Origin: Acidimicrobiia bacterium
GTDB taxonomy: Bacteria > Actinomycetota > Acidimicrobiia > Spongiisociales > ZC4RG35
NCBI GenBank assembly: GCA_036556085.1
Contig: DATBKE010000170.1
Span: 1 to 55,720 of the forward strand
Reading direction: 5' to 3'
Length of the DNA stretch: 55,720 nt
Position numbers and translations under genes: made by a program. The notes beneath the pieces were generated by a model. It was not told where the DNA came from. It saw only the letters and a list, made by a program, of their open reading frames with translations, and made no database searches. Positions 1 to 55,720 of the stretch are shown piece after piece; position 1 is the stretch's first letter, and every line of letters starts with the position of its first letter.

Positions 1-222
1 CAGCCCGATCCCGATCAGCAGGGCGGGCTTGTCGCCCGTGCCAAAGACGGAGATCGCCCATTCCTTGATCGGGGTGGGAACGGTTGCGACCACCCGGTCG
101 GCGATTCCCTGCACGAGGGAAGGTGCCCCCAGGAAGGCCGCTAGCAGCTCGGAGACACCGAAGGCCATCCCCACCGCGGCCGTCCCCGCCAGGGCTGCGC
201 GGGCGTGTTCGGGCGTGCTCAT
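1..222 (-). CDS. Molybdopterin-dependent oxidoreductase (sulfite-oxidase family), N-terminal membrane part; runs off the window edge
   Basis: Not in the ORF track. Manual translation from ATG at 222 gives MSTPEHARAALAGTAAVGMAFGVSELLAAFLGAPSLVQGIADRVVATVPTPIKEWAISVFGTGDKPALLIGIGL; the WAIxxFGTxDK motif resembles actinobacterial membrane-anchored sulfite-oxidase-like proteins. Catalytic part is outside the window. Confidence 0.6.
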   Translation of the reverse strand, partial: MSTPEHARAALAGTAAVGMAFGVSELLAAFLGAPSLVQGIADRVVATVPTPIKEWAISVFGTGDKPALLIGIGL

Positions 223-266
223 ACTTGGTAAAACTGTCCCGGGACTCATTTTGGTCCCGATTCGAT

Positions 267-881
267 ATGGAATACGTAAAAATCCTCGACGACGGGTTGG
301 TTCGTTGTGCCTGGGGAACCGGACTGCCCGAATACATCGCCTATCACGATCTTGAATGGGGCCGGCCCTCGGTCGATCGATCCCGACTTTTCGAGAAGCT
401 TTGCCTGGAGGGATTTCAAAGCGGACTGTCGTGGCTCACCATCCTCCGCAAGCGGGCCGCGTTTCGGGAGGCATTCGCCGACTTCGCACCCGAGATCGTG
501 GCGGCCTACGTGCAGGAGGACGTCGATCGGTTGCTGGAAAATCCGGGCATCGTCCGCCATCAGGGAAAGATCCGCTCGACGATCAACAACGCCCGCCAGC
601 TGCTCGCCTTGGAGGAAAGGGAGGGCGACTTCGGCCGCTGGATGTGGAAGCACTGGGCGGATGCAAGCGATCTAGCTCCATCGACTATCGCCGCCACCAC
701 CGAGCAGTCGACCGCCCTCGCCCGCACCCTCAAGAAGTTCGGATTCACATTCGTCGGGCCGACCACTGTCTATGCCTTCATGCAATCGATGGGTCTCGTC
801 AACGATCATTACTCCGGCTGCTACGTCCGCGCCGATTGCCAGCAGGAGCGGATGGCCCTGATCGGCAGCATCCGCGGCTGA
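267..881 (+). CDS. tag: DNA-3-methyladenine glycosylase I
   Basis: RCAWG...YHDLEWG, LFEKLCLEGFQSGLSWLTILRKR, FVGPTTVYAFMQSMGLVNDHYSGC. Start moved from 84 to ATG 267. Confidence 0.95.
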   Translation: MEYVKILDDGLVRCAWGTGLPEYIAYHDLEWGRPSVDRSRLFEKLCLEGFQSGLSWLTILRKRAAFREAFADFAPEIVAAYVQEDVDRLLENPGIVRHQGKIRSTINNARQLLALEEREGDFGRWMWKHWADASDLAPSTIAATTEQSTALARTLKKFGFTFVGPTTVYAFMQSMGLVNDHYSGCYVRADCQQERMALIGSIRG

Positions 882-897
882 CAGCTAGAAATTCGCC

Positions 898-2037
898 ATG
901 CAGCTGATTCCCCGTCCGGCATTCAGCGTCGGCATCGAGGAGGAGTACCTCCTCGTCGATCGCGAAACCCGCAATCTCGTCAGCGATCCCAACTCCGAGA
1001 TGTGGGCGAGCGCAGTGGCGACGCTGGGGGAGAAGGCGATGCCCGAGTTCCTGCGCGCCCAACTCGAAGTGGCCACCGGGATTCACTCGAGCGTCGCTTC
1101 TGCCGCCGAGGAACTGACCGAGATGCGCAAGAGCCTGAACGAGTCCTTGACCGAGCACGGGGCGGCAGTGATGGCTGCCTCCACCCACCCGTTCGCTCTC
1201 TGGTGGGAACAACAGCCCACCGACAAGGACCGCTACAAGGTGATGGCCGAGGACCTGGGCATGGTGGCGCGGCGAATGGTGATTTGCGGTATGCATGTGC
1301 ATGCCGGGATCGAGGATCCCGACCTCCGGATCGATCTCATGAACCAGGTCCGGTATTTCCTGCCCCACCTGCTGGCCATCTCCACCTCCTCCCCCTTCTG
1401 GGGCTCGCGCAATACCGGTCTCAAGAGCTATCGCATTTCCACCTTCCGCACCATGCCCCGGACCGGACTCCCCGAGGAGTTCTCGAGCTGGAGCGAATAC
1501 CAGCGCCACGTCGATGTGCTGGTACGGGCGCGAATCATCGATGACTCCACGAAGATCTGGTGGGACATTCGCCCTTCGGCTCGGTTTCCCACGCTGGAGA
1601 TGAGGATCACCGACGTCTGCACCCGCGTAGACGACGCCGCCACCGTGGCCGCCTGCTACCTGTCAGCTCTGCACATGCTGTTCCGATTGCGTGTCGCCAA
1701 CCAGCGTTGGCGGCAATACGCCCCGATGTTGATCTCCGAGAACATCTGGCGCGCCCAGCGTTACGGCGTCCAAGGAACGCTCATGGACTTTGGCAAGGGA
1801 GTATTGGTTCCCTTCGACGAGCTAGTCGAAGAGATGATCGAAATGCTGCGCCCCGACGCCGAAGAGCTCGGGTGCTGGCCCGAGGTGGAGAGGGCCCGAT
1901 TGATCGTGGCCGAGGGCACATCGGCCGAACGCCAAATCGCCACCTATCAGGATGCGATCGAGGGCGGAGCCTCGACCGAGGAAGCCCTGAAGAGGGTGGT
2001 CGATCATTTGATCGAGGACACCGTCCCCAAGGTCTAG
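898..2037 (+). CDS. ybdK: Carboxylate-amine ligase, GCS2/YbdK family (putative glutamate-cysteine ligase 2)
   Basis: [54 protein letters not shown]. Confidence 0.9.
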
Positions 2038-2813
2038 CCGCGGTTGTGATCGTCGCGCCAGGCGATCCAGTCCGGGACCGATGCCAGGTCGTAATCAGGA
2101 CCGCTGAGCCCGAGGGTGAATTCGGTCACCCCCGCCGCAACATAGGCGTCGGCGCGGTCGATCCTCCCTAAGCCGATCCCAATCGAGCGCCCGATGGCTT
2201 GCGGGTCACGGCCGACTTCGGCGCACCATTTTTCGAGCACCGCCGACTTGCGTTTGAAAGTTTCGAGATCGCCGAAGCTGTGCCAGACGTCGGCGTGCTC
2301 GGCCACCATTCGCAAGGTTTTCCTTTCCCCCCCGCCGCCAATGAGGATCGGAAGCCGGCGGGTGGGAGCAGGGTTGAGCTTCTCCCAGCGCGATCGAATC
2401 CGGGGCAGAGCCTGCCGGAGATCTGCCAGGCGGTATCCGGCGGTACCAAATTCGTACCCGTACTCGTCATAGTCCCTGCGGAACCACCCGGCCCCGATGC
2501 CGAAGATCAGTCGGCCCATGGAAATGTGATCGACGGTCCGGGCCATGTCGGCCAGGAGCTCGGGATTGCGATAGCTGTTGCAGGTGACCAACGCCCCGAT
2601 CTCGATCCGCTCTGTCTGCTCGGCCCAGGCGCCCAGCATCGTCCAGCATTCGAAGTGCAGCCCGTCGGGATCGCCCGAGAGCGGGAAGAAGTGATCCCAG
2701 TTGTAGACGATGTCGACTCCCAGCTCCTCGGCCTTGGCGACCGTGTTCCGGATGGCTCGATACCCACCGTGTTGGGGCTGGATCTGGAGGGCGATGCGTA
2801 TGGGGCTGGGCAT
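2034..2813 (-). CDS. LLM-class F420-dependent oxidoreductase (MSMEG_2906-like)
   Basis: [55 protein letters not shown]. Confidence 0.88.
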
Positions 2814-2830
2814 GATGGCGACGTTACGAG

Positions 2831-3799
2831 CTAGTGGGCATCGCGGGCACCAATCGCCCAGGAGAGACCTTCCTCGGGATCATGAGCGGCGAGATGGAGT
2901 GACCATCCCAGCTCGGGAGCAAGATCGCTCCAGATGAACCACCGCAAGCGGGCGGCGGCGCCTTCCATCTCCACCGTCGTGGCCGGCCATTCCCACCCGG
3001 CCAAGGTGGCGAGGGCGAACCAAGCGGCGAACCGCCCAAACGCAACTCCTCGACGCCGGCCCATGGCTCCGCCAGAGGCCGCCGCCCAAGCCATGTGGGC
3101 GACAGCTTGGGGAGTCGATATCGGGGCGAGGTCGGCGGCCGGCACGCCCAGCGCTCGCAGGGCGGCCTCCGGCGGCCCATGGACGGAAACGGCCTGGCCG
3201 CGTCCATTCGATTCCTCCAGCCAGGGCTGAACCAGGGCCAACAAAGCATCTGTCGAGGCGAGATCCTCGATCACCTCCGCATCTGGCGGCAGCTCGATTG
3301 TTTGCAGGGCGGCCAAAGGAGGGGGCGGTGCCTCGACCCGGTCCTTGTGATAGATGGGGACGGCGTAGCGCGGCTCCCACGAGGCCAGGGCCAAGGGGAC
3401 TTCCGAAGGCCCGACATCGCCGGCCCCGATGCTCTCTCCAGCCGCGGCGCGTTCGGATGCCACCGCCTGCCGATTGGGACCGGGGCCGAGATGGGGTGCT
3501 AGCTCGGCGAAAGTGTGCCGGTTGGCGACCACCTCCGTAAGTGGTCCCAGGGCAAAGCGCGCCGGTCCCTCCGCGACAGCCGACGCCGCCGTCGCCGGGG
3601 GCGCTTCCAGGGCCAGCCGGTAGCGGATGTGCTGGTCGACTCCCCAGAGCTGGCGGCCCCGCTCCAACGCCTCGGCCAGGAGAACCCGCAGCTTTCCGAG
3701 CTCTCCCCACTCCCGGGCGGTCGTGGCGCCGTCGACAATGCGGAGTAGCTCGTCTGTATCGGAACTCTCGATCGCTTCTCGAACTCGGCGATCGTTCAT
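2831..3799 (-). CDS. Conserved hypothetical protein (322 aa)
   Basis: Long ORF with a 4-bp ATGA overlap with the upstream DUF2905 gene and globular-looking composition; family not recognised. Confidence 0.75.
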
Positions 3800-4020
3800 C
3801 CCCGGTCGCGAAACAATCGGAACAGGACGTTCACGACCACGGTGAGGACAATGCTGATCAGGATCGACGAGGTCAGCGGAAAGTAAAAGCCACCTCGTTC
3901 GCTCTCGCTCCGGATGTCACCGGGAAGGCGACCGAACCACGAAAACCAGCCTCGGTTGACGCCTAAGCCCACCACGATCAGCAGCACGCCGAGGCCGATC
4001 CAAATGTGGCCCGCTTTCAT
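3796..4020 (-). CDS. DUF2905-family small membrane protein
   Basis: Two hydrophobic segments flanking GRLPGDI and FYFPLTSSILISIVL. Confidence 0.85.
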   Translation of the reverse strand: MKAGHIWIGLGVLLIVVGLGVNRGWFSWFGRLPGDIRSESERGGFYFPLTSSILISIVLTVVVNVLFRLFRDRG

Positions 4021-4023
4021 GAT

Positions 4024-4389
4024 CTAAGAAGCCGGCGGCATCCCTTGGTCGCTGTCATCGTCCTTCTCCGGTCGTGAGCGACGCAGCTCGTTACCGAGTT
4101 GTGAGAAAGCTGCTCCCACCGCTTCAAAGAATCCGGTGGCCGCTTGTTTGGCCTGCTGCCGAACCCCTTCGTCCCGGACGGCGGTGCCGACCGCGTCGGT
4201 GAGCCGGTCCCAAGCGCGGCCCAGAGTGTGGAAAGCGTCTCGCACTTCTTGGTCGCTCGGCCCGTCGGCTCCGGGTTGCTGGCGATAGGTGTCCTTCAGC
4301 TTTTCGCGCAAGGAGGCGAACTCTTCGCCGAGTTTGTCCCAGGGGTCGGTCTTGGCTTCGTCGATAGGATCGTTGTCGTGCGTCTCCAT
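4024..4389 (-). CDS. Hypothetical amphipathic helical protein
   Basis: From ATG 4389: METHDNDPIDEAKTDPWDKLGEEFASLREKLKDTY...; helical periodicity; -10-like TACCAT 7 nt before the ATG; stop 3 nt before the DUF2905 start. Confidence 0.7.
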   Translation of the reverse strand: METHDNDPIDEAKTDPWDKLGEEFASLREKLKDTYRQQPGADGPSDQEVRDAFHTLGRAWDRLTDAVGTAVRDEGVRQQAKQAATGFFEAVGAAFSQLGNELRRSRPEKDDDSDQGMPPAS

Positions 4390-5244
4390 CTCCTCGATGG
4401 TACTTACGAGTTGTTTCGAGCTTTTTATGGCCGTCCTGCTCGCCAGGCTCCCGATGGCCGCGAGGTCGGGGCAACTCTGGGTGTGATCGAGACGACGCTG
4501 TCTTTGCTGCGAGAGCCGGGAGTGACGCACTTGGCCTCTGCCACCGACACGGTGATCGAGTCCTTTCGCAACGACATGTTTGCCGGCTACAAAACCGGGG
4601 CCGGAGTCGATCCGCTATTGATGGCGCAGTTCCCGCTGGTCGAACGTGCCTTCGCCACCATCGGTGTGGTTTGTTGGGGGATGCTCGAATACGAGGCCGA
4701 CGATGCCATCGCCACCGCTGCCTGGAGGTGGTGCGAGGATGTCGAGCAGGTGGTGATCTGCACCCCCGACAAGGACATGTGCCAGTGCGTGATTGGCGAT
4801 CGGGTGGTGACTCTCAATCGTCGCGAGCAGATCGTGCTCGACGAGGATGGGGTCAAAGCGAAATTCGGCGTCGGCCCCGAGTCGATCCCCGACTACCTCG
4901 CACTGGTTGGTGACACCGCTGACGGCGTACCCGGCTTGCCGGGCTGGGGTCCCAAGTCGGCCGCGACTGTTCTGGGTCGGTGGCGCCATCTCGAGGCGAT
5001 TCCTACGCGGGCAGAGGACTGGGAAGTGACGGTGCGGGGAGCCCCCAAGCTCGCGGCCACCCTGACCGAACGGGTCGAGGACGTGTTCTTGTATCGCGAT
5101 CTAACCACCTTGCGCAAGGATGCCGAACTGAAGGAGGAGCTTTCAGACCTCGAATGGAAGGGTGTTGACCGCGCCGCATTCCTCGAGCTTTGTGACGAAC
5201 TGGGTTTTGACGACGTCAGGACTCGCCCGCACCTTTGGCAGTAG
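4378..5244 (+). CDS. Stand-alone 5'-3' exonuclease / flap endonuclease (PolI N-terminal-domain homolog)
   Basis: LHLLDGTYELFRAFYG, EADDAIAT, TPDKD, LVGDTADGVPGLPGWGPKSA (H3TH). GTG 4378 has TAGGAT 7 nt upstream. Confidence 0.92.
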   Translation: MRLHLLDGTYELFRAFYGRPARQAPDGREVGATLGVIETTLSLLREPGVTHLASATDTVIESFRNDMFAGYKTGAGVDPLLMAQFPLVERAFATIGVVCWGMLEYEADDAIATAAWRWCEDVEQVVICTPDKDMCQCVIGDRVVTLNRREQIVLDEDGVKAKFGVGPESIPDYLALVGDTADGVPGLPGWGPKSAATVLGRWRHLEAIPTRAEDWEVTVRGAPKLAATLTERVEDVFLYRDLTTLRKDAELKEELSDLEWKGVDRAAFLELCDELGFDDVRTRPHLWQ

Positions 5245-5245
5245 G

Positions 5246-6670
5246 TCAGGAAAGGACGGAGCGCAAGGCGGATCGGGCCGCCCAGTATCCGCACATCCCA
5301 TGCACCCCAGCCCCGGGCGGCGTCGAAGAAGAGCAGAGAAAGACGTTGCCTAGCGGCGTGCCATACGGATTCCGGGAGGGCATTGGTCGAAACAGCACCT
5401 GCTTCAGGGTATGGGCACCTCCCGTAATGTCTCCGCCGGCGAGATTGGGGTTGTAAACCTCGAGGTCGCCTGGGCTCGAGACGCAGCGCTCGATGATGGT
5501 CTCACCGAAGCCGGGAGCAAGGTTCTCGATCTCGCGCTCGATCTTGGGCCGAAAGTCGATGGTAGTTCCGCGGGGTACGTGGGCGTAGACCCAGAGGGTG
5601 TGCCGACCGTTCGGAGCCCTGCCGGGATCGAAGACACTCGGCTGGGCGGCGAGAATGAAAGGCCGCTCGGGCTCCTTTCCCTTCCAAATCCTGGCTTCGG
5701 CCTCGATGATCGACTGTGACGATCCGATGTGGATGGTTCCAGCATCTGAGAGGCGATGATTGGCCCAGGGAACGGGACTGCTGAGGGCGTAGTCGATCTT
5801 GAAGGCTCCAGGTCCGCGTCGGAAGCGACCAAGTCGACGCCGGTAGGTGTCCGAAATGGTGTCTCCCGCGAGGCGGAGGAAAATATCGGGAGTCACATCG
5901 AGAAAGATCGATCTGGCGGCCGGCAGCTTGGCGAGGCTCTCCACCCAGACCCCAGTTTCGATCTCGCCGCCCAGGGAGACAAGGTAGGAGGCGAGCGCAT
6001 CGACGATGGCCTGCGAGCCTCCGGCGGCAAAAGGCCACCCCCAGCGATGAGCGGTGATCGGATACAGCAGTCCGTAAGCGGCCGTGAACCGCTTGGAGAG
6101 CGGCAAGAACGAGTGAGCAGAGGTGCCGGCAAAAAGGGCCTTGGCTGGCTCATGGCGAAACGAATTGATGAGCGTGGTGGCCGGAAGGATGCCCACCCAA
6201 CCGAAGCGGGCCATGGCCAGCGGATGCCTGGGCATTCGCAGCAGGGGACTGAGGATCGAAGGTTCGATCTTGTCCCACGCCTCGACGAGCGGTGCAATTC
6301 GATCCCGATACTCCTCACCGTCGGCGCCCCCCAACTCCTCGGCAGTGGTTTCCGCCGAACGGTGAACCAGCACCGCTTCCCGAGGGCTAATGGGATGGGC
6401 GAAGGGCGTGACGGGATGGACCCATCGGAGCCCATGCTCTTCCAGAGGAAGTTGACGGAAGAAGGGCGAGCCGAGGCCGAGGGGGTGGACCGCTGAGCAG
6501 ACGTCATGTCGAAACCCCGGCTGGGTGAGCTCCATCGTCCGGGAACCGCCACCAACCGTGGGACCGCCTTCCAGAACTTTGACCGAACGACCGGCCCTGG
6601 CCAGGGCGACGGCCGCTGCCAGCCCGTTGGGCCCCGCACCGACTACTACTGCGTCATAACTTCTTTGCAC
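5246..6670 (-). CDS. NAD(P)/FAD-dependent oxidoreductase, phytoene-desaturase superfamily
   Basis: YDAVVVGAGPNGLAAA dinucleotide motif, HDVCSAVHP, FLCSSSTPPGAGVHGMCGYWAA. Start moved to GTG 6670. Confidence 0.88.
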   Translation of the reverse strand: MQRSYDAVVVGAGPNGLAAAVALARAGRSVKVLEGGPTVGGGSRTMELTQPGFRHDVCSAVHPLGLGSPFFRQLPLEEHGLRWVHPVTPFAHPISPREAVLVHRSAETTAEELGGADGEEYRDRIAPLVEAWDKIEPSILSPLLRMPRHPLAMARFGWVGILPATTLINSFRHEPAKALFAGTSAHSFLPLSKRFTAAYGLLYPITAHRWGWPFAAGGSQAIVDALASYLVSLGGEIETGVWVESLAKLPAARSIFLDVTPDIFLRLAGDTISDTYRRRLGRFRRGPGAFKIDYALSSPVPWANHRLSDAGTIHIGSSQSIIEAEARIWKGKEPERPFILAAQPSVFDPGRAPNGRHTLWVYAHVPRGTTIDFRPKIEREIENLAPGFGETIIERCVSSPGDLEVYNPNLAGGDITGGAHTLKQVLFRPMPSRNPYGTPLGNVFLCSSSTPPGAGVHGMCGYWAARSALRSVLS

Positions 6671-6715
6671 CCGTGAGGGACATTCTGGCCCGAGCCGCGG
6701 TACGGTCGCGTCACG

Positions 6716-7432
6716 GTGGGTGGTGACCTCACTCTCTACATCGTCGGCGATCCCATCCCCGGCTATCTGGCCACTCCCGACGGTACGGGTCCCTTCCCGG
6801 GGGTGATCGTTTTCCATCAGGCGCACGGACTTGACGATGACATCCGTCGCTTGACCGACCGCGTAGCTTCCCTCGGCTATCTGGCGGTGGCGCCCGATTT
6901 GGTTGCAGGCGGAGGTTGGCGCTGTATCGCCCGCCTGTTTCGCGACCTCATGCGCGGACGCGGGGAGGGAGTGGAGAAAGCAGAGGCTGTCATCGACTGG
7001 ATGTCGAGAAGAGCCGATTGCAACGGCAAAGTTGGGGCGATTGGCTTCTGCCTCGGTGGCGGTTTCGCCTTCCTACTCGGGCTTTCAGGAAAGCTCGATG
7101 CCACCGCCCCCAACTACGGACGACCACCCAAGTCCCTCGCCGGCTCCTGTCCGGTGGTCGCTTCCTACGGCGGCCGCGATCTGGTCTTTCGGCGTCACGC
7201 CGCTTTGGTGGCGGAGGCCCTCGATGAGAACGGTATTCCGAACGACGTCAAGGTCTACCGGGAGGCGGGCCATGGCTTCATGAATCAGAGCGACGAGCAT
7301 CCGGTCGTGAGTGCTCTGGGGCGGCCACTTCTGGCGATCGGATACCAGCGCGATGCGGCCGAAGACACCTGGCTCCGGATTCGAGACTTCTTTGCTAGGT
7401 ACCTCGACGGGTCGCCGCCTCGGCCAGTGTGA
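6716..7432 (+). CDS. Dienelactone hydrolase family protein
   Basis: GAIGFCLGG nucleophile elbow, YGGRD, AGHGFMN. 3' end overlaps the convergent gene by 38 bp. Confidence 0.9.
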   Translation: MGGDLTLYIVGDPIPGYLATPDGTGPFPGVIVFHQAHGLDDDIRRLTDRVASLGYLAVAPDLVAGGGWRCIARLFRDLMRGRGEGVEKAEAVIDWMSRRADCNGKVGAIGFCLGGGFAFLLGLSGKLDATAPNYGRPPKSLAGSCPVVASYGGRDLVFRRHAALVAEALDENGIPNDVKVYREAGHGFMNQSDEHPVVSALGRPLLAIGYQRDAAEDTWLRIRDFFARYLDGSPPRPV

Positions 7433-8240
7433 GGTCGTGCTTTCCTTCGATCTTCTCGTAAGCCCAGCGAGCTGGCCCGATGAGCCGGTAGCGACGGGGG
7501 AGGAGTGGACGCAGGCGCCCGAGGAGGGCCAGGTTGAGGTCGAGCCAGCGTCTCCGATTCGGCGACCAACGCACTCCGTAGAGATCGCGTAATCGAGCGG
7601 GCAGAGTTCCGAAGGCGGCAAAGCGAATGAATGCCCAGATCGGCTTCAGCGCTGCCGGCACCGGTCCCGTTCTGATGATGTCGGCGACATTGTCGGAGAC
7701 ATCGGTGCGGATCAACAGGTCAGAGTTGATCACCGACCCGACATAGTTCTCCATGTCGACGTAGGTGGCCGGCACCTGATCCTCGGAAAGGAGCATGAGC
7801 TTGGCCGCCGTGAGGTTCTCGCGGTGATAGCGGTCGCGTTCTTCGGCCGTGAGACGGCGAACGGTCCTCTCAAAGAAGTAAATCGAAGAAACCTCGAGAC
7901 AGGCATGGACCCAGAGGAGCAACTCAGGGTCGAGGGCATCGTAAGAATGGCCGGTCACCGAGTCGATCCCGTTGATCCGCGTATGGAGGCGGTTGATGCG
8001 GTCGGCGGCTTCGTTGGCTTCTGACTTGGTTCCGAAGGTCATAGTCGACTGCAGCTGCAATGTCCGGATCAGGCGGGCCCACGGGTCTCTCTGATAGAAC
8101 GACGTTTGCCGCGCACCGGCGGCCACCAATGGATGGGCGGCATGCATGAGCAGCGCCCTCGCCCCGCCAAACAGAACGGTTATCTCCTGGTTGACGACCC
8201 AGGTGATCGAACCGGGCCCGAAATAGCCGGTATCGCCCAT
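7395..8240 (-). CDS. Oxygenase MpaB / DUF2236 family protein
   Basis: GYFGPGSITW, GGARALLMHAAHP, YDALDPELLLWVHA. Start at ATG 8240 (MGDTGYFG). Confidence 0.88.
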   Translation of the reverse strand: MGDTGYFGPGSITWVVNQEITVLFGGARALLMHAAHPLVAAGARQTSFYQRDPWARLIRTLQLQSTMTFGTKSEANEAADRINRLHTRINGIDSVTGHSYDALDPELLLWVHACLEVSSIYFFERTVRRLTAEERDRYHRENLTAAKLMLLSEDQVPATYVDMENYVGSVINSDLLIRTDVSDNVADIIRTGPVPAALKPIWAFIRFAAFGTLPARLRDLYGVRWSPNRRRWLDLNLALLGRLRPLLPRRYRLIGPARWAYEKIEGKHDLTLAEAATRRGT

Positions 8241-8396
8241 GCCCTCATTTTCGCCGCGAAATGATTGTTGCTGGGAGGGCATAGAGAGCCGAGCACCTAG
8301 GGACCGAGAGGGGCGAAGTCATCGGTCCCACGACTACGCACCGCTTACGGCCTGGGTTTGGTGTGGCCGGTCGGCGTTGTCCCGTTAGTCGACCGG

Positions 8397-9725
8397 TCAC
8401 ACCCCCGCTCGTCGCGACCCGCCGAAGCGCAGAACCGCGAGTCCCAGTAACGCAGCGGCGATGGACGCAGCGAAAATGCCGACGCGGGCGTCGACGAAAT
8501 GCTGGCGGTCATCGAAGGCCAGGCCGGCGATGAAGAGTGCCACTGTGAAACCGATCCCGGCCAGGATGGAGACTCCAAAGACGTGTCGACGGGTCATGCC
8601 CGAGGGAAGCGAGAGCCCGCTAGCGGTCCCAAGGAGCGTGAAGAGCGAGACCCCGACGGCCTTCCCTACTAGGAGGCCCAATCCCACGCCCAGGGCAATG
8701 GGGCTGGTGAGGTTGACAAGGCCGGACCCAAAGTTGATACCCCCATTGGCCAGCGCGAAAATCGGGACCACGACGAACGCCGACCAAAGGCTCAGGGCTG
8801 GCTCGATACGGGTCAATGGAGAAACCGACTCGCGGGCGAACTCTGCGATCGTGAGCAAGCTGAAATCAGCACTCTCCCGCTCCCAAACATCGTCATCCTC
8901 GGTTACCAGCTTTTGAAGGATTGGACCCGACTGGCTCCGAAACTCGCCGAGAGCGTAGAAAGGGGAGGCGGGAGTCAGTAGCCCCAGCGCCACCCCTGCC
9001 AGTGTGGCGTGAACCCCGGACTCGAGGGTGGCGAGCCAAGCCAGGAGGGCCAATGGGAGGTAGACACCGAGGGAGCGGATACCAACCCGTCCCGCGCCCC
9101 ACACCCCCACTAAGGCGGCGACAGCCACCACTAGCCAGCCAATGGAAAGCGGTCCCGAATAGAAGATGGCGATGACGGCGATGGCGCCGATGTCGTCGGC
9201 GATTGCCAGGGTCAGCAGGAATAGCTTTGCCCCCACTGGCACTCTTTTTCCAACGAGGGCTAGTACCCCGACCGCGAAAGCGATGTCGGTTGCCATCGGC
9301 ACGCCCCATCCTCGCTCTGCACCCGGTGCACTTCCTGCCAGAGCTAGGTAAAGCAAGGCCGGAACGATCATGCCGCCCAGGGCAGCCAGGATCGGTAAGA
9401 GCGCCGCCCGCGGTTCACGAAGGTCGCCGACCACAAGCTCACGCTTGATCTCGAGTCCCACGACGAAGAAGAAAATCGCCATCAGGCCATCATTCACGAA
9501 GCCGCGCAGCGTCTCGTCGAGATGAAGCGGACCCAGCTCGAAGCGAATCGACGTGGCAAAAAAACTTTCGTAGGAATCGAAGTTGAGGTTCGCCCAGATC
9601 AATCCAAAAGCAGCGGCGACGATCAGGGCAATGCCAGATGAGGCTTCTCGATCGGCAAAGCGCAGGAATGGCCGGACAAAGGTCCGGGGCACGAAGCGGC
9701 CCGAACGTGCCCACGGTTGGGTCAC
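8397..9725 (-). CDS. nhaA: Na+/H+ antiporter NhaA
   Basis: VNDGLMAIFFFVVGLEIKRE, GWGVPMATDIAFA, LLTLAIADDIGAI, GIGFTVALFI. Confidence 0.96.
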   Translation of the reverse strand: MTQPWARSGRFVPRTFVRPFLRFADREASSGIALIVAAAFGLIWANLNFDSYESFFATSIRFELGPLHLDETLRGFVNDGLMAIFFFVVGLEIKRELVVGDLREPRAALLPILAALGGMIVPALLYLALAGSAPGAERGWGVPMATDIAFAVGVLALVGKRVPVGAKLFLLTLAIADDIGAIAVIAIFYSGPLSIGWLVVAVAALVGVWGAGRVGIRSLGVYLPLALLAWLATLESGVHATLAGVALGLLTPASPFYALGEFRSQSGPILQKLVTEDDDVWERESADFSLLTIAEFARESVSPLTRIEPALSLWSAFVVVPIFALANGGINFGSGLVNLTSPIALGVGLGLLVGKAVGVSLFTLLGTASGLSLPSGMTRRHVFGVSILAGIGFTVALFIAGLAFDDRQHFVDARVGIFAASIAAALLGLAVLRFGGSRRAGV

Positions 9726-10750
9726 TTGAGCGTTTTTCCCGCCGACCTCAAATCCTGACAGGCTTCGACCACCCGCTTGGCCATCCCCGATTCGGCCTTC
9801 TTCAGGTAGGAACGGGGGTCGTATGCCGATTTGTCACCGACATCTCCGTCGATCTTCATCACCCCCGAGTAGTTGGAAAACATGTGGTCGGCGATTGGCC
9901 GGGTGAACGCGTATTGGGTATCGGTGTCGACGTTCATCTTGACGACGCCGTAATCGAGCGTCTCTCGGATTTCGGAGAGGCTCGATCCGGACCCACCGTG
10001 GAAGACGAGGAAGTGCCGGCCGGCCGAGCCGAACTGCTTTTCCATCGCCTCTTGTCCCTCGCGCAGGATCGAGGGACGGAGCTGGACAGCACCAGGCTTA
10101 TAAACCCCATGCACGTTGCCGAATACTGCGGCCAACAGATAGAGGCGCTCGCCGGGCAGGCCCAACACTTCGGCGGTGCGAACCATGTCCTCGGGGGTGG
10201 TGTAGAGCTTTGATCGTTCGACTCCTTCATGGTCCATGGCGTCCTCTTTGCCGCCCACGATTCCAATCTCGAGTTCCAGGACCGATCCCACCGCCTCGCA
10301 TTCGTCGAGCAACTCTTTGGCCAGGGCGAGGTTCTCCTCCAGAGGAAGCATCGATGCATCGACCATGTGGCTCTGAAAAAGCGGTCCACTGCCCGACCGC
10401 ACTCGCTCCTGGCTCAGTGCCAACAAGGGACGCACGAACCCATCAACCTTTTCCGGCTGGCAATGGTCGGTGTGGAGGCCAATGTTGACCGGGTAGCGCT
10501 CGGCCACCACGTAGGCGAACTCGGCCAGGCCGGCGGCGCCAGTCGGCATGTCCTTGCGGGTGGTTCCGGACAGAAACTCGGCTCCGCCGGTCGAGATTTG
10601 GACAATGCCATCGGACTCCGCCTCGGAAAAGCCTGATAGTGCGCCGTGGAGAGTCTCCGATCCGGTGACGTTGATGGCCGGAAAGGCAAACCCGCCCTCG
10701 CGGGCAGCTTCGAGCATTGCTCGATACTTCTCCGGGCTGGCTACTGGCAT
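9722..10750 (-). CDS. fbaA: Class II fructose-bisphosphate aldolase
   Basis: FAFPAINV, LHTDHC, FGNVHGVYKPG, VFHGGSGS, KMNVDTDTQYAF, YDPRSY. SD GGGAGG before ATG 10750. Confidence 0.96.
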   Translation of the reverse strand: MPVASPEKYRAMLEAAREGGFAFPAINVTGSETLHGALSGFSEAESDGIVQISTGGAEFLSGTTRKDMPTGAAGLAEFAYVVAERYPVNIGLHTDHCQPEKVDGFVRPLLALSQERVRSGSGPLFQSHMVDASMLPLEENLALAKELLDECEAVGSVLELEIGIVGGKEDAMDHEGVERSKLYTTPEDMVRTAEVLGLPGERLYLLAAVFGNVHGVYKPGAVQLRPSILREGQEAMEKQFGSAGRHFLVFHGGSGSSLSEIRETLDYGVVKMNVDTDTQYAFTRPIADHMFSNYSGVMKIDGDVGDKSAYDPRSYLKKAESGMAKRVVEACQDLRSAGKTLK

Positions 10751-10857
10751 TTGTTTTTCCTCCCGTGGGGATCCAAAGAGAAAGTTAGCCAGGGATCCCG
10801 TTTCTCCCCCCAAGGAGGGGCCCAACGTGCCGACTCGCTGTTGACAACCGGCCGGAT

Positions 10858-11277
10858 ATGGTCAGCCTGGTGGCAACCACCCAACAGGTCCGCAAGCCCC
10901 GCAGCCGGTTCGTCCGGGGCGTCTACCTCGCCCTGGGACTCATGTGTCTCGGGCTTGCCTACATGTCCTGGTTGCCCGGAATCCCCACTTTCGACTTCGT
11001 GATCCTGGCGGCCTTCTTTTTCGCTCGATCCTCAGATCGGTTTCACGCCTGGCTTATGAGCCATCCAGTATTCGGCCGGATCATCCGCGGGTATCGAAGC
11101 GACGGTTTCACGGTCCGCACCAAGGCCGTGGCGTCGGCAGCAGTGCTTGCATCTCTCATCTTCTCAATGACCGTGCTGGTCGACTCGGTGTCGCTGCGTT
11201 GGGTGCTGGCGGCGGTCGGCCTCTTCGCGGTGTGGTTCATCTGGACCCGGCCAACCAAGCGGATCGCCAGCCAGTAG
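10858..11277 (+). CDS. YbaN / DUF454 family membrane protein
   Basis: LPGIPTFDFVILAAFFFARSSDRFHAWLMSHPVFG. A leaderless GTG start at 10870 is possible (TATGGT 7 nt upstream). Confidence 0.85.
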   Translation: MVSLVATTQQVRKPRSRFVRGVYLALGLMCLGLAYMSWLPGIPTFDFVILAAFFFARSSDRFHAWLMSHPVFGRIIRGYRSDGFTVRTKAVASAAVLASLIFSMTVLVDSVSLRWVLAAVGLFAVWFIWTRPTKRIASQ

Positions 11278-11294
11278 CCCCGCGGTCGGCCGAT

Positions 11295-11303
11295 TGCTAA
11301 ATT
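11295..11303 (+). promoter_or_regulatory. Extended -10 promoter (TGcTAAATT) of the RRM gene
   Basis: TGn followed by TANNNT about 100 nt before the TTG start, followed by a structured leader. Confidence 0.45.
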
Positions 11304-11401
11304 CTCGGCAGCGAGTCACCGCGACTTCGCTCGAATCCTTCTGTCCGTTGGGTTCGCTGTTCTATGAACCGACTGGGGTTGCCCAGCGGTCAGGAGGGAA
11401 G

Positions 11402-11698
11402 TTGAGGCTCTACGTAGGAAATCTGCCCTTTCGAACTACATCCGAGGACCTACGGGCAACCTTCAGTCGCTTCGGTGAGGTGAGCTCGGCAGAGGTGCTG
11501 AGCGATCGGGAGACTGGCCGCTCGCGCGGCTTCGGATTTGTCGAGATGGCCGATGACGCGGCCCGCGAGGCAATCGAGGCGCTCGATGGCAGCGACCTGG
11601 CAGGTCGGCGCATCGTGGTCAACGAGTCAAGACCCATGGCTCCCCGTCCCCCCCGTCAAGGGGGCGGGGGCGGTAACCGATACCGGGACCGCAACTAG
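11402..11698 (+). CDS. RRM-domain RNA-binding protein with Gly/Arg-rich tail
   Basis: RNP2 LYVGNL, RNP1 RGFGFVEM; SD AGGAGG (11392-11397) before TTG 11402. Confidence 0.93.
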   Translation: MRLYVGNLPFRTTSEDLRATFSRFGEVSSAEVLSDRETGRSRGFGFVEMADDAAREAIEALDGSDLAGRRIVVNESRPMAPRPPRQGGGGGNRYRDRN

Positions 11699-11709
11699 CC
11701 ACGGATTGC

Positions 11710-11743
11710 AAGAAAAGCGCCCCCGATCGGGGGCGCTTTTCTT
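11710..11743. terminator. Bidirectional intrinsic terminator between the convergent RRM gene and dps
   Basis: Perfect 34-bp palindrome AAGAAAAGCGCCCCCGATCGGGGGCGCTTTTCTT with a U-tract on both strands. Confidence 0.92.
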
Positions 11744-11749
11744 TCGCTC

Positions 11750-12337
11750 CTAGGCGATCCTCGCCCTGGCCTTCTGGGCCGCGCCGCGCTCGCTGGACGA
11801 GGTGGTCAGAATCTCTCCCTCGCTCGACTCGAGATGGGCCCGAACGAACCATTGCAACAACTCGAGGGTCCCGAGATGGCCCACCAGCATGTCTTGGGTC
11901 ACGAGATCTATCTCGCCTAACTGTTCAGCCAGCTTGCGATGATCCTCGATGATCCCCGTGTAGACCACATCGAGCGCGGCCATGTGCTCGGGGACGGTCG
12001 CCTTTCCCAGGTCGTAATCGTTCCAGGTCCGCACACTCACCAGATGGCCGGGGGTGCCGTTGGGATGTCCGCCCAGAGTCGCGATTCGTTCGGCGGTCTC
12101 GTCGACCATGGGCAGCACTTTGGCCAGGTGATCGTCGAGCATCTCATGCGCGGCGATAAATAGAGGTCCCACGACATTCCAATGGATGTGCTTGAGGGTC
12201 ATCGCCAGATCGAATAACGCGGCAAGCCGAGTGTCGAGCTCATCGGCGATTTTCTTGGCGTCGGCGATCTTGAGCCCCGGGACAGTGAATTTCGGCGAGG
12301 AATTGGATGCTCGCCGGGCGGCTCGCTTCTGAGCCAT
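11750..12337 (-). CDS. dps: DNA starvation/stationary-phase protection protein Dps
   Basis: KHIHWNVVGPLFIAAHEMLDD, VDETAERIATLG ferroxidase motifs; basic N- and C-terminal tails; SD AGGAGG. Confidence 0.95.
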   Translation of the reverse strand: MAQKRAARRASNSSPKFTVPGLKIADAKKIADELDTRLAALFDLAMTLKHIHWNVVGPLFIAAHEMLDDHLAKVLPMVDETAERIATLGGHPNGTPGHLVSVRTWNDYDLGKATVPEHMAALDVVYTGIIEDHRKLAEQLGEIDLVTQDMLVGHLGTLELLQWFVRAHLESSEGEILTTSSSERGAAQKARARIA

Positions 12338-12367
12338 GGTTTCCCTCCTGTCGATACGCCACGAGAA

Positions 12368-12393
12368 TTACCCGCGGGGGGAAGGCGATAAAC
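12368..12393 (-). promoter_or_regulatory. SigF/sigma-B-type stress promoter of dps
   Basis: Minus strand GTTT-N16-GGGTAA, about 30 nt upstream of the dps ATG. Confidence 0.6.
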
Positions 12394-12403
12394 GACCGCT
12401 CAG

Positions 12404-13246
12404 CTAGGCCTGCTGGTTGCCCTGCTCCCGGAGGAACCGCTCGATTTCCGCGGCCAACTGCTCGCCGGACACCGATTCCGTCGCATCGACCATCGACTCG
12501 AGTTTCTGGACGGCCTCGGCCAGATCGGGGCGCTGGCTCGCCACAGTGTCGAGATCCTTCCGCTGGGCGTCGGCTGCTTCCGCCAACGTGCCGGTGGGCA
12601 ACACTTGCCCGAGGTGGCGCTCCAGACGGCGGATGACGGCGAGTGCGGCTGCCGGATAGGCGACGCTCACATACTGGGGAACCCGGGCATAGAAACCAAC
12701 CGTCGGGATTCCTGCACCCGCCACGAGGAAGTCGAGGGCACTCACCGCAGCCGCCGGCACTCGGAGCAATCCCCGGGCATGATCCTCATCGCCGGTCAAC
12801 AGTGACTGGTCTGAGGCGGCGCTGATGATCGGAACTTCGCGGGTGTGAGGCCAGGCCCAGGGGATACCTCCGATGGAAATCTGCTGCCGAACCTTCCACT
12901 CGATCGCCAATTCCGAGACCTCGGCCCCCAAGCGTCGCCAGTTCCAATTGGGTTCCACGCCCGACATGACGAGCAGGTCCGAGTCCTCTAGAGGAAGCCG
13001 GCGGATAACGAGCTCCGGCCAGACCAGGGAGGTCATCACGCCGTCGACGAAATCGAGCATCGGACGGCTCACCCGATAGTCGTAGAGAAGATCAGACCGA
13101 CCCTCGCCAATCTGATCCCCGCCGAGCGTCTCGGCCACCAGCGTGGCGACTCCGCCCGCGTTCACCCAGCCATTGAGGCACACCACCAGAACCGGCGCCC
13201 GCAGGGGATCATCGACGCTTACATCAAAAATCCTCATCCAGTCCAT
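12404..13246 (-). CDS. PAC2 family (proteasome assembly chaperone-like) protein
   Basis: [45 protein letters not shown]-terminal [10 protein letters not shown]. Confidence 0.88.
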
Positions 13247-14262
13247 TCCAGCAATACCTTGCCGCTCTGTCCGCTCTCGCTGACTGCAAAAGCCTCTTCA
13301 AACGCCGTCACCGGGAAGCGGTGTGTGATCACGGACTCCACATCGAGCCCGCCCCGCAACAACGCCGCCATCTTGTACCAAGTCTCGAAAATCAGTCGCC
13401 CGTAGATGCCTTTCAAGGTCAAGCCCTTGAAGATCACGGCGTTGAGGTCGACGGACACCAGGTCGGGTGGGAGACCTAGCAAGGCCACTCTTCCGCCGTG
13501 ATTCATGACCTCGATCATTTGGCTGAAGGCCTCCCCACTGCCCGACATCTCCATGCCCACGTCGAAGCCTTCACTCATACCGAGTTCGTTCATGACAGCT
13601 TTCAAGTCAGTTGAGGCGGCATCGACTACGCGGTCGGCCCCGAGCTTTTGGGCCATGTCCAACCGGTAGGGGTTGAGGTCGGTAACCACTACGTAGCGGG
13701 CTCCGATGTGTTGGGAGATGGCCGTCGCCATCACCCCGATGGGACCGGCCCCTGTGATTAGCACGTCTTCGCCCACCAGGTCGTACGCCAGGGCGGTGTG
13801 GGTGGCATTTCCCAAGGGATCGAGGATTGCTCCCACTTCATCTCCGATGTGGTCGGGGAGTGGGAAGACGTTGGAAGCAGGAATCACGACATATTCCGCG
13901 AAGGCGCCTGGCCGGGTGACGCCGAGCCCGAGATGGTGGTGGCAGAAGTGACGCCTCCCCGCACGGCAGTTGCGGCAGTGACCGCAGGTGATGTGACCTT
14001 CGCCCGAGACCCTCTCCCCGAGTTCAACACCCTGGACCGACTCTCCAATCTCGGTGATCTCCCCCATGAACTCGTGCCCAACGGCCATCGGCCATGCGAT
14101 CGTCTGCTGAGCCCACTCGTCCCACCGATAGATATGGAGGTCGGTGCCACAGATCGATGTTTTTCGGACGGCGATCTTGACGTCGGCAGGACCCACTTCG
14201 GGCTCGGGGATCTCCTTGAGCCAGAGACCCGGTTCCGGCTTCGCCTTGACAAGCGCTTTCAC
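13234..14262 (-). CDS. tdh: L-threonine 3-dehydrogenase
   Basis: [44 protein letters not shown]...TWYKM. Confidence 0.97.
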
Positions 14263-15443
14263 CCCGTCACTCCTAGCTCCCGGCCAACCTTGACGAAGGC
14301 TGAAACTGCATGGTCTATGTCGTCAGAGGAGTGAGCAGCGGAAATTTGGGTCCTGATCCGGGCTTGCCCAAGGGGAACGACGGGGAACGAAAAGCCGATG
14401 ACATAAATCCCCTCCGCCAGCATCCGCTCCGCCATCTCCGTGGCGAGACGGGCGTCCCCCAGCATCACCGGAATGATCGGATGATTCGCCCCCGCCAACT
14501 GAAAGCCAGCAGCGGTCATCTCTTTCCGGAAGTGATCCGAATTCTCCGCCAGTTTCTCTCTCAGGCCAGCGCTTTCTTCGATGATGCTGAGGGCGGCTAT
14601 TGAGGAGGCCGCCAGCCCCGGGGCCAGGCTGTTGGAGAACAGATACGGACGCGAGCGCTGCCGCAGCCAGCCGACTATCTCTGAGCTGGCGGCGGTATAG
14701 CCACCGCTGGCGCCGCCCAGTGCCTTGCCCATGGTCCCGGTCAGGATGTCGACTTTGGTGTTGGTGAACTCGGGAGTGCCACCGCCTCCGGCGCCGATGA
14801 ACCCCACGGCGTGACTGTCGTCGACCATCACCAGGGCCCGGTGTTTTTCGGCCAGAGTCGCGATGGCGGGGAGGTCGGCGATCACTCCATCCATCGAGAA
14901 CACCCCGTCCGTTGCGATCAATCGGTAGCGGGAGTCGGCGGACTCTACGAGTCGTTGCTCCAGTTCCTTCATGTCGTTGTTGGCGTATCGCAACCGCCGC
15001 GCCTTGGAAAGGCGGATCCCGTCGATGATCGAGGCGTGGTTAAGCGCATCGGATATGACCGCGTCTTCGGTATCGAGCAGCGTTTCGAAAAGCCCGCCGT
15101 TGGCATCGAAGCACGACGAGTAAAGGATCGAGTCGTCCATGTCGAGGAAGTCCGCAAGGCGAGACTCGAGTTCCTTGTGCACCGACTGGGTGCCGCAGAT
15201 GAAGCGGACCGAGGCGGTGCCGTAGCCATGTTCGGCGATGCCCGCAGCGGCGGCTACTTCCAGGCGTCGATCATTGGCCAGGCCCAGGTAGTTGTTCGCA
15301 CAGAAATTGATCACCCGACGCCCATCGGCGAGCTCGATGTGAGCCCCTTGCGGCGAGGTGATCGTGCGCTCCTCCTTGAACAAGCCCTCGTGGCGGAGAT
15401 GTTCGGTTCTCAGCCGAAGATCGTTGGAGAGACCCGAATCCAT
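14259..15443 (-). CDS. kbl: Glycine C-acetyltransferase (2-amino-3-ketobutyrate CoA ligase)
   Basis: [60 protein letters not shown]; paired with tdh. Confidence 0.97.
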
Positions 15444-15453
15444 GGATAGAAAC

Positions 15454-16725
15454 CTAGATCTGACCCGTGGTGGTGAGCATGGAGATCTCGGTCAGATAGT
15501 TGGGATCCTGGTAGCGATCGGGTGAGAACGCCAAGGCGTAGTCGGGGAGCGAGCTACCGGTGATTATCTGTGCCGCCAGCTCTCCCGCTCCGGCGGCCGC
15601 CATCACGCCGAAGCCCGAGAAAGCCCCCACCACGAATGCTCCCTCGATCGGGAGCCTCCCGATCAGTGGCCGGTTCTCAGACGTTTTGGTGTAGTAACCG
15701 CCATCGACCACCGGCTGGGGGAGATGATCGCGGTAGACGGACAGGCCCGGGACCGCGGTGGTGAGGCCGCGAATCACTGCCTCGGGGTAAAGAGGGTCTT
15801 CGGGCAACGGCCAACTCGGCTCCTGCACCATCCGGTGGTATTCCCACAACCCCACAACCCATTGGGATTCGACTCCGCCCTCGGGCCGGTAGTGACAGGC
15901 CGCTGGCATCACGCCCAGAAGATCTCCTCGGCCCTGCTCGGCGAGCCAGGCCCTCTCCTCAGGCGACCAGTCGATCCTTTGCGGGTCCGACCAGATCATC
16001 ATTGGCGAAGAGCGAGGGATGATGCCGGCGTGATCGCGGAAGGCCACCTTGATGTGGACCTCGGAGTGCACCGGTAGCTCGGTGTGGAGCATACGGGCGA
16101 CCTCGTTGAGCATCGGGCCGGCCGCGACGACGAAGATCGGAGCCTCGACTTTTCCCACATCGGTCGCGACAGCGCTTACTCGACCCCCGTTGGTCTCTAC
16201 CCCGACCACCCTTCCCTTCAGAAGTTCGGCCCCACGATCTCGGGCCTGATCGAGCAGATAGGCACCGAGCTGTTGGGCCGAGAACCAGCCTGCCCGTCGA
16301 GCATGGAGCCCTCCCACCGCGTTTTCGGTGAGAAAGGGGAATCGAGCCCGGAGGTCGCGACCGGTTTCGAATAGGTCGAAGGGACCGCCGCCGAGGGAGG
16401 TGATCAGTTGCGCTTCCGCTTCCATCTGTGAAAGCCGGGTCGGATCGGCGGTGACGTAGAGGTAGCCCTGTCTCGTCAAGTGAAAGGCGTTGTTGGTTTG
16501 TCCGGCGAATTCCTCCAGCAGATCGATAGACCGGTTCATTAGTCCGACCATGGGCGCATTCGGCCACCAATTGCGATAGCACTCGGTCGACTTGTCCGAG
16601 GTCAATGTGAGCGGTGGGAGGGGGTCGACGACTACCACCCGCCGAATCCCGAAGTTTCGAACCAGCTGGTAGGCGGTGGCAACGCCGGCGATCCCGGCGC
16701 CGCAGATGACGGCGTCGGCCTTCAC
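15454..16725 (-). CDS. FAD-dependent amine/amino-acid oxidoreductase (DAO / sarcosine-oxidase / ThiO superfamily)
   Basis: [43 protein letters not shown]. Confidence 0.85.
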
Positions 16726-17003
16726 CCGCCGGAGACGGCCTGCAAGAAAACGATCTCGTCGCCGTCGGAGACTTGGGCAGTGCTGCCTGCCAGATCGCGA
16801 TCCGGTGTCCCGTTGTGGAAACAGAGCACGTGTGGTCGCAGTTGATTTTGTTCGTCGAACAGGTGAACCCGGAGCGTGGGATGCTGACGCAAAAGATCTC
16901 CGATCGCCTCTCCAACCGTCCTGCCGGTCACCTCGACCTGACGAATTGTGCCCACCGCCGGCTCAAGGAGGCGCGGCAGCCTCACCACCGCTCGGGCCAT
17001 CAA
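16722..17003 (-). CDS. MoaD/ThiS-family ubiquitin-like protein with C-terminal Gly-Gly
   Basis: 93 aa beta-grasp pattern, TVGEAI, LRPHV, ends [14 protein letters not shown]. Confidence 0.9.
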   Translation of the reverse strand: MMARAVVRLPRLLEPAVGTIRQVEVTGRTVGEAIGDLLRQHPTLRVHLFDEQNQLRPHVLCFHNGTPDRDLAGSTAQVSDGDEIVFLQAVSGG

Positions 17004-18034
17004 GCGATTTCGACGGCGAGGATGCGTGGCAATGAGATCGAGATCTGATTCCAGTTATCGCCATCGTCGTCTGAGACAAAGATCGAACCTCCAGTGGTGC
17101 CGATCGCAATTCCGCCCTGGCTATCAACCGCCATGGCGTTGCGGAGCACGCCATTGAATTGGCCGCCCTCCGGCCACCCTCGTCCCGACTGGTGCCACGA
17201 TTTGCCATCGTCCTGTGATCGGTACACAGCCAGCCGTCCGTCGACGGGAATCCGGTTCTCGTCGGCGGCGAGCGGGGCCACGAACAGGGAACCCGTCGCG
17301 TGGTTGCGTCCGATCGGAAAGCCGAAGGCCGCCGGGAGACCTTCTTCGATGCGTTCCCAGGTTTCCGCTCCATCATTGCTGCGATAGACACCCGAGTGAT
17401 CCTGACGCCAGATGCGATCCGGCTCTTGGGGATCAGATGCCAGGCCATGCACGCAACGCCCGGGCTCCACCGACTCCGGATCTGTGTCGGGATCTCCCAC
17501 GGCCGGCACCCCGCGGTCGTGGCGGGAGAATGAGTTGCCACCATCGTCGGAGCGAAACACGCCGACGGCTGAGATACCCACCCAGAGTTGATCGTTCGCC
17601 GAGAGGATGTGGTGGGCGGCAAGCCCTCCAAAGCCGGGCTGCCAGTCTTCCCGCCCGGGATATTCGTTGAGAGCGGGCACCGGTTGCCAGGAAAGCCCCT
17701 GGTCGTCGGAGAAGAAGAGGCCGGCTTGGTCGACTCCGGCGTATATCCGATCGCCGCTGGTGTGAAAGATCCAGATCTGGTTGAGCTTGAGTCCCGATTC
17801 CTCCGGGTAGCTCGGCCCGTTTTCTACCTGCTCCCAGTTCAGATAGTCGTTCGAACGGTGAACCGAAGCGCCGAACCAATTCGAACCCAATCCGGCCAGG
17901 AAAGTGCCATCGGGAGCCTTCCCGTAGGCGGAAACCTTCCATCCGGGAAACGATGGGCCTTCGACCTCCCACGAGCGGCTGCCCTTGGTGAGGAGATAGC
18001 CGCCCTTTTCGGTGCCAACGATGAGCTTGTCCAT
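17000..18034 (-). CDS. BNR/Asp-box repeat beta-propeller protein (often auto-annotated exo-alpha-sialidase)
   Basis: Repeated Asp-boxes: RSNDYLNW, FSDDQGLSW, RSDDGGNSF, RSNDGAETW, RSQDDGKSW, VSDDDGDNW; no signal peptide. Confidence 0.88.
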   Translation of the reverse strand: MDKLIVGTEKGGYLLTKGSRSWEVEGPSFPGWKVSAYGKAPDGTFLAGLGSNWFGASVHRSNDYLNWEQVENGPSYPEESGLKLNQIWIFHTSGDRIYAGVDQAGLFFSDDQGLSWQPVPALNEYPGREDWQPGFGGLAAHHILSANDQLWVGISAVGVFRSDDGGNSFSRHDRGVPAVGDPDTDPESVEPGRCVHGLASDPQEPDRIWRQDHSGVYRSNDGAETWERIEEGLPAAFGFPIGRNHATGSLFVAPLAADENRIPVDGRLAVYRSQDDGKSWHQSGRGWPEGGQFNGVLRNAMAVDSQGGIAIGTTGGSIFVSDDDGDNWNQISISLPRILAVEIA

Positions 18035-18078
18035 GACCTCATGATGGCAGCGACCATCACCAGTCTCTCCTAGATCGG

Positions 18079-20589
18079 CTATTCGTAACTTATGGCCTCG
18101 AGAATGTTGCGGCGCGAAGCTCTCCAGGCCGGGACGGCTGCGGCCAGGAGACCGGCGAGAGCGGCACCGATCAGAGAGAGCCCCACTCGTCCCCAGGGAA
18201 TCGACATGCGAAGGATCTCGTCGTCGAGGGCGGTGATCACCGCCCAGGCGAAGGTGAGCCCGAGTCCCATGCCCAGCGCGGCGCCAAGGAGGGCGATCAG
18301 GATCGCCTCCCAGTTGATGGCCGTCCGGAGCTGGCGGCGGCTGAGGCCGACGGCGCGGAGAAGTCCGATCTCCCGTCGACGCTCCAGCACCGAAAGGGTC
18401 AGGGTGTTGGTGATGCCGATCAGCGCCACCACCACCGCGACCCCGAGGAGACCGAAGACCAGTCGTACGAGTTCGTCGATCCGCGAGGACGCTTCGGTGG
18501 CGAGTTCTTCCTGATCAAGTACCTGGCTGCCGACGTAGCGGGCAGTGACTGACTCGACTTGGTCCCGGCCGTTCTCAAGTGAGACCCCGGGGGCGAGATC
18601 GAGAAAGATCTGCGAGTCGAATTGCTCGGTGAAGTTGTCGGCGAAGGTCTCGGAATCCACAAGCAATCCGGCTCCGATCCCGCGGGCCTCGAAGATCGCC
18701 GCCAGCTCCAAGGACTGCTCGCCCGTCCGGGCGAATTCGATGGTGACCGAGTCGCCGATCGATAGACCTTCGGCGAGGCCGCTCCGCATTCCGATTCGAT
18801 CGCCGGCGATGTCGGCGATGTCGCCGTCTGTGATTGTGAAATTGACCAGGCCGGGCAGAAGGGAGGTGGGTCCGCCGAGCAGGGTGCGGTTCTCGCCCCG
18901 GTACAAAACCTGACCGTCGCGGACCGCGGCGAGCGAGGCCACCTCCGGCAAGTTCGCGAGCTCGGCTGCCAGCTGAGGAGAGAGGCGACCCGCTCCGAAT
19001 CCAGCCGGCCCCACCACCAGATCGGCCTCGAACCTGTCCCCGATAAGCCGGTCAGCCGTCGTCTTCAAAGAGTCCGCCAGCACCAGCGTGAGGCCGACGA
19101 GAGCGAGTCCCACCATGAGAGCCGAGGCGGTCGCTGCCGTTCGCCTCGGGGATCGACCGGCATTCTCCACCGCCAGTTGTCCCGGCACTCCTAGCCGGGT
19201 GAGGGGCGCACCAACCGCGGAAGTGGCCTGCCGTGCGAATACCGCAGCGAGGACTGCCATTCCGATGAAGACGATGCCGGCTCCGGATCCAACCAGCACC
19301 AGGTTCGACACCGGGAGTTCGAGCCCGAGCAGCCCGACTGCGAGCAGGCCGACTCCGGCCAGCGTGATCAAAAGGCCAGCGATGCCTCGACGCCGCTTAG
19401 TTATCGGCGACTCCGGCGCCAACACTCGGCGGAGAGAGGCGATGGGATTGATCCGGCTCGCTCCTCGGGCCGGAAGAAGCGCCGAGGCGAGCGTGATGAC
19501 CAGGCCCGTCGCCACCGCCACCAACACCGTCCGGGGAGCGAGCTCGAATGGGGCCGCTGGCAGCGTTCCCCCGAAGGCAAGCAAGCTCCTGATCGCTTGG
19601 GCCAGCACCACGCCCAGCACAAGGCCCAAGGCCGAGGCCACCAGACCGACGAGTCCGGCCTCGACCAGAACCAAGCTGAGGACCTGACTGCGGGAGGCCC
19701 CCACCAGGCGCAGGGTGGCCAGCTCATGCGTTCGCTGCGCAACGATGATCCGAAACGTGTTCTGAATTAGAAAGGCGGCGACGAACACGGTGACCCCGGC
19801 GAATACCAACAGGAAGGTGTTCAAGAAACCGAGCGCCTCTTTGAAAGTGGCCAGCTGCTCTTCGGCCGCGCTTTGGGCAGACACTGCCTCGATTCCCTCG
19901 GGAAGCACGGTCTCGACCCGCTCGATCATCGCCTCGAGTGGCTCATCGGTCTCGATCTCGATCGTGAGGACTTGTCCTTCGAGGTCGAGCAATCTCTGAG
20001 CGGTCTCCAGGGTTACGTACACCGAAACCGCTCCGCCGAATGATTCGAATCCCTCGATAGCAGCGGTTCCGGAGAGCCGCAGAATCTGGGGTTCTCCAAC
20101 GCCGGTGACGACGATCTCGTCTCCCAGGTCCAGGCCGGCTCGTGTGGCTGTGGACGGATCGAGGGCACCTTCCCCGGGGCCGGGCTCTTCCCCGCTCCTT
20201 ACCGAGAAGGCGTCAACCAACTCCGGCCAGCTGACGACAAACGTCGGCGAGGTGCCGTTGTTCAGGCTCTCCCCGCCAGCCGCTACCTGAGCAAATCCAA
20301 AAATGCTCCCACGGGCGGCATCGATCCCAGGAAGCCTGGCGATCTCGTCCGCCAACTCCTCTGGAAGAGGAGCGCCCTGGGTAAAGGCCAGGTCTTCGTC
20401 GACCTCGGGTCGAACCTGGAGATCGAAGCCAGACAGCGTGGCAGAGAAGAGATCATCGAAGGCCTGGTCGAGAGAGTCGGTGAACATGTAGCTCGCCGCC
20501 ACCAATCCCACCCCCAGCGCGATCGAAAGGGCGGTGAGGGCGAACCGCAAACGATGGCCGATCAACCCCTTCCAGGCGGCGTTCCACAT
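18079..20589 (-). CDS. ABC transporter permease, duplicated MacB/FtsX type
   Basis: RFALTALSIALGV, FRIIVAQRTHELATLRLVGA, LSVLERRREIGLLRAVG; multiple TM segments. Confidence 0.92.
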   Translation of the reverse strand: MWNAAWKGLIGHRLRFALTALSIALGVGLVAASYMFTDSLDQAFDDLFSATLSGFDLQVRPEVDEDLAFTQGAPLPEELADEIARLPGIDAARGSIFGFAQVAAGGESLNNGTSPTFVVSWPELVDAFSVRSGEEPGPGEGALDPSTATRAGLDLGDEIVVTGVGEPQILRLSGTAAIEGFESFGGAVSVYVTLETAQRLLDLEGQVLTIEIETDEPLEAMIERVETVLPEGIEAVSAQSAAEEQLATFKEALGFLNTFLLVFAGVTVFVAAFLIQNTFRIIVAQRTHELATLRLVGASRSQVLSLVLVEAGLVGLVASALGLVLGVVLAQAIRSLLAFGGTLPAAPFELAPRTVLVAVATGLVITLASALLPARGASRINPIASLRRVLAPESPITKRRRGIAGLLITLAGVGLLAVGLLGLELPVSNLVLVGSGAGIVFIGMAVLAAVFARQATSAVGAPLTRLGVPGQLAVENAGRSPRRTAATASALMVGLALVGLTLVLADSLKTTADRLIGDRFEADLVVGPAGFGAGRLSPQLAAELANLPEVASLAAVRDGQVLYRGENRTLLGGPTSLLPGLVNFTITDGDIADIAGDRIGMRSGLAEGLSIGDSVTIEFARTGEQSLELAAIFEARGIGAGLLVDSETFADNFTEQFDSQIFLDLAPGVSLENGRDQVESVTARYVGSQVLDQEELATEASSRIDELVRLVFGLLGVAVVVALIGITNTLTLSVLERRREIGLLRAVGLSRRQLRTAINWEAILIALLGAALGMGLGLTFAWAVITALDDEILRMSIPWGRVGLSLIGAALAGLLAAAVPAWRASRRNILEAISYE

Positions 20590-20591
20590 GA

Positions 20592-21332
20592 TTACGCCTC
20601 GAGGTGATGGAGGCGATCGATGACCCTATCGGTGCTGGGGGAGGCCATCTCGTCGATCACGTGGCCATCCGCCAGGAACACGATCCGATCGGCCTGCGCA
20701 GCCGCGCTCGGATCGTGTGTCACCAAGACGATTGTCTGCGAGAAATCGTCCACCGCCTTGCGAAGGAAATCGAGCAGCTGAGCGCCCGACCTTGAATCGA
20801 GGTTGCCCGAAGGCTCGTCCGCAAAGATCAGATCGGGTCGAGTGATCAGTGCTCGGGCGGCGGCGACGCGCTGTTGTTGACCACCGGAGAGTTGGCTGGG
20901 CCGATGATCGAGGCGATCTCCGAGGTGCAGGGTCGAGACGACCACATCGAGCCAGTCGCGATCGGGCTGCCGTCCGGCGATCGATAGAGGAAGGACGATG
21001 TTCTCGGCGGCGGTAAGAGTCGGGACCAAATTGAAAGCTTGGAACACAAAGCCAATGCGATCACGACGAAGCCGGGTGAGGGCGTTGTCGTCGAGAGTGG
21101 CGAGATCGACGTCTCCGATCAGCACTCGACCCGACGTGAGCTCATCAAGTCCGGCCAGGCAATGGAGGAGAGTCGACTTTCCCGAGCCTGATGCGCCCAT
21201 GATGGCTGTGAAGCGGCCCCGCTCGACCTCGAGCGAGATCCTGTCGAGGGCTCGGACCGCGGCACTGCCCTCGCCGTAAACCTTGACCACCTCAATTGCC
21301 CGCGCGGCTGGCAGGGCGGCGGTGACCGGCAT
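20592..21332 (-). CDS. ABC transporter ATP-binding protein (LolD/MacB-like)
   Basis: GASGSGKST, LSGGQQQRV, FADEPSGNLD, VTHD. Confidence 0.95.
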   Translation of the reverse strand: MPVTAALPAARAIEVVKVYGEGSAAVRALDRISLEVERGRFTAIMGASGSGKSTLLHCLAGLDELTSGRVLIGDVDLATLDDNALTRLRRDRIGFVFQAFNLVPTLTAAENIVLPLSIAGRQPDRDWLDVVVSTLHLGDRLDHRPSQLSGGQQQRVAAARALITRPDLIFADEPSGNLDSRSGAQLLDFLRKAVDDFSQTIVLVTHDPSAAAQADRIVFLADGHVIDEMASPSTDRVIDRLHHLEA

Positions 21333-21441
21333 AGCGGAGGGGAGGCTAGGAGAGGGCTGCCCTTATCCATGCGGGTCGTTCCTGACATGGGTTAAGGTCG
21401 GGTTCGACCGGTTCTATTGGTCCCGAGCTTGGAGGTGACGA

Positions 21442-22584
21442 ATGGACAGACGCGAATTCCTCGGCTCAGCCGGAAAGGGTGCTCTCGGAGCGGCGGCCAT
21501 CGGCCTTGCGGCCTGCAACCCGGCAACCGATGCGGGAGCGACCACTTTGGCGGCCGAAGCGGCGGGAGACGACAGCCTTCCTCAGATCGAATGGCAGATG
21601 GCAACCAGCTGGCCCGCAGCCCTCGACACCATTTTTGGTGGGGCAACCTATTTCGCTGAGAGGGTCTCCGCCCTTTCCGGAGGGCGCTTCGTGGTTGATG
21701 CCCGGGAAGGAGGAGAGCTGGTTCCCGCGCTCGAGGTGCTGCAATCGGTGCAGTCGGGCGGAGTCCAATCGGGACACACCGCTTCGTACTACTACACCGG
21801 CTTGTCTCCGGTGACCGCCTTCGGAACAGCGCTTCCATTCGGGTTGACCTACCGCGAACAGAACGCCTGGTTGTATGCAGGCGGAGGGCTCGAGCAGCTC
21901 CAGGAGTACTACGCCGCCAACTACAACACGATCCAGTTCCCTGCCGGGAACACCGGTGTGCAGATGGGTGGCTGGTTCAACAAGGAGATCAACAGCGTGG
22001 CCGACCTCCAGGGCTTGCGCTTTCGCACCGCTGGTCTCAATGCGCAGATGCTCTCGAAGCTGGGAGTTCAAGTGCAGACACTTCCTGGGGCGGAAATCTT
22101 TCAGGCCCTGCAAACGGGGGCGATCGACGCGGCGGAGTGGGTCGGTCCCTATGACGATTTGAAGCTCGACTTCCCCTCCGTCGCCCAGTTCTACTACTAC
22201 CCCGGGTTCTGGGAGCCAGCACCAACGCTCGAGGTGCAGATCGGGCTCGACACCTGGAATGAGCTCCCCTCGCTCTACCAGGACATCGTCCGTTCGGCGG
22301 CCAAGGAAGCCAACATGAACATGATGAATCAGTACGACTTCCTCAATCCGGGGGCGTTGAACGAGATCGTGGAGAGCGGAAACGTCGAATTACGTCCGTT
22401 CCCCGATGACGTACTGGCCGCGGCGGAGGAGGCTGCTTTCGAGCTCTACGACGAACTAGGGGCCCAGACTCCGGAATTCGCCGAGATCTTCGAGGGCTGG
22501 AACACGTTCCGTGAGACCTTGCACGGATGGTTTGGGGTTGCTGAGCGATCGTTCCTGACTTACGCCGCCCAACCACCGGCGTAG
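21442..22584 (+). CDS. dctP: TRAP transporter substrate-binding protein (TakP-like), predicted Tat lipoprotein
   Basis: MDRREFL twin-arginine motif, LAAC lipobox, WQMATSWP, GNTGVQMGGWF, GLRFR, DAAEWVGPYDD, YYYPGFWEP. Confidence 0.92.
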   Translation: MDRREFLGSAGKGALGAAAIGLAACNPATDAGATTLAAEAAGDDSLPQIEWQMATSWPAALDTIFGGATYFAERVSALSGGRFVVDAREGGELVPALEVLQSVQSGGVQSGHTASYYYTGLSPVTAFGTALPFGLTYREQNAWLYAGGGLEQLQEYYAANYNTIQFPAGNTGVQMGGWFNKEINSVADLQGLRFRTAGLNAQMLSKLGVQVQTLPGAEIFQALQTGAIDAAEWVGPYDDLKLDFPSVAQFYYYPGFWEPAPTLEVQIGLDTWNELPSLYQDIVRSAAKEANMNMMNQYDFLNPGALNEIVESGNVELRPFPDDVLAAAEEAAFELYDELGAQTPEFAEIFEGWNTFRETLHGWFGVAERSFLTYAAQPPA

Positions 22585-22602
22585 GCGTCGACTGACCCGA
22601 CA

Positions 22603-22636
22603 GAGGGCCCGGGGGATCGCCCCCGGGCTCTTCTTT
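22603..22636 (+). terminator. Intrinsic terminator after dctP
   Basis: GAGGGCCCGGGGG-ATCG-CCCCCGGGCTC followed by TTCTTT; abuts the stop of the convergent dctM. Confidence 0.75.
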
Positions 22637-23978
22637 ATGTCAGACCAGCTTGTTCAACCAGCCAGAGCACGGTTTGGGGGAAGAAGGCCACGATCACCAA
22701 GGCCACCGCTTGCAAAGCCATAAAGGGCAGCGCTCCGCGATGGATGTCGGCGGTACGGACCTCGGGTGGGGCCACGCTCTGCAAATAGAAGAGAGAGAAC
22801 CCGACCGGCGGCGAGATGAACGCCATGTTCAGGTTGATGGCCATCATCACCGAGAACCAGATCAGGTCGATGCCGAGGAGTTGGGCGGCGGGAACGAAGA
22901 GCGGCAACACGATGAAGCTGATCTCAAGAAACTCGAGGTTGATCCCGAGCAGGAATACCACGAGGTTGGCAACGACGATGAAGCCCCAGACCCCTCCCGG
23001 GATATCGGTCAACCACTCAGTGATCAGCCGTTGCCCGCCGAGCCGATCGAAGACCAGGGCGAAAAACGTGGAGGCCAGGAGGATTTGAAGGACGAGGCCA
23101 GTGATGTTGGCAGTGGTCCGCGCGGCCGCCTTGATCATTTGCCAGTTCAATCCGCGGTTTGCGGCGGCTAGAAGGCAGGCGCCGATCGCACCTACCGACC
23201 CGGCCTCCGTAGGAGTGGCAATCCCGAAAAAGATGCTGCCCAGCACCGAGAGGATCAGGAGGATCGATGGAACAACCGCCACCAGCGCCTCCCGAAAAAG
23301 CGCCCAACCGTGCAGGGTGCGCGCCTCGGGTGGAAGTGCTGGGGCAACGTCGGGTCGGACCTGGGCGATGATGAGCACGTAAACGGCGTAGAGACCGGCC
23401 AAAATCACTCCTGGGATCAGCGCTCCGGCAAACAACTCGCCCACCGAGACGTTCGGCATCTGGCTCGAGATGACGATAAGCACCAGGCTGGGGGGAATGA
23501 GCTGCGCCAATGTTCCGGAAGCCGTGATGATTCCCGTCGCCAGCCTGTGGTCGTACTTGTAACGCAGCATCACCGGCAGTGACAGGATCCCCATCACGAT
23601 CACCGTCGCCGCGACGACTCCCGTGGCCGCCGCCAGCAGGGTTCCAACCACGACAACTGCCAGAGCCAGCCCACCCCGGAGCGAGCCCATCAGCAGTCCA
23701 ATCGTGGTCAGCAGCCGTTCGGCTAGTCCCGATTTCTCAAAGATCGCCCCCATAAATACGAAGAAGGGGATTGCGACCAGGACGAAGTTGGCCACGCCAT
23801 CGGAGAACCATCGGTTGAAGAGCAAGTTCAAATTGGCCAGCGGAAACACGTCGAGCAGGATCCCCAAGACCGAGAAGACAATCGCCGTGCCCGCAAAAGA
23901 AAAGGCGACCGTGTACCCGGCCAGGAGAAGGCCGAGGAAAATGACGAACATCAAGATCGCCAGCCATTCGAGGCTCAC
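22635..23978 (-). CDS. dctM: TRAP transporter large permease
   Basis: [47 protein letters not shown]. Confidence 0.95.
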
Positions 23979-23999
23979 GGTCCGCCAACCGTCACTTGG

Positions 24000-24611
24000 T
24001 CATTCGATTCTCAACGGCTCTTCGTGTTCTTCGATTTCGACCAGCTCCTCGTGCCCTCGCAGGATGATGATCAACTTGACCACCTCCGCCAGGGCTTGCA
24101 GCACGAGGATGACCATGACTACGAGGATCAAGGTCTTGATCGGGTAGTACGCCAGCCCTCCTTCGGGAGATGTCTCCCGTGCGCGCCAAGACGTACGGGC
24201 AGCCGGGTAGGAGATGTAGACGCCGAGCAACGCAAAAGGAATCAAACCGACGAAATGCCCGATGAGGTCAATCCAGGCCCTGCGATGGAGGCTTTGTTTT
24301 GTGTACCAGAAGTCGACTCGCACGTTTATCTGATGCTTGAGCACGTAGGGCAAAGCAAACAAAAAGATCAGCCCGTACACATACCACTGCGCTTCGATCA
24401 CCTCGTTGGTGGTGAGTCGAGCTCCGACTAACTCCCCAACGTAACGAAGGATGACGTTGCCAAATCCGATTAGAACCAGCACAGGCACCAAGTAGAGCGC
24501 AGCGATTCCCAGCCACTCCGAGAACCGGTCCATCGCTCTTTGAAAGCCCTGGGCGGCTCGCAATAGGGGTCCGAATGGTCGGGTCCTTGAGCTGTTGGCA
24601 GTGGCGGTCAA
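24000..24611 (-). CDS. dctQ: TRAP transporter small permease
   Basis: EAQWYVYG, HVRVD-like NVRVDFWY, four TM segments. SD AAGGAGG before TTG 24611, with TATGCT -10 at 24641-24636. Confidence 0.9.
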   Translation of the reverse strand: MTATANSSRTRPFGPLLRAAQGFQRAMDRFSEWLGIAALYLVPVLVLIGFGNVILRYVGELVGARLTTNEVIEAQWYVYGLIFLFALPYVLKHQINVRVDFWYTKQSLHRRAWIDLIGHFVGLIPFALLGVYISYPAARTSWRARETSPEGGLAYYPIKTLILVVMVILVLQALAEVVKLIIILRGHEELVEIEEHEEPLRIE

Positions 24612-24645
24612 CCCCCTCCTTTCGGCCGGTCGCCGAGCATAACGA

Positions 24646-25122
24646 TCACTTACGCGGCGGGTCGGTGATGACAAAAGAGTGCTGTCGCCAAGCTTCGTAG
24701 ACGGCGATCGCGGCGGCATTGGCGAGGTTGAGACTTCGCACCCCGGGTTGCATGGGAATTTGGACCAAATCGGTGACGAAGGGAGCCCGCATTACGTCGT
24801 CGGGAAGACCGACGGATTCGGGGCCAAAGAGGAGGCTGTCGCCAATCTCATAACCGACATCGCTATACCTCGTCTCCCCCTGGTTGGAGAACGCAAAGAC
24901 TCGCCGCGGGCGCGCATCTTTTATCCAAGCCGCTAGATCATGGTGGATGACAACCACGGCTCGATCTCGATAATCCATGCCCGCTCGGCGCAGCTTTGAA
25001 TCGTCGAGGGCGAATCCGAGCGGCTCGATGAGATGGAGGTGGCAGCCGGCATTGGCCGCCAGACGCATGCATGCGCCGGTGTTGGGGGCAATCTCCGGTC
25101 GATAGAGAACCAGGTTGAACAG
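24646..25122 (-). CDS. trmL: tRNA (cytidine/uridine-34-2'-O)-methyltransferase (SPOUT)
   Basis: VLYRPEIAPNTG, RRAGMDY, LLFGPESVGLP, IPM...RSLNLANA, YEAWRQ. Start uncertain (CTG 25122 or TTG 25155). Confidence 0.92.
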   Translation of the reverse strand: MFNLVLYRPEIAPNTGACMRLAANAGCHLHLIEPLGFALDDSKLRRAGMDYRDRAVVVIHHDLAAWIKDARPRRVFAFSNQGETRYSDVGYEIGDSLLFGPESVGLPDDVMRAPFVTDLVQIPMQPGVRSLNLANAAAIAVYEAWRQHSFVITDPPRK

Positions 25123-25129
25123 GCCCGCC

Positions 25130-26488
25130 TCAGCCCGCCAGGAGGCGCAGAGCAACTGCTTCGGCCAGGATCGACTTCTCCAGGTCACCGAGATGCTGGC
25201 TTTCGTTCGGCCCGTGAAAAGCAGACGTCGGATCTCCGGCGCCGATCAGGATCACCGGGGCTCCGGGCATCTGAGCCGAGAACGCGGCCACGAAAGGAAT
25301 CGAGCCTCCCGAACCCATCTCCACCGGGGGGGTATCCCAAACAGTTGCCATTGCTTCTCGAAAGGCTTCAAAAGCCGGAGCGTCGGTGGCGAGCGCGAAG
25401 GCATCACCAAAGCCATCTGATCGCACCACGAGCTCTGCTCCCCACGGAACATTCGCTTCCAAGTGGCGTCGCAGAGCCTCCTCGGCCTCTCTGCCATCCT
25501 GACCTGGGGCGAGCCGCATCGACACCTTGGCCGCCGCCACCGGCACCAGTTGGTTGATCGCCTCCGAGATCCGGGGAGCATCGATGGCGAGCACCGAAAT
25601 AGCGGGCTTCGACCACATGCGACTGGTCCAGCCGCCGTCGCCGATCGATTTCAATCCGTCCACCGCTCCCGCCTGTTGCCTGACTTCGTCCTCGGTCAGA
25701 TCGAGCGGGTCGCTCTCAAAGGCCACCAGGCCGGGGACCGAGACGTTGCCACCGTCGTCGTGAAGGGTGGCCAACAATCTACAAAGGGTGGTGATGGCGT
25801 CTGGGAAGGCCCCGCCGAACTGTCCCGAATGCACGGCTGAGCCCAGTGTTCGGACTTCGACAATGCAGGCCGTGATTCCGCGCAGGGAAGTCGTGATAGC
25901 CGGCACACCCACTCGCCAGGTGCCAGCGTCGGCGATGACGATCACGTCCGAGCGCAGCTGCTCGGAATACTGCTCGAGGAACTCTTCGAGGTGGCTCGAT
26001 CCCACTTCTTCTTCCCCTTCGAAGAAGAACTTCACCCCTACCGGCGGCTTCCCGCCAAAAGCGCGCAGCATGCCCAGATGCATGATGACGCCCGACTTAT
26101 CGTCCGACGACCCCCGGCCGTAGAGCCTGCCTTCGCGTTCGAAGGGTTCGAAAGGACCCGTCTGCCACTCCTCGACCGGTCCCGGTGGCTGGACGTCGTG
26201 ATGGGCGTAGAGAAGCACGGTGGGCGTGCCGGGAGGGCCGGCCGCTTCTCCGTAGACGGCGGGATGGGCTCCCTCCAGCTCTAGCAGTTCAACGTTCTCC
26301 GCACCCGCTTCGGTCAGCAGACGAGCTACCGCTTCCGCAGAACGGCGGACCTCGGCCGCCGGGTAGGAGGGCGCACTTACCGAGGGGATCCGGACCAGAT
26401 CGGCGAGGGTTTCCTTCATGTGCGGAAAGTCGTCGGCGACAGCTTGGCGAAGATCTTCGTGCATGCGGTCAAGGCTACCGATCGTCAT
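25130..26488 (-). CDS. M20/M25/M40 metallopeptidase (dipeptidase)
   Basis: LLYAHHDVQP, GRGSSDDKSG, EGEEE, HSGQFGG, GSGGSIPF, FHGPNE. Confidence 0.92.
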   Translation of the reverse strand: MTIGSLDRMHEDLRQAVADDFPHMKETLADLVRIPSVSAPSYPAAEVRRSAEAVARLLTEAGAENVELLELEGAHPAVYGEAAGPPGTPTVLLYAHHDVQPPGPVEEWQTGPFEPFEREGRLYGRGSSDDKSGVIMHLGMLRAFGGKPPVGVKFFFEGEEEVGSSHLEEFLEQYSEQLRSDVIVIADAGTWRVGVPAITTSLRGITACIVEVRTLGSAVHSGQFGGAFPDAITTLCRLLATLHDDGGNVSVPGLVAFESDPLDLTEDEVRQQAGAVDGLKSIGDGGWTSRMWSKPAISVLAIDAPRISEAINQLVPVAAAKVSMRLAPGQDGREAEEALRRHLEANVPWGAELVVRSDGFGDAFALATDAPAFEAFREAMATVWDTPPVEMGSGGSIPFVAAFSAQMPGAPVILIGAGDPTSAFHGPNESQHLGDLEKSILAEAVALRLLAG

Positions 26489-29211
26489 CCCACGGCGAAG
26501 TCGAGCAGCTCGTCGAACGTGAGAGCAAGGCCGCGTTCGAAGGCCGCCTCAAACTCCTCTTTGGTGAGACTTTCCATGGCCGCCACCCGTTGACGTTCGA
26601 AGACCCTTTGCTCATGCGGCAGTCGCTTCCGGCCTCGAAGCAGCTGCTCAGACCCGCCGAGCAGCACCGCCGCCTTCTCGGCGGAGCCAGCCGCCAGCTC
26701 GAAGCCCGCCGCCTCGACAAACACGGTCACCATGACCACCGCGATCGAGCGATAGTCAGCCAGCTTCCTGAACTCGGCGCCCCAGGTGTTCTTCATTTTG
26801 GCCAGGGCACCTTTCGGATCGCCTTTCCTACCCATCACCAGTGCGGCCACGACGTCTTGTCGGCCGGGAGCACTCGGGATGCGGCCCAACTCGGAAAGGC
26901 GCTTCGAATACTTCTCGGCCCGGTCGAGGTCGTCTATGAACAATGCCTCGAAAAATGCGGCGGTGAGGGAGTTGCTCAGCATCTCCATCGACCCGGTCTT
27001 CTCTGCGTGTTGAAGGGCCGAGTCGAGCAGGCGGCCTCCCTTTTCGGTGTCCCCTACAGCGTTGGCAAGCGATGCCAGCTCCTGGGAGGCGAACGCCATG
27101 CTTTGGAGGTCGTTGTGCGCTTCTGCGGTGGCGAGCTCCTCGGCGACAAGTTCGGCGCCGATCGCGTAATCGCCCATTCGAATGGTGGCCATGGCCAGGT
27201 TGTGGATGGCGGCCGTGGTGAGATCGGGGCGATCACCCTTCCGCAGGGTCGCCACGGCTATTTCCAAATGATGGCGGCCTTCTTCCAGATCGCCGTGCAG
27301 GAGCGCCATCGTGCCGGCCCCGAGCTGCGCCCGACCCCACGCTTGTTGGTCGGCAGGCTCGAGGTCCACAGCCTGGGCGAGCCATTCGCGGCCTTCCTCG
27401 GAGTGATGGCGAATCATCCAGAAGCGGTAAAGGGTTCCGGCCAATCCCTGGGCCAGGTCCGCTCTGCTGGCGTCGATCGACCACCGCAAGGCCTGGCGGA
27501 GGTTGTCATGGTCGACCTCGAGCTTCTCTTGCCACATGATCTCGTCGAGTCCGCGGAGATGGGGAAGAGCGGTTTCGACCAGACTTCGGAAGTACGTTGC
27601 GTGCGCCTCTCGCACCTGCTCTGTGTCGCCGCTGGCCAGACGTTCGCGCCCGTACTGCCGGAGCGTTTCCAGCATTCGATAGCGGACCCCGTCAAGACCG
27701 TCAGCCGCGACCACCAGTGATTTGTCCACCAAATGGGAAAGCAGATCGAGAATCCGGTGCGAATCGAGGGGCGGGCCGGCGCACACGGCTTCAGCGGCCT
27801 CAAGTGTGAAGCCCCCCTGGAAGACCGAAAGTCGATCGAAGAGGATCCTTTCGTTGTCATCGAGCAGGTCGTAACTCCAGTCGATCGCAGCCTGCAATGT
27901 CTGCTGTCGAGGGAGAGCGGTGCGGCTCCCTCCGGTCAGCAATCGGAAGCGATCGTCGAGCCGACTGGCAATCTGCTCAGGCGACAGCATTCGCAGGCGT
28001 GCAGCGGCCAATTCGATGGCGAGCGGCATTCCATCGAGGCGATGGCACAGCGCGGCCACCGCCCGCGCGTTCTCGGAAGTGATTCGAAAGCCGGTGCGGA
28101 CGGACTCGGCCCTGGCGGTGAAGAGCCGTACGGCATCGAAGCGAGAAACAACTTCGGCAGGCTCGTCGATGTCGGGAAAGCCCATGGAGCGCAGGTGATA
28201 GGGAACCTCGCCTGCCACCCCCAACATCTCGCGACTGGTTGCCAGAATCCGAATATCCGGTGCCGCGGCGAGCAGTCGCTGGGCAATCCAGGCGGCGGGA
28301 TCGAGGAGGTGCTCGCAATTGTCGAGGATCAAGAGCAATTCGAGGGGACGCAGATGATCAATCAATATCCCCTCCAGCGTTTGACCTGATTGCTCGCGAA
28401 CGCCGAGGGTGGCTGCGATCGCCCGGACGACACCATCGGGCTCGGCGACGGGGGCTAACTCGACCAGCCAGACCCCATCTCGAAAAGCGTCAAGCAACGC
28501 CGTGGCGGCCTGGAGGGCAAGGCGGGTTTTGCCCGAGCCTCCCACTCCTGTCAGGGTGAGCAGGCGCGATCCGGAGATCAGCTTGATCGCCTCTTCGAGT
28601 TCCTGGTCGCGACCCACGAAACTCGTCGGCTGCAAAGGCAGATTGTTGGCGGCAGCAAGCGAATGTCTTAACTCGCCGGTGGGTTCCAGCCGGGAGTGGA
28701 CGGCCTCAAAGACTCGCTCAGTGGCAGAAAGATCGCGAAGTCGGTGGGTGCCTCGATTCCTGAAACTGACCTCCGCTGGGGGCTCGTCCTTCACCAGACC
28801 ATGGATCGCTTCGGTCAGCAGGACCTGTCCCCCCGAGGCCAGCGTCAAGAGACGGGCCGCCCGGTTGAGGGCAGGACCGAAATAGTCTCCGTTGCGCTCA
28901 GCCGCCACGCCCGAATGGAGTGCCATCCTCACCCTGAGGCTCAGGTCTGCGGGCCACTTCTGAGCGGCGAGCGCAAGCTGGGCATCGATGGCCGCCGACA
29001 GACCCTCGGCTGGTCGGTGGAACGCGGTGGTGAACGAGTCCCCTGCGGTCGAGAACACGTGGCCTCCATGAGCTTCCACGGACTGGCGCACCAGTTGGTC
29101 GTGGATTTCGACCGCTTCGGCCATCTCCTGGGGGTGAGCCTCCCAAAGGCGAGTTGATCCCTCGATATCGGTAAAGAGGAACGTGACGGTCCCTGTCGGC
29201 GCCGACGTCAT
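26485..29211 (-). CDS. Class III nucleotidyl cyclase - STAND (AP-ATPase/NB-ARC-like) NTPase - TPR protein
   Basis: TFLFTDIEGST, GDSF, NRAARL, GTHRLRDL; Walker A GVGGSGKT, LILDNCEH, LDGMPLAIELAAAR; helical TPR-like C-terminus; no LuxR HTH. Confidence 0.92.
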   Translation of the reverse strand: MTSAPTGTVTFLFTDIEGSTRLWEAHPQEMAEAVEIHDQLVRQSVEAHGGHVFSTAGDSFTTAFHRPAEGLSAAIDAQLALAAQKWPADLSLRVRMALHSGVAAERNGDYFGPALNRAARLLTLASGGQVLLTEAIHGLVKDEPPAEVSFRNRGTHRLRDLSATERVFEAVHSRLEPTGELRHSLAAANNLPLQPTSFVGRDQELEEAIKLISGSRLLTLTGVGGSGKTRLALQAATALLDAFRDGVWLVELAPVAEPDGVVRAIAATLGVREQSGQTLEGILIDHLRPLELLLILDNCEHLLDPAAWIAQRLLAAAPDIRILATSREMLGVAGEVPYHLRSMGFPDIDEPAEVVSRFDAVRLFTARAESVRTGFRITSENARAVAALCHRLDGMPLAIELAAARLRMLSPEQIASRLDDRFRLLTGGSRTALPRQQTLQAAIDWSYDLLDDNERILFDRLSVFQGGFTLEAAEAVCAGPPLDSHRILDLLSHLVDKSLVVAADGLDGVRYRMLETLRQYGRERLASGDTEQVREAHATYFRSLVETALPHLRGLDEIMWQEKLEVDHDNLRQALRWSIDASRADLAQGLAGTLYRFWMIRHHSEEGREWLAQAVDLEPADQQAWGRAQLGAGTMALLHGDLEEGRHHLEIAVATLRKGDRPDLTTAAIHNLAMATIRMGDYAIGAELVAEELATAEAHNDLQSMAFASQELASLANAVGDTEKGGRLLDSALQHAEKTGSMEMLSNSLTAAFFEALFIDDLDRAEKYSKRLSELGRIPSAPGRQDVVAALVMGRKGDPKGALAKMKNTWGAEFRKLADYRSIAVVMVTVFVEAAGFELAAGSAEKAAVLLGGSEQLLRGRKRLPHEQRVFERQRVAAMESLTKEEFEAAFERGLALTFDELLDFAVG

Positions 29212-29272
29212 TTGGCGGACATTCTGGCGCGGCGGATCCAGCTGCCGGCCTCGATTTGGCTAGGGTCGAAAG

Positions 29273-30484
29273 GTGGATTTTGCCTTCTCTCCTCGGGTCG
29301 AGGAACTGCGGTCCGAGCTCAGTAATTTCATGGACGAGAAGGTCTTTCCAGCCGAGGTGACGTATCGGTTGCAGATGGAAGAGAGCGGGGATCCGAACTT
29401 CTTTCCACCGATCATCGACGATCTCAAGAAAGAGGCCCGCGCCCGGGGACTTTGGAACCTGTTTCTTCCCGCCGAGAGCGGCCTGTCGGTCTCGGAGTAC
29501 GCCCCGCTGGCCGAGATAACCGGTTGGAGCCCGCATCTGGCTCCGGAAGCTCTCAACTGTTCGGCCCCCGATACCGGGAACATGGAGATCCTCCACATGT
29601 TCGGGACCCCGGAGCAGCAGGAGCGGTGGCTCGCCCCGCTCCTGGCGGGCGAAATCCGTTCGTGCTTCTCGATGACCGAACCGGACGTGGCGTCCTCCGA
29701 TGCCACCAACATCCGCACCCGAATCGAGAGAGACGGGCCGGACTACGTGATTACCGGCCGCAAGTGGTTCTCATCCGGGGCAGCCTCTCCTAGGTGCAAG
29801 GTGGCGATCGTCATGGGAGTGACGAACCCTGGCGCCGATCCTCACCACCGACAGAGCATGATCCTGGTGCCGTTCGACACCCCCGGGGTCACTCTCGAGC
29901 GCCAGCCGACCGTCTTCGGCTATCACGACCGTGGCGCTCATCCCGTGGTCCTCTATGACGGGGTCCGGGTTCCGGCCAAGAATCTGCTCGGCGAGGAGGG
30001 CGGTGGCTTTGCCATCGCCCAGGCCCGTCTGGGGCCGGGGCGAATTCATCACTGCATGCGTGCCATTGGTGCGGCGGAACGATGCCTCGAGATGATGTGT
30101 CGTCGGGCCAAAGGGCGGGTCGCCTTTGGCAAGACAATCGCTGAGCAAGGGGTGGTCCAATCCTGGATTGCCGACGCCCGAATTCGCATCGAACAAGCGC
30201 GCCTATTGACATTGAAAACCGCTTGGCTGATCGATCGATTTGGGGTCAAAGGCGCTCGCACCGAAATCGCCGCCATCAAAGTTGTCGCTCCGGAGGCTCT
30301 CACCTTTGTCGCCGACCGGGCCATGCAGACCTTTGGCGCCGCCGGCTTTACCGACGATTTTCCCCTCGCCGAGCTCTGGTCGATGGGGCGTTGGCTGCAA
30401 ATCGCAGACGGTCCAGACGAGGTCCACCGCCGATCCGTCGCTCGGGCCGAATTGGGCCGGTTTGAACCGGGTTTCATGGGGTAA
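29273..30484 (+). CDS. Acyl-CoA dehydrogenase
   Basis: NCSAPDTGNME, FSMTEPDVASSDA, GRKWFSSGA, QARLGPGRIHHCMR, IADGPDEVH. Confidence 0.95.
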   Translation: MDFAFSPRVEELRSELSNFMDEKVFPAEVTYRLQMEESGDPNFFPPIIDDLKKEARARGLWNLFLPAESGLSVSEYAPLAEITGWSPHLAPEALNCSAPDTGNMEILHMFGTPEQQERWLAPLLAGEIRSCFSMTEPDVASSDATNIRTRIERDGPDYVITGRKWFSSGAASPRCKVAIVMGVTNPGADPHHRQSMILVPFDTPGVTLERQPTVFGYHDRGAHPVVLYDGVRVPAKNLLGEEGGGFAIAQARLGPGRIHHCMRAIGAAERCLEMMCRRAKGRVAFGKTIAEQGVVQSWIADARIRIEQARLLTLKTAWLIDRFGVKGARTEIAAIKVVAPEALTFVADRAMQTFGAAGFTDDFPLAELWSMGRWLQIADGPDEVHRRSVARAELGRFEPGFMG

Positions 30485-30492
30485 GAAAGCCG

Positions 30493-30518
30493 GGAACGAA
30501 ATCGACTTGACAGGCGTT
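30493..30518 (+). promoter_or_regulatory. SigH/SigR-type (ECF) promoter upstream of whiB, overlapping a TTGACA -35 box
   Basis: GGAAC(30493-30497)-N17-CGTT(30515-30518); TTGACA at 30507-30512. Confidence 0.5.
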
Positions 30519-30550
30519 TTAGGTTCCCTGATAGATAACTGCGCGAACAC

Positions 30551-30826
30551 ATGACTGCTAGCCCTATGACCATCGAAACCGAGATCGTCTCCTGGCGAGA
30601 CGACGCCGCCTGCATCGATTCCAAGATCGACTTCTTCCCCAATCCGGAGGACGTGGCGGCGATCAGCGCCGCCAAGGAGATTTGTTCGACCTGCCCGGTG
30701 GCGGATGAGTGCCTCACCTACGCCATCGAGACCCGCCAGGGGGAAGGCATCTGGGGCGGTCACACCCCGAAGGAACGGGTGAAGATCCGGCGCAAATGGT
30801 CCGAGCAGGTACGGAGAGCTAGCTAG
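30551..30826 (+). CDS. whiB: WhiB-family Fe-S transcriptional regulator
   Basis: W...AAC, CSTCPVADEC, GIWGG turn and basic C-terminus. Confidence 0.93.
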   Translation: MTASPMTIETEIVSWRDDAACIDSKIDFFPNPEDVAAISAAKEICSTCPVADECLTYAIETRQGEGIWGGHTPKERVKIRRKWSEQVRRAS

Positions 30827-30866
30827 CGGGTTCTTGCTGTCACCGTCGACGGTGATAAAACAGAGC

Positions 30867-32066
30867 ATGCTCGACGTCGACGAACTGCGCAACGAGTTCC
30901 CGGCCCTGGCCGGGCCACAGATCTTCCTCGACGGACCAGCCGGGACGCAGACACCCCGGCGGGTGATAGACGCGGTGGCCGGAGCCATGGCCACATCGAT
31001 GTCGAATGTCGGCGGTGAATTCCCGAGCTCCTACCGCTCTTCCGATCTCGTGAACAGGGCTCGGCAGGCAGGAGCCGATCTCACGGGTGGGTCCCCGGAG
31101 GAAATCGTCTTCGGAGCCAACATGACCTCCCTCACCTTTGCTCTCAGCCGCGCCCTGGCAGAAGATTGGGAGGAAGGGGATCGAATCGTCCTTTCCGCCC
31201 TCGACCATGATGCCAATGTCACCCCCTGGGTGCTGGCAGCTCGCTCCCGAGGGGTAGAGGTTGCTTTCGCTGAGCTCGGTGGTGATGCGTCCCTCGACCT
31301 CGACCATCTCGACTCGATCATCGATGACCGCACCCGATTGGTCGCGGTCACCGGTTGCTCGAACGCCTTTGGATCGCTCGTCGATGTCTCGCGTGTGGCC
31401 GCCAGTGCCGCCCGGGTGGGAGCCCTGAGCTACGTTGATGCGGTTCACCTGGCGCCGCACCGGTATCTCGACGTCGAGGCGATTGGGTGCGACTTCCTCG
31501 TTTGCTCGGCATACAAATTCTTTGGACCTCATCTGGGTGTCCTGTGGGGGCGACGCTCCCATCTCGCGCGTCTGCCGGCTTTCAAGGTTCGACCTGCCCC
31601 CGATGTGGGGCCGGAGCGTTGGGAAACCGGAACCTCGCCCTTCGAGCTGCTGGCGGGTTTCGTCGCCGCGGTCGACTATCTCGCCTCCCTGGGCTGGGGA
31701 GGCGACCGTCGCGGAGCGCTTGAATCGGCTTTCCGCGAGATTCGGGAGCAAGAGTCGCTGCTGGGCGAGCGTTTTCTGGCCGGACTGGGGGACAACGCCA
31801 AACTGGTTGGCCCCCCGACCATGGAAGGGAGGGTCTCCACCTTCGCCCTCGATGTCGCCGGGGTTCCGGCTCCCGAGGTCCAAAAGCGTCTGGGCGAACT
31901 CGGAATCGCCACCTGGGCCGGTCACTACTACGCCGTCGAACCGATGCGGCGGCTCGGCTTCCTCGATCGCGGTGGGCTGGTGCGGATCGGGTTCCTCCAC
32001 ATCAACACACCACTAGAGGTCGATGCGGTCCTCGATGGCCTGGCCCGGATCGCCGAGGCGGCATGA
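30867..32066 (+). CDS. Cysteine-desulfurase-like class V aminotransferase (VC1184/TIGR01976-type)
   Basis: FLDGPAGTQTP, FGANMTSLTF, LDHDANVTPW, YVDAVH, CSAYKFFGPH; AGHYYA where SufS has RxGHHCA. Confidence 0.88.
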   Translation: MLDVDELRNEFPALAGPQIFLDGPAGTQTPRRVIDAVAGAMATSMSNVGGEFPSSYRSSDLVNRARQAGADLTGGSPEEIVFGANMTSLTFALSRALAEDWEEGDRIVLSALDHDANVTPWVLAARSRGVEVAFAELGGDASLDLDHLDSIIDDRTRLVAVTGCSNAFGSLVDVSRVAASAARVGALSYVDAVHLAPHRYLDVEAIGCDFLVCSAYKFFGPHLGVLWGRRSHLARLPAFKVRPAPDVGPERWETGTSPFELLAGFVAAVDYLASLGWGGDRRGALESAFREIREQESLLGERFLAGLGDNAKLVGPPTMEGRVSTFALDVAGVPAPEVQKRLGELGIATWAGHYYAVEPMRRLGFLDRGGLVRIGFLHINTPLEVDAVLDGLARIAEAA

Positions 32067-33319
32067 CCGACTACGGGTTTGCCACCAGGGCCATTCACGC
32101 CGGCCAGCGCCCCGATCCCGAGACCGGAGCCCGGGCGATGCCGATATACGCCTCGACCTCGTTCGTTTTCGAGGACGCCCAGACGGCGGCCGATCTCTTC
32201 GCCCTCCAAACCTTCGGAAACATCTACACCCGGATCGGCAACCCCACCAACGCCGCCTTCGAAGAACGCATGGCCTCCTTGGAAGGCGGGCTGGGAGCCC
32301 TGGCGACAAGCTCGGGGCAAGCCGCCCAGCTGATCTCGATCCTCACCCTCTGTCAGAAGGGTGACGAGATCGTCGCGGCGAGAAATCTGTATGGGGGGAC
32401 CTACACGCAATTCGATGTCACGCTTCGCCGGATGGGGATCGATGTTCATTTCGTCGACCCCTCGCCGGCCGCATTCGCGGCAGCTTTGACCGAGAAGACC
32501 AAGTTGCTTTACGGGGAGACGATCGGAAATCCACGAGCCGAGGTCTTTGATATCGAGGGAGTTGCCGGCGTGGCCCACGAGCACGGTCTGCCACTCGTCA
32601 TCGACAACACCTTCGCCACCCCATTCCTGTGTCGCCCCATGGAATGGGGAGCGGACATCGTTGTCCATTCGGCGACCAAGTTTCTTGGTGGTCACGGCGT
32701 TGTCATCGCCGGGGTAATCGTCGAGTCGGGTCGGTTCCCTTGGGACAACGGCAACTTCCCATTGCTGGTCGATCCCTCGCCTGCCTATCACGGTCTTCGC
32801 TTCTGGGACAACTTTCGGGAGTACGGCTATTTGATGAAGGCCCGCACCGAGCTTCTCCGTGATGTAGGGGCCGCACTCTCTCCCTTCAATGCCTTCATGC
32901 TGCTGCTGGGTCTCGAAACCTTGCCGCTACGAATGGATCGGCACGTCTCCAACGCCCGAGCGGTGGCCGATCATTTGGCACAGCATCCGGGGGTGGCCTG
33001 GGTGAGCTACCCGTCGGCTGACGACCCGATGGTCCAAAAATATGTACCTGCCGGGCCGGGGGCCGTGTTCACCTTTGGAGTCAAGGGCGGATTCGAGGCG
33101 GGCCGTCAGTTCATCGAGAAGGTCGAGCTGGCATCTCATCTGGCCAACGTCGGCGATGCCAAGACGCTGGTCATCCACCCTGCCTCCACCACCCATCAAC
33201 AGGTTCCGCCCGAAGAGCGGGCCGCCTCAGGGGTGGGCGAGGACATGGTCCGGATCTCTGTGGGGATCGAAGACGTTGCCGACATCATCGCCGACCTCGA
33301 TCAGGCGTTGGTCACGTGA
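32063..33319 (+). CDS. metY: O-acetylhomoserine aminocarboxypropyltransferase / sulfhydrylase
   Basis: PIYASTSF, YTRIGNPT, SSGQAAQ, HSATKFLGGHG, HLANVGDAKTLVIHPASTTHQQ. Confidence 0.93.
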   Translation: MTDYGFATRAIHAGQRPDPETGARAMPIYASTSFVFEDAQTAADLFALQTFGNIYTRIGNPTNAAFEERMASLEGGLGALATSSGQAAQLISILTLCQKGDEIVAARNLYGGTYTQFDVTLRRMGIDVHFVDPSPAAFAAALTEKTKLLYGETIGNPRAEVFDIEGVAGVAHEHGLPLVIDNTFATPFLCRPMEWGADIVVHSATKFLGGHGVVIAGVIVESGRFPWDNGNFPLLVDPSPAYHGLRFWDNFREYGYLMKARTELLRDVGAALSPFNAFMLLLGLETLPLRMDRHVSNARAVADHLAQHPGVAWVSYPSADDPMVQKYVPAGPGAVFTFGVKGGFEAGRQFIEKVELASHLANVGDAKTLVIHPASTTHQQVPPEERAASGVGEDMVRISVGIEDVADIIADLDQALVT

Positions 33320-33789
33320 TAACGGAGGCCACTCCTCTCGAGCGTCTCGAGATTCTGCGCAACTCGCGCACTGTCGCCCTGGTGGGTGTTTCGCCCAACC
33401 CTCTCCGGTCTTCGAACTTCGTGGCGACCTACCTCACCCGTACTCCCTACACGGTGTGGCCGGTCAATCCCCATGCCACAGAGGTCCTGGGTAAGAAGGC
33501 CTATCCGAGCTTGGCAGACCTCCCTGAGCCCCCCGACATCGTCGACTGCTTTCGCAAGGAGTCCGAGCTGCCGGGGGTGGTGAAGGAGGCGATCGCCGTC
33601 GGGGCCAAGGTGGTGTGGTTCCAGTTGGGACTGCGCAACGACGAAGCCGCCGAGATGGCGATCGAGGCGGGTCTGAAGGTGGTTCAGGACCGGTGCTTGA
33701 AGATCGAGCACGCTCGTTTCGCCGGCGGCCTGCATCTGTCCGGCTTCGACACCGGCGTGATCTCCAGCAAGCGGCGGCGGCCGGTCTAG
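33316..33789 (+). CDS. CoA-binding protein (YccU-like)
   Basis: VALVGVSPNPLRSSNFV, DIVDCFR, VWFQLG, VVQDRCLKIEH; a typical metY neighbour. Confidence 0.9.
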   Translation: MITEATPLERLEILRNSRTVALVGVSPNPLRSSNFVATYLTRTPYTVWPVNPHATEVLGKKAYPSLADLPEPPDIVDCFRKESELPGVVKEAIAVGAKVVWFQLGLRNDEAAEMAIEAGLKVVQDRCLKIEHARFAGGLHLSGFDTGVISSKRRRPV

Positions 33790-33857
33790 CTACTCGCGAC
33801 CCAGGGCCGTAGCCGTTGCCCTGCAACGGTTACGGCCCACAGAGTGAAAAATCGGGG

Positions 33858-33888
33858 TTGACTCTTCCCCGACGTCAACGTCGACAAT
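33858..33888 (+). promoter_or_regulatory. MerR-type promoter/operator of the merR gene (leaderless)
   Basis: TTGACT-19 bp-GACAAT with dyad CGACGT-CA-ACGTCG (33870-33883) in the spacer; ATG 6 nt after the -10. Confidence 0.8.
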
Positions 33889-33894
33889 CACCCC

Positions 33895-34722
33895 ATGGCC
33901 AAGCCGGAAGACGATCTTCTCACCATTGGCGCTTTCTCCAAGCGCTCGCGGCTTTCCGCGCGAGCGCTGCGCATCTACGACGAACTGGGCCTGCTTCAGC
34001 CGGTCAAAGTCGATTCCCAAACGGGCTATCGCTACTACCGGCTCGATCAGGTCGAGCGAGCTCGCCTGATCGGTCTTATGCGCCGATTGGAGATGCCACT
34101 CGAGAGCATCGGCGAGCTGCTTGACCTCGACGGATCGGTGGCTGCGAAGAGCCTTGCCTCCTACTGGCAGGAGGTAGAGGCCGGCCATCGCGAGCGTCGC
34201 AAGCTTGTGCGCTACCTGGAAAAGTATCTGAACGAGAAGGGAGACAAGATGTTCGAAGTCGAAGCAAGGTCCGCGTCGGAAATGCGGGTGATGTCGATTC
34301 AACGCAAAGTTCTAGTCGACTCGCTGCCCGAGTTCATCCAGCAAGCGACGCATAGCCTCATGGATCAGATCGAAATCGGCGGCGGTTCCGTGACGGGCGC
34401 ACTTTTCGTCGTGTACCACGGTGAGGTCAACAAGGACTCCGATGGTCCGGTCGAGGTGTGCGTGCCCTTCGCTGGATCCGTCGAGCCCATAGGCGAAGCG
34501 GCCGTTCGAGAAGAGCCAGCGCACGACGAGCTCTTCACTCGTATCACCAAGGCTCAAGTCGAGTTCCCGATGATTCTCGACGCATACGAAGCTGTGCACA
34601 GGCGCATCGTCGAGACTGGTCGGACACCGGCGGGACCGCCGCGCGAGGTGTACTTCGTCGATTGGGATGCAGTCGGCCCTTCCGACCCGGCCTGCGACAT
34701 CGCCTGGCCGGTGGAGAACTAA
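33895..34722 (+). CDS. MerR-family regulator with GyrI-like effector-binding domain
   Basis: TIGAFSK...LRIYDELGLL...TGYRYY HTH; C-terminal FVVYHGEV...GPVEVCVP...PPREVYF. Confidence 0.93.
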   Translation: MAKPEDDLLTIGAFSKRSRLSARALRIYDELGLLQPVKVDSQTGYRYYRLDQVERARLIGLMRRLEMPLESIGELLDLDGSVAAKSLASYWQEVEAGHRERRKLVRYLEKYLNEKGDKMFEVEARSASEMRVMSIQRKVLVDSLPEFIQQATHSLMDQIEIGGGSVTGALFVVYHGEVNKDSDGPVEVCVPFAGSVEPIGEAAVREEPAHDELFTRITKAQVEFPMILDAYEAVHRRIVETGRTPAGPPREVYFVDWDAVGPSDPACDIAWPVEN

Positions 34723-35285
34723 GGCGGGTTAGCTCCCGCCTTCTTCATCTCCCGCTTCTGCTCGCGCAGGACGGCGATGTCGTCCCACTTGGCGACGTCG
34801 GCGATGCTCGGCCAGTCGGCGGCGACCGCCTCCCAGCCCTCCGGCCGAACTCCAAGACGCTTACCCAGTAAGCCAACGAAGATCCGGGACTTGGCCTTGC
34901 CGAAACCGGGAAGGGCCTCTAAACGACGCAATAACTCCTGGCCGGTGGTTGCGGTCTCCCAGAGCGCGTCTGCGGAGCCGCTGTATTCCTTGACGAGGAC
35001 CTGGCACAGGTCCTGGGTGCGCTTGGCCATCGAGGCCGGATAGCGATGAACGACCGGTGGTCCTCGAAACGCCGCTTCCAATTCCTCGGGAGCGGTGGCT
35101 GCCAGATCGGCTGCATCCAGAGCACGCCCGAGACGATCGGACAGCAGCTTGGGGCCGTAGAAGGCCCGCTCCATCGGGAACTGCTGATCGAGCAACATCC
35201 CGATCAGGAGAGCCAGCCCACTCGAAGCCAGGAGCTGGTTGGCGTCCTCATCTTGGGTGAAAGGGAGCGATAAAGGTCGATCCAC
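34719..35285 (-). CDS. HhH-GPD-type base-excision repair family protein
   Basis: LLIGMLLDQQFPMERAFYGP, HRYPASMAKR, ALPGFGKAKSRIF. Confidence 0.88.
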   Translation of the reverse strand: MDRPLSLPFTQDEDANQLLASSGLALLIGMLLDQQFPMERAFYGPKLLSDRLGRALDAADLAATAPEELEAAFRGPPVVHRYPASMAKRTQDLCQVLVKEYSGSADALWETATTGQELLRRLEALPGFGKAKSRIFVGLLGKRLGVRPEGWEAVAADWPSIADVAKWDDIAVLREQKREMKKAGANPP

Positions 35286-35294
35286 AAACCGACG

Positions 35295-36608
35295 CTAGCG
35301 GTCCCGGCGCCGCTCCCACCAGCGGGCTCCGCCGACCCCGCCAGCTATGAGGCCGGCCAGAGGGAGCGTGAGGGCGACACCGTTTAGTCCGTCTTCATCG
35401 GCAATGCCGTAGCGGGCCAGCAGCCCGAGTCCGGCACAGGCGCAGACCACCGCCAGGACCGGCCGCCACGAAGCTGGATAGGGCCGGCGATCAGTGTGGG
35501 GGCGCTCATAGCGCCCGAATACTCCGAGGAAAGGGAGCGTGACCAGAACCAGCGCCAGAATCCACAACGGGCGGGTGAGCCACCAGCTTGGGGTGTCGAC
35601 CGGAATCCCGAGCCCTGGTCCCCCTAACACCGCCAGCAGTCCGATCAGGCCCACCATCGCCGTCAGATGCCATAGATAGAGGGTCATGATGCGGCCGTTG
35701 ACCAGGATCGTGGCGGCCCAGTTCCGCTCGCGCGCCAGAAAGCGACGGGCCGGTCCTTCCAAGGCGAGCAACAACCCGGTCTGAAAGACACCAAGGGCTA
35801 CCAGCGTGACTTTGGGCGGCTGGCTATTGGTCACCGCCGCGGTGTCGAGGCCGACCATCGCCACCGGATACGGACCGAAGGCGACCAATGCGGCGGTGGC
35901 AGCAAGTCCGGCCAGGGCCAGTCCCAGGCGGGTCCCGGCATTGCCGAGCTTGGCGTCTGCCCAGGCGTAACCCAGGCTGTGAATCGTTCCCCAGACGAAC
36001 AAATAGTTCAGGTAGCCGGCATAGCCCAGACCAAGCCCCAGGCTGACAAGGTCGATCAATCCGGCAACGACGGCGGTCAAAGCGATGGATGCCCAACCCC
36101 ACTTCTCCCATGCCGCCAAAGTGAGCGGGGCCAGGGCGACGATGGCGACGTAGGTGGCGAGAAACCACACCGGGACCAGAGCCGCCTGCGATCCGAGCCG
36201 CACCAGCTCGAAGTTGATCCCTCGATCGAGCAGCACCGCCCCCCCAAATGACCAGACGATCAGCAACGGCACCACTGGGAGGAGAAGCCGGCGGAGACGT
36301 GCCCGCAGCCATGCCCCGTATGGCTCCTGACGGCGGCGGGCCGCCCGGAGGCCGGCCGCGTTGGCATAGCCTCCAACGAGGAAGAAGATCGGCATCACCT
36401 GGAGGATCCACGTCAAGTAATGGACCTGCCGGTTCTCGGTGAGGAGGTTGAAGACCTCCAGCCCATCGGCTCCGAAATAAGCCCCCGCCATCAGCCAATG
36501 CCCGAAAACCACCACCATGATCGAGGCCGCCCGCAGAAAGTCGACATAGCGATTGCGTGACTCGGGTGTCTGGCGGGCCATCTCCCGGGTTCGGGTCAAG
36601 ATCGTCAT
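35295..36608 (-). CDS. Acyltransferase-3 family membrane O-acyltransferase
   Basis: RNRYVDFLRA..VVVFGHW, QVMPIFFLVGGYAN, MTLYLWH; about 11 TM segments. Confidence 0.88.
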   Translation of the reverse strand: MTILTRTREMARQTPESRNRYVDFLRAASIMVVVFGHWLMAGAYFGADGLEVFNLLTENRQVHYLTWILQVMPIFFLVGGYANAAGLRAARRRQEPYGAWLRARLRRLLLPVVPLLIVWSFGGAVLLDRGINFELVRLGSQAALVPVWFLATYVAIVALAPLTLAAWEKWGWASIALTAVVAGLIDLVSLGLGLGYAGYLNYLFVWGTIHSLGYAWADAKLGNAGTRLGLALAGLAATAALVAFGPYPVAMVGLDTAAVTNSQPPKVTLVALGVFQTGLLLALEGPARRFLARERNWAATILVNGRIMTLYLWHLTAMVGLIGLLAVLGGPGLGIPVDTPSWWLTRPLWILALVLVTLPFLGVFGRYERPHTDRRPYPASWRPVLAVVCACAGLGLLARYGIADEDGLNGVALTLPLAGLIAGGVGGARWWERRRDR

Positions 36609-36662
36609 GGAGCGATGATCGGCGCGGAGAGGCCGGCCGTCGAGTAGGGAAACCCCTGATTC

Positions 36663-38711
36663 TCAGCTGCTGGCGCGATGGAGGAAGGCGGCCATTTGCT
36701 CGCGTAACACCGACTCGCCCGGGCAAAAGAAGAGGGGCGAGGCGGAGCATCCCTTGGTGATTCCGCTTTGGTAGAGGGCGGCGACGTCGCCGGCGTGAGT
36801 GCCGCCGACGTCGGCGAAGGGGTTCTGGGTCCCGGCGGGAAGGTGGAAGGCGCGGACCAGGAAGCTGGCCATCTGCTCGCGGGTCACGGATTGCTCGGGG
36901 CAGTAGCTCCCAGAGGCGCACCCGGTGGTGATGCCGGCGGCAGCCAGGCTGTTGATGTCGGTTTCGTGCGAGCTGCCGATGTCGTCGGAGAAGAAGTCCT
37001 GGGAAGCGGGGGGCAAGTCCAGAGCTCGAACGAGGAACGTCGCCATCTGCGCCCGGGTCACTGGCAAGCGGGGGCAGAACCAATCGTTGAATGGAGGGTT
37101 GCAGCCGATGGTGACCCCTTCGGCAGCCGCCCATTCGATATCGGGAGCGAAGGGGTTCTGGTCATCATCACCGAAGCGGCCGACGAAGTTGTACGCCGGT
37201 GGATCCTCGCACTCGAAATCGGGGGAACGAAACCAGCCATCAATGTCGCCATAGATCTGTCGGTTCCCGAGGGCGATCGCCACTGCACCGGAGGAATTCA
37301 ATCGGTAGAGGTCGCCATTCCCGTCACCGTCGTAGTCCGAGATCCGGAAGACATCGTCGGCGCCCACTGAGAGCGGTACCGAGATGGTCTCGGCGGCGGC
37401 GACGTAACCCGAGGCCGCCAGGAGCACCTGCAGAGATCCATTCGGAGCCAGCCGGTAGAGGTCAGGTACCCCGTCGAGATCCCTTTCTCCGATCATTGTG
37501 CGCCCGCTCCCAGCGGGAAGCTCAGCCGAGAGGAGGAGCGAACCGTAACCCGAGCCGCCGTCCCAGATTTCGAGGTCGGAGCCGCTGACCTTGTAAAGGT
37601 CGGCCCTGCCGTCCGAGTTGTAATCAGCCAGGAGGAGGGTGGCCGAGGAGTCGGCGGAGGCGCCGGTGTTGACGGTGCGGACGTCCTGGTAAAAGCCCTT
37701 CGCCTGATAGATCCGCAACTCGATTCGGCCCCCGGAAGTGGAGGCGAAGGCGATGTCGGGGCGGCCACCGAAGGCGGTATTGCCGAAGATGGCCTGCTGG
37801 CCGGTCGGCGCCCCCGGCAACTGGAAGCGCGAGAACCCGCACATTCCGAAGTCGGCCCAGGATCCGGTGATCTCGAGGGTGGGTCCCGCCACGGGGTGCT
37901 GGCGAATGCGGACGGCGTCGACGGCGCCGTCGCCGGTCAGATCCGCCAGTGCATCGATGGCTCCGCTTTGCCGCGAGCCGAGGGCGGTGCTGGGCACCGA
38001 TACCGTTTCCCCGAACGGTGCCCGCGGGGCGAGCGAGGCGTATGGGGCAGGGACCGGGCCGTAACCGGGAGTCGCGGCCGGTCCCATCCATGAGTAGTGC
38101 ATGGCGTCCTTGCTTCCCACCCAATCGCCTCCCCAGCAGAAGCCTGCCTGGCGCCAGGCGTTGACGTACCACTCCGGCATATCGGTGATCAGGCTCGAGG
38201 CGGTTGGGTTCGAGCGCGAGTTGATGTCGACGGCCGCTCCGAAGGCGTGATAGCTGATCGAGCGGGTGCCCGTGACGGTGCGGGCGGTGAAGCCGAAGGT
38301 CTCGCCGGAGCGAGTGGGATAGCTGCTGCCCGCCGCGGCGAGGTTGGCGGTGACCTGGTTGAAGGCAGCCAGGGCACGGCCATGGACCCTCACCGTGAGC
38401 CCGCCGGAGAAGGGCACCGGCCACGAGACCGAGGCCGCCCGGGCCTGGCCAATCGTTCTCCCGAACATGGCCCCGAAGGGACCCCGCAAAGGCTCGGAAT
38501 CGGCCAAGCCGCCCTGATTGCGGGCGAGGGCCGAAAAGAGACGGGGGACCCCGCAGCCATTCGACTCCGAATAAGTGGCTTCGACGTCTCCGCCGCCGTC
38601 GGCGCGGGCAAGCGACGGGAGCATCGTGAAGAGAAGGACAGCTCCCAAGATCAGCCGTCCCCGGCGTGAACTCCCCCGGGAGCCATGGACGCCCAATGGC
38701 TTGGGTGCCAT
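36663..38711 (-). CDS. Secreted M15-family Zn peptidase with FG-GAP-like repeats and three SLH domains
   Basis: Signal peptide (RR-LILGAVLLFTMLPSLARA); SYHAFGAAVD and WGGDW...DAMH; DxxxDG.xD repeats; three GIT.GC...CP..VTRxQMAxFL SLH repeats. Confidence 0.88.
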   Translation of the reverse strand: MAPKPLGVHGSRGSSRRGRLILGAVLLFTMLPSLARADGGGDVEATYSESNGCGVPRLFSALARNQGGLADSEPLRGPFGAMFGRTIGQARAASVSWPVPFSGGLTVRVHGRALAAFNQVTANLAAAGSSYPTRSGETFGFTARTVTGTRSISYHAFGAAVDINSRSNPTASSLITDMPEWYVNAWRQAGFCWGGDWVGSKDAMHYSWMGPAATPGYGPVPAPYASLAPRAPFGETVSVPSTALGSRQSGAIDALADLTGDGAVDAVRIRQHPVAGPTLEITGSWADFGMCGFSRFQLPGAPTGQQAIFGNTAFGGRPDIAFASTSGGRIELRIYQAKGFYQDVRTVNTGASADSSATLLLADYNSDGRADLYKVSGSDLEIWDGGSGYGSLLLSAELPAGSGRTMIGERDLDGVPDLYRLAPNGSLQVLLAASGYVAAAETISVPLSVGADDVFRISDYDGDGNGDLYRLNSSGAVAIALGNRQIYGDIDGWFRSPDFECEDPPAYNFVGRFGDDDQNPFAPDIEWAAAEGVTIGCNPPFNDWFCPRLPVTRAQMATFLVRALDLPPASQDFFSDDIGSSHETDINSLAAAGITTGCASGSYCPEQSVTREQMASFLVRAFHLPAGTQNPFADVGGTHAGDVAALYQSGITKGCSASPLFFCPGESVLREQMAAFLHRASS

Positions 38712-38733
38712 GCCGTCACCCTAGCCTGCGCGG

Positions 38734-39906
38734 GTGGCGCCCAAAGTCCGCAGCTTCAATCAGCGCCTGGAGCCGTTCGGGTCGACCATCTTCGCCGACA
38801 TCACCTCCCGAGCCGTGGCCGCCGGGGCGATCAATCTCGGCCAGGGCTTTCCCAACTTCGACGGGCCGGACTTCGTCAAGGAGGCTGCCATCGAGGCGAT
38901 CCACCAGGGGATGGGTCAGTACGCCCCGACCAACGGATTGCCGGATTTGGTGGCGGCGATCGCCGAGCGCTACCGCCCGGCTCTCGGTGCGATCGATCCC
39001 GCCCGGCACGTGACGGTCACCTCGGGTTGCACCGAAGCGCTGGCGGCCGCCTTCCTCGGGGTCCTGCAGCCCGGGGATGGGGTCATCTTGATCGAGCCCA
39101 CCTACGACGCCTATCCGGCCGACGTGGCACTCGCTGGCGCCCATCCGCAGTTTTTGACACTCGAGCCTCCAAACTTTCGGCTCGACCCCGAAAAGCTCGA
39201 GTCCGTTATCACGAAGGAGTCTCGGGCGATCGTCGTCAATACTCCTCACAACCCCTGTGGTCGGGTCTTGGGGTCTGAAGAGCTGGAGGCGATCGCCGAG
39301 ATCTGCCGCCGCCACGACCTGATCGCTATCACTGACGAGGTTTACGAGCACATGGTTTACGAGGGCGAGCACATCTCACTCGGGTCACTGGAGGGGATGT
39401 GGGACCGTACGATCACCCTCTCCTCGCTCGGCAAGACCTTCTCGCTCACCGGATGGAAAGTGGGCTGGGCGGTGGCCCCCGCCGATCTGACCAACGCGGT
39501 TCGCTCGGCTCATCAGTTTCTCACCTTCGCCACCGCCACCCCCCTGCAGTATGCGGCCGCGGTGGCCCTCCGAGCTCCGGGCTCCTACTACCAAGAACTG
39601 GCTGACTCCTACCGGTCGAAGAGGGACTTGCTGGCAGCCGGCCTGGATCGACTTGGCTTGGAGGTCTTCATGCCGGCGGGCACGTATTTCTTGATGGCCG
39701 ACCACTCCCGGTTCGGCGACCGTGACGACGTCGCCTTCGTCCGCCGCCTGATCGATGAGGTCGGGGTGGCCGCCATTCCTCCCAGCGCCTTCTATCACGA
39801 CCCGGAGGTAGCCAAGCATCTGGTTCGGTTCGCCTTTTGTAAAGACGAGCCGACGCTGGTCGAGGCCCTGGACCGGCTCAGCAACCTCAAGCCGGCTGCT
39901 CGCTAA
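38734..39906 (+). CDS. Class I/II PLP aminotransferase (YbdL/DapC-like)
   Basis: AINLGQGFPNFDGP, NTPHNPCG, DEVYEH, SLGKTFSLTGWKVGW, VRFAFCK. Confidence 0.92.
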   Translation: MAPKVRSFNQRLEPFGSTIFADITSRAVAAGAINLGQGFPNFDGPDFVKEAAIEAIHQGMGQYAPTNGLPDLVAAIAERYRPALGAIDPARHVTVTSGCTEALAAAFLGVLQPGDGVILIEPTYDAYPADVALAGAHPQFLTLEPPNFRLDPEKLESVITKESRAIVVNTPHNPCGRVLGSEELEAIAEICRRHDLIAITDEVYEHMVYEGEHISLGSLEGMWDRTITLSSLGKTFSLTGWKVGWAVAPADLTNAVRSAHQFLTFATATPLQYAAAVALRAPGSYYQELADSYRSKRDLLAAGLDRLGLEVFMPAGTYFLMADHSRFGDRDDVAFVRRLIDEVGVAAIPPSAFYHDPEVAKHLVRFAFCKDEPTLVEALDRLSNLKPAAR

Positions 39907-40397
39907 TCCTCCAGCATCTCTTCGAGGATCCGAAGGCCCTGGACCAGCTGGCCGAGCTCGCGTTCGCTCCGGCCCCGTAGCCGCGACGCCATCGCCCGGA
40001 CGCGGTTAGCTCTTGCCCTATTGACCATTCGTCGCCCCGCCGGAGTCAGGCGGACGACGACGCTGCGTCCATCGAGCGCGTTTTCGAGCTTCTTGACAAA
40101 CCCCGCCTCTTCCAGCATTAGCACCATCCGGGTGATGGCAGGCCGGCTCACCGAAAGTGCCTCGGCTAGTTCGCTGACCGTCAGCTGGCTGAAGTTCTGG
40201 CCGAGGCCCGCCCTCTCCAGGGCAGCCAGCAACTCGATACGCTCCACCGAAAGGCCGGTGTCTTCCTCGATCGAGCGAAACTGCCGCGACCACCGGGTGA
40301 GGACGGCCTCGGCTCGAACCGACGTCAGGTTGGTGGCGGTGCGCCGGAGGGGGGACGGAAGCGAAGGCGTGTCCACCGCCGGTACGGTAAACGCCAC
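39903..40397 (-). CDS. MarR-family transcriptional regulator
   Basis: VSELAEALSVSRPAITRMVLMLEEAGFV...DGRSVVVRLT winged HTH. Start uncertain; the ORF-track extension to 40484 overlaps the rpoB promoter. Confidence 0.85.
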   Translation of the reverse strand: MAFTVPAVDTPSLPSPLRRTATNLTSVRAEAVLTRWSRQFRSIEEDTGLSVERIELLAALERAGLGQNFSQLTVSELAEALSVSRPAITRMVLMLEEAGFVKKLENALDGRSVVVRLTPAGRRMVNRARANRVRAMASRLRGRSERELGQLVQGLRILEEMLED

Positions 40398-40413
40398 AAG
40401 TTCTGTCAGGCCC

Positions 40414-40443
40414 TTGACGAATTTCCCGATCTTGCGATAGAGT
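40414..40443 (+). promoter_or_regulatory. Housekeeping-sigma promoter P1 of rpoBC
   Basis: TTGACG-N18-TAGAGT, about 135 nt before the rpoB TTG. Confidence 0.65.
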
Positions 40444-40508
40444 GACCCCCGTTCTCCGGAACCACCGGACCGTGCTTCCCGCACGGCCGGAATGATCAGA
40501 TCCTCTGT

Positions 40509-40537
40509 TTGGGGTTTGCTTGCGCGTCTGCTAGCAT
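40509..40537 (+). promoter_or_regulatory. Possible second rpoBC promoter P2 (extended -10)
   Basis: TTGGGG-N17-TAGCAT with TGn extension; SD AAGGAGG at 40566-40572. Confidence 0.4.
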
Positions 40538-40579
40538 CCCCATTGCCTGTCCCTGAATCACCCCCAAGGAGGATCCCCG

Positions 40580-43927
<3,348 letters not shown>

Positions 43928-43977
43928 TCCAGATATCAGATTTCAGACACGAATAGCTGCTCAACCAGGAGAAGTAA

Positions 43978-46900
43978 TTGGCAAATCAGGTCTTTGACGA
44001 ACTAAAGATCGGCCTCGCCTCGAGCGACCAGATTCGCGCTTGGTCGTTCGGAGAGGTCAAGAAGCCGGAAACGATCAACTATCGCACCCTCCGTCCAGAG
44101 AAGGAGGGGCTCTTCGACGAGCGCATCTTTGGTCCCCAGCGGGATTGGGAGTGCTATTGCGGGAAGTACAAGCGAATTCGCTACAAGGGAATCATCTGCG
44201 AGCGCTGCGGCGTCGAGGTCACCCGCTCGAAGGTTCGCCGCGAGCGCATGGGCCATATCGAGTTGGCAGCTCCGGTCACCCACATTTGGTTCTTCAAAGG
44301 CGTGCCGAGCCGTCTCGGATACCTGCTCGACATGTCGCCGAAGGAACTCGAGAAGGTGATCTACTTCGCCGCCTACCTGATCACCGACGTCGACCACGAC
44401 AAGCGCCACAAGGACCTCTCCGAGCTCGAGGAAAACCTGCAGGCCGAAAAGCAAGTGATTCAGGATGAGTTCGACCAGTGGAAGCAGCAGCGACTCGAGC
44501 GCCTCGAGGTCGAGCTCTCGCAGATGGAAGAGGGCGGCGCCAAGGGCCAGGAAATCTCCGCCCGTCGGCGTGAGGTTGAAAAGGAGATGCGCGAGCGAGA
44601 AGAGCGGGCGAAGCGCGAGATCGAGCTGATCCAGGACGCCTTCGACATCTTCGGGAAGATGGAGCCGAAGACCCTGGTCGAATCCGAGCCTCTCTGGCGG
44701 GCGATCTCAGATCGCTACGACCAATACTTCAAGGGAGGGATGGGCGCCGAGTCGGTGAAGAATCTTCTCGACCACCTCAATCTCGACGATGAGCTGGCCA
44801 AGCTCCAGCAGGACCTGGCGGCCAACTCTGCCCAGAAGCGGCAGCGGGCGACCCAGCGGATCAAAGTCGTACGGCCCTTCTGGGAGGGCAAGAACCGGCC
44901 TCGCGACCTGATTCTCGAGACGGTCCCGGTGATTCCACCGGACCTGCGTCCCATGGTGCAGCTCGACGGTGGCCGCTTTGCCACCTCCGATCTCAATGAC
45001 CTCTATCGAAGAGTGATCAACCGTAACAACCGGTTGAAGAGGCTGCTCGATCTCGGCGCTCCCGAGATCATCGTCAACAACGAGAAGCGGATGTTGCAGG
45101 AAGCCGTCGATGCCCTGTTCGACAACGGCCGGCGAGGACGGGCGGTGACGGGCCCCGGCAATCGCGCCCTGAAATCGCTTTCGGACATGTTGAAGGGAAA
45201 GCAGGGACGGTTCCGGCAGAACCTGCTCGGGAAGCGGGTCGATTACTCGGGCCGCTCGGTCATCGTGGTCGGGCCCCAACTCCAGCTCAACCAGTGCGGG
45301 CTTCCCAAGGTGATGGCCCTCGAGCTTTTCAAGCCCTTCGTGATGAAGCGGCTGGCGGAAAAGGGCCACGCCCAGAACATCAAATCGGCCAAGCGGATGG
45401 TGGAGAGGCAGCGGCCCCAGGTTTGGGACGTCCTCTCCGAGGTCATCCAGGAGCATCCGGTGTTGCTCAACCGTGCCCCCACCCTGCATCGTCTTGGGAT
45501 CCAGGCCTTCGAACCGGTCCTGGTCGAGGGCAAGGCGATTCAAATTCACCCTCTGGTCTGCGAGGCATTCAACGCCGACTTCGACGGTGATCAGATGGCA
45601 GTCCACCTGCCACTCTCCGCTGAGGCGCAGGCCGAGGCGAGGGTGCTGATGATGTCGACCAACAACGTCCTGCGTCCCTCCAACGGGCGGCCGGTCATCA
45701 CCCCCTCCCAGGACATGGTGATCGGGATGTACTACCTGTCGGAGTCGGTCACGGGCGCCGGCGATCCCCCCATCTTCGGGACGGTGGAAGAGGCCAGCAT
45801 GGCCTATGACCTCGGTCAACTCGGTCTCCACGCGCCGATCAAGCTGCGGGTGGGAGAGCGCGCTGGTACCCCCGAGCGGCACGAGCAGTTCAAGACCGCA
45901 CTCCGAGGGTTGATTACCGACGAGCCGGTTGACGGGACCAAGCTCTTCGAGACCACCCTGGGACGGGCCGTGGTCAACTCGGCCTTTCCGGTGGATTTCC
46001 CCTACATCAACTCGGCGCTCTCAAAGGGAGACATCGGTCGCCTGATCGAGGTCGTGATCGAGCACTATCCCCGGACGGACGTGGCCACCACCCTTGACGC
46101 CATCAAGGATCTCGGGTTCCGCTATGCCACCAAAGCCGGCCTCACCATCGGACTCGAGGATGTGAAAACACCGAGCAACAAGGCGCAGATCCTCTCCGGC
46201 TACGAGACCATGGCCGACAAGGTGCAACAGCAGTTCCTCAAGGGAGTCATGACTGAAGAGGAGCGACGTCAGGAGCTCATCGAGATCTGGACCAGGGCCA
46301 CCGACGACGTCAAGGACGCGATGGAAGCCAACCTCAAGTCCGAGAAGTTCAACCCGCTCGACATGATGGTGGGCTCCGGTGCCCGCGGGAACATGCTGCA
46401 GGTGCGCCAGATTGCGGGCATGCGGGGCCTGGTGGCCAATCCGAAGGGCGACATCATCCCCCGACCGATCGTGTCGAACTTTCGGGAAGGCCTCTCGGTC
46501 CTCGAGTACTTCATCTCCACCCACGGAGTACGCAAGGGTCTGGCTGACACCGCCCTGCGCACGGCCGACTCGGGATACCTGACCCGTCGCTTGGTCGACG
46601 TCAGCCAGGAAGTGATCATCAAGCAGGCCGACTGCGAGACGGACAAGAGCATTCGGGTTTTCACCTACGACGAGCGAGGCAGGCCGATCCGGAATCTTCG
46701 TTCCCGGGTCTTCGGTCGGGTGTTGTCGGACGACGTCAAGGTGGATCGCAAGATCGTCGAGGGCGATGACATCAAGCTCTCGGCGGGCACCCTCCTCGGT
46801 ACGAGGGAAATGCAGTTGATTTCAGCGACGCCTGGAATCACCGAGTTGCGGGTCCGTTCCCCCCTCACCTGCGAAGCCCCCCTTGGGATCTGTCAGCAGT

Positions 46901-47916
46901 GCTACGGCCTCTCCCTCGCCACTGGAAAGCAGGTCGAGCTAGGAGAAGCGGTCGGGATCATGGCTGCGCAGTCCATCGGCGAACCGGGAACCCAGCTGAC
47001 CATGCGGACCTTCCATACCGGCGGGGTCGCCGGCGAGGACATCACCCATGGCTTGCCGAGGGTGGTCGAGCTGTTCGAAGCTCGTACTCCCAAGGGGAAG
47101 GCAGTGCTGGCCGAGGTTGGGGGACCGGTCCAGATCATCGACGACGACGAAGGAAAGCGGGTTGTGGTCGACGCCAAGGAGGGCGAGGCCGCCTACGGGG
47201 TCTCCCGGCGGGCCCGACTTCGCATCGCCGACGGCGATGTGATCGAGGCCGGCACCCAGCTCACCGAGGGTCCGTTGGATCCGAAGGAGGTCCTCGAGGT
47301 ACGCGGGGTCCGGGCAGCTCAGCAGTATCTGGTCGACCAGGTGCAGGAGGTGTACCGCTCTCAGGGGGTGGAGATCCACGACAAGCACATCGAGTTGATC
47401 GTCCGCCAGATGCTCCGCCGGATCAGGGTGGTGAACCCGGGCGACTCCGAGTTCATGCCGGCCGAGCTGGTCGATGAGCGCGATTTCCGCGATGCCAACC
47501 GGCGCCTGCTCGAGGATGAGAAGCAGCCAGCAGAAGGCCGGACGGAGCTCATGGGGATCACCAAGGCCTCACTGGCCACCGACTCCTGGCTCTCGGCTGC
47601 CTCCTTCCAGGAGACCACCCGGGTGCTGACCGATGCCGCCATCTTTGGCAAGTCGGACTACATGCGGGGTCTCAAGGAGAACGTGATCATCGGTCGATTG
47701 ATCCCGGCGGGAACCGGGGCTGCCGACTACCAGTCGCTGCAGCCCAATTTGCCGGGAGCGACCACCGTGGAATCGCTCGGCTGGCAGTTCGGGCCCCGGG
47801 AGCGGGAATGGACGGCCGAAGAGGCAGCCAATTGGCTGCGGGCCGGAGGCAACTCCGACGAAGACTTTGACTTCGCGGCGGACGTCGACTTCGAAGAGAG
47901 CGACGAGGACGAATAG
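43978..47916 (+). CDS. rpoC: DNA-directed RNA polymerase subunit beta-prime
   Basis: Zn finger CYCGKYK...CERCGV, catalytic [29 protein letters not shown]; actinobacterial coiled-coil insertion. Confidence 0.99.
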
Positions 47917-48487
47917 CGATCTGACCATCGTCCCGGTCACCCCGGGGCGATGGTCGGATCTGGAGTCCCTCTTCGGTCCTAACGGGGCCTATTCGAACTG
48001 TTGGTGCACCTGGTGGATCCTCACCGGCAAGGAGTTCTCTGAAGCGCTTCCCAGCGAACGCCGAGCGTTGCTCACCGAGCTGGTCGCCGACGGTCAGAGG
48101 CCGGGCCTCCTGGCATACCGCGACCGTCAACCCGTTGGCTGGTGCGCGGTGGGCCCGCGGCAGCGGTACACCCGGATGATGTCGCCACGATCACAGGTGT
48201 ATCGGCCGGTCGACGACGTCCAGGGCAATTGGGTGATCAATTGCTTCTACATCGACCGATCCCATCGCGGAACCGGAATTGCCACGGAACTGCTGGGGGC
48301 GGCTATCGCCTTTGCGCGCAAGTCGAAGGCACGGACGCTCGATGGCTATCCGTTGCTCGACGACAGCCACGGATCCTCGTCCCTGTATGTCGGGACCTAC
48401 TCGATGTTCGAGAACGCCGGGTTCACAGAGATTTCGCGGGTTCGCGACCGTCCGCTGATGCGGCTCCGGCTAACGGGAGAGAGCTGA
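47867..48487 (+). CDS. GNAT-family N-acetyltransferase
   Basis: [51 protein letters not shown]. Start ambiguous: TTG 47867 inside rpoC, ACG 47909 or CTG 47921. Confidence 0.88.
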
Positions 48488-49426
48488 CGCGAGAGAATTG
48501 CGGGCGATCGTCTCCAACTCGTCCCGAGTGAGTTCGAGGGCTTCTGCGACCCTGACGTAGTTGTCCCCGATATAGCCACCGAAGTAGGCGGGATCGTCGG
48601 AGTTGATCGAAACGTTGAGGCCGAGCTCGAGCATACGGGCAAGGGGATGCCGGTCCAACGAAGGCACCACCTGCAATCTCTCGTTCGAGAGCGGGCAAAC
48701 GGTGAGTGGAATCTGCTCGTCGCCGAGCCGCTTCACCAGATCGGGATCTTCGAGCGAGCGCACGCCGTGGTCGATTCGCTCGGCGCCGAGGAGATCGAGT
48801 GCCTGCCAGACATATTCGGGGGGACCTTCTTCGCCCGCATGAGCAACCGTTCGCAAACCCATGCTGCGAGCTCGAGCGAAGGCGTTCTTGAACTTCTCCG
48901 GGGGGTAACCGACTTCAGACGAGTCGAGGCCGACAGCCAGGATCTGGTCGAGATGTGGTTCCGCCAAATCGAGAGTGCGCACGGCGTCTTCCTCCGGGAG
49001 ATGGCGGAGAAAACACAGGATCAAGGCCGAATCGATTGTTCCGGCGAATTGTTGCTGTGCCGAGTGGAACCCGGCCATGAAGGTTTCAAAACCGACTCCG
49101 CGATTCAGATGGGCCTGGGGGTCGAAGAAGATCTCGGCCCGGGTGACACCATCGGCGGCGGCCCTTAGGAGGTAGGCGGAGAGCAGGTCGGCGTAGTCCT
49201 CTTCCGTCTGCAGAACGGCCGCTCCCCGGTAGTAGATGTCGAGAAAGGATTGGAGGTTGGAGAACTCATACGCCCGGCGGGCGTCCGCGACGGTGGCGAA
49301 GGGGAGCTCGACCCGGTTGCGACGAGCGAGGGAAAACATGAGCTCGGGTTCAAGCGTGCCTTCAATGTGGACGTGCAGCTCGGCTTTCGGCAGGGCCCGG
49401 ACGAAGCCACCGATCTCCTCTGACAT
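48470..49426 (-). CDS. add: Adenine/adenosine deaminase (amidohydrolase; adenine-deaminase-like subgroup)
   Basis: LPKAELHVHIEGTLEP, EIFFDPQAH, HAGEEGP, RIDHGVR, TVCPLSN, NSDDPAYFGGY. Confidence 0.93.
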   Translation of the reverse strand: MSEEIGGFVRALPKAELHVHIEGTLEPELMFSLARRNRVELPFATVADARRAYEFSNLQSFLDIYYRGAAVLQTEEDYADLLSAYLLRAAADGVTRAEIFFDPQAHLNRGVGFETFMAGFHSAQQQFAGTIDSALILCFLRHLPEEDAVRTLDLAEPHLDQILAVGLDSSEVGYPPEKFKNAFARARSMGLRTVAHAGEEGPPEYVWQALDLLGAERIDHGVRSLEDPDLVKRLGDEQIPLTVCPLSNERLQVVPSLDRHPLARMLELGLNVSINSDDPAYFGGYIGDNYVRVAEALELTRDELETIARNSLASALSR

Positions 49427-49446
49427 GCCGGGACGGTAGCGAGGTC

Positions 49447-51645
49447 TCAGGCGACCAGGCCGGCGAGGACCCGGGAGGGTGTCAGGGGCAGTTGGTGAAA
49501 CCAAACCCCGGTGGCATCGTGGAGGGCGGCCACAACCGCCGCTGCATAGGGGACGAGAGGCATCTCCGCCATCCCACGTACCCCCCAGGGCCCGCGAGGG
49601 TCGGGGTGTTCGAGGAGGATGGTGCGCACCACGGCGGGGATGTCATCGATGCCAGGGATGAGATAGGCCGAGAGGCGAGGATTGGTGATGCGAGCGTCCT
49701 TGACCTGCAGGTCCTCGGTAATGGTGTATCCATGCGCTTGGACAATCGCTCCTTCGACCTGTCCCTCGGCCAGCGTCCGATTTATCACCCGGCCGACGTC
49801 GTTGGCACAGATAACCCGGTCGACCCGTATATGGCCGGTCTCTATATCGACTGATAAATCCACCACTTCGGCCACGTATCCGTAGGCGAAGTTGGGCTGT
49901 CCCTCTCCGGTAACGGGGTCCAGGGTCTGAGTGGGCGGGGGGACAAATCGGAATTGGCCTCGGGCCGGGCGCTCGCCGTCGATCCACTTCTTGGTCGCTT
50001 CCTCCACCGCCCCGAGGATGGAGTTGCCTGACATCCAGGTGAGCCTGGAGGCCGACGCCGAGCCGGAGTCGCCGGAGGTAGCCGTGTCGGAATAGACGGC
50101 TTCCACCTGTTCGTAATCGATGCCGATGGCCATCGCTGCCATCTGGCGCAGGGCGGTGTGAGACCCCTGGCCAACCTCAGCTGCGCCGTGGTAAAGGATC
50201 GCCCGTTCGACCTCATCTTCTCCGAAGAGCTCCACCGTCGCCTCGCAACGCTCCGGGAATCCGAACGAGAAGCCGACGTTCTTGTATCCGCAGGCGAATC
50301 CCCTGCCCCGGCGGATGGCGCGTTCTTCGACGGGAAGGGTGGCAACAGGACGCAACGTCCCCACCTCGAAATCCTCGGAGGCGGCTGCAGCCGCCGCTTC
50401 GATCACCGAAGGGAGGCTTACCCCGAGAGGCATTTCCGCCTGGGTGATGCCAATCGATCCGTCACGGAGGCTATTCAGCAAGCGCACTTCGATCGGGTCC
50501 ATGTCCAGCGCCTGCGCCAGTTTGTTCATCTGGGTCTCTGCCACCAGCGCTCCCTGCGGGGCACCGAATCCGCGAAAGGCCCCTCCGGGGACGGCGTTGG
50601 TGTAGACGGCGTAGCTATCGATGCGAGCGTTGGGAATCTCGTAGGGACCACCCACGCATAGATGCAGATTGCCGAGCACCTTGTTCGACGTGTAGTTGTA
50701 CCCACCCGCATCGAGATAACAATCAGCCTCGACCGCGACGATCTTTCCGTCGCGCCTCGCCCCCAGTCGGGCCTTGATCCGGCCCCGGTGACGCTTGTGA
50801 TGTCCGACGATGCTTTCCTCCCGCGACCATTGACAGCGAATCGGCCGACGGATCCCGCGCCCGGCCAGCTTGCGCGCCGCCGCGGCCAGGACGATCTGCA
50901 TCGACATGTCCTCCCGGCCTCCGAAGGCGCCACCGATGGCCGGGTATTTGACACGAACCGCTTCCGTCGGGAGATCGAGGGCATGAGCGATTTGCTCCTG
51001 GTCCTCGACTGTCCACTGGCCGGCGATCTCGACCGTCACCCGACCCTCTTCGTCGATGTAGGAGATCGCCGCCTCGGGCTGAAGGAAGGCGTGCTCCTGA
51101 TAGGGCACCTCATAAGTTCCCTCGATCACCACCTCGGCTTGGGACCATCCGGCGTCGATGTCACCTTTTCGGATTCGCAGGTGGTGGTAGGCATTGGTGT
51201 CCAGGCCGTTCTCGGGGTGGAGCATCACCCGGGACTGGAGGGAGGTGTCGATGTCGCCCAGGATCGGAAGCTCCTCCCATTCGACTTCGATGGCGGCTGC
51301 CCCTGCCCGCGCCGCCTCGACGCTATCGGCGATGACCACGCAAAGCTGATCTGCCTCCCAACGCGAGATGTTCTCGGCGACGGAGGTGAGTTCGTTGCCG
51401 AGGCCGATCAGCACCGGTTGATCCCGAAAGACCAGCCCGTATTCGTTGACCGGAATGTCGGAGGCGGTGAGGATCTCCACCACTCCTGGTAGCGCCAAGG
51501 CTCGATCGACCTCCAGCCTGACGAGCCGAGCATGCGGCTGATCGGTGAAGACGATGTGGGCATGGAGGAAGTCGGGATGAATGATGTCGGCCGGGAAGAG
51601 AGCTGTGCCCGTGACCTTCGCGGGCCCATCGAGGCGTTGGGTCAT
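49447..51645 (-). CDS. Xanthine-dehydrogenase-family molybdopterin-binding subunit
   Basis: AKVTG, QEHAFLQPE, IGGAFGGRE, GAFRGFG, GAAEVGQGSHT, GSASASR, RGMAEMP (catalytic Glu). Start at ATG 51645 with ATGA overlap. Confidence 0.93.
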   Translation of the reverse strand: MTQRLDGPAKVTGTALFPADIIHPDFLHAHIVFTDQPHARLVRLEVDRALALPGVVEILTASDIPVNEYGLVFRDQPVLIGLGNELTSVAENISRWEADQLCVVIADSVEAARAGAAAIEVEWEELPILGDIDTSLQSRVMLHPENGLDTNAYHHLRIRKGDIDAGWSQAEVVIEGTYEVPYQEHAFLQPEAAISYIDEEGRVTVEIAGQWTVEDQEQIAHALDLPTEAVRVKYPAIGGAFGGREDMSMQIVLAAAARKLAGRGIRRPIRCQWSREESIVGHHKRHRGRIKARLGARRDGKIVAVEADCYLDAGGYNYTSNKVLGNLHLCVGGPYEIPNARIDSYAVYTNAVPGGAFRGFGAPQGALVAETQMNKLAQALDMDPIEVRLLNSLRDGSIGITQAEMPLGVSLPSVIEAAAAAASEDFEVGTLRPVATLPVEERAIRRGRGFACGYKNVGFSFGFPERCEATVELFGEDEVERAILYHGAAEVGQGSHTALRQMAAMAIGIDYEQVEAVYSDTATSGDSGSASASRLTWMSGNSILGAVEEATKKWIDGERPARGQFRFVPPPTQTLDPVTGEGQPNFAYGYVAEVVDLSVDIETGHIRVDRVICANDVGRVINRTLAEGQVEGAIVQAHGYTITEDLQVKDARITNPRLSAYLIPGIDDIPAVVRTILLEHPDPRGPWGVRGMAEMPLVPYAAAVVAALHDATGVWFHQLPLTPSRVLAGLVA

Positions 51646-53033
51646 CCGCCCGCCGCCTGCTCCACTGCCGAGATGATCTTGTAGTAGCCGGTGCACCGAC
51701 AAAGATTCCCGGAGAGGGCGATGCGAATCTCGGCCGGTCCCGGCGCCGGCTTCTCCTCGAGCAGCTTCGCTCCCGACATCAAGAAGCCGGGAATGCAATA
51801 GCCACATTGCACCGAGCCTTGATCGAGAAACGCTTGCTGCAATGGATGGAGTCCGCCAACTGGCGCCAACCCCTCGATCGTGGTGATCGCTGCATCGGCT
51901 GCCCGCCCCGCCGGCACCAGGCAGGCCATGACCGCCACTCCGTCGAGGAAGATCGTGCATGCCCCGCACTCACCTTCGGCACATCCTTCCTTGCTGCCGG
52001 TCAGCCCGAGCTCCCGCAACCAGTCGAGCAGGGTTGAGTTGGAATCGGGCGGACTGCTCAGGGGCAGTCCGTTGACCGTCGTGAGGTTTGAGACAAATCG
52101 GCGCCGGCCCAGAGTCACCGGATCCCGGGGGAAGAATGCCGCCTGCTCGCCACCGGCTAGCGCCCGAAGCCCCCGCACTGTCATTCGCTCCAGTTCTGCC
52201 CTCCTATAGGCAGCGGTGGCGCGGACGTCGTCAATGGGCTTCGGACCCTCTGCCACCAGACGGGCGGCTTCGGCGATAGTGTCGGAACCGAGGCGCCTGC
52301 CCTGCAAGAACGCCTCGGCTTCCGGAGCGCGGATGATCGTGGGGGCGACGCTTCCGAGGGCAATCGCCGCCGAAGAGACCTCGTCGCCATCGAAGTCGAG
52401 CACCAGCGCCAGATGAATGACCGAAATCGCCTGGGCTTTGCGGAGTCCGACTTTGAGAAAAATCCCGCGCTCATCAGAGTCCATGGCCCGGACCCGAAGA
52501 CGGACGACCATCTCGTCGGGGGCCATGTCGATCTGGCGAACACCGCGGTGAAAATCGGCGAGATCCACCATCCGGCTGCCGGCCGTGGAGGCGATCTCGA
52601 GTGTCGCTCCCAGCGCCCGTAGTGGGGTAATGGTGTCGTTGGCCGGGGAGGCGGTGACCAAGTTCCCGACCACGGTCGCCCGGTTGCGAAGCTGCGGTGA
52701 GCCCACCTCCCAGCACGCCTGAGCGAGAGGGAGCGCCCGATCGACGACCGCCGAGGAGAGCACGATCTCGTTGTGGGTTACGCCCGCTCCAATGAGGATT
52801 TCCTCGCCGACCATCTCGATTCGCTGAAGCTCTTCCAAGCGACTGACGTCGATCAAGGTGTCAACCTCGGGCCGCTGACCTCGAGCCATCTCGAGCAACA
52901 AGTCGGTGCCTCCGGCGATGAGTCGAGCGCTTCCTCGATGGGCTCTCAGCATCTCCAGAGCCTCGGGAACCGAATTCGGCTGTAGATAACGCTCGAATCT
53001 CAGACGATGCTGCTGAACCTCGTGCAGCTTCAC
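51642..53033 (-). CDS. XDH-family FAD-binding subunit fused to a C-terminal 2x[2Fe-2S] subunit
   Basis: IAGGTDL, IRN-like LRNRATVVGN, DDVRATAAYR; then GCAEGECGACT..C, QCGYCIPG, NLCRCTGY. Confidence 0.93.
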   Translation of the reverse strand: MKLHEVQQHRLRFERYLQPNSVPEALEMLRAHRGSARLIAGGTDLLLEMARGQRPEVDTLIDVSRLEELQRIEMVGEEILIGAGVTHNEIVLSSAVVDRALPLAQACWEVGSPQLRNRATVVGNLVTASPANDTITPLRALGATLEIASTAGSRMVDLADFHRGVRQIDMAPDEMVVRLRVRAMDSDERGIFLKVGLRKAQAISVIHLALVLDFDGDEVSSAAIALGSVAPTIIRAPEAEAFLQGRRLGSDTIAEAARLVAEGPKPIDDVRATAAYRRAELERMTVRGLRALAGGEQAAFFPRDPVTLGRRRFVSNLTTVNGLPLSSPPDSNSTLLDWLRELGLTGSKEGCAEGECGACTIFLDGVAVMACLVPAGRAADAAITTIEGLAPVGGLHPLQQAFLDQGSVQCGYCIPGFLMSGAKLLEEKPAPGPAEIRIALSGNLCRCTGYYKIISAVEQAAGG

Positions 53034-53593
53034 CCCGCGGCCCGACCGTTGTAGATCACACCCCCGCTACGGGCATAGTCGGAGAGCAGGGCGGCGCCCT
53101 CAGCACGCTTCACCTCGCGGATCACCTCGACCCCCCTCCGTTCCAATCTCTCCACCCAGTCGGCCATTCGATCACCTTCCTCGAAGCCGATGGCGGCGGC
53201 GTCCTCGGTCCGGGCACCACAAACCAGTCGATGGACCCCGGACCAGGGAACGGCTCCCAGGCACATGGCGCAAGGGTCCGTGGAAGCAACCAGTTCGGTG
53301 GGACCGAGATCGAAACTTCCCACCACCCGACCGGCAATTCCTATCGCCATGATCTCGGCGTGGGCGGCGGCGATGTTCGAAGGCACCACGAGGTTGACGC
53401 CCGGGGCTAGCAAACGCCCGTCGCGGTCGAACACCGCGGCTCCGAATGGTCCGCCCGTTTCTCTCTCAAAGTTGTTCCGGGCCAGGCTGAAAGTGAAGTC
53501 GATCCGGTCCTCGATCGAGGGGTAAAGCGAGCCCGGCTCGCAGATGTCGTGGATCCAGGGCGGAAGTTCGAGGGCGAGGGCGGGAAACGTCAC
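53030..53593 (-). CDS. Zn-dependent nucleobase deaminase (guanine deaminase GuaD-like, CDA fold)
   Basis: GGPFGAAVF, HAE, PCAMC, IGFEEG. Confidence 0.85.
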   Translation of the reverse strand: MTFPALALELPPWIHDICEPGSLYPSIEDRIDFTFSLARNNFERETGGPFGAAVFDRDGRLLAPGVNLVVPSNIAAAHAEIMAIGIAGRVVGSFDLGPTELVASTDPCAMCLGAVPWSGVHRLVCGARTEDAAAIGFEEGDRMADWVERLERRGVEVIREVKRAEGAALLSDYARSGGVIYNGRAAG

Positions 53594-54429
53594 GAGTCGG
53601 AGATTTCGCCGTAGACCTCGGGGCGACGATCACGGTAGAACGCCCAGTGCCGTCGGACCTCTTCGATCAAAGTCATATCGAGGTCCCTGATCACTACCTC
53701 GTCCTTCGTATCGGAGCCTGTTCCGTCGATGATCTGACCCCGCGGCGTGCAGAAGTACGAGGAGCCGTAATAGTCGGTGTCGGAAAGATTCTCCCGGCCG
53801 ACCCGATTGATAGCCCCCACGAAGTATTCGTTTGCAACGGCAGCTGCCGGTTGCTCGAGCTCCCACAGATATTTGGAATGTCCCCTGGTGGTGGCCGAGG
53901 GATTGAAGACCACCTTGGCCCCCTTCAACCCCAGCACCCGCCAGCCTTCCGGGAAATGGCGGTCGTAGCAGATGTAGACCCCGATCCGGCCAATTGCGGT
54001 GTCGAATACCGGATAGCCGAGGTTCCCCGGCCGAAAATAGAACTTCTCCCAAAACCCTTCGACCTGGGGAATGTGGGTCTTGCGATACATCCCCAGGAAA
54101 GAGCCATCGGCATCGACGACGGCGGCGGTGTTGTAGAACGTGCCCTCGTCCACTTTCTCATAGATGGGTGCGATCACGACCATTCCCGTCTCGCGGGCAA
54201 GGTCGACGACGCGTGAGATGGTCGGACCCGAAGGAACCTCCTCGGCCGTGTCATAGAACTTGGCGTCCTGGACGTTGCAGAAATACGGAGTGGTGAAGAT
54301 CTCCTGAAAGCACAGGACTTGGGCCCCGTCGGCCGCGGCCTTGCGGGCGTATTCGAGGTTCTTCTCGATCATCGATTCCTTCTCACCGGTCCACTCGGAC
54401 TGGACCAGGGCGGCTCGAACCACCGTCAT
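53590..54429 (-). CDS. Nitrilase-superfamily C-N hydrolase (beta-ureidopropionase / N-carbamoylase-like)
   Basis: Triad: FQEIF (Glu), YRKTHIP (Lys), YICYDRHFPEG (Cys); FWEKFYFRPGN. Confidence 0.9.
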   Translation of the reverse strand: MTVVRAALVQSEWTGEKESMIEKNLEYARKAAADGAQVLCFQEIFTTPYFCNVQDAKFYDTAEEVPSGPTISRVVDLARETGMVVIAPIYEKVDEGTFYNTAAVVDADGSFLGMYRKTHIPQVEGFWEKFYFRPGNLGYPVFDTAIGRIGVYICYDRHFPEGWRVLGLKGAKVVFNPSATTRGHSKYLWELEQPAAAVANEYFVGAINRVGRENLSDTDYYGSSYFCTPRGQIIDGTGSDTKDEVVIRDLDMTLIEEVRRHWAFYRDRRPEVYGEISDS

Positions 54430-54453
54430 AGTCGGGCGAGTGTAGGAATCACC

Positions 54454-55575
54454 TCAGGGGCCGCTTCGTTGGCGACCGGTGAAGAACACCACGATGTGGT
54501 CGTCACTCGTGTAACCCTCGGCGATAGTTGGATCCAAGAGCGCGGCCAGCCCGGCGGTGCCGGTGTGATCGGCGGCGATCTGAGTTTCTGCGAGCGCGAG
54601 ACGATGACCACTTTCCACGAGGCTCTCGGGGATCACATGCGGTCGGCCGCCCGAGGCCAGCATCGCTTCCACCACCGGCAACCAGTCGTAGGTGACGTCG
54701 TCGAGGATGCCTGACGCCTTCGAGCTACCAACGTTCTCCCAGGCCCACATGAATTTGTTAGGGGTCGAGCGAGCATTTTCCGCCTGCTCCAGGCGGTCCT
54801 CGGAAGTCTCCCGCAACAGCCGCCACGCCCGGTTCAGTGGCGCCGAGGATTCGGTTTGAACGGTGTTGAGCACTGGATCGGCCGATAACCATTGCTCGCG
54901 GATGCCCTCGTTGATGCCCTGCCAGATCGATGCGGCCAGCGCCCCACCACCGACCTGAACGAAAAGCGCCACCGACCCCTCGACTCGGGCGAGGGCGAGC
55001 TGCTCGGCTAGCTCCCAACCGATCGTGCGGCCTCCATCGAGGGCGGTGGGCGTGAACGGCCCTTGCACCGAGAAGGGAGTGGCTCCCTTGCGGATCGCTC
55101 GTTGCATGTCCTCGACCGTGGGATCTCCGACCGTTGAGTCGGTGCGCTTACTCACCACCACCCTGGCGTCCAGCTCCTTGAGTGCGGAGGTGATCGAACG
55201 GTCTGCCCAGGTGGGGACGAAGACCTGGATCGGACGCCGGGCGGCCTTGGCGACCACAGCCGCGGCGAGAGCGGCGTTGCCGCACGAGGCAATTGCGAGG
55301 TCGCCGCTCGGGCTCTCCTCAACCGCCAGGTGGAGCATGGTTCCGAACAGGTGGCGGGCCTTGTGCGAGCCACCCACGTTGTCTGTGTCGTCTTTGACCC
55401 AAAGGCTTGCCTCCAGCCCGAGGGCTGCACCCAAGCGGGGCTGGCGGGTCAATGGAGTGATCGAGAATCCGTGGCCCGCAACCTCGGCAACGTCGCGGTT
55501 GAGGCCCTCGACGAGTTCGACGAACCTTTGATCGCTCCATCCGGCCGAGATCGCCTTCCGATACGAATCGAGCAT
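54454..55575 (-). CDS. Fold-type II PLP-dependent enzyme (threonine synthase / ammonia-lyase-like)
   Basis: VKDDTDNVGGSHKARH (PLP Lys), ASCGNAA, VQVGGGALA. Frame stays open upstream through NPFIRYR to a candidate ACG start at 55620. Confidence 0.85.
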   Translation of the reverse strand: MLDSYRKAISAGWSDQRFVELVEGLNRDVAEVAGHGFSITPLTRQPRLGAALGLEASLWVKDDTDNVGGSHKARHLFGTMLHLAVEESPSGDLAIASCGNAALAAAVVAKAARRPIQVFVPTWADRSITSALKELDARVVVSKRTDSTVGDPTVEDMQRAIRKGATPFSVQGPFTPTALDGGRTIGWELAEQLALARVEGSVALFVQVGGGALAASIWQGINEGIREQWLSADPVLNTVQTESSAPLNRAWRLLRETSEDRLEQAENARSTPNKFMWAWENVGSSKASGILDDVTYDWLPVVEAMLASGGRPHVIPESLVESGHRLALAETQIAADHTGTAGLAALLDPTIAEGYTSDDHIVVFFTGRQRSGP

Positions 55576-55612
55576 CCATCGATACCGGATGAAAGGATTG
55601 GCGCTCTCGCCT

Positions 55613-55720
55613 CTACTCGTGGCTGACTCCCGTTCGCTCGTTGAACTCGTCGATCAGAGCGTCCCATCGAACCAGGAAAGGTCGCAACCCCTGCCACCAC
55701 GCCTGTTCCCGGCGCGCTTC
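55613..55720 (-). CDS. C-terminal fragment of the upstream gene, probably a second PLP-dependent enzyme of the cluster
   Basis: Open frame EARREQAWWQGLRPFLVRWDALIDEFNERTGVSHE*; the DxLIxEFNERTG ending is recalled from PLP enzymes in xdh-linked clusters, not verified. Confidence 0.45.
   Translation of the reverse strand, partial: EARREQAWWQGLRPFLVRWDALIDEFNERTGVSHE

Follow-up and report, generated by a model that had tools for sequence, protein, structure and literature searches.

A divergent gene cluster in a soil Acidimicrobiia bacterium, a candidate variant of the 2,8-dioxopurine pathway with nitrilases and a pair of PLP enzymes

The window (the whole stretch of DNA analysed, 55,720 nucleotides, which is an entire contig) ends in an operon that is best explained as one of the two arms of a divergent 13-gene cluster, whose function would be the reductive (2,8-dioxopurine) breakdown of purines. 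We propose, with a probability of roughly 0.7, that this cluster encodes a variant of the pathway in which two nitrilases stand in for YgeW and YgeY, a pair of PLP enzymes for YgeX, and an F420 enzyme for YgfK. Gene content, gene order, family assignments and co-occurrence are observations, from which we infer all substrates.

The oxygen-free uric-acid route of gut bacteria was solved in 2025. The 2,8-dioxopurine genes of E. coli and C. sporogenes are xdhAC or xdhD-ygfM, ygfK, ssnA, hyuA, ygeW, ygeY, ygeX and yqeA (10.1101/2025.04.24.650524; PMC12507026).

The initial annotation described a coupled run of seven minus-strand genes, all of which are present in the order it gave. It also put every gap or overlap at 24 bp or less, which is true of all junctions but the first: in operon order they are 38, 24, −4, −4, −4 and 20 bp, the first being counted to the first ATG of PALP-B. 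The true start of PALP-B is probably an in-frame ACG at 55620, and the first junction would therefore become an overlap. The features are as follows.

55614..55720, minus strand: PALP-A, last 35 codons of a 488-aa cysteine-synthase-like fold-II PLP enzyme, the remainder being on contig C97
54454..55575, minus strand: PALP-B, 373 aa, fold-II PLP enzyme of the Thr/Ser dehydratase, Thr synthase and racemase group
53590..54429, minus strand: CN_hydrolase, 279 aa, nitrilase-family paralog of beta-ureidopropionase that is particular to the urate cluster
53030..53593, minus strand: dCMP/cytidine-type deaminase, 187 aa, NE0047-type guanine deaminase with the cytidine-deaminase fold
51642..53033, minus strand: FAD + 2x[2Fe-2S] fusion, 463 aa, subunit of a xanthine-dehydrogenase-family Mo hydroxylase
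49447..51645, minus strand: Mo-cofactor subunit, PucD-like, 732 aa, probable (hypo)xanthine hydroxylase
48470..49426, minus strand: adenine deaminase, 318 aa, adenosine-deaminase fold, 3OU8 type
55094..55720, no strand: overlap with contig C97 (627 bp, 97% identical) that connects the divergent arm to the window

Four independent assemblies share this gene order, so it is not due to chance. The remainder of the cluster was supplied by one overlapping contig and by syntenic relatives. The divergent arm consists of a SerA-like dehydrogenase, a DUF1015 protein, an N-carbamoyl-D-amino-acid hydrolase (DCase) and a FAD-less Se-XDH-like enzyme, followed on contig C118 by an SsnA-like protein and an F420-type LLM. 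A promoter scan of the gap between the two arms found nothing. Three soil metatranscriptomes contain short contigs scattered over the operon; contigs of this kind cannot show transcription, strand or level.

The initial annotation predicted ssnA beyond the end of the window, and an ssnA-like gene is indeed found about 9 kb past this end in syntenic loci. Its protein matches the SsnA model far better than any other (E 2e-72, the next family being at about 1e-21) and is also the best match of E. coli SsnA in the host genome; it is short (340 aa, about 57 N-terminal residues are missing) and scores 230–244 bits, under the cut-offs (230 vs 455). The enzyme that adjoins ssnA is a fusion of Fe–S and Mo domains devoid of a FAD domain; its full-length relative (L004) scores 793 bits with TIGR03311, for a cut-off of 830, the next model being at 457. 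The C97 enzyme retains the equivalents of Glu802 and Arg880, and has Asn in place of Phe1009 in 24/24 sequences, a position for which Val is reported in DOPDH. As judged from its sequence, this enzyme fits the DOPDH/XdhAC type that lies beside ssnA. The A1078T/S marker of DOPDH cannot tell the two Mo enzymes of the cluster apart, both having Ser/Thr.

Regarding the window arm, the guanine-deaminase-like gene proves to be of the NE0047 type, with Phe50, Asn67, Glu80, Phe137, Glu139 and the C-terminal lid, where the hallmarks of this type are F48, N66, E79, F141, E143 and a C-terminal lid (PMC9081823). The adenine deaminase was also correctly named (NF006850, 480 bits for a cut-off of 419; PDB 3OU8, E 2.7e-113). 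The xanthine dehydrogenase (XDH) label stands as regards family membership and is otherwise only probable, the Mo subunit being under every XDH cut-off (494 vs 784 bits for PucD): it keeps the equivalents of Glu802, Phe914, Phe1009 and Glu1261, and Arg880 is replaced with Asn, as in 8/8 of its orthologs. The genomes that contain an ortholog of the window Mo subunit are all SsnA+ (18/18).

That both Mo enzymes and SsnA fall under their family cut-offs and that each Mo enzyme departs at one fixed position (Arg880 in the window enzyme, Phe1009 in the C97 enzyme) could mean that the cluster acts on a related N-heterocycle (an oxidised purine, a pterin or a ureido-pyrimidine), or that the 2,8-dioxopurine is reached without urate; YqeB and YqeC, which every gut strain with the pathway has, were likewise not found in the host genome (92.8% complete). 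We consider this quite unlikely, since the operon contains, coupled to its other genes, an adenine and a guanine deaminase whose specificity residues are intact, and since Arg880 is also absent from E. coli XdhA and XdhD. SsnA and uricase are, moreover, near-complementary: in the set of 201 Acidimicrobiia genomes used throughout, which are kin so that counts are not independent events, the SsnA marker occurs in 69 genomes and uricase in 15, just 2 of which are SsnA+.

The host, a soil Acidimicrobiia MAG, is not an obligate anaerobe because it has a cytochrome oxidase. The absence of a uricase pathway, noted for the window, extends to the whole host genome, where no uricase, HIU hydrolase or OHCU decarboxylase was found (92.8% complete; controls matched). 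The search for allantoicase carries no weight, as control genomes gave no match either. An M20 "allantoate amidohydrolase" (C175), considered as part of an allantoin route, passes the NCBIfam cut-off and was read as serving histidine use because a formimidoylglutamate deiminase adjoins it. As for the genes of the gut pathway, in the host genome (92.8% complete) YgfK gave no tblastn match, YgeW and YgeY no TIGR03316 or TIGR03526 match (tblastn 22–26% only), YgeX no TIGR01747 match at E<1e-40 and no tblastn match, and YqeA was not found. SelD is present, over cut-off. The F420-type LLM lies directly after ssnA and the genome encodes an F420 ligase; in the loci compared, the neighbour of ssnA is either YgfK-like (18 loci) or an LLM (11), never both. 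The cluster contains no hydantoinase. One D-hydantoinase is encoded in a pyrimidine context on C116 (TIGR02033, 581 vs 393; 41% to HyuA); a second HyuA/AllB match (C201) was rejected as the pathway hydantoinase, as it sits in a pyr operon. A hydantoinase at E<1e-80 is missing in 7/69 SsnA+ genomes.

The nitrilase encoded on C97 matches DCase over its full length (PDB 6LEI, 1FO6; E 2.4e-116). The pair formed by D-hydantoinase and N-carbamoyl-D-amino-acid amidohydrolase is known chiefly from industrial D-amino-acid production. The fact that DCase is tied to ssnA (51 of the 53 genomes with DCase are SsnA+) suggests a natural substrate. DCase and carbamoyltransferases are near-complementary: a carbamoyltransferase match is found in 16/18 SsnA+ genomes without DCase vs 9/51 with it, those 9 having both alternatives. 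YgeY is above cut-off in one genome only, which has no DCase. In the clusters that were read, three pairs of ureido-removing enzymes recur: DCase with the beta-ureidopropionase paralog, DCase with an M20 amidase, and two carbamoyltransferases with carbamate kinase.

The second nitrilase, that of the window, has the Glu43, Lys117, Cys154 triad in a beta-alanine-synthase-like sequence. It does not score as AguB (TIGR03381, 252 vs 410 bits). In the PDB it comes closest to beta-alanine synthases and N-carbamoylputrescine amidase, and it is 69% identical to the pyrimidine copy on C123, as would be expected of an ordinary second pyrimidine beta-ureidopropionase in a loose assortment of nucleobase-scavenging genes; one family (f14) even has the cluster without this second copy. 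We find this very improbable. The host has a full pyrimidine set elsewhere (C116 and C123), f14 carries an M20 amidase in the nitrilase's place, and, in the order of the host, two beta-ureidopropionase copies are found in 19/19 SsnA+DCase+ genomes vs 1/38 others, the second copy being beside DCase or inside the cluster. In a tree, which has a midpoint root only, the 15 copies from pyrimidine contexts group together (100/100) to the exclusion of the 22 cluster copies, which have their own invariant Gln122, Thr181, His184, Thr218 and Asp243. On these sequence comparisons the window nitrilase is classed as a beta-ureidopropionase paralog that belongs to the cluster and is distinct from the pyrimidine copy, and we propose that it may be an albizziin (3-ureido) hydrolase. 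The existence of a separate pyrimidine set speaks against the option of a joint purine/pyrimidine route. The idea that a C–N hydrolase replaces YgeY/YgeW is supported as regards replacement by a nitrilase, except that two nitrilases would stand in, not one.

Considering the PLP enzymes, the 35-aa fragment of PALP-A has no PLP motif by itself, and it is through the C97 overlap that it can be recognised as the C-terminal part of a 488-aa PALP protein. The top fold matches of the PALP-A model (pLDDT 87.6) are cysteine synthases, at 22–28% identity. PALP-B retains the PLP lysine, Lys72, and has Cys98, invariant in 60 sequences, in the column of YgeX Asp120, so that only the lysine is kept of the Lys77/Asp120 catalytic pair of diaminopropionate ammonia-lyase (PMC4000059). 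PALP-B does not score as a threonine synthase: the best ThrC model gives 78 bits for a cut-off of 303, and a canonical thrC is found elsewhere, on C81. In the alignment with 6CGQ, the NS..R and GNAGN stretches, which we take to be the phosphate-binding residues of threonine synthase, are replaced. The top Z scores of PALP-B (31–34) are alike for dehydratases, threonine synthase, D-serine deaminase, racemases and YgeX. The fold searches, run on predicted models, place both proteins in fold type II without resolving function, and neither shows a particular closeness to YgeX among the fold-II enzymes. The predicted complex of the two scores 0.00, which is evidence neither way.

PALP-A and PALP-B are linked within Acidimicrobiia, occurring together in 40/40 loci read. 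Of four distant PALP-A homologs whose surroundings were looked up, one lies next to a carbamoyltransferase, another next to moaA and a third, with no partner, next to F420 biosynthesis genes; the fourth gave a blank. PALP-A is found in 61 genomes, all SsnA+ (61/61). The SsnA+ genomes without PALP-A have a YgeX-like gene in 8/8 cases, 7 of them within about 2–22 kb of ssnA, compared to 6/61 of the PALP-A+ genomes, where both alternatives are present. This alternation supports the initial suggestion that divergent PLP enzymes replace YgeX. The need for two PLP enzymes is not evident from the proposed lyase step.

With the same upper pathway, the PLP pair might instead catalyze a beta-replacement or a urea elimination rather than convert diaminopropionate to pyruvate: for example, albizziin could give urea and pyruvate, or diaminopropionate a serine-type product for the SerA-like and DUF1015 proteins. 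Cysteine synthases, which PALP-A resembles in fold, perform beta-replacement, the SerA-like and DUF1015 genes belong to the host-type cluster, and two inseparable PLP enzymes are not needed for a single lyase step. We nevertheless regard this as unlikely, since the pair alternates with YgeX-like genes and the SerA-like/DUF1015 pair is present in just 4 of the compared loci; a urea lyase would also be redundant because two ureido-removing enzymes are present besides the PLP pair.

In the 2,8-dioxopurine variant that we favour, the adenine and guanine deaminases and the window Mo enzyme would feed purines into the route. The FAD-less Mo enzyme and the SsnA-like hydrolase would act in the 2,8-dioxopurine steps, with the F420-type LLM as reductase instead of YgfK, and the hydantoinase would be borrowed from outside the cluster. 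(R)-diureidopropionate is an intermediate in the work of Liu et al. (10.1101/2025.04.24.650524). DCase would convert it to D-albizziin, from which the window nitrilase would remove the 3-ureido group to give D-diaminopropionate; the chemistry fits, as (R)-diureidopropionate belongs to the N-carbamoyl-D-amino acids and albizziin corresponds to alpha-amino-beta-ureidopropionate. PALP-A and PALP-B would deaminate diaminopropionate to pyruvate. No ATP would be gained because hydrolases replace carbamoyltransferase and carbamate kinase, and the route would serve N and C scavenging. Several observations weigh against this reading: the hydantoinase missing from the cluster, the short SsnA-like protein under its cut-off, the failure to find YqeB/YqeC, the loss of Arg880 and the low XDH scores of the window Mo subunit, the equal distance of both PLP enzymes from YgeX and from others of their fold, and the 6 and 9 genomes in which the supposed alternatives coexist. 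Such a D-specific alpha-N-carbamoylase and beta-ureido hydrolase, two cofactor-free enzymes, bear on the questions that Percudani describes as open (PMC12990295), namely which ureido group is cut first and with which stereochemistry.

If this is true, the gut-anaerobe pathway extends to about a third of the sampled Acidimicrobiia (69/201 by the SsnA marker), where surveys that score only the seven gut genes would miss it; the data suggest that an SsnA-type pathway may stand in for uricase, and concrete candidate enzymes can be named for the four swapped steps. More tentatively, this could be a fully hydrolytic, F420-linked, possibly selenium-independent urate pathway in an oxygen-respiring soil bacterium, with diureidopropionate as the natural substrate of N-carbamoyl-D-amino-acid hydrolases, and a hitherto undescribed two-enzyme chemistry of PALP-A and PALP-B on D-diaminopropionate (a cysteine-based fold-II racemase or lyase and a cysteine-synthase-like enzyme). 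Our literature search, which covered few subscription papers, returned no description of the nitrilase or PLP-pair swap.

The linkage to the SsnA-like, Se-XDH-like, F420-type LLM and DCase genes supports the view, already taken in the initial annotation, of a variant O2-independent route related to xdh-ssnA-hyuA-ygeWXY. Like in E. coli and C. sporogenes, an SsnA-like protein adjoins a FAD-less Se-XDH-type Fe–S/Mo enzyme, a second XDH-family enzyme and purine deaminases are found upstream, ureido-removing and fold-II PLP enzymes downstream, and SelD in the genome. By contrast, the F420-type LLM, the two nitrilases, the two unrelated PLP enzymes, the hydantoinase outside the cluster, the lack of a carbamoyl-phosphate/ATP step and the soil host with its cytochrome oxidase set the present case apart from these two. 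Variants have been described (PMC12507026), in C. difficile (UacX/UacY) and in a Chloroflexota cluster that includes a putative F420 reductase of the luciferase family, and SsnA was noted in Actinomycetota; that study scores any PF00291 neighbour as YgeX, and its text does not contain "nitrilase", "cysteine synthase" or "threonine synthase". As is proposed here, UacY removes the 2-ureido group hydrolytically, and as in the present cluster an LLM reductase adjoins ssnA, but UacY belongs to the amidohydrolases (PF07969) rather than to the nitrilases, and C. difficile retains YgeY. Last, the actinobacterial reductive pyrimidine set (TIGR03842 LLM, dihydropyrimidinase, nitrilase-type beta-ureidopropionase and class III aminotransferase) shares with the cluster a 69% paralog of the window nitrilase and the same logic of reducing, opening and decarbamoylating, while being encoded separately, on C116 and C123, with the window copy outside its clade.

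Annotation of the window bears out, gene by gene, the coupled minus-strand purine operon claimed by the initial annotation, which comprises, in gene order:

PALP-A 3' end, minus strand, last 35 codons, cut by the window end
PALP-B, minus strand, PALP enzyme, 373 aa
53590-54429, minus strand, nitrilase-family hydrolase, 279 aa
minus strand, cytidine-deaminase-fold protein, 187 aa
minus strand, FAD/2Fe-2S fusion, 463 aa
minus strand, Mo subunit, 732 aa
minus strand, adenosine-deaminase-fold protein, 318 aa

The successive junctions measure 38, 24, -4, -4, -4 and 20 bp. The rpoBC genes adjoin the purine cluster in all close relatives; in the window, a GNAT acetyltransferase gene (47867-48487, +) follows rpoC and converges on the adenine deaminase gene, the 3' ends overlapping by 18 bp. 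In two relatives, the gene for the Mo subunit is separated from that for adenine deaminase by an MTES_1575-like (endonuclease-type) gene (L019, 17877-18776; L020, 17849-18766) that is absent from the window.

From a comparison of the gene set with Liu et al. (10.1101/2025.04.24.650524) and Li et al. (PMC12507026), we propose that the cluster encodes a variant of the 2,8-dioxopurine pathway with swapped later enzymes (probability about 0.7); gene content and co-occurrence are observed, and every substrate is one that we infer. Purines would be converted to urate and then to 2,8-dioxopurine, which an F420 reductase and SsnA would transform into ureidomethylhydantoin; a borrowed D-hydantoinase would yield (R)-diureidopropionate, an N-carbamoyl-D-amino-acid hydrolase (DCase) D-albizziin, and the window nitrilase D-diaminopropionate, from which the fold-II PLP enzymes PALP-A and PALP-B would form pyruvate.

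Regarding the upper steps, the adenosine-deaminase-fold protein, encoded by the last gene of the operon, scores above the NF006850 cut-off and matches 3OU8, which we take to be the Pseudomonas adenine deaminase PA0148. The 187-aa deaminase matches NE0047 (2G84, E 6.8e-41) and retains the residues named for guanine deamination in NE0047-type enzymes (PMC9081823). The Mo enzyme is only probably a xanthine dehydrogenase, because its Mo subunit is PucD-like but scores under the cut-off, and Asn replaces Arg880; Glu802, Phe914, Phe1009 and Glu1261 are kept, and all 18 genomes with an ortholog also have an SsnA-like gene (SsnA+). That the pathway uses a different heterocycle or entry is quite unlikely.

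The rest of the cluster lies outside the window: contig C97 joins the window end, C118 extends C97, and the entire cluster is on a single piece in the relatives L003, L004, L019 and L020. Window 55094-55720 and C97:1-627 overlap over 627 bp (97% identity, changes almost all silent), and the assembly break is explained by strain variants there. Read from C97, the gene cut at the window end encodes the 488-aa PALP-A. Divergent from it are genes for a SerA-like dehydrogenase, DUF1015, a second nitrilase (a full-length match to N-carbamoyl-D-amino-acid hydrolases, E 2.4e-116), an Fe-S/Mo fusion without FAD domain (best model TIGR03311, 793 bits in L004 against a cut-off of 830), an amidohydrolase for which SsnA is the top model by about 50 orders of magnitude, yet below cut-off, and an F420-type LLM oxidoreductase. 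The SerA-like (ACT domain) and DUF1015 (DGHHR motif) genes that head this arm (C97, 2015-4338) are an insertion confined to the host lineage and L020.

The window is the whole of contig C170 of a 2.76-Mb genome (92.8% complete), whose nearest named relatives are Acidimicrobiia MAGs. In 20 soil or rhizosphere runs, 89-94% of its words are present, and one contig of one such run spans 47800-53986 with 6 differences. The genome carries SelD, F420 ligase, cytochrome oxidase subunit I, a canonical thrC and at least six Mo-hydroxylase large subunits (contigs C26, C97, C109, C123, C170 and C171). Its separate pyrimidine set includes a window-nitrilase paralog (69%), an aminotransferase, one D-hydantoinase and a TIGR03842 LLM. 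Neither uricase, HIU hydrolase and OHCU decarboxylase nor YgeX, YgfK, YqeA, YqeB and YqeC were found in this 92.8% complete genome, and YgeW and YgeY gave nothing beyond 22-26% matches. Of the genes that the initial annotation listed for a check beyond 55720, an ssnA-like gene (divergent arm) and SelD (elsewhere in the genome) are present, and YgeW, YgeY and YqeB were not found. The absence of YqeB/C, the sub-cut-off scores and the use of two PLP enzymes for a single step are weak points of the 2,8-dioxopurine reading, as is the hydantoinase, not found in the cluster nor in 7 of 69 SsnA+ genomes.

Co-occurrence was counted in one sample of 201 Acidimicrobiia genomes, which are kin, so that the counts overstate independence. 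SsnA-like genes are present in 69 genomes and PALP-A in 61, every one SsnA+. Each of the 8 SsnA+ genomes that lack PALP-A carries a YgeX-like gene (near ssnA in 7); only 6 of the 61 PALP-A genomes carry one. A second PALP (PALP-B or a ThrC-like protein) lies within about 3.5 kb of PALP-A in 40/40 loci read. DCase occurs in 53 genomes, 51 of them SsnA+. A carbamoyltransferase matching the YgeW model, always below cut-off, is found in 16/18 SsnA+ genomes without DCase versus 9/51 with it; SsnA+ loci with this enzyme instead of DCase have two carbamoyltransferases and a carbamate kinase. Clusters of family f14 combine DCase with an M20 amidase, and the one genome with a true YgeY lacks DCase. In the host's order, two beta-ureidopropionase copies are present in 19/19 SsnA+ DCase+ genomes versus 1/38 others. 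The neighbor of ssnA is YgfK-like at 18 loci and an LLM at 11, never both. Uricase exceeds its cut-off in 15 genomes, all of the host's family, only 2 being SsnA+. A loose assortment of genes is very unlikely.

A second cluster type in the host's order (L082-L090, L134-L141) contains ATCase-like and OTCase-like carbamoyltransferases, carbamate kinase, a ThrC-like protein that passes thrC cut-offs and a PALP-A of 44% identity; here both ureido groups probably yield ATP. At L155 (3210-10296), a full F420 biosynthesis run directly precedes a PALP-A homolog without PALP partner. Single in-frame TGAs occur within one PALP-A match (G014:C1:2874099-2875571) and one DCase match (G037:C3:349229-350161).

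In a tree of 37 nitrilases, the 15 copies located beside an aminotransferase or hydantoinase, including that of C123, form one clade (100/100, branch 0.26), outside which are the 22 cluster copies. The latter have Gln122, Thr181, His184, Thr218 and Asp243 in common, where non-cluster copies mostly have His, Ser, Leu, Asn and Glu; positions 181-184 come after the FNPSAT motif, and position 184 is Leu in the fly beta-alanine synthase. The cluster-specific residues may accommodate an alpha-amino group.

PALP-A and PALP-B retain the PLP lysine and binding loops, and their predicted structures are confident fold type II models, nearest to cysteine synthases for PALP-A and equally near dehydratases, threonine synthase and racemases (16-22% identity) for PALP-B. 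A different end chemistry is unlikely. Cys98 of PALP-B is invariant, aligns with the YgeX Asp120 column and, by motif, presumably also takes the place of serine racemase Ser84, which suggests that PALP-B could deprotonate a D-amino acid. Asp120 is a proposed catalytic residue of YgeX (PMC4000059); in serine racemase, Ser84 acts as the second acid-base (PMC6411801). A conserved N-terminal motif of PALP-B is in frame upstream of its first ATG (window 55620-55575, -), and changes there in four relatives are all synonymous or conservative. The window has no in-frame ATG, GTG or TTG for this motif, and an ACG that overlaps the stop codon of PALP-A is conserved in 5/5 (GTG in L020); the start of PALP-B is probably non-canonical.

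The F420 reductase and a hydrolytic UacY are published swaps in the 2,8-dioxopurine pathway (PMC12507026); we found no description of the two-nitrilase and PLP-pair swaps in the literature searched. The cluster makes the order and stereochemistry of ureido cleavage, an open question according to PMC12990295, testable with simple enzymes. With YgfK, YgeW, YgeY and YgeX not found, it falls outside the E. coli-type cluster, but it would work like the 2,8-dioxopurine pathway.
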